From assembly GCA_000004985.1 (NCBI GenBank), contig GG738985.1: a DNA stretch of 14,937 nucleotides. One strand, written 5' to 3'. Positions 1 through 14,937 of this stretch are shown here, piece after piece. The translations under genes were made by a program, and so were the position numbers. The stretch comes from Naegleria gruberi (lineage: Eukaryota). Within the stretch, counting starts at the first letter, position 1, and each line of letters opens with the position of its first letter. The notes under the pieces were generated by a model. That model did not search any database. It worked only from the letters and a program-made list of their open reading frames with translations, and had not been told where the DNA came from.

Positions 1-597
1 GTTAAAGTGATGATGAATTCCACAAGATGGTTGACTAACTGAAATACTTAAATTCAATCCAGTTGCATTTTCATCCACTTGATAAACAGAATATGGATAA
101 AGATCAATAAAGTTAAAGTCAGAAGTTTCGTATAAATGACCAACAGGTGTTCTCTTTCCACTTCCTCTATGATAATTTCTAAACATTTCCAAAAACAAAT
201 TCCTCGATGTTATGATCATATCAAAATCTTCTAAAATGTGAAATCTCTGCCCATATCCCTTTACGAAACCATAAAAATTAACAATTCTTTTTTGATTAAA
301 ATCTGAATTAAGTTTCGTCCAAAGTGTTGACATTTTTAGTGATGCTGGAATAAATGCAATATCGAGTAAATTGTGTTGTTTCATTAATGTTGTTACATCT
401 TTTGATGAAGTTAAATTGTAATTTTCTGACACATTTTTCCACACAACAGCTGTCAAGTAATCATTAACATAAACAAGAGATAGTGTCGAATCCAATTGAT
501 CAAATGTTTTACTGACAAATGAATGACCATTCACAACACAACAACAAACACAATACAGAAACAATGTAAGCAACATTACCCACTTTAATTTAGCCAT
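1..597 (-). CDS. Partial CDS for the N-terminal ~199 aa of a secreted or type-II membrane protein of unknown family. It starts at the ATG at 597 and runs open past the window edge.
   Basis: I reverse-complemented 1-597 by hand. It gives an ATG at 597-595 followed by MAKLKWVMLLTLFLYCVCCCVVNGHSF..., a hydrophobic signal-peptide-like start. The frame is then open for 199 codons to position 1 (…GYGQRFHILEDFDMIITSRNLFLEMFRNYHRGSGKRTPVGHLYETSDFNFIDLYPYS…). It is absent from the ORF track, presumably because no stop lies inside the window. It has A-rich context upstream of the ATG on the minus strand. Confidence 0.5.
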   Translation of the reverse strand, partial: MAKLKWVMLLTLFLYCVCCCVVNGHSFVSKTFDQLDSTLSLVYVNDYLTAVVWKNVSENYNLTSSKDVTTLMKQHNLLDIAFIPASLKMSTLWTKLNSDFNQKRIVNFYGFVKGYGQRFHILEDFDMIITSRNLFLEMFRNYHRGSGKRTPVGHLYETSDFNFIDLYPYSVYQVDENATGLNLSISVSQPSCGIHHHFN

Positions 598-1065
598 TTT
601 TTAATCGACGAAAGGTCAACATGAATATCGAGAATCAAAAGGCCACAAAAAGAAATGTCCTTCTAAAAGGTTCTCGGGAGAAATCATCAACACCTTTCGA
701 TAAATTGGGATTACAGCTTTTATGGATCATCAAATCAGAAGCAATCAAGATCTTGTTTTCAATCTATGACGCTAAGAAAAAGACTACAGCACCACAGGTT
801 CCCAAGTTGTCTCCAACCTCAGTACTGATGTGGCTCGACCTTGGAGAGCAATAGTAACGTAGAAGATGCAGAATAGGCACGGTCTTTTTGTGTTATTTTT
901 AACGTTCCTTTGTCGTACCTTGACCGCACCTCTTTTGTGTGTCTATTTTTATTTCTTTTTGTGTTTCTTTCATCTCAACCTAGAAACGAGAAAAGACACA
1001 AAAAAAGGAACGGAAAAGTATCATGAAAAGAAATTTGAATAGAATCAATAAATAGGCACATTAAC

Positions 1066-1121
1066 GAGAAACTGTAAAAGAAACATTAATAAGCACATGA
1101 AGAGAAATTGTAAAAGAAACA
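1066..1121. repeat. Two imperfect 20-bp direct repeats (gagaaaCtgtaaaagaaaca at 1066-1085 and gagaaaTtgtaaaagaaaca at 1102-1121), separated by 16 bp, in an A-rich intergenic region.
   Basis: Seen directly in the sequence, with a single C/T mismatch. The surrounding sequence is also built from AAAGAAAC-like units. Confidence 0.4.
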
Positions 1122-1265
1122 AATAGAGTAATGTCATAAGAAACAAGTACAGACTCGAGAAAAGAAATACAAAGAGAAACAACATTAGTTAAAGCAATAT
1201 TTGGTGAATCCAATTTTGGAATGTTAAATTTTTAAAAATTTAAAATAAATGTAATTAATCTAAAT

Positions 1266-1957
1266 TTATTGGTTTAATGTTATTTCGTCTATTAATTCTT
1301 CTGTTACAATTAGCACTTGATTTGTTTCTGATATGCCTTTGAAATTCTGTAATAAATTCTTCAGTATCCAATAATGCAAACCCTAAAATATTTGAAAAAT
1401 AATTAAAATTAATTAAAAATAAATAAAATTAACATACAATTTCTTTCAAGTCTTCTTCTTCTCTTTCAGTAAGCTCTTCTTCACTTCTTGCTTCCAAAGT
1501 TTCTGAAAATAATTTTACAAAGTGATGGGCTAATGACACTAACAATTCTTCCTTCTTTAAAATATCTAGTACAAAATCCGAACCTTGTTTTTGTACATAT
1601 TTGTAAAAACCTTGAATAATACCTTTGGAAAACCTATTCTGTATTTAATTTAATAATTATACGAATAACTTACACTTTATGTTTGGTTTGCCAAACCTTT
1701 TTTAATCTAGTATGATTTAAACTTGCAAATTTTGTATCGGAAAGGTTTGGTATAATTCTTTTTGTTCTTTCTGTCAATAAGAATTATCACACTGGTAATA
1801 ATTAGATAGAATACTTACTCTTTGATACTTTCTTTTGTGGTGTACCTTGTGAAGTTTGTTTGTTTTGAGTTGATTCTTGATCAGATTCTTCTTGATCAGA
1901 TGCTGATCTTGGTGAGGTATATTGATTTGAAGGGGTTGGTTGTGATCTTGCTGGCAT
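1266..1957 (-). CDS. Four-exon gene for a ~183-aa protein of unknown function, with a Ser/Gln-rich N-terminus and an acidic stretch near the C-terminus. Exons are 1819-1957, 1676-1770, 1438-1638 and 1266-1382.
   Basis: Manual splicing on the minus strand. The ATG is at 1957 (MPARSQPTPSNQYTSPRSASDQEESDQESTQNKQTSQGTPQKKVSK). There are three short introns with canonical ends, and the reading frame is kept across all junctions (…KRTKRIIPNLSDTKFASLNHTRLKKVWQTKHK | NRFSKGIIQGFYKYVQKQGSDFVLDILKKEELLVSLAHHFVKLFSETLEARSEEELTEREEEDLKEI | GLHYWILKNLLQNFKGISETNQVLIVTEELIDEITLNQ*). The exact 3' acceptor of the last intron, and hence the C-terminal frame, is the least certain part. Confidence 0.5.
1383..1437 (-). 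other. Spliceosomal intron, 55 nt, GTATGTTAA…TATTTTAG.
   Basis: Minus-strand sequence GTATGTTAATTTTATTTATTTTTAATTAATTTTAATTATTTTTCAAATATTTTAG. The donor is a canonical GTATGT. It is extremely AT-rich, as expected for introns in this kind of genome. Confidence 0.45.
1639..1675 (-). other. Spliceosomal intron, 37 nt, GTGTAAGT…AAATACAG.
   Basis: Minus-strand sequence is GTGTAAGTTATTCGTATAATTATTAAATTAAATACAG. Splicing here gives phase 0 and a fully open 67-codon exon 3. Using the GT two nucleotides downstream gives a stop within ~20 codons. Confidence 0.45.
1771..1818 (-). other. Spliceosomal intron, 48 nt, GTAAGTAT…TTGACAG.
   Basis: Minus-strand sequence is GTAAGTATTCTATCTAATTATTACCAGTGTGATAATTCTTATTGACAG. 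Removing it joins exon 1 (ending with 1 nt of phase) to an exon 2 frame that is open. The alternative acceptor at 1792 gives an immediate stop. Confidence 0.45.
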
Positions 1958-2101
1958 GTCTGGTCGAAAGTGAGTCGAATATTGATGTTAACTTACTGAT
2001 ATTTTTTTGTTGTTGTTTTTCTACTTTTCTCTGGCAGTGGTGATATGAACACTTTACAATCTATTTTTAAAATATCGGCAAAATTTTGGAAAAAAAAATA
2101 A

Positions 2102-4969
2102 ATGAAAATTCCACAAGCGAAAATATTGTTTTCACACAGGGTTGACCCTCGAAAAGCAAAACTGTATTGTTCTAGTTGTAATAATTATGTGAAATCATCA
2201 ACTGATGTCAAAATTTGTAGTTCAAGTAACAAAAAATCTCATTTTCATAGGGCAATTAAAGTTAGGTGTAAAAATCAAGAATGTAAAAATTTTGATTCAT
2301 TTACCACCTTAATATGCCCCTTTTGTTCAAAGTCTTTTTCAAATGCAACCACTTTAAAGAAACATTTGAAAAGTGAGCACACAAATAGAAATAGTATATT
2401 CAATTGTTGTAATGTGATAACCTCTGAAGAAGCAACAATAATGGAACATATAATTGATAATCATCTTCCTCATATTGATTCATTAGATCAACTAACATCA
2501 AATTCTTGCAACCATTCCGTACAACAGAATGACAATAATATTAATTTTAGGCACGTTCCAGAAGGTGCACAAACAGATGAAAATGCTTATTGGGCAGTTT
2601 GGAAAATGAGCAAAAATTCAAAAACATTAATATTTGAGCCCAATAGTGATAAATCAGTTAAGGAAGTTGGTGATGAATTAGAAGAATCATATAAGAAAGT
2701 TATTGGAGATTTATTTGATTGTAGTTCAATAATTGAATCAAAACAAATTGAAAATAATATTGAAATTGAACATATTCATAATAGATTCGAATCAAAATAT
2801 GCTCCTTTCAAAGATGAATTTGAATGGAGTCTGTTCATGTTAGTTAAAAATGACAGATTGTCAAAAGTTCAGTATGAAAGAGTTGTTGAGATATTTGCTT
2901 TAAAGGATATTAATATTCCTTCTTATGATTCTATTTGTAGAAAACCTATTGATTTTCAAAAACCTATTTCACCACTAGATGATAATGATTTTGTTTATTA
3001 TAGTTTAAGGGAAACTATCAACAATCTGCTTGCAGATCCTTTTATTTCTAATAATATTTATACTAAAGATGGAGCTCTTAACTTCAATAGAGAACAACAA
3101 CCATTCAAAACAAATGGTTTCATGAAGATTGCCAACAAGATTGATTCAACTCCTATTGTATTTGCTCCATATTTAGATGAATATCAAAAGAATAGAACAG
3201 GTACAAGTCAAGTTACTGGATTTTATTTTACTTTATTCAACTTTGAACATAATTTTATGACAAGCTCAATGGAATCCATTTCATTACTTGGGAAATGTAG
3301 AAATATTAAGGGTTTATTTAAAATGTTGGAAATGTTTGTTAATGAATATAATGAAATTGAAGGGAAAACATTTATTGTGAAACATTCAGGTTTACAAAAA
3401 GAAGTATCTCTTCAATACGTATTAGGTCCTTGGATTTGGGATTCAGTTCAAAGATGGTTTACTTTATTCATGGAACAATATCTTTGCTCCAGATGTCATT
3501 GTCCAAAAAATATGTACAGCTCAACTCCAGATGAATTAATTGATTCATACAATGAGTTCTGTTTCAAGAATCCGTCTTTAAATTTGAAACAATTTATACC
3601 AAAGCCCTGTAAAGAACATGAAACGGAAACAGAACAAGAATTGCAAGTTGAAACTGATCTCCAAACGCACAATCCAAATGATATTGATGAAGAATGTAAT
3701 TATTTCAATCCAGAAACAGGAAAAGAAGATGATCAAGATGAAGAAAATCAAGAAACTGATAATATGGAAGATGAACCAGTTTTAGAACATACATTTAGCA
3801 TTAGAACTGTAGATGAAGCTGTTTCAATTCATGAAAGTATTGAAACAACACCTAAAAAGGAAAGAAAAGGGTTTAAATTATTATCAAAACAAGAAATTGA
3901 ATTAATTGATTCAAAATTTGATTACAATACTGTACAAAGAAAGCTCACTCAAATGAAAAAAAATGGTGTTACACTTGAAAAACAAGATAACCCATTGTAT
4001 AAGCTAAGAAATCATGACGTATTTAAGAATTCAACAGTTGACTTTATGCATGTGTTTGTTCAAGGTGAATTAAGAAGACATTTGACTGCATTAATAGAAT
4101 ATTTTTCATACCCAAGATTATTTTCTGATTTTCAGGATATTATAGATGAGTTTTATTTAAGTTCTGGAGAATCAATTAGAATGAGAGCATCAAATTATTT
4201 GAATTGTTCAGCTGACGAATTTTTAGAATTTGGTTTTTATAGTATTCCAATAATTTACAAGTTAATTTATTCAAATAAGGAATTGAAACATATTTCACAA
4301 GAAAAAAGAACTAGACATGTTGTTTGTTGGGTAGAACATATTGCATGGACGAGTATGTTATTAAGAAATGAGGTAACAATTCTTTCTATTGAAAAATCCA
4401 AATCTATTTTCCTCCAATTCAGAGAACATTATGTTGAATTATATCCAAACAAATGTCATAATGTTAATTTCCATTGGGTAACTCATTTATTTGAAGATTG
4501 TCAAGAATGGGGAAGTCCTAGATACTTTTGGGCTTTATTATTCGAATTGAAACACAAACTTTTTAAAAAGTTTAATGATGGATCGAATCATAAGGATGTT
4601 GAAAAGCGGGGTGCAGCATTTGAAAAGTTACATGTCAGTCTTAATGCTAAATATCCTTGGTTACGAAAGAAATCAAAACAATGGTTTAAAGCAATTGCTC
4701 CAAATCAATACTTAATGTTTAAACAAGAAGGAAAATTATACATAGGATGTATTCAATCACATACAAAAGATACAGTTAAATTTGGAAAAGTGTGGATTGT
4801 TACAAATGATTATCACCAAGTATGTCAATTCAGAAAATTGAATAGAGTGAAATCTTCCAATTTAAACGTTGATTGGAAAGATATCAATGCTAGATGCCAA
4901 GTTGTTTACATTGATTCCAAGTTTTACTTGAATCAATTTATGTTAATCATGAATTATTATAAATTTTAA
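2102..4969 (+). CDS. Intronless 955-aa ORF. It has an N-terminal C2H2-type zinc finger, an acidic central linker, and a C-terminal region resembling Tnp2/En-Spm-type (CACTA/KDZ-superfamily) transposases. It is a putative transposase or a transposase-derived gene.
   Basis: ATG at 2102 in an A-rich context (aaaaaaaaataaATG), then a single 2.9-kb ORF. The C2H2-like finger is LICPFCSKSFSNATTLKKHLKSEH. The block KDGALNFNREQQPF…FYFTLFNFEHNF…LLGKCRNIKG…CSRCHC follows the layout of the Tnp2-family catalytic region (DG…F, then a conserved C..C cluster). The C-terminal HNVNFHWVTHLFEDCQEWGSPRYFWALLFELKHKLFKK fits the DUF4218-like motif H..HL..D...GP...W..FE...K.L that I recall from Tnp2/CACTA transposases. 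There is a poly-acidic linker (DEECNYFNPETGKEDDQDEENQETDNMEDEP). The family assignment is from memory of these motifs, not from a search. Confidence 0.55.
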   Translation: MKIPQAKILFSHRVDPRKAKLYCSSCNNYVKSSTDVKICSSSNKKSHFHRAIKVRCKNQECKNFDSFTTLICPFCSKSFSNATTLKKHLKSEHTNRNSIFNCCNVITSEEATIMEHIIDNHLPHIDSLDQLTSNSCNHSVQQNDNNINFRHVPEGAQTDENAYWAVWKMSKNSKTLIFEPNSDKSVKEVGDELEESYKKVIGDLFDCSSIIESKQIENNIEIEHIHNRFESKYAPFKDEFEWSLFMLVKNDRLSKVQYERVVEIFALKDINIPSYDSICRKPIDFQKPISPLDDNDFVYYSLRETINNLLADPFISNNIYTKDGALNFNREQQPFKTNGFMKIANKIDSTPIVFAPYLDEYQKNRTGTSQVTGFYFTLFNFEHNFMTSSMESISLLGKCRNIKGLFKMLEMFVNEYNEIEGKTFIVKHSGLQKEVSLQYVLGPWIWDSVQRWFTLFMEQYLCSRCHCPKNMYSSTPDELIDSYNEFCFKNPSLNLKQFIPKPCKEHETETEQELQVETDLQTHNPNDIDEECNYFNPETGKEDDQDEENQETDNMEDEPVLEHTFSIRTVDEAVSIHESIETTPKKERKGFKLLSKQEIELIDSKFDYNTVQRKLTQMKKNGVTLEKQDNPLYKLRNHDVFKNSTVDFMHVFVQGELRRHLTALIEYFSYPRLFSDFQDIIDEFYLSSGESIRMRASNYLNCSADEFLEFGFYSIPIIYKLIYSNKELKHISQEKRTRHVVCWVEHIAWTSMLLRNEVTILSIEKSKSIFLQFREHYVELYPNKCHNVNFHWVTHLFEDCQEWGSPRYFWALLFELKHKLFKKFNDGSNHKDVEKRGAAFEKLHVSLNAKYPWLRKKSKQWFKAIAPNQYLMFKQEGKLYIGCIQSHTKDTVKFGKVWIVTNDYHQVCQFRKLNRVKSSNLNVDWKDINARCQVVYIDSKFYLNQFMLIMNYYKF

Positions 4970-5606
4970 AAATTTTGAAATTCTTTTACAATAAAAAAAT
5001 TTAATATTGAAATAATAATATATTTATTCGATAGTTGTTCAACCTTTTCAGGTAAAAAATTAAATTTATGTAATAAAGGACTCATTCTATAATATTACGA
5101 TTAATTTAAAATTCATATTGTTTATTTATTGTTAAATAAGTGTTATTTGTACTTTTATAGAAAATTAGCAAGGATTTCAATGGTGGAACTGACTTGTAAA
5201 AATTTTAAAAATATCCATGCCTTGTTTGCATACCTATTCCCGTTCCTATTTTCTGCCGTACCTTGGTCGTTTCTTAAAAATAAGTCACCAAACCTTCGCT
5301 GTTCCTTGCCAATTCTATTTTTATTACACACCGTACCTTTTCCATGCCTCACCATTCCTGTTGCGCTCCAAGGTATTTCTTGACTAAAGCAACATGTCAA
5401 TCTGTCCAGTGTTGGCTTTGTTAGTGTGAAAAAATTAGAATGGAAAGTAATCCGCCCTTGACTAGTGACAAAAACACTAATAGATTAGGTTTTAGTCTGC
5501 AATTAGAATGTAAGCTGTAAATTGTCACTTTGAGATCTCAATCGATTATAAACTCAATGGTTTAAGGTGTGTGTACAAAATATATTGAGACAATATCATT
5601 TTAATA

Positions 5607-8005
5607 CTAAAAAATGTGATCATCAGAATCATCATCATCGTCATCATCTTCATCATAGTAATTACCATATATATAACCCATATCAAGATCATCAGAATCA
5701 TCAGAGTTATAATCATCATCCTCATCAGATGTGTCTTCTTCCATGCTGTCTGTGTTAACCTGTACTTCTAATTGCTGTGTAATCCTTTTCAAAAGGGATG
5801 TCACATACAGGCTTCTCGACTCATTGAATGAAATGCAATCTGTTATAGCATCAAAAATGTCATCAACATTCAAATGTTTTGGTCTTACATCTAGATTGTG
5901 CTCTAAAATATTTAAAAAATTTGTTAAAACAAGCTCAGATAATACATCGGTATCATTTTCATAGAGGAATCCACAGGGACAGCCAAACTGGCCCATGNNN
6001 NNNNNNNNNNNNNNNNNNNNNNNNNNNNNNNNNNNNNNNNNNNNNNNATACGTCCCAACGTGATATGAGCGTCTTTAGATTTGGATTTGGCAAGAGATTT
6101 AACAATAACTTCTTCATTTCCTATTTCAGGATGAATACGAACACCCTTAAAAAATTTGACATCAAAAAAGAAGCTCACTACAATTGGTGATAACTCTCTA
6201 TCATTCTCAACTAAAAAACCCAACATTTCTGGAATTTGAAAATGCTTTGATATTTCATTCAATCGATCCTCGCATTCTTTTGTTTCAGGTAGATTGTTTC
6301 TATGGACAATATTTCCTAAATTTTTGAAAACCAACTTAGTAAGCTCTGTGTTCAACAAGGACTCAACCAATTTTTGAACAATATCCACTACTTCCAAAGA
6401 TTTAGAATCTATTGCTCCACGAACAATCTCATCAAGTGGACGTACAAGTGTCTCACTAAAAACAGAGGGCAGAGCAGGTATGTTCAGCAAGGCCTGAATA
6501 CTGTCGGCAACCTGTAAAAAATAGTCCTGCTCTTTCATACATTCAGCTACTTTTTGAATAACCTCGAGAGCTTTTTCTGAAAAAATACTTTCTGTACAAC
6601 AATACTTAAATGCTGCTGTGAATATTTTCAGATAATTAACTTTTGGTATTGGATTGAGAGAAAAGGCTTTCAAAATCTTGTGCATTATCTGAGAGTCGTA
6701 TGCATAATCAAATGTCAAGTGTTTGGCACCACAATTATATGCCTCCTCTCTTACTATTAAAGATTCCCTTTCTAGCAATGGCAATATAGCTTGAACAACA
6801 TTCTTACATCTAGAAAAATTTCTGTTGAAAACATGTTAGCAAGAAATAATATGATCCACTACTAACCTTTGATTATTACTCGGTGATGAAAGAGCTCTCA
6901 AACAATCTATTACTAATTCTTCATCAGAATATTTCAATAGTCTCGTTAAGAAGCTTGAAATGCTTTCAACAATATTATTATCACCTCTTTGATCAATTAT
7001 TTCCATTATAGAAATTATCTTTCTAACTCTCTTGTACTTTTCCTCTTTTGGAAATATTTTGATGCTTTCTTTTTCTATAACATTGATATCATATGAAACT
7101 TCCTGATAGAGAGTAAAGAAGGGATGTAAATCTTTGGCTGATTTATAAGCCTCACGAATTGAAGGTATTTTTGGATTGTCTATATGTTGATAAGCAGTCT
7201 TTCCTAATCTTGTTATACACATTGATCTTTGATCCTCATCTTTTGACTTGTAAATTAAATCTAATAATATGCAATCCATGTCATTCATATCAATATAACT
7301 ACCTTCCCAGTTAGATGCATTATAATAGGTAACTATTAGAGACTTGAAATGTTTTAAGAAATATTTGACCTGTAAACTTGGTACACCTGCTTCTGCAATC
7401 TTGATGGTTGCCACAAAGAGTGAAATCTTCCAATCAGGTATTTTCATTGATTGTGTGGTATAAAGTGTTATTGGCTGTTCAGTCTGACCTATTGCCACAT
7501 TCAAGAAATTTAACATGTTTGTTCCGAATGTGGAATCCAAACAATAGATATGCTTTAAAAATCCTCTTGCTGTGTTCTGGTTATTTTCTTCAAATAGGAA
7601 AGCATTCGGAAGTGCCTCGGCAGCCATCATACATATTTTGTAATTTACAATCATTTCATCATCACTTGATTCAATTTTAAAAGTATCATCTTCAGTACAG
7701 CCAAAACTCCACTCCTTTCCATTTGATACTGTTTTATACATTTCAATTAAATTTTGTACAAGTGTTTTACATGGCTCCTTTCGGTAAGAGGCTTGATTTA
7801 TCACTCTATTTCTCATCTCCTTTAAATGTTGTAATAATTCCTCTGATGTATATGTTGGCCAAGCCTCTGCCTTTTGATTTATATCCTGTTGAGTTTCATC
7901 AGAGTAATAATCAGAGTCATCATCACTCGAAGAATAATCCCGTCCATGCATATGATAACCAAACGAATGACCAAATCTTCGCACCAATCCCATATGATTG
8001 AACAT
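5607..8005 (-). CDS. Large (>800-aa) ARM/HEAT-like helical protein with Asp/Ser/Tyr-rich acidic N- and C-termini. It is one gene made of track ORFs 6836-8005, 5924-6784 and 5607-5996, joined by a 45-nt intron (6822-6866) and interrupted by the 50-N gap at 5998-6047.
   Basis: ATG at 8005 (MFNHMGLVRRFGHSFGYHMHGRDYSSSDDDSDYYSDE…). ORFs 6836-8005 and 5924-6784 are in the same frame. They are separated by a single TAA at 6836-6838, and the following 17 codons have no stop. The 5924-6784 ORF begins with TTG (the track printed it as M), so it has no start of its own. Removing the intron GTTAGTAG…CTAAC…CAACAG (6822-6866, 45 nt = 15 codons, with the TAA inside it) joins …SSPSNNQ to RNFSRCKNVVQAILPLLERESL… in frame. 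The ORF then runs into the gap. Below the gap, ORF 5607-5996 continues as a coding-looking sequence and ends …DDDYNSDDSDDLDMGYIYGNYYDEDDDDDDDSDDHIF*. The frame across the gap cannot be known. Confidence 0.6.
5998..6047. other. Scaffold gap of 50 N, inside the large minus-strand gene.
   Basis: A run of exactly 50 n. All five N runs in the window are exactly 50 long, which is a fixed-size gap placeholder, so the true length is unknown. Confidence 0.95.
6822..6866 (-). other. Spliceosomal intron, 45 nt (GTTAGT…CTAAC…ACAG), which contains the in-frame TAA that splits the two track ORFs.
   Basis: Minus-strand sequence GTTAGTAGTGGATCATATTATTTCTTGCTAACATGTTTTCAACAG. A branch-point-like CTAAC lies ~18 nt before the AG. 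Its length is a multiple of 3, which fits the fact that the flanking ORFs share a frame. Its size matches the other introns in the window. Confidence 0.6.
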
Positions 8006-8088
8006 GTTGTATTTTCTTTTGTTTGATTTTTTTCAAATTTTAAAAAAAAAATTAAGCGCGAAAATATTGTTATTATATTAACAAAATA

Positions 8089-8421
8089 TTATGTACTGTC
8101 TCGGAAGTGAATTGATCGTTGTCGGAATGGTTTTTCANNNNNNNNNNNNNNNNNNNNNNNNNNNNNNNNNNNNNNNNNNNNNNNNNNAGCAACTAAAACG
8201 AATTTAGTTCTTCTAGAATCATCATCAACAGCAACAGCACGATAAATACCAAACTTGACATCAGATGGACCGAATGAACCCAAGAATTCATCCCAATCAC
8301 CAGTACCAGTGGCATCCATGATCAAACCAGTCTTTTCTGGGACGAAAGTGAACCATTTAATGGATTCAGTCTTCAAGGATTCCCAAGCAGCATCAATTTC
8401 TGGAGCAACGTTAGTGGACAT
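8089..8421 (-). CDS. Coactosin-like ADF-H (actin-depolymerising-factor homology) domain protein. The C-terminal part is lost in the 50-N gap at 8138-8187, so the 3' end is uncertain.
   Basis: ATG at 8421 in context aaaaaaaaacacaagaacaaaATG. The product is MSTNVAPEIDAAWESLKTESIKWFTFVPEKTGLIMDATGTGDWDEFLGSFGPSDVKFGIYRAVAVDDDSRRTKFVLVA…. This matches the coactosin/COTL1 pattern (ID…A…W.TF…G.G…F…DV…S.R.KF.L..W) as I remember it. The track ORF start at 8454 (MFSHKKKHKNK) is probably 5' UTR. Below the gap the frame is arbitrary. One frame ends at TAA 8073-8075 (…SDNDQFTSETVHNILLI*) and another at 8089. Confidence 0.7.
   Translation of the reverse strand: MSTNVAPEIDAAWESLKTESIKWFTFVPEKTGLIMDATGTGDWDEFLGSFGPSDVKFGIYRAVAVDDDSRRTKFVLVAXXXXXXXXXXXXXXXXXEKPFRQRSIHFRDST
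8138..8187. other. Scaffold gap of 50 N, inside the coactosin-like gene.
   Basis: A run of exactly 50 n. Confidence 0.95.
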
Positions 8422-8892
8422 TTTGTTCTTGTGTTTTTTTTTGTGTGAAAACAACTTGATGACAGGGATTTATACTTGTCCATTGATGTGTGTGGCAGTT
8501 GTTGCTTACACGTGTTGTGGTGAAGAGAAAAAACCTGTCAACGATTGGCTTGCCCGTTAAAAAGATGACATACGTCAAGTTAAAATGTTTGATTGATGAG
8601 CAAAATTTTGATTGACAAGTTTGAAAGACAAGCAAACTTTTCCCGCCCAATTAATTTTAACGTGTTAAATTGTGTGAATCATACTCCGTACCTGACTGTT
8701 GGCTTTTTCTTATTGAATGTCCATTCATGTTCGAAGACGGCAAATCTGTAGATGAATAGAGTCCTGACATCTTTAAGAATCCATATTTACAGTAAATTAA
8801 TCTTTAATCTTTATATTGTCATTAACTACTAATAAATGTCAACTAGTAGTAGAAGCAGAGTAGAAAAGATTATTGTTGAAAGATATAACATT

Positions 8893-9711
8893 CTATTGAT
8901 GTGAAGGATAAAACTTGACAAAACATCCAATGGCATCTTGTGAAATTTGTAATGGATTGAAAGTTGTTTGTAAATATCCTTCAATACTATTGTTAATACT
9001 ACTATTACTATTAATACTATTATCACTACTGTTAGTAGTATGAGAAAAAATCATTTCACAATTTAAATTTTCCAAAATTGCAATTCTAGCATTCCAAAAT
9101 CTACCATGTGAATGTTCAATAATTGGTGCCTTATTAGGATGGTCAATTGATGGTGTATCAATTCCAATAAGGAGAAGATTAGGTAATTCTCTTGATAAAT
9201 ATTCAGCTGCACTTGGATGAAAATGTGCAAAATCATTGGTCCATTCTTGTTCATCACTTGGTTGATTGGATCGAGTCTTGATGATACATCTGAGAATTTT
9301 ATCTTTTGGAATTTTACTCTTTTCAATTGCATTTCGAAACATTTCTTCTGAAATTTCCAAATTATTCTTCAATTCTTCCACTAAATTTAATACTAAACAA
9401 GCTCCATTATATTGAAGAGTGTGAAAATATTCCACAATTGGATTCTTTTCAAAATGTTTAGGTTGATCAGCATGTGTTCCAGCATGACTATTCGAAAGTA
9501 TGACATTTCTAGTAACAATACAAACTCCATTACATGAAGATGAAACATCACACGATTGATTCATTAGACATGATGAACACAATGATTTTACATTTTCCTT
9601 CTCTAATTTTAATTCCTTCTCTATTAAATCATCCACTGAAATAAATTGAGCATACGGAGTGTAATCATGATATGGAAATGAAGCATATTTAGCACACGGA
9701 GAAACAGTCAA
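8893..9711 (-). CDS. Cyclase-family protein (kynurenine formamidase / arylformamidase-like, Pfam Cyclase fold). The true N-terminus is probably in an upstream exon.
   Basis: It contains the family signature HxGTHxDxPxH as SHAGTHADQPKHF, plus a downstream IGIDTPSIDHP and a C-terminal Asn/Ser-rich tract. The track ORF begins with TTG (printed as M). The frame stays open upstream to a TGA near 9838 with no in-frame ATG (only an out-of-frame ATG at ~9835). So the initiator Met is likely supplied by an upstream exon or a mis-called base. Confidence 0.7.
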   Translation of the reverse strand: MTVSPCAKYASFPYHDYTPYAQFISVDDLIEKELKLEKENVKSLCSSCLMNQSCDVSSSCNGVCIVTRNVILSNSHAGTHADQPKHFEKNPIVEYFHTLQYNGACLVLNLVEELKNNLEISEEMFRNAIEKSKIPKDKILRCIIKTRSNQPSDEQEWTNDFAHFHPSAAEYLSRELPNLLLIGIDTPSIDHPNKAPIIEHSHGRFWNARIAILENLNCEMIFSHTTNSSDNSINSNSSINNSIEGYLQTTFNPLQISQDAIGCFVKFYPSHQ

Positions 9712-10294
9712 TTCAATTACATTCCATACTTTAATTGATGAAAGGCTTGATGATTTAAATTCTTCATCAATTTTAATTGAATTTTCAAGTTTGGATTTTA
9801 ATATTGTACATGGAATATCTGATAATTTGATTCATTCGATCAATATAGTGGTGTTGTTGTATTGTTGTTGGTATTATTTCAAAGGCTTTGAAAATTTACC
9901 TTCAATTTTGCTGGTTGAGTTCATTTATTTTTTTTAATTAATTTTTAAAAGTGTATTCTTTGAATATTATTGGTTATTTATTGATATTCAAATATTTGAA
10001 TATTATATAATACCAATCAATATATGAAAATTATAAAAACTAACAAATTTGATAATCAATAAACTTTTTTCAATCATTTTTAAATTTTAGCCTTTAAAAA
10101 AAATGTTCAAAAATTCAAATACATTTATTCAGCATCATTTACGTTCGATTGCTGTTCATCATAAACAACAAAAATACTATCGATTCGGACTCGGATTAAT
10201 TCAAAGTAATAATAATTTATCATTAAATAATAATCAATGTAGATATTTTCTGAAGAATATTTTCGGAGGTGATAATAAATAAAAGAAGAAGTGA

Positions 10295-10344
10295 NNNNNN
10301 NNNNNNNNNNNNNNNNNNNNNNNNNNNNNNNNNNNNNNNNNNNN
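10295..10344. other. Scaffold gap of 50 N, in an AT-rich intergenic region.
   Basis: A run of exactly 50 n. Confidence 0.95.
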
Positions 10345-10984
10345 TTATTAATTATGATGAATATCAAACAGCTGTTTTCAATTATGAATTGATGGCAATC
10401 TACACTTTGAAACAAAATCCGTTAATTTAGTACTAATTTAACCTGTTCCGAGTATTAAAACAGCACAACTGCTTCATTGAATTGAACACTTACAACATGT
10501 TCAATTTCTTTGACGTCAAAGCTTAGCTCCTCACAAATTTGAACATCAACAACAATTCGGAATTTGGAATTAATTGAAGTTCAGTCAATTAACCAGCGAT
10601 ATATTTCATTAATCATAGCTTAACATTTTCAACAGAGAGACTGCTGACATCTTGGCCAACAAGATTATCTCGGCAAAATCAATACCATGTGTTGATGTTG
10701 AACAGTGTCATCTCCAACAACATAATGTCAGCACAATCAAACAACTACCGTAGTTTAGATTAGTCTAGAACTTGAATAATCATTGGAAACTACTTCCAAT
10801 TTGTTAGAATTTAGGTTCAATTGTCCTTTCATCACTTGGTTTCTAAAGAATTGTGCACAGTATCACTTTTCAAGTCAAATAAATAAACTTGTTCCTTCTT
10901 TCGTCCAGAATCGCCATTTTAAATTGTAAAATCACAAGCTTTGACGTCTTTCACACACTTTAAAAAATTAAAACAACGTAAGCT

Positions 10985-11381
10985 ATGAAATTCAAGAGGA
11001 ATAAAACGTTAGACGAAACCGTTGTGTCTCCTTCCTCGTCAACACCAACCAATACATCATCTTCTTCTACATCGTCATCCTCTTCAAAGAAAAGACCTAG
11101 CAGTGTAAATAGTGACTTTGATGTTTCGAATTATGCCATTGTTTTTGAAGAAATGATGGATTCGAAAGAAACTCGTGATTTATTCTATGAATATTTGCAG
11201 CTTAATCGTTCGGTGGAATCTCTCATGTTCATGAATCAAGTTGAAGAATATCGTGCGGAATATAACAAGAAATTCGAGAATGTTATTTGTGGTGAAAATG
11301 TTGATAAAAAGCAAGNTTCATACCAAGATTGTAGAAATCTATTCGAAAGCAAGGGGTATTCTTGATCAATTTGTGTTCAAG
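10985..11381 (+). CDS. RGS (regulator of G-protein signalling) domain protein, 5' part. It has a Ser/Thr-rich N-terminus and the RGS domain begins ~residue 50. It is truncated by the gap at 11382-11431, and there is an apparent frameshift at the ambiguous base 11316.
   Basis: ATG at 10985 (MKFKRNKTLDETVVSPSSSTPTNTSSSSTSSSSSKKRPSS…). The next part, FEEMMDSKETRDLFYEYLQLNRSVESLMFMNQVEEYRAEYNKK, fits the RGS-box N-terminal consensus (F..ML.S..G…F..FL..EFSEENL.FW.ACEE(F/Y)KK). After the n at 11316 the RGS-like continuation (…IVEIYSKARGILDQFV, compare the canonical KAKKIYEEFI) is in the +1 frame. The frame-1 stop at 11363 therefore looks like an artefact. Confidence 0.65.
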
Positions 11382-11431
11382 NNNNNNNNNNNNNNNNNNN
11401 NNNNNNNNNNNNNNNNNNNNNNNNNNNNNNN
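11382..11431. other. Scaffold gap of 50 N, separating the 3' ends of the RGS gene (+) and the kinase gene (-).
   Basis: A run of exactly 50 n. Confidence 0.95.
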
Positions 11432-12539
11432 GAAGTAGAAGTATCCAATGTTAATATTTGATACAATGTCACGCCAAGTGAATACATGTCAGTGGCAAAT
11501 CCATAAGGTTGATTCAATAGTAATTCTGGTGAAATGTAGCATAGAGAACCAGCATAGGTATTTTTGGTAGTGTGTGCATTCTCTTTGGCAATACCAAAAT
11601 CTCCCAAAACAACCTCAATCAAATTCGAGTCAATATCCCTTCTTCTGATAAAGATGTTTTGAGGTTTAATGTCTCGGTGCATGACTTGTTGGGAATGCAC
11701 ATAGTTAAGAGCTTGGGTGGTTTGAGAAATGATTTTCCAAATAATTGGCAGTGGAATAGTTGCGGCTGATTTGATGGATTCACTAATGATGGACATGACA
11801 TCTCCCTTATACAGTTCCATGACAATGCAAAACATGGAAGAATGCTCGGTATCGACTTGGAAAGTGTCATAAATCTTTACCACATTCTGGTGATCCAATT
11901 GCTTGACAAGATTGGCTTCATTTTCAGCATCTTGTGTTGGTTTCTGAATTGAATTTTTACCTGTAGCTATGGTTTTAATTGCCACATTTGGTTCCTCTGG
12001 TGTATTCAACACTTGGCATTCAAAAATGATACCAAATCCTCCCTCTCCAATAATTCGAATAATTTTGTATCGATCATCAAGAGTCATTCCCAAATATTGT
12101 TCATATCTTCCATTGCCTGCTCTTTGTGGAAGAATTGAATCGACAGTATTCTTGACTCTCTTCAATTTAATCAGGTTGAGTTCATCATCCAATAATTGTA
12201 AATCCTTCATGTCCACAACATCCACAAATTCCTCAAAATCTGGATCATAGTATTGTAATTCGTAACTACCTCGAATTCCACATCTGAGCTTGGTTTTTTT
12301 CACAAAATCTTGAACACTCTCGGAATAATTGACAACCATTTTGAATCTCTTACGATACAGATTCAACATGTTATCTATATATTCCACTTCAAACTTGTAA
12401 CAGAGATAGGTTTCGGATTTGTTAAGGAGCTTTCGTGCCCAAATAATCATGTCTGAATTTTCAGTTGTTTCTGCAACAGAGGCCAAATCCATTCCATTCT
12501 TTTTAATATCCACATCAGCTCCCTTCTCAACTAGGATAA
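11432..12539 (-). CDS. Ser/Thr protein kinase, NEK/NimA-like, with an N-terminal ankyrin-repeat segment. Both ends run into 50-N gaps (12540-12589 and 11382-11431), so the CDS is incomplete at both ends.
   Basis: Kinase subdomains are visible: IGEGGFGIIFECQV (Gly loop), VAIKTI (VAIK), HRDIKPQNIFI (catalytic loop, NEK-like), DFGIAK (DFG), GSLCYISPELL (APE-like) and DMYSLGVTLYQIL (subdomain IX). An ankyrin-like stretch, ILVEKGADVDIKKNGMDLASVA, lies upstream. The track ORF 11377-12606 contains X runs at both ends. Confidence 0.85.
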
Positions 12540-12589
12540 NNNNNNNNNNNNNNNNNNNNNNNNNNNNNNNNNNNNNNNNNNNNNNNNNN
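12540..12589. other. Scaffold gap of 50 N, inside the 5' part of the kinase gene.
   Basis: A run of exactly 50 n. Confidence 0.95.
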
Positions 12590-12792
12590 GTCAGATGCAA
12601 AATCAAATTAACTTCAAATAAATGTTGTGTTGACTGTACAAATTATAGAAGAAGTATCAAAAATCCTTGCGTAAAATTATTTCAACTCCTGCTCCCGCAG
12701 ATTCTCCGTTGTAACAAATTTTACTCCGCAAACACAGTGTGCATAAATCAGGCGCAAGCATTGAACATCTCTCGATAACACTCAACAAAAAA

Positions 12793-13563
12793 ATGCAAAC
12801 ACTCCACCTTGCCATCATTGCTGTCTTGTTAATGACCTTGGCCGTCATCTCTCATGGCCAAAACTCCAAGATTAACATAAAGACTCCAAAGTATACTTGC
12901 TGTATGCCTCGTGCTCACACTGTCCACGCCAAAGTTACTAGAATGGGACTTTCCAACTGTAATCCATCAAATGGTGATTGTCACTTTGATGGGGTGAAGA
13001 TTATTCGTGAAAAACACATGCCAGATTTCTTCCATCGTCGTTATCGTTTAGATTTACAAATTGAAGTGAATGGAAAAGTGGTGAGTGATGAAACTACATT
13101 AGGTTTCATGGATACTTATCCATCTAACTTTGGTGTTGAATATGTTTTTAACAAAACTACTTGTTCCTGTAAACAATTGACTAGACAAGCTGCTTACTTG
13201 ATGGTTTCATGTGTTGATGCTGATTATCAATTGGAAGGACATGTTGATATCGGAATTAAGAGTGAAGATCATATTAAATCCCAGAAATTCATTCGTACAA
13301 AGCAATTGAACTCCAATACTACACAAATTGATGTGATGGTCGTTCAACCAGTTCAAACTAAACCCCAACCACTTCCATATCCAGATCCATATCCATCAGA
13401 TTATAATTGTGCTATTGTTTATTCCGATACTAGAATTGAAAGTAGAGACACCAAAGGTCAATTGAATAATTTGGAAACTATTTCAAGTGAATGTTGGGAC
13501 TTTTTGCCTTTTAACACTGATAGTGATTATGTGCTTCCATCTTATTGTCCAAAATGTCATTAA
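12793..13563 (+). CDS. Secreted cysteine-rich protein of unknown family, 256 aa, with an N-terminal signal peptide and a Pro/Tyr-rich PYPDPYP segment.
   Basis: The ATG at 12793 is preceded by aaaaaaa. The product MQTLHLAIIAVLLMTLAVISHGQ is a typical signal peptide. Cysteines occur in pairs (CC, C..C, CSC, CPKCH), which suggests disulfides. The track ORF starts at 12739 but has no ATG there. The stop is at 13561-13563. Confidence 0.6.
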   Translation: MQTLHLAIIAVLLMTLAVISHGQNSKINIKTPKYTCCMPRAHTVHAKVTRMGLSNCNPSNGDCHFDGVKIIREKHMPDFFHRRYRLDLQIEVNGKVVSDETTLGFMDTYPSNFGVEYVFNKTTCSCKQLTRQAAYLMVSCVDADYQLEGHVDIGIKSEDHIKSQKFIRTKQLNSNTTQIDVMVVQPVQTKPQPLPYPDPYPSDYNCAIVYSDTRIESRDTKGQLNNLETISSECWDFLPFNTDSDYVLPSYCPKCH

Positions 13564-14528
13564 ATTCTTTTAATCCTTGTAGTATGTTAATATTCATCAC
13601 GTGTTGAAAATGTTGTTGTTTTATTGTTAAAACAATGTTTTCATTCATCTGATGATAAATATGACGTTTATTATCTATTTAAATAGTAGTACTAAAAGAC
13701 TTGTAGTAGTACATGTTGAGTTATGGTCCATGTACTTTTTCAAAATTAACATGTACCTATCCCTATCAAACTTGACCAAAATTGCTCATAGAAAGTTCTC
13801 CTACTATTGACCATTCCAAACAATACTATATTGACAGTTTTCCGACTTGTCCAATAGATACAGTGGATGATGAATTTAATGAAAAATAAATTAATTCCAC
13901 AAATACTATTATATTGATAATGAAACAATAATAGTATTGATGATGGCGAATGATCGGATGATGGAACACCAGCTTGTGATTTTCCATCATGATGAAAAAT
14001 AAAATCCAATTTCATAATGATACTCCACTAATAAAAATTACTATTATTACTACTATTCAGATGATGTTGAGATGGTGATGTGAAAGTTTGATAGCTTCAA
14101 GATGTGAAACCACTCCTAAAATCAGCATTACCACAAATTACATTGTTGATTTTAAAAATATTTTTTATAAATATTTTTAATGCCCCGAATAACTTGTTTG
14201 GTCCGTGTTTTGGTCGTTTTGGTGACCAAAGCTTGAATTTTATTTTATTTGTGATCGATTTTGTAAATTTTTCATTCTGACCACCAACTTTGATCGATTT
14301 TTAATTTTAAATTCAGAGCAAAAATGGGACCATACTGTTCTTCTTCGTGATTACTATCAAAACTTACATACGCAGCAGAGGGATACGAATGGATTTACTT
14401 GATAAAAGTATCAAGTTAACACTAATAACATGAACAATAGATGAACAGTAACAATGATTGTTATTTACACATGAACAGCTATCAACAATCCAACCCGACT
14501 GCTGTTCATCATGATGTGTGATGATTCA

Positions 14529-14937
14529 TCAATAACCTTCTTCGCTATCCTCCTCGACCTCATTGCCATCATCAGTAGCTTCTTCTTCCTCTGCTGGTTC
14601 TTCAGTATTCTCTTCCTCCTCCTCAACCATTCGATCAGCAACCTCTTCCTCCTCTTCATCAGCATTATCAGCAACAACTTGATCCTTATACTTTTTGTCA
14701 AGGTACTTTGTAATTTTGTTTGAATAATCAGATGCAATTCTCAAGTGGGTGTCAATTGCTTGTTTGATCTCCAAGTATAAATCTCTGGGCAAAGAGGTTC
14801 GGTGAGATCTCGATTTCAGAGTGTCCTTTGGAATTCTGTATTGCTTATCTGATGGAATGATAGAGAAATGCTCATCCATGAGAGTAAGGAATGGGACTAC
14901 AGAACCTAGTTTGCCTTTTTCCAATTCCTTCTCTTTA
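14529..14937 (-). CDS. 3' part of a gene for a protein with a long Glu/Asp-rich tail ending …SEEGY. The CDS continues beyond the right edge of the window.
   Basis: The frame is open from the window edge (…KEKELEKGKLGSVVPFLTLMDEHFSIIPSDKQYRIPKDTLKSRSHRTSLPRDLYLEIKQAIDTHLRIASDYSNKITKYLDKKYKDQVVADNADEEEEEVADRMVEEEEENTEEPAEEEEATDDGNEVEEDSEEGY*). The M in the track is a TTG, so the real start lies outside the window. Confidence 0.5.
   Translation of the reverse strand, partial: KEKELEKGKLGSVVPFLTLMDEHFSIIPSDKQYRIPKDTLKSRSHRTSLPRDLYLEIKQAIDTHLRIASDYSNKITKYLDKKYKDQVVADNADEEEEEVADRMVEEEEENTEEPAEEEEATDDGNEVEEDSEEGY

What the first reader, a model, noticed from the sequence alone, without database searches (positions are those of the whole stretch)
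2102..4969. Intronless 955-aa C2H2-finger ORF resembling Tnp2/En-Spm (CACTA/KDZ-superfamily) transposases, with no terminal inverted repeats that I could find by eye
Several genes in this window carry short introns, yet this 2.9-kb ORF is uninterrupted. It combines an N-terminal C2H2 finger (LICPFCSKSFSNATTLKKHLKSEH), a poly-acidic linker, a DG…F / C..C-cluster core (KDGALNFNREQQPF … CSRCHC), and a C-terminal block HNVNFHWVTHLFEDCQEWGSPRYFWALLFELKHKLFKK. That block matches the H..HL..D..GP…W…FE…K.L signature I associate with the DUF4218/Transposase_21 regions of Tnp2-like transposases. It sits only 144 bp from a divergently transcribed host gene, and I see no CACTA-type terminal inverted repeats (TIRs). 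So it may be a domesticated transposase or a decayed, TIR-less copy rather than an active element. Either possibility is interesting in a small-intron protist or fungal genome.
Basis: partly seen in the sequence, partly recalled or inferred. Interest (0 to 1): 0.6.

Follow-up and report, generated by a model that had tools for sequence, protein, structure and literature searches.

The report
Intact RAG1/EnSpm-type DNA transposon in Naegleria
The 955-aa intronless ORF is the transposase of a cut-and-paste DNA transposon of the EnSpm/Plavaka/Transib/RAG1 group in Naegleria gruberi; it looks catalytically intact, seems to sit within its own inverted repeats, and is an ordinary if poorly annotated mobile element, not a domesticated host gene.

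Summary

It behaves as a mobile element, not a domesticated gene. A 100%-identical copy lies on another scaffold, and sister subfamilies are multi-copy. Homologs in N. lovaniensis and Willaertia are non-syntenic and degraded. A sister element in N. lovaniensis (six copies, 4,391 bp) has perfect 12-bp TIRs (CCTAGGAGCAGA) and 2-bp target-site duplications.

The window carries the related motif CCTTGGAG exactly twice, inverted, at 839 and 5373. This defines a 4,535-bp candidate element that also contains the 'host' gene upstream. The window's own target-site duplication is not confirmed (GA versus TA). KDZ affinity is not supported.

The parts
838..883 (+). Candidate left terminal inverted repeat. 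The terminal 12-mer is CCTTGGAGAGCA at 839-850.
   Evidence: It forms an inverted match with 5330-5374 (35/47 nt; 13/14 at the tip). CCT[AT]GGAG occurs only twice in the window, at 839(+) and 5366-5373(-); simulation gives P about 2.5e-4. It shares the CCTWGGAG core with the validated N. lovaniensis TIR.
1258..1957 (-). Small intron-containing gene (annotated P0114, 146 aa), divergent from the transposase. It is probably an element-borne accessory gene of unknown function.
   Evidence: Exons were mapped by tblastn. It has no Pfam hit. Its only relative among 5.8e9 proteins is P0115, on the same 938-kb scaffold as the second transposase copy, and the shared exons are 100% identical. The validated sister element has the same layout.
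2102..4969 (+). Transposase ORF, 955 aa, intronless. The official model NAEGRDRAFT_76420 starts at M114 and so misses the finger.
2315..2464 (+). N-terminal zinc-finger region: a C2H2 finger (C72, C75, H88, H93) followed by a CC...H-x4-H module (102-121). It is presumed to bind DNA at the element ends.
   Evidence: Pfam zf-C2H2 hits fall just below threshold. The region is conserved in Willaertia, in the N. lovaniensis subfamily and in metagenomic relatives.
3149..3463 (+). RNase H-like catalytic core (aa 350-454), with D359 (3176-3178) on the first strand and D447 (3440-3442) after the last strand.
   Evidence: AF2 secondary structure with pLDDT above 90. D447 is invariant and D359 is at least 90% conserved. 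These residues align to the DxF and DxPA motifs of Tnp2/Plavaka proteins.
3485..3496 (+). C(2)C zinc-ligand motif (C462, C465).
   Evidence: Invariant in the family. It aligns to the CxxC of Tnp2/Plavaka relatives. It is part of the clade signature described in PMC12730594.
3539..3790 (+). Acidic, disordered linker (aa 480-563). This is a lineage-specific insertion.
   Evidence: pLDDT is below 50. It is absent from paralog P0001 and most relatives. It is 31% D+E.
4472..4546 (+). H791-x3-H795 zinc ligands and E815, the inferred third catalytic residue (the DUF4218-equivalent block).
   Evidence: H791 and H795 are invariant and E815 is at least 90% conserved. The block overlies the weak DUF4218 hits in P0062, P0075 and P0082. 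It aligns to ...HLHCH...GPP...W...FER of a Tnp2 protein. E815 lies in a helix.
4709..4930 (+). C-terminal small beta-barrel domain (aa 870-943), function unknown.
   Evidence: AF2 predicts beta strands with pLDDT above 90. Foldseek gives probability 0.97-0.99 to LSm-type barrels, but with weak E-values. The domain is conserved in the family.
5330..5374 (-). Candidate right terminal inverted repeat. The terminal 12-mer on the minus strand is CCTTGGAGCGCA (5362-5373).

Best explanation
The ORF encodes the DDE transposase of an autonomous, or very recently autonomous, cut-and-paste DNA transposon. The element belongs to the clade that unites EnSpm/CACTA, Mirage, Chapaev, Plavaka, Transib and RAG1.

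The most likely element is 839-5373 (4,535 bp). In order it contains: a left inverted repeat; a small intron-containing accessory gene on the minus strand; a 144-bp divergent promoter region; the intronless transposase; and a right inverted repeat.

Inferred mechanism, by analogy with RAG1/Transib and CACTA elements:
- The N-terminal zinc fingers bind the element ends.
- The RNase H-like core uses D359, D447 and E815 with divalent metal to nick and release the ends.
- A structural zinc site is formed by C462/C465 and H791/H795.
- The element reinserts with a short staggered cut, which gives a 2-bp duplication in the sister family.

Shown: homology, fold, motif conservation, copy number, lack of synteny, and the TIR/TSD structure of a sister family.

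Inferred: the catalytic roles of the named residues, the exact ends of this particular copy, and present-day activity.
For: Family assignment:
- HMMER against 1.8e9 representatives finds 90 relatives.
- Some of these carry above-threshold Plavaka or Transposase_21 domains and weak DUF4218 in the expected positions.
- A profile built only from Pfam-negative members matches a Tnp2+DUF4218 protein (99.4%, E 1.5e-21, 435 columns) and a fungal Plavaka protein (98.5%, E 1.9e-15, 453 columns).

Fold:
- The AF2 model has core pLDDT above 90 and pTM 0.73.
- The Foldseek top 39 hits are all RAG1 or HzTransib, then scores drop sharply.

Signature:
- D359, D447, C462xxC465, H791xxxH795 and E815 are all invariant or at least 90% conserved.
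- This is the order published for the clade (PMC12730594).

Mobility:
- An identical copy of both the transposase and the small gene lies on a 938-kb scaffold.
- Paralog subfamily B has four copies, 99.2-100% identical, on four scaffolds.
- Subfamily C in N. lovaniensis has six 4,391-bp copies, 99.6-100% identical, in six different gene contexts. These have perfect 12-bp TIRs and 2-bp TSDs in 6/6 copies.
- The homologs in N. lovaniensis (L004) and Willaertia (L005) are non-syntenic. L004 is frame-disrupted and has no left arm, and L005 is truncated.

Ends in the window:
- CCTWGGAG occurs only at 839(+) and 5373(-) (P about 2.5e-4).
- The layout distances match the validated element.
- Removing 839-5373 leaves a 474-bp intergenic spacer between two host genes.
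Against: - No Pfam transposase model hits the protein directly, and no PDB sequence hit is found even with a family profile.
- The window's candidate TIRs are imperfect (74% over 47 nt). The flanking dinucleotides differ (GA versus TA), so no target-site duplication is confirmed.
- The termini are CC...GG, not the CA...TG usual for the clade.
- Subfamily A is known from only two copies in N. gruberi. I could not read the second locus, so the ends are not verified by copy comparison, and a segmental or allelic duplication is not excluded.
- The accessory genes of the window and of the validated element show no detectable similarity.
- No TIRs were found in three metagenomic contigs.
Confidence: 0.8

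Rival explanations
1. It is a domesticated, transposase-derived host gene. On this view the protein now serves a cellular function as a zinc-finger DNA-binding or nuclease factor, and is no longer part of a mobile unit.
For: - The ORF is intact, and the catalytic and zinc residues are conserved.
- Subfamily A has a low copy number in N. gruberi.
- The ORF lies in a gene-dense region of ordinary host genes.
- No target-site duplication is verified.
Against: - The homologs in N. lovaniensis and Willaertia lie in unrelated neighbourhoods and are degraded. That is the opposite of a conserved host gene.
- A 100%-identical second copy on another scaffold includes the adjacent small gene.
- Candidate TIRs with the family's terminal motif bracket the unit.
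- Sister subfamilies are plainly mobile.
Confidence: 0.07
2. It is a structurally intact element that exists at a single locus and is no longer mobile. On this view the 'second copy' on the 938-kb scaffold is an allelic or redundant assembly of the same locus, and the inverted motif pair is a relic or a coincidence.
For: - The window is a small (14.9 kb) scaffold with six assembly gaps.
- One neighbour gene has a 98.8% twin elsewhere, which shows that haplotype-like redundancy exists in this assembly.
- The TSD is not intact.
Against: - The neighbour's twin is on a 304-kb scaffold, not on the 938-kb scaffold that holds the transposase twin. Another neighbour is unique to this scaffold.
- The two copies differ by an indel inside the small gene.
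- Subfamily B has copies on three large scaffolds.
Confidence: 0.12
3. It is a KDZ (Kyakuja-Dileera-Zisupton) type transposase, or an ordinary C2H2 transcription factor.
For: Only the presence of Cys-rich modules and one C2H2 finger.
Against: - No KDZ model appears among the Pfam hits of the query at E up to 10, or of 87 relatives at E up to 0.001.
- The whole conserved core aligns to Tnp2/Plavaka proteins and folds like RAG1.
- The finger occupies 22 of 955 residues.
Confidence: 0.01

Closest known systems
EnSpm/CACTA (Tnp2; Pfam Transposase_21 + DUF4218) transposons of the CMC superfamily
   Same: - It is homologous over the whole catalytic region to a Transposase_21/DUF4218 protein (HH probability 99.4%).
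- It has the same D, D, C(2)C, H(3)H, E order.
- It has a two-gene element layout.
- TSDs are short in the sister family (2 bp).
- RepeatModeler already labels 38 fragments 'CMC-EnSpm' in N. lovaniensis (PMC6125883).
   Different: - There is no direct Pfam hit.
- The termini are CCTWGGAG..., not CACTA.
- The transposase is intronless and has N-terminal C2H2-type fingers and a C-terminal beta-barrel.
- Identity to Tnp2 proteins is only about 16-25%.
Plavaka transposons of fungi (Pfam PF18759)
   Same: - The family relative P0011 carries an above-threshold Plavaka domain.
- The HH match to a Candolleomyces Plavaka protein is 98.5% over 453 columns.
- PlavakaA also makes 2-bp TSDs (PMC12730594).
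   Different: - Plavaka termini are TGT..ACA or CATCA..TGATG (PMC12730594).
- The host range is fungal.
- The query itself does not hit the Plavaka model.
RAG1 / RAG1-like (ProtoRAG) / Transib transposase
   Same: - They have the same zinc-ligand and catalytic motif order.
- From my own knowledge of mouse RAG1 (D600, D708, C727/C730, H937/H942, E962), the H-to-E spacing of 20 residues is the same as H795 to E815.
   Different: - There is no detectable sequence similarity.
- There is no RAG2-like partner.
- Transib makes 5-bp TSDs with CACGGTG-type ends.
- Residue-by-residue superposition of the active site could not be done with these tools.

Membership tests
CMCT clade (EnSpm/CACTA-Mirage-Chapaev-Transib-Plavaka, incl. 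RAG1) | DDE/DDD triad on an RNase H-like fold | tested here: met
   D359 and D447 lie on and just after the beta strands of a beta-beta-beta-alpha-beta-alpha-beta unit, and E815 lies in a helix. All three are conserved at 90% or more. They align to the corresponding motifs in Tnp2 and Plavaka proteins. Catalysis itself is inferred.
CMCT clade (EnSpm/CACTA-Mirage-Chapaev-Transib-Plavaka, incl. RAG1) | [quoted passage not shown] | tested here: met
   C462xxC465 and H791xxxH795 are invariant in 16 family members. The order D447 < C462 < H791 < E815 is as published.
CMCT clade (EnSpm/CACTA-Mirage-Chapaev-Transib-Plavaka, incl. RAG1) | RAG1/Transib-like three-dimensional structure | tested here: met
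   [not shown]
CMCT clade (EnSpm/CACTA-Mirage-Chapaev-Transib-Plavaka, incl. RAG1) | TIRs and 2-5 bp target-site duplications | tested here: inconclusive
   This is met in the sister subfamily (12-bp perfect TIRs and 2-bp TSDs in 6/6 copies). In the window there are candidate imperfect TIRs, but the flanks are GA versus TA.
CMCT clade (EnSpm/CACTA-Mirage-Chapaev-Transib-Plavaka, incl. RAG1) | 5'-CA...TG-3' termini ('in most cases', PMC12730594) | tested here: not met
   The termini are CCTAGG.../CCTTGG....
Pfam Transposase_21 (PF02992) / DUF4218 (PF13960) / Plavaka (PF18759) | Score above the gathering threshold against the family HMM | tested here: not met
   None of these models hits the query, even at E up to 10. 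They are reached only through relatives and by profile-sequence HH comparison.
CACTA/EnSpm sensu stricto | CACTA terminal sequence with subterminal repeats, 3-bp TSD | tested here: not met
   There are no CACTA termini. The sister family has CCTAGG ends and 2-bp TSDs.
KDZ (Kyakuja-Dileera-Zisupton) | Match to KDZ transposase/CxC domain models; 8-bp TSD | tested here: not met
   No KDZ-type model is among the Pfam hits of the query or of 87 relatives. The sister family's TSD is 2 bp.
Domesticated transposase gene | Single copy, with orthologues conserved in the same syntenic position in related species | tested here: not met
   There are at least two identical copies in N. gruberi. The N. lovaniensis and Willaertia homologs sit in unrelated contexts and are degraded.

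The most novel reading that the evidence does not exclude
Probability: 0.3. Interest if true: 0.5.

Novelty: new member of a known kind. Interest (0 to 1): 0.35.

Why it matters
- **Annotation.** The result turns several 'predicted proteins' of Naegleria (NAEGRDRAFT_76420, 64044, 65790, 51042, 71659, 76741 and a dozen N. lovaniensis models) into transposase genes. It also shows that the official models cut off the DNA-binding N-terminus.
- **Element definition.** It defines a Naegleria DNA transposon with exact ends (4,391 bp, 12-bp TIRs, 2-bp TSD). The near-identical copies suggest recent activity. This is useful for repeat masking and possibly as a genetic tool in an organism with few such tools.
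- **Evolution.** It adds a deep-branching protist lineage to the group from which RAG1 arose.
- **Scope.** It is not a surprise for specialists. CMC-type repeats were already flagged automatically in the genus.

Tried and rejected
- **Direct family scans.** Pfam and NCBIfam scans of the protein gave only a sub-threshold C2H2 hit.
- **PDB sequence searches.** Searches with the single protein and with the family profile gave only noise.
- **Word-indexed homology search.** It found one paralog and even missed the self cluster.
- **Viral contigs.** No relatives were found.
- **Metagenome locus scan.** The 5-sequence alignment confirmed no loci.
- **AFDB fold search.** It was unavailable.
- **Fetching N. 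gruberi DNA for the other copies.** These proteins are not on record, so the ends of this copy could not be verified by copy-to-copy alignment.
- **Long TIRs by generic repeat finding.** This returned only AT-rich noise.
- **TIRs within the 144-bp and 637-bp spaces next to the ORF.** Nothing credible was found.
- **TIRs in three metagenomic contigs.** None were found.
- **Homology between the window's upstream gene and upstream ORFs of metagenomic relatives, or the accessory gene of the validated element.** None was detectable.
- **Neighbour ORF 6836-8005 as a synteny probe.** It has no homologs at all.
- **Rfam.** There was only a sub-threshold 5S-like hit that overlaps the left arm, judged spurious.
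- **Third catalytic residue.** I first considered the residue two positions after H650 (F652 here, E in many relatives), which would have implied inactivation. I rejected this because the clade signature places H(3-4)H before the last E, and E815 fits that with RAG1-like spacing.
Full report
**Observation**

The window has one outstanding ORF, 2102..4969 on the plus strand, ATG to TAA, 955 codons. The DNA is about 28-30% G+C. At that composition the chance of 955 stop-free codons is about 2e-33, and G+C by codon position is 37/29/19%, a clear coding signature. The divergent upstream gene starts 144 nt away and has short GT-AG introns.

**Source**

Exact look-ups show that the window is an entire 14,937-bp scaffold of Naegleria gruberi NEG-M. 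The official model for this ORF (NAEGRDRAFT_76420, 842 aa) starts at M114 and so omits the finger. The longer reading is supported because the finger region is conserved in Willaertia magna, in N. lovaniensis and in metagenomic relatives. The other genes in the window are ordinary host genes: cofilin/ADF, a putative cyclase, an RGS-domain protein and a protein kinase.

**Family**

- Pfam gives only sub-threshold C2H2 hits at residues 71-93. Nothing matches Transposase_21, DUF4218, Plavaka or KDZ, even at E up to 10.
- NCBIfam and PDB sequence searches are empty.

An exhaustive HMMER scan of 1.8 billion representatives finds 90 relatives. Most have no Pfam domain, but a few do:
- P0011 matches the query at E 1e-20 and carries an above-threshold Plavaka domain.
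- P0074 (a Candolleomyces protein) carries Plavaka at 8e-45.
- P0075 and P0058 carry Transposase_21 at 4e-19 and 1e-14.

I then built a profile from 16 members that have no transposase-type Pfam hit. By HH-suite it aligns to the Tnp2-type protein with probability 99.4% (E 1.5e-21, 435 columns, query 296-852). It aligns to the Plavaka protein with 98.5% (E 1.9e-15, 453 columns).

An AlphaFold model built from the 87-sequence alignment is confident in the conserved parts (pLDDT above 90 for about 230-490 and 562-955; pTM 0.73).
- Foldseek against the PDB returns RAG1 chains and the Helicoverpa Transib transposase as the top 39 hits (E down to 1e-9). After these, scores jump to E of 0.1 or worse.

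**Active-site signature**

In the family alignment, D447, C462, C465, H650, H791 and H795 are invariant. D359 and E815 are conserved at 90% or more. The order is D, D, C(2)C, H(3)H, E. This is the signature published for EnSpm, Mirage, Chapaev, Transib, Plavaka and RAG1 (PMC12730594). In the model, D359 lies on the first strand and D447 just after the last strand of the RNase H-like unit, and E815 lies in a helix. The protein therefore looks catalytically competent, but the roles of these residues are inferred, not tested.
- The CSRCHC cluster and the C-terminal block were correctly spotted.

**Mobile or domesticated?**

Four observations point to a mobile element.
1. **Second copy.** NAEGRDRAFT_64044, on a 938-kb scaffold, is 100% identical over residues 471-955.
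2. **Paralog subfamily B.** It is 35-40% identical to the query. It has four copies, 99.2-100% identical, on four scaffolds of 530, 362, 342 and 7.7 kb.
3. **No synteny.**
   - The closest N. lovaniensis homolog lies right after an HSP70 gene, among BTB, GST and VWD genes.
   - That copy switches frame three times and has no left arm. The frame switches might be long-read assembly errors.
   - The Willaertia homolog sits among Kelch, RCC1, myosin and PFK genes and stops after query residue ~385.
4. **A validated sister element (subfamily C, 29% identical over the full length).**
   - It encodes an identical protein on six N. lovaniensis contigs.
   - The six loci share a 4,391-bp unit at 99.6-100% identity, with sharp ends and unrelated host flanks.
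   - It has perfect 12-bp TIRs (CCTAGGAGCAGA...TCTGCTCCTAGG) and 2-bp target-site duplications in all six copies: AT, AA, TT, TT, AA, TT.
   - It carries an uninterrupted 870-aa transposase ORF with the same fingers and motifs, and a small intron-containing gene divergently upstream.

The N. lovaniensis genome paper already lists 38 'CMC-EnSpm' fragments from RepeatModeler (PMC6125883).

**Ends of the window's copy**

- The motif CCT[AT]GGAG occurs exactly twice in the 14.9-kb window, at 839-846 on the plus strand and 5366-5373 on the minus strand. That is the inverted orientation expected of TIRs, and it brackets the small gene and the ORF.
- A composition-matched simulation gives about 2.5e-4 for such a pair in those flanks.
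- The arms align over about 47 nt (35 identities), with 13 of 14 terminal bases identical.
- The right end of the N. lovaniensis L004 copy also ends ...CTCCTAGG.
- The layout matches the validated element. TIR to small gene is about 430 versus 450 bp, the divergent gap is 144 versus 136 bp, and stop codon to right end is 404 versus 489 bp.
- Removing 839-5373 leaves 474 bp between two host genes.
- The weak point is the target-site duplication, because the flanking dinucleotides are GA and TA.

**The small upstream gene**

Its product (annotated as P0114) has only one relative among 5.8 billion proteins. That relative is P0115, on the same 938-kb scaffold as the second transposase copy. The exons the two models share are 100% identical. 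P0115 also has a ~66-aa segment that the window does not encode, so the two copies differ by an indel. The small gene is therefore duplicated together with the transposase, as the TIR positions predict. It has no Pfam domain and no detectable similarity to the accessory gene of the sister element, so its function is unknown.

**Conclusion**

- **Verdict.** The finding is a DNA transposon of the EnSpm/Plavaka/Transib/RAG1 group, probably intact and recently mobile. It is not a domesticated or TIR-less relic.
The Tnp2/En-Spm resemblance holds.
The KDZ link, the absence of TIRs and the 'host' status of the upstream gene do not hold.
- **How it departs from textbook CACTA elements.** The termini are CCTWGG, the sister family's TSD is 2 bp, and no Pfam model recognises the protein.
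- **Novelty.** The kind is known and was already flagged automatically in the genus, so I rate it a new member of a known kind with moderate-to-low interest.

**Caveats**

- I could not read N. gruberi DNA outside the window, so the ends and the TSD of this copy are not verified by comparison with the second copy.
- An allelic or segmental origin of the second copy is unlikely but not excluded. One neighbour's twin lies on a different, 304-kb scaffold, and another neighbour is unique to this scaffold.
- Residue-level superposition on RAG1 could not be done with these tools.

Noticed in passing
L004:8272-8336 and L004:11113-11177 (N. lovaniensis PYSW02000058.1): A perfect 65-bp direct repeat brackets the degraded transposase copy. 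The right copy starts immediately after the element's ...CTCCTAGG end, and the left copy ends about 20 nt before the transposase ATG. It is too long for a DDE target-site duplication, it is absent from the N. gruberi window, and it remains unexplained.
   Followed up: partly
window 6836-8005 (-): This 389-aa ATG-initiated ORF has no homolog at E of 1e-10 or better among 5.8 billion proteins. It has no Pfam domain and no annotated model. It is probably part of a multi-exon orphan gene together with 5607-6784.
   Followed up: partly
window 781-864 (-): A sub-threshold Rfam 5S rRNA-like match (32.6 bits against a gathering score of 38) overlaps the candidate left TIR arm. It is probably spurious.
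   Followed up: no
window 4709-4930 (+), aa 870-943 of the transposase: A conserved C-terminal small beta-barrel resembles LSm/SH3-type domains (Foldseek probability 0.97-0.99, but E about 0.3). No such domain exists in the RAG1 core. It might serve targeting or protein-protein contacts.
   Followed up: no
window 5998-6047, 8138-8187, 10295-10344, 11382-11431, 12540-12589 (and a single N at 11316): Five runs of exactly 50 N lie inside or next to coding regions. These are assembly gaps in this small scaffold, and they interrupt several neighbour gene models.
   Followed up: no
window 12790-13563 (+): This secreted-looking 256-aa protein (NAEGRDRAFT_54674) has a 98.8%-identical twin on a 304-kb scaffold and a 99.6% relative on an ENA contig. 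This suggests haplotype-level or recent duplication of this part of the scaffold.
   Followed up: partly
L008:5617-8229 and window 2102-2440: Official gene models of both species cut off the N-terminal zinc-finger region of these transposases (742 versus 870 aa in N. lovaniensis; 842 versus 955 aa in N. gruberi).
   Followed up: yes
P0104 (N. fowleri KAF0980746.1, 186 aa): A fragment in the human pathogen N. fowleri clusters at 90% identity or more with the multi-copy N. lovaniensis subfamily C. So remnants or copies of this transposon family also exist in N. fowleri.
   Followed up: no

What the first reader, a model, noticed from the sequence alone, without database searches (positions are those of the whole stretch)
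6785..6870. Two large track ORFs are one gene: the in-frame TAA between them lies inside a 45-nt intron
ORFs 6836-8005 and 5924-6784 share a reading frame and are separated only by TAA 6836-6838. The second ORF has no ATG (its M is a TTG), and the 17 codons after the TAA are stop-free. A 45-nt segment, GTTAGTAG…CTAAC…CAACAG (6822-6866), carries the TAA. Its length is a multiple of 3, it has a branch-point-like CTAAC, and its size matches the 37-55-nt introns I reconstructed elsewhere in the window. Splicing it out gives a continuous >670-aa product that then runs into the gap at 5998-6047 and continues to 5607.
Basis: seen in the sequence. Interest (0 to 1): 0.5.

Follow-up and report, generated by a model that had tools for sequence, protein, structure and literature searches.

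The report
Ordinary short intron, already annotated

Summary
The window is a whole 14,937-nt scaffold of the amoeboflagellate Naegleria gruberi. On the minus strand, ORFs 8005-6836 and 6784-5924 share a frame. They are separated only by TAA 6838-6836, which lies in a 45-nt segment (6866-6822) starting AAG|GTTAGT, carrying CTAAC, and ending CAACAG|.

The intron reading is supported by comparison. An orthologue in a related organism (P0002, 826 aa, 51% identical) is one uninterrupted ORF on a genomic contig. It aligns end to end with the spliced product, with no gap at the junction. Of 26 in-frame, stop-free GT/GC..AG options, only this one is 45 nt, the length that gap-free alignment requires. 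An independent 99.9%-identical metagenome contig has the same intron and TAA, so it is not a sequencing error. That contig also fills gap 5998-6047 with 165 in-frame coding bases, giving an 822-aa protein.

It is already known. XP_002668663.1 (this scaffold) and the full-length XP_002671780.1 (a near-identical copy on a 304-kb scaffold) both contain SNNQ|RNFSRC.

No transcript data could be examined. The protein is a Naegleria-restricted alpha-solenoid of unknown function. Side result: the public model on this scaffold wrongly fuses an upstream cofilin/ADF gene and skips coding sequence at a gap.

The parts
6867..8005 (-). Exon 1 of the gene. It starts at ATG 8005-8003 and ends ...CAA AG in phase 2. 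It encodes residues 1-379 plus two bases of codon 380.
   Evidence: ORF list and translation. The orthologue P0002 starts with the same MFNH... N-terminus. P0005 is identical.
6822..6866 (-). A 45-nt U2-type GT-AG spliceosomal intron: GTTAGTAG...CTAAC...CAACAG.
   Evidence: Read directly. It is the only 45-nt option among 26 in-frame, stop-free GT/GC..AG combinations. It is absent from the orthologue's continuous ORF. Public models P0001 and P0005 splice it out.
6861..6866 (-). 5' splice site GTTAGT, preceded by exon bases AAG.
   Evidence: It matches MAG|GTRAGT except for T at +3.
6835..6839 (-). Branch-point-like CTAAC. The presumed branch A is at 6836, 14 nt from the acceptor G. The in-frame TAA 6838-6836 lies inside it.
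   Evidence: The first AG downstream of this motif is the acceptor at 6823-6822.
6822..6823 (-). 3' splice site AG (CAACAG|A).
6048..6821 (-). Exon 2, the part before the assembly gap. It begins A AAT TTT TCT AGA TGT = (R)NFSRC.
5998..6047 (.). Assembly gap of 50 N that stands for 165 nt (55 codons) of continuous coding sequence.
   Evidence: L002 859-1023 bridges window 6048 and 5997 in frame. The same residues are present in P0005.
5607..5997 (-). Exon 2, the part after the gap, including the acidic C-terminal tail and stop codon TAG 5609-5607.

Best explanation
Window 8005-5607 (minus strand) is one protein-coding gene of Naegleria gruberi, interrupted by a single ordinary 45-nt U2-type GT-AG spliceosomal intron at 6866-6822.

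The pre-mRNA is cut after ...CAAAG and rejoined to AAATTTTTC.... This removes the in-frame TAA, which is part of the CTAAC branch-site motif. The resulting mRNA encodes an 822-aa, Naegleria-restricted alpha-helical repeat (ARM/HEAT-like) protein with an acidic C-terminal tail.

Shown: the sequence anatomy, the collinearity with an intron-less orthologue, the persistence of the intron in an independent assembly, and identity with public models. Inferred: that the segment is actually removed from RNA, and the protein's fold class.
For: 1. Anatomy. AAG|GTTAGT donor; CTAAC with its branch A 14 nt from the acceptor; the first AG after it is the acceptor; 45 nt, phase 2.
2. Orthologue. P0002 (826 aa) is a single uninterrupted ORF (L001 1975-4455) on a 10.6-kb multi-gene genomic contig. 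It aligns from Met1 to the acidic tail with the spliced product, 430 identical residues in 839 alignment columns (51% by BLASTP), with no gap at the junction.
3. Alternatives. Of 26 in-frame, stop-free GT/GC..AG options enclosing the TAA, only 6866-6822 is 45 nt. All others are 51-183 nt and would delete aligned residues.
4. Paralogue. P0004 (28% identical) also has no 15-residue insert there. REEAY just downstream is invariant in all family members.
5. Independent assembly. Metagenome contig L002 (99.9% identical) carries the identical intron and TAA and continues the ORF through the gap.
6. Public models. XP_002668663.1 (P0001) and XP_002671780.1 (P0005) contain SNNQRNFSRC. P0005 equals the composite product except for a 2-residue indel.
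7. Size class. Another public model on this scaffold (P0006) uses introns of 48 nt (1771-1818) and 40 nt (1634-1673) with GTAAGT donors.
Against: No transcript evidence was available. Scans of JGI metagenome contigs for the spliced and for the unspliced junction both returned nothing, so that test is uninformative.

The donor has T at +3 (GTTAGT), where the usual consensus has a purine. The splice-motif pattern alone is expected 0.68 times by chance in the window. The public models are predictions, not experiments.

A second in-frame acceptor 12 nt downstream (TTTTCTAG|, 6810) could be used instead or as well. It would make the product 4 residues shorter than the orthologue alignment.
Confidence: 0.93

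Rival explanations
1. There are two separate genes. The first ends at TAA 6838-6836. The second starts downstream at a non-ATG codon or at the first in-frame ATG, near 6690.
For: Mechanical ORF calling gives two ORFs. A prokaryote-style gene caller on L002 produced a 428-aa 'protein' starting at a TTG (P0003).
Against: The orthologue is one ORF spanning both halves. There is no ATG for about 145 nt after the TAA. Conserved residues, including the invariant REEAY block, lie between the TAA and the first in-frame ATG. There is no intergenic spacer or promoter-like AT-rich tract such as the one seen upstream of ATG 8005.
Confidence: 0.02
2. The gene is a pseudogene, or this allele is disrupted: a 45-nt insertion carrying a stop, not removed from the RNA, truncates the protein at residue 389.
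For: The orthologue lacks the 45 nt. The scaffold is a small, gap-ridden, apparently redundant copy of loci that sit on larger scaffolds.
Against: The insert has canonical GT..AG ends exactly where removal restores gap-free collinearity. The remaining 2.4 kb is free of stops and frameshifts. The same intron is present in an independent environmental strain. The other genomic copy is modelled with the same junction. An unspliced insertion would not be expected to carry donor, branch-site and acceptor signals in the right order and spacing.
Confidence: 0.03
3. It is a genuine intron, but with regulated retention or an alternative 3' splice site (6810). This would yield a truncated 389-aa isoform or an NMD target, or a product 4 residues shorter, alongside the full-length protein.
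For: The intron length is a multiple of 3 and it carries an in-frame stop. A second in-frame acceptor TTTTCTAG lies 12 nt downstream. Intron retention is reported as the dominant form of alternative splicing in non-animal eukaryotes, and it was detected in N. gruberi (PMC6142364).
Against: Nothing specific to this intron. The first AG after the branch site is the 6822 acceptor. The orthologue's length favours the 45-nt form.
Confidence: 0.1
4. The TAA is read through or recoded, so the 15 extra codons are translated.
For: The segment keeps the frame (45 = 3 x 15).
Against: The 14 sense codons (LVVDHIISC-HVFN) have no counterpart in the orthologue or the paralogue. From general knowledge, N. 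gruberi uses the standard nuclear code.
Confidence: 0.01

Closest known systems
Annotated intron of N. gruberi gene NAEGRDRAFT_73290 (XP_002671780.1, D2VW83_NAEGR) and of NAEGRDRAFT_76421 (XP_002668663.1, D2W4T4_NAEGR)
   Same: Same junction, SNNQ|RNFSRC. NAEGRDRAFT_73290 gives the same 1-intron, roughly 820-aa product as reconstructed here, identical apart from a DD indel. NAEGRDRAFT_76421 is the model on this very scaffold.
   Different: NAEGRDRAFT_76421 replaces the true N-terminus (ATG 8005) with 76 residues of an upstream cofilin/ADF gene, through a 308-nt 'intron' across gap 8138-8187. It also skips 6049-5904 across gap 5998-6047.
Short U2-type GT-AG spliceosomal introns of compact protist and fungal genomes (yeast-like branch site UACUAAC)
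   Same: GT..AG ends, G at +5, a CTAAC branch motif close to the 3' end, and a length of tens of nucleotides. It falls in the same size class as two other modelled introns in the window, 40 and 48 nt.
   Different: T at donor position +3. The other window introns have GTAAGT donors and looser branch motifs (CTAAT, TTAAT). Nothing mechanistically distinct.
ARM/HEAT alpha-solenoid proteins (importin-alpha/beta, RRP12, PP2A PR65)
   Same: The predicted all-helical repeat architecture of the encoded protein gives weak Foldseek matches to these.
   Different: TM-scores are only 0.2-0.3 and the model's mean pLDDT is 59. There is no Pfam hit. The only sequence relatives among 1.8 billion representative proteins are Naegleria-type sequences. 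Membership of any named family is not shown.

Membership tests
U2-type (GT-AG) spliceosomal intron | GT at the 5' end and AG at the 3' end | tested here: met
   GT at 6866-6865 and AG at 6823-6822 on the minus strand.
U2-type (GT-AG) spliceosomal intron | Extended 5' splice site resembling MAG|GTRAGT (U1 pairing) | tested here: met
   AAG|GTTAGT fits at -2, -1, +1, +2, +4, +5 and +6. Only +3 (T) departs.
U2-type (GT-AG) spliceosomal intron | Branch-site motif (YTRAY / CTAAC) a short distance upstream of the first usable AG | tested here: met
   CTAAC at 6839-6835. There is no AG between it and the acceptor at 6823-6822. The branch A is 14 nt from the acceptor G.
U2-type (GT-AG) spliceosomal intron | Removal restores one reading frame that is collinear with homologues lacking the segment | tested here: met
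   Gap-free alignment across the junction to the uninterrupted orthologue ORF. It is the only 45-nt option.
U2-type (GT-AG) spliceosomal intron | Physically absent from mature mRNA | not testable with these tools
   No transcript data are reachable. The junction scans of metagenome contigs were empty for both the spliced and the unspliced form.
U2-type (GT-AG) spliceosomal intron | The host genome uses introns of this size and type | tested here: met
   Public model P0006 on the same scaffold uses 48-nt and 40-nt GTAAGT..AG introns. That N. gruberi has spliceosomal introns is established knowledge (PMC3488318 and PMC6142364).
U12-type (minor) intron | Donor /RTATCCTT and branch site TCCTTAAC | tested here: not met
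   The donor is GTTAGTAG and the branch region is TTGCTAACA.
Self-splicing group I / group II intron or other structured RNA | Match to a structured RNA family; length of hundreds of nucleotides | tested here: not met
   The segment is 45 nt. There is no Rfam match anywhere in the window at gathering thresholds.

The most novel reading that the evidence does not exclude
The intron is species-specific: it is present in both N. gruberi sequences examined and absent from the orthologue of the related organism. It carries an in-frame stop within its branch site. It could therefore be a recent intron gain, or a regulated retention switch that toggles between the full-length 822-aa protein and a 389-aa N-terminal fragment or an NMD target.
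Probability: 0.1. Interest if true: 0.25.

Novelty: already known. Interest (0 to 1): 0.07.

Why it matters
It matters little beyond annotation hygiene. The result shows that the first-stage reader can recover a correct eukaryotic gene structure from raw sequence. The intron itself is canonical and is already in the public N. gruberi annotation.

The modest practical gain concerns the public model on this scaffold (XP_002668663.1), which appears to be a chimera. Its N-terminus belongs to a cofilin/ADF gene, and 87 residues are lost around an assembly gap. The correct product is the 822-aa protein that matches XP_002671780.1. The intron's absence from the orthologue adds one data point on intron gain or loss within Naegleria-like amoebae.

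Tried and rejected
- **Motif statistics.** GTWWGT..CTAAC..AG was found once against 0.68 expected. This is not evidence on its own.
- **Transcript evidence.** Exact scans of JGI metagenome contigs for the spliced junction and the unspliced junction both gave 0 hits. The collection simply lacks this organism, so the test is uninformative.
- **DNA for other copies.** Look-ups for P0001, P0004 and P0005 found nothing on record. I could not check whether the paralogue has an intron at the same site, and I could not read the 304-kb scaffold copy.
- **Function.**
  - Pfam gave nothing above threshold for the protein, its orthologue or its paralogue.
  - The AlphaFold model has mean pLDDT 59.
  - Foldseek against the PDB gave only generic ARM/HEAT solenoid hits with TM 0.2-0.3.
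  - The afdb50 library was not available.
- **Literature on N. gruberi intron lengths.** The genome paper (PMID 20211133) is not held. Other papers mention Naegleria introns without lengths.
- **First reconstruction of the minus-strand gene in 1-2000.** My four-intron version had no start codon. The three-intron version starting at the ATG near 1957 matches public model P0006 over the first two introns. The third intron (1383-1437) stays unverified.
- **Rfam and tRNA scans of the window.** Both were empty.

Full report
**Identity of the window.** A protein search with the spliced product returned a 100%-identical 'predicted protein [Naegleria gruberi]' whose contig is 14,937 nt long, the length of the window. 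The window is therefore an entire small scaffold of the N. gruberi assembly. It is about 31% G+C and has six runs of N. N. gruberi is a eukaryote with spliceosomal introns (PMC3488318, PMC6142364), so the bacterial-style ORF track is only a mechanical aid.

**The observation.**
- On the minus strand, ORF 8005-6836 (389 aa, ATG) and ORF 6784-5924 (TTG) are in the same frame. They are separated only by TAA 6838-6836 and 17 open codons.
- The segment 6866-6822 reads GTTAGTAGTGGATCATATTATTTCTTGCTAACATGTTTTCAACAG (45 nt). It is preceded by AAG and followed by AAAT.
- The exon ends in phase 2 (…CAA AG). Splicing makes AGA and the peptide …SSPSNNQ-R-NFSRCKNVVQ….
- CTAAC occupies 6839-6835 and contains the TAA. 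Its second A is 14 nt from the acceptor G, and there is no other AG in between.

**Is it more than chance?** The motif alone is not. A GTWWGT…CTAAC…AG pattern occurs once in the window against 0.68 expected in shuffles. The evidence lies in its position and in homology.

**Comparative evidence.**
- The search found P0002, an 826-aa protein 51% identical over the whole query. It is encoded by one uninterrupted 2,481-nt ORF (L001 1975-4455) on a 10.6-kb contig from run SRR25266747, which carries several genes on both strands and is therefore genomic DNA.
- L001 also shares a second conserved segment with the window (78% identity, window 11075-11362). It comes from a related organism, probably another Naegleria species, though its name could not be established.
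- The spliced N. gruberi product aligns with P0002 from MFNH… at residue 1 to the acidic C-terminus, with no gap at the junction: nine residues lie between ALSS and RCK in both.
- I enumerated every GT/GC…AG pair that encloses the TAA and leaves an open frame. There are 26, and only 6866-6822 is 45 nt. The rest (51-183 nt) would delete aligned residues.
- A profile-free HMMER scan of 1.8 billion representative proteins added one more relative, P0004, a 28%-identical N. gruberi paralogue (XP_002679521.1). It has no 15-residue insert at this point either. The REEAY motif just downstream is invariant in all family members.
- That motif lies between the TAA and the first in-frame ATG of the 'second ORF', which rules out two independent genes.

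**Not a sequencing error, and the gap.** An ENA metagenome contig (L002, 3,201 nt) matches window 6905-6048 at 99.9% and 5997-5371 at 99.4%. It contains the identical 45-nt segment with its TAA. It also supplies 165 nt (55 codons) where the window has 50 N (5998-6047), and these are continuous with the reading frame on both sides. The complete CDS (8005-6867, 6821-6048, 165 nt from L002, 5997-5607) is 2,469 nt and encodes 822 aa with a single terminal TAG. The '>670 aa' figure only reflects reading the Ns as codons.

**Already annotated.**
- P0001 (XP_002668663.1, NAEGRDRAFT_76421), the model on this scaffold, contains SNNQRNFSRC.
- The cluster of P0003 also holds P0005 (XP_002671780.1, NAEGRDRAFT_73290), an 820-aa model on a 304-kb scaffold. 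It is identical to my composite product except for a two-residue DD indel in the acidic tail, and it has the same junction.
- Another public model on this scaffold, P0006, uses introns of 48 nt (1771-1818) and 40 nt (1634-1673) with GTAAGT donors.

**Mechanism.** This is a canonical U2-type intron. It is not U12-type, because the donor and branch motifs differ. It is not a structured self-splicing element, because it is only 45 nt and has no Rfam hit. Its actual removal from RNA is inferred and was not observed, since no transcript data could be reached. Intron retention, or use of the in-frame acceptor 12 nt downstream (6810), cannot be excluded as minor outcomes.

**The protein.** It has no Pfam family. 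An AlphaFold model of the orthologue, built from a four-sequence alignment, has mean pLDDT 59, with 65-85 in the central 190-640 region. It is all-helical, and the junction falls in a loop between helices 366-377 and 386-400. Foldseek against the PDB returns only generic ARM/HEAT solenoids (RRP12, importins, PR65) at TM 0.2-0.3. The best description is a Naegleria-restricted alpha-solenoid with an acidic tail, of unknown function.

**Side results.**
- P0001 maps to 8421-8194, 7885-6050 and 5903-5610. Its first 76 residues are the N-terminal half of a Cofilin/ADF domain (Pfam E = 8.9e-7, profile positions 3-76 of 125). They belong to a separate upstream gene that is cut by gap 8138-8187.
- The model's 'intron' 8193-7886 swallows the AT-rich intergenic region and the true ATG 8005. 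Its last 'intron' skips real coding sequence around gap 5998-6047. Both are artefacts of the gaps.
- The window's genes have near-identical copies on two different large scaffolds (P0005 on 304 kb, P0007 on 938 kb). L002 departs from the window at 5371 into an EGF-like repeat gene that the window lacks. The small scaffold may therefore be a redundant haplotype fragment or a chimera.

**Verdict.** It is already known and biologically ordinary.

Noticed in passing
window 7886-8421 (- strand), gap 8138-8187: Public model XP_002668663.1 (P0001) takes its first 76 residues from 8421-8194. These are the N-terminal half of a Cofilin/ADF domain (Pfam PF00241, E = 8.9e-7). It joins them over a 308-nt 'intron' spanning the N-gap to 7885, bypassing the true ATG at 8005. 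This looks like a chimera of two genes caused by the gap.
   Followed up: partly
window 5904-6049 (- strand), gap 5998-6047: The same public model skips this stretch as an intron. L002 shows that the 50 N stand for 165 nt of coding sequence and that 5997-5904 is also coding. The model loses 87 residues.
   Followed up: yes
window about 5371; L002 1649-3201: The 99%-identical metagenome contig L002 stops matching the window at 5371, about 240 nt past the stop codon. It continues into a 492-aa Cys-rich EGF-like repeat ORF that has no counterpart in the window. This could be a structural difference between strains, a chimeric metagenome contig, or a misjoin in this small scaffold.
   Followed up: partly
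window 1200-1990 (- strand): A small multi-exon gene (public model P0006, 146 aa) has annotated introns at 1771-1818 (48 nt) and 1634-1673 (40 nt). A further candidate intron at 1383-1437 (55 nt, GTATGT..TTTTAG) would extend the product to 182 aa, where the model instead stops at ...EIVC. A near-identical copy on a 938-kb scaffold (P0007) is modelled quite differently.
   Followed up: partly
whole window: Genes of this 14.9-kb, six-gap scaffold have near-identical copies on two different large N. gruberi scaffolds: P0005 on 304 kb and P0007 on 938 kb. This suggests the scaffold is a redundant haplotype fragment or a chimeric assembly product.
   Followed up: no
L001 1975-4455 vs window 6822-6866: The orthologue in the related organism (run SRR25266747) has no intron at this position. 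This is an intron presence/absence difference between close relatives, and the direction (gain or loss) is undetermined.
   Followed up: partly
window 14335-14371 (- strand): A candidate 37-nt intron (GTATGTAAG...GAACAG) joins two open frames of at least 51 and at least 30 codons.
   Followed up: no
window 2102-4969 (+), 8893-9711 (-), 11377-12606 (-), 10985-11365 (+): Neighbouring ORFs: a 955-aa ORF with one C2H2 zinc finger that is below Pfam's cutoff; a putative cyclase (PF04199); a protein kinase domain cut by gap 11382-11431; and an ORF with a weak, sub-threshold RGS hit that has a 78%-identical DNA match in L001.
   Followed up: no

What the first reader, a model, noticed from the sequence alone, without database searches (positions are those of the whole stretch)
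10985..12606. RGS-domain gene and NEK-like kinase gene converge on an assembly gap; the domains of RCK-type RGS-kinases are split across opposite strands here
In dictyostelids an RGS domain and a Ser/Thr kinase domain occur in one polypeptide (RCK1-type). Here an N-terminal RGS-box protein (+ strand) and an ankyrin-plus-NEK-like kinase (- strand) read toward each other. Each is cut off by the same 50-N gap (11382-11431), so neither 3' end is visible. Either they are two independent convergent genes whose ends are missing, or the scaffold join at the gap is wrong in orientation or order. Both genes also show other damage: a frameshift at the n at 11316, and a second gap in the kinase 5' region.
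Basis: partly seen in the sequence, partly recalled or inferred. Interest (0 to 1): 0.5.

Follow-up and report, generated by a model that had tools for sequence, protein, structure and literature searches.

The report
Misplaced contig splits an RGS gene
The apparent head-on meeting of an RGS gene and a kinase gene is an assembly artefact: a 1.1-kb piece of a kinase gene from another Naegleria gruberi scaffold sits in a sequencing hole in the middle of an ordinary 525-residue RGS gene.

Summary
The sequence features are real, but they do not reflect biology. The window is a whole 14,937-bp scaffold of Naegleria gruberi NEG-M, built from six short contigs joined by 50-N gaps. It is not a dictyostelid.

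- **The RGS ORF (10985-11381, +) is not cut short.** Its last six codons and stop (SDAKSN*) lie at 12591-12611, beyond the kinase contig.
- **Two gap-free references show one uninterrupted 525-aa gene.** One is a 3.4-kb metagenome contig (L001), 97-98% identical to both flanks. The other is the NEG-M protein EFC38968.1, the neighbour of EFC38969.1 on a 304-kb scaffold. Both lie next to the same downstream gene, and neither has a kinase.
- **The reference gene pairs its RGS domain with a different second domain.** The C-terminal domain is predicted to have a START (lipid-binding) fold.
- **About 1,170 bp of the RGS gene is missing from the window.** That space holds gap + a 1,108-bp contig + gap (1,208 bp).
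- **The 1,108-bp contig belongs elsewhere.** It is 365/368 aa identical to residues 1502-1869 of EFC40529.1, a 1,954-aa ankyrin-kinase on a different 342-kb scaffold. That protein has no RGS domain.
- **The n at 11316 is a spurious extra base.**

There is no convergent gene pair and no split RCK-type RGS-kinase. Interest is low.

The parts
10345..10984 (+). Upstream region of the RGS gene, in the same contig as its 5' part
   Evidence: Colinear with L001 23-655 as part of the 97.0% identical block L001 23-1046 = window 10345-11381.
10985..11381 (+). 5' part of the RGS-START gene (codons 1-131), allele of NAEGRDRAFT_73291 / EFC38968.1
   Evidence: RGS Pfam hit at 21.4 bits. After deleting the n, it is identical to EFC38968.1 residues 1-129 apart from a 2-Ser indel. 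97% DNA identity to L001.
11316..11316 (.). Spurious extra base call (n) that causes the apparent frameshift
   Evidence: L001 has no base at this position (alignment A1). Removing it restores the EFC38968.1 reading frame.
11382..11431 (.). 50-N placeholder gap at the left junction of the misplaced contig
   Evidence: All five gaps in the window are exactly 50 N, so they carry no size information.
11432..12539 (-). Misplaced 1,108-bp contig: an internal fragment of a giant ankyrin-repeat Ser/Thr kinase gene (allele of EFC40529.1, residues 1502-1869)
   Evidence: 365/368 aa identical to EFC40529.1 residues 1502-1869. That protein is 1,954 aa and sits on a 342,059-bp scaffold. Pkinase at 154 bits. 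No similarity to the L001 sequence that belongs here.
12540..12589 (.). 50-N placeholder gap at the right junction of the misplaced contig
12590..12611 (+). 3' end of the RGS-START gene: last six codons (SDAKSN) and the TAA stop
   Evidence: Identical to L001 2212-2233 (alignment A2). Matches the C-terminus of EFC38968.1, residues 520-525.
12793..13563 (+). Downstream neighbour NAEGRDRAFT_54674 (EFC35916.1), a 256-aa protein with a hydrophobic N-terminus that looks like a signal peptide. It anchors the locus.
   Evidence: Exact match to EFC35916.1. 253/256 identical to EFC38969.1, the gene next to EFC38968.1 on the 304-kb scaffold.

Best explanation
The window is a small, low-coverage, redundant scaffold of the Naegleria gruberi NEG-M draft assembly. 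It is most likely the second haplotype of a region that is assembled properly on a 304-kb scaffold.

At this locus there is one + strand gene for a 525-residue protein with an N-terminal RGS domain and a C-terminal START-fold domain. The gene for a 256-residue protein follows it. In this scaffold the central ~1,170 bp of the RGS gene was never sequenced.

The scaffolder put an unrelated 1,108-bp orphan contig into that hole. The contig is an allelic copy of an internal part of a 1,954-residue ankyrin-kinase gene that lives on a different scaffold. Both of its junctions are 50-N placeholders.

The 'convergent RGS and kinase genes' are therefore a scaffolding artefact. The frameshift is a spurious base call at a low-quality contig end.

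Shown: colinearity of both flanks with gap-free references, the identity and home of the kinase piece, and the extra base. Inferred: the cause of the misplacement (an erroneous or chimeric mate-pair link into a gap of fitting size) and the haplotig status.
For: (1) Source: ORF 12793-13560 is exactly EFC35916.1 of N. gruberi, on a contig of 14,937 bp, which is the window length.

(2) L001 comes from an independent assembly. L001 23-1046 matches window 10345-11381 at 97.0%, and L001 2212-3415 matches window 12590-13784 at 98.2%. The 1,165 bp between them continue a single 525-aa ORF, L001 656-2233.

(3) The same genome has EFC38968.1 (NAEGRDRAFT_73291, 525 aa) and EFC38969.1 (NAEGRDRAFT_73292). 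They have consecutive accessions and locus tags on one 304,373-bp scaffold.

(4) The window encodes EFC38968.1 residues 1-129 and 520-525. The missing 390 aa equal 1,170 nt, against a filler of 50+1,108+50 = 1,208 nt.

(5) The kinase contig is 365/368 identical to EFC40529.1 residues 1502-1869. That protein is 1,954 aa and lies on a 342,059-bp scaffold. This is the same ~99% level as the neighbouring gene pair (253/256).

(6) The kinase contig has no similarity to the true middle of the RGS gene.

(7) EFC40529.1 has Ank and Pkinase domains and no RGS. EFC38968.1 homologues in N. fowleri, N. lovaniensis and N. gruberi have no kinase domain.

(8) Naegleria is described as a heterozygous diploid (PMC9928731), which fits a leftover-haplotype scaffold.
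Against: No read-level or mate-pair data could be inspected, so the reason the scaffolder placed the contig here is inferred. The DNA of the 304-kb and 342-kb scaffolds was not retrievable, so comparisons with NEG-M itself are at protein level only. A real haplotype-specific insertion or replacement cannot be formally excluded, because both junctions are unsequenced.
Confidence: 0.93

Rival explanations
1. Real structural variant. In one NEG-M haplotype a fragment of the ankyrin-kinase gene was inserted into the RGS-START gene, or replaced its middle, disrupting that allele.
For: The contig was placed here by the assembler, presumably on some linking evidence. The kinase piece differs at 3 of 368 residues from EFC40529.1, so it is a distinct copy rather than the same reads.
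Against: Both junctions are unsequenced gaps. The insert almost exactly fills the missing stretch (1,208 vs ~1,170 bp), as expected when a scaffolder fits a contig into a gap. The 1% divergence equals the allelic level seen for the neighbouring gene. The kinase reading frame is fully intact over 368 codons. Neither reference shows it.
Confidence: 0.04
2. Two independent convergent genes whose 3' ends are hidden in the gap at 11382-11431.
For: The two ORFs do read toward the same gap.
Against: The RGS gene's stop codon lies at 12609-12611, beyond the kinase contig. The kinase piece corresponds to residues 1502-1869 of a 1,954-aa protein. The ~4.5 kb of coding sequence that should lie upstream of it is replaced by the RGS 3' end and an unrelated + strand gene starting 250 bp away.
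Confidence: 0.01
3. The kinase contig is merely inverted. Flipped, it would give one + strand RGS-ankyrin-kinase gene, an RCK1-like RGS-kinase.
For: The contig is bounded by gaps on both sides, so its orientation is unconstrained by sequence. RGS-kinase fusions exist in Dictyostelium (Rck1 and ARCK-1; PMC1420674).
Against: The gap-free references fill this interval with a START-fold domain, not ankyrin repeats and a kinase. The kinase piece matches a 1,954-aa protein without an RGS domain at 99%. No homologue of the RGS protein carries a kinase domain.
Confidence: 0.01

Closest known systems
Misplaced or interleaved small contig in a redundant haplotype scaffold of a heterozygous Sanger-era draft assembly
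   Same: Short contigs are joined by fixed 50-N gaps. There is ~99% protein identity to genes on larger scaffolds of the same genome. The foreign piece has unsequenced junctions on both sides and fits the hole.
   Different: Nothing distinguishes it, but read-pair evidence could not be examined.
Dictyostelium Rck1 / ARCK-1 (RGS-domain protein kinases, TKL group; PMC1420674)
   Same: An RGS box and a protein-kinase domain both occur within about 1.6 kb of this window.
   Different: Here they lie on opposite strands, belong to two different genes from two different scaffolds, and are juxtaposed only by the assembly. The organism is a heterolobosean, not a dictyostelid. The kinase resembles NEK7 and CDPK-type kinases rather than TKL.
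Naegleria RGS-domain protein family (N. fowleri encodes 79 RGS-domain proteins beyond the 7TM-RGS class; PMC9283941)
   Same: The real gene at this locus, an allele of EFC38968.1, has a Pfam RGS domain at 30 bits. It has homologues labelled 'RGS domain-containing protein' in N. fowleri and N. lovaniensis.
   Different: This subfamily has a conserved C-terminal domain of about 230 residues predicted to have a START fold. Pfam does not recognise it, and it was not found described in the literature search.
START / StAR-related lipid-transfer domains (CERT, STARD10, StAR, STARD5)
   Same: The AF2 model of the C-terminal half matches START structures (Foldseek E ~1e-9, target TM-score 0.63-0.73).
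   Different: Sequence identity is only 10-15%, there is no Pfam START hit at E<=1, and the model is of moderate confidence (pLDDT 60). This part of the gene is absent from the window itself.

Membership tests
RCK1-type RGS-kinase | RGS domain and protein-kinase domain in one polypeptide | tested here: not met
   The full-length RGS protein (525 aa) has no kinase domain. The full-length kinase protein (1,954 aa) has no RGS domain. The two genes are on different scaffolds.
RCK1-type RGS-kinase | Kinase domain of the TKL group (Dicty5 subfamily; PMC1420674) | tested here: inconclusive
   The best solved-structure matches are NEK7 and CDPK1 at 96 bits each, then DCLK1, CaMKII and ULK1. No formal kinome classification was run.
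RGS domain (PF00615) | Sequence match above the Pfam gathering score | tested here: met
   L001 525-aa protein: 30.0 bits against a cut-off of 23.9, residues 52-209 covering profile 2-114 of 117. The window fragment alone scores 21.4 bits, below threshold because it is truncated. There are weak PDB matches to RGS17 and GAIP.
RGS domain (PF00615) | GTPase-accelerating activity on a G-alpha subunit | not testable with these tools
   This needs a biochemical assay.
START domain | Helix-grip fold (beta-sheet wrapped around a long C-terminal helix) | tested here: met
   The AF2 model has strands across 266-431 and a helix at 439-469. Foldseek finds CERT, STARD10, StAR and STARD5 at E ~1e-9, probability 1.0, target TM-score 0.63-0.73. 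Model confidence is only moderate.
START domain | Sequence match to Pfam START (PF01852) | tested here: not met
   RGS was the only Pfam hit at E<=1.
NEK kinases | Kinase domain closest to NEK family members | tested here: inconclusive
   NEK7 and Cryptosporidium/Toxoplasma CDPK1 tie at 96 bits. A few metagenome hits are named NIMA-related kinase, at 33-38% identity over 43-57% of the query.
Eukaryotic protein kinase (PF00069) | Pfam match and catalytic motifs | tested here: met
   154 bits. The translation shows GEGGFG, VAIK, HRDIKPQN and DFG.
Scaffolding artefact (misplaced contig) | Flanks are colinear with an uninterrupted reference, the insert has its own home locus elsewhere, and both junctions are unsequenced | tested here: met
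Scaffolding artefact (misplaced contig) | No consistent read pairs or long reads support the junctions | not testable with these tools

The most novel reading that the evidence does not exclude
The gene that the artefact interrupts belongs to an undescribed family that appears restricted to Naegleria. In this family an RGS box is fused to a START-fold, lipid-binding-type domain that sequence profiles miss. Such a protein could couple lipid or sterol sensing to switching off G-alpha signalling. This concerns the reference gene (EFC38968.1), not the RGS/kinase juxtaposition, which is an artefact. A much less likely novel reading is that the kinase fragment really is inserted in one haplotype (about 0.04).
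Probability: 0.55. Interest if true: 0.3.

Novelty: not a real feature. Interest (0 to 1): 0.05.

Why it matters
It matters mainly as a caution. Small gap-ridden scaffolds in the N. gruberi NEG-M draft can contain foreign contigs. Domain neighbourhoods read across 50-N gaps, such as the 'RGS next to kinase' seen here, should not be taken as biology or used for gene models. The two affected genes are intact and ordinary elsewhere in the same assembly. The only mildly interesting by-product is the predicted RGS-START architecture of the real gene.

Tried and rejected
- **Word-indexed protein searches with the two fragments.** These gave only distant kinases (31% identity or less) and nothing for the RGS piece. 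All listed hits were 630 aa or shorter, so the tool appears not to return proteins much longer than the query. That would explain why it missed the 1,954-aa and 525-aa parents.
- **Alternative genetic code (TAA/TAG as sense).** ORFs bounded by TGA only are not meaningfully longer. The one in-frame stop, between ORFs 6836-8032 and 5924-6835, is explained by a GT..AG intron.
- **Inverted-contig hypothesis (an RGS-ANK-kinase fusion on the + strand).** Rejected.
- **Exact look-ups of N. gruberi proteins in the contig collection.** None is on record, so the DNA of the 304-kb and 342-kb scaffolds could not be compared.
- **Single-sequence AlphaFold of the 525-aa protein.** Unusable at pLDDT 35. It was redone with a 9-sequence alignment.
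- **The afdb50 fold library.** Unavailable.
- **The N. gruberi genome paper (Cell 2010).** Not held in the library.

Full report
**What is in the sequence**

The region reads as the first-stage reader described. An ATG-initiated + strand ORF starts at 10985 and runs to the 50-N gap at 11382-11431. It has a truncated RGS match: PF00615 at 21.4 bits, covering profile positions 2-49 of 117, just under the 23.9-bit cut-off. On the - strand, 11432-12539 is one open frame. It holds the tail of an ankyrin repeat, a linker, and a protein-kinase domain (PF00069, 154 bits, profile 1-192 of 263). GEGGFG, VAIK, HRDIKPQN and DFG are all visible, and the frame breaks off in subdomain IX/X at the gap. A second 50-N gap lies at 12540-12589 and a lone n at 11316. 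The window has five gaps of exactly 50 N. It is therefore six short contigs (1.0-6.0 kb) strung together, and gap length carries no information.

**Source**

The neighbouring ORF 12793-13560 is, residue for residue, EFC35916.1 (NAEGRDRAFT_54674) of Naegleria gruberi. It is recorded on a contig of 14,937 bp, which is exactly the window length. The window is therefore a complete small scaffold of the NEG-M draft genome, not a dictyostelid. The same 90% cluster contains EFC38969.1 (NAEGRDRAFT_73292), which is 253/256 identical and sits on a 304,373-bp scaffold. This suggests the window is a redundant copy of that region, probably the second haplotype. Naegleria is described as a heterozygous diploid (PMC9928731).

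**The decisive comparison**

The third member of that cluster led to L001, a gap-free 3,419-bp contig from an unrelated ENA metagenome assembly.

- L001 23-1046 matches window 10345-11381 at 97.0%.
- L001 2212-3415 matches window 12590-13784 at 98.2%, on the same strand and in the same order.
- The 1,165 bp between those blocks simply continue the RGS reading frame. L001 656-2233 is a single 525-aa ORF.
- Its last codons and stop (SDAKSN, TAA) are identical to window 12591-12611.

The same 525-aa protein exists in NEG-M itself as EFC38968.1 (NAEGRDRAFT_73291). It is on the 304-kb scaffold, and its accession and locus tag immediately precede those of EFC38969.1. With the n at 11316 deleted, the window encodes EFC38968.1 residues 1-129 exactly apart from a 2-Ser microsatellite-type indel. 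It also encodes residues 520-525. Residues 130-519 are missing, which is 1,170 nt. The n is an extra base relative to L001, and the last bases of that contig carry one more indel, as is typical of low-quality contig ends.

**What the kinase piece is**

An exhaustive HMMER search found P0127 as the top hit (E 1e-239). This is EFC40529.1, 'Serine/Threonine kinase [Naegleria gruberi]', a 1,954-aa protein on a different scaffold of 342,059 bp. BLASTP gives 365/368 identities to its residues 1502-1869, and the three differences are conservative. That is the same ~99% level as the other allelic pair.

EFC40529.1 has ankyrin repeats (about 1250-1514) and a C-terminal kinase domain (1658-1952). It has no RGS domain. 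N. lovaniensis has orthologue-like proteins of 1,926 and 2,049 aa.

The window contig is thus an internal fragment of a gene of about 5.9 kb. The ~4.5 kb that should lie upstream of it is instead the RGS 3' end and an unrelated gene. The contig has no similarity to the sequence that truly belongs in this interval.

**Explanation**

The central ~1.17 kb of the RGS gene was not sequenced in this low-coverage scaffold. An orphan 1,108-bp contig from the other allele of the ankyrin-kinase gene was slotted into the hole. The filler is 50+1,108+50 = 1,208 bp.

Shown:
- both flanks are colinear with two independent gap-free references;
- the insert's home is elsewhere in the genome;
- both junctions are unsequenced placeholders.

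Inferred:
- the proximate cause, which would be a spurious or chimeric mate-pair link accepted because the contig fits the gap;
- the haplotig status of the scaffold.

I put 0.93 on this. A real haplotype-specific insertion gets about 0.04. The convergent-gene reading and the inverted-contig (RGS-ANK-kinase fusion) reading get about 0.01 each. contradict both of those directly.

**What the real RGS gene encodes**

The full-length protein passes the Pfam RGS threshold (30.0 bits, residues 52-209). It also weakly matches RGS17 and GAIP in the PDB. Its homologues are N. fowleri, N. lovaniensis and N. gruberi 'RGS domain-containing proteins' plus a few metagenome proteins. None has a kinase domain.

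Their most conserved part is a C-terminal region of about 230 residues (alignment A3). A single-sequence AlphaFold model was useless (pLDDT 35). A model built from the 9-sequence alignment reached pLDDT 60. Its C-terminal half matches START lipid-transfer domains such as CERT, STARD10, StAR and STARD5 (Foldseek E ~1e-9, target TM-score 0.63-0.73). Pfam finds no START match.

The locus therefore most likely encodes an RGS-START protein. This is a prediction of moderate confidence, and it concerns sequence that is absent from the window.

**Comparison with known systems**

Dictyostelium Rck1 and ARCK-1 do combine RGS and TKL-group kinase domains (PMC1420674). The defining feature, both domains in one polypeptide, is tested here and not met. 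'NEK-like' is not specific either, because NEK7 and CDPK1 tie as best solved-structure matches. RGS genes are abundant in Naegleria, with 79 beyond the 7TM-RGS class in N. fowleri (PMC9283941). One more is unremarkable.

**Verdict**

Interest is low (0.05). The only residual curiosity is the predicted RGS-START architecture of the gene that was interrupted.

Noticed in passing
L001 656-2233 (window 10985-11381 plus 12590-12611 are its ends): The real 525-aa RGS protein (EFC38968.1) has a conserved C-terminal domain predicted to adopt a START lipid-transfer fold (Foldseek E ~1e-9 to CERT, STARD10 and StAR). Pfam does not detect it. Homologues were found only in Naegleria species and a few metagenome proteins.
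   Followed up: partly
window 5800-8005, - strand: A multi-exon gene. ORFs 6836-8032 and 5924-6835 are in one frame, separated by a stop that lies inside a GT..AG intron at about 6812-6868. The gene is also cut by the gap at 5998-6047. No Pfam domain was found.
   Followed up: partly
window 8188-8421, - strand: The N-terminal 78 residues of an ADF-H/cofilin-type actin-binding protein (PF00241, 29 bits), cut off by the 50-N gap at 8138-8187. The sequence after the gap does not obviously continue it.
   Followed up: partly
window 8893-9711, - strand: An ORF with a putative cyclase domain (PF04199, E 1.5e-10; kynurenine-formamidase-like family).
   Followed up: no
window 2102-4969, + strand: An intron-less 955-aa ORF with a single C2H2 zinc finger (residues 71-93) and no other recognisable domain. 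The exact sequence is not in the protein collection, so the published gene model probably differs.
   Followed up: no
window 5998-6047, 8138-8187, 10295-10344: Three further 50-N gaps join contigs of 2-6 kb. Given the misplaced contig at 11432-12539, the order and membership of these other contigs are also unverified.
   Followed up: no
tool behaviour (vs 35, 24): The word-indexed protein search returned no protein longer than about 1.7 times the query. It therefore missed the 99%-identical 1,954-aa and 525-aa parent proteins, which the exhaustive search and the exact look-ups then found.
   Followed up: partly
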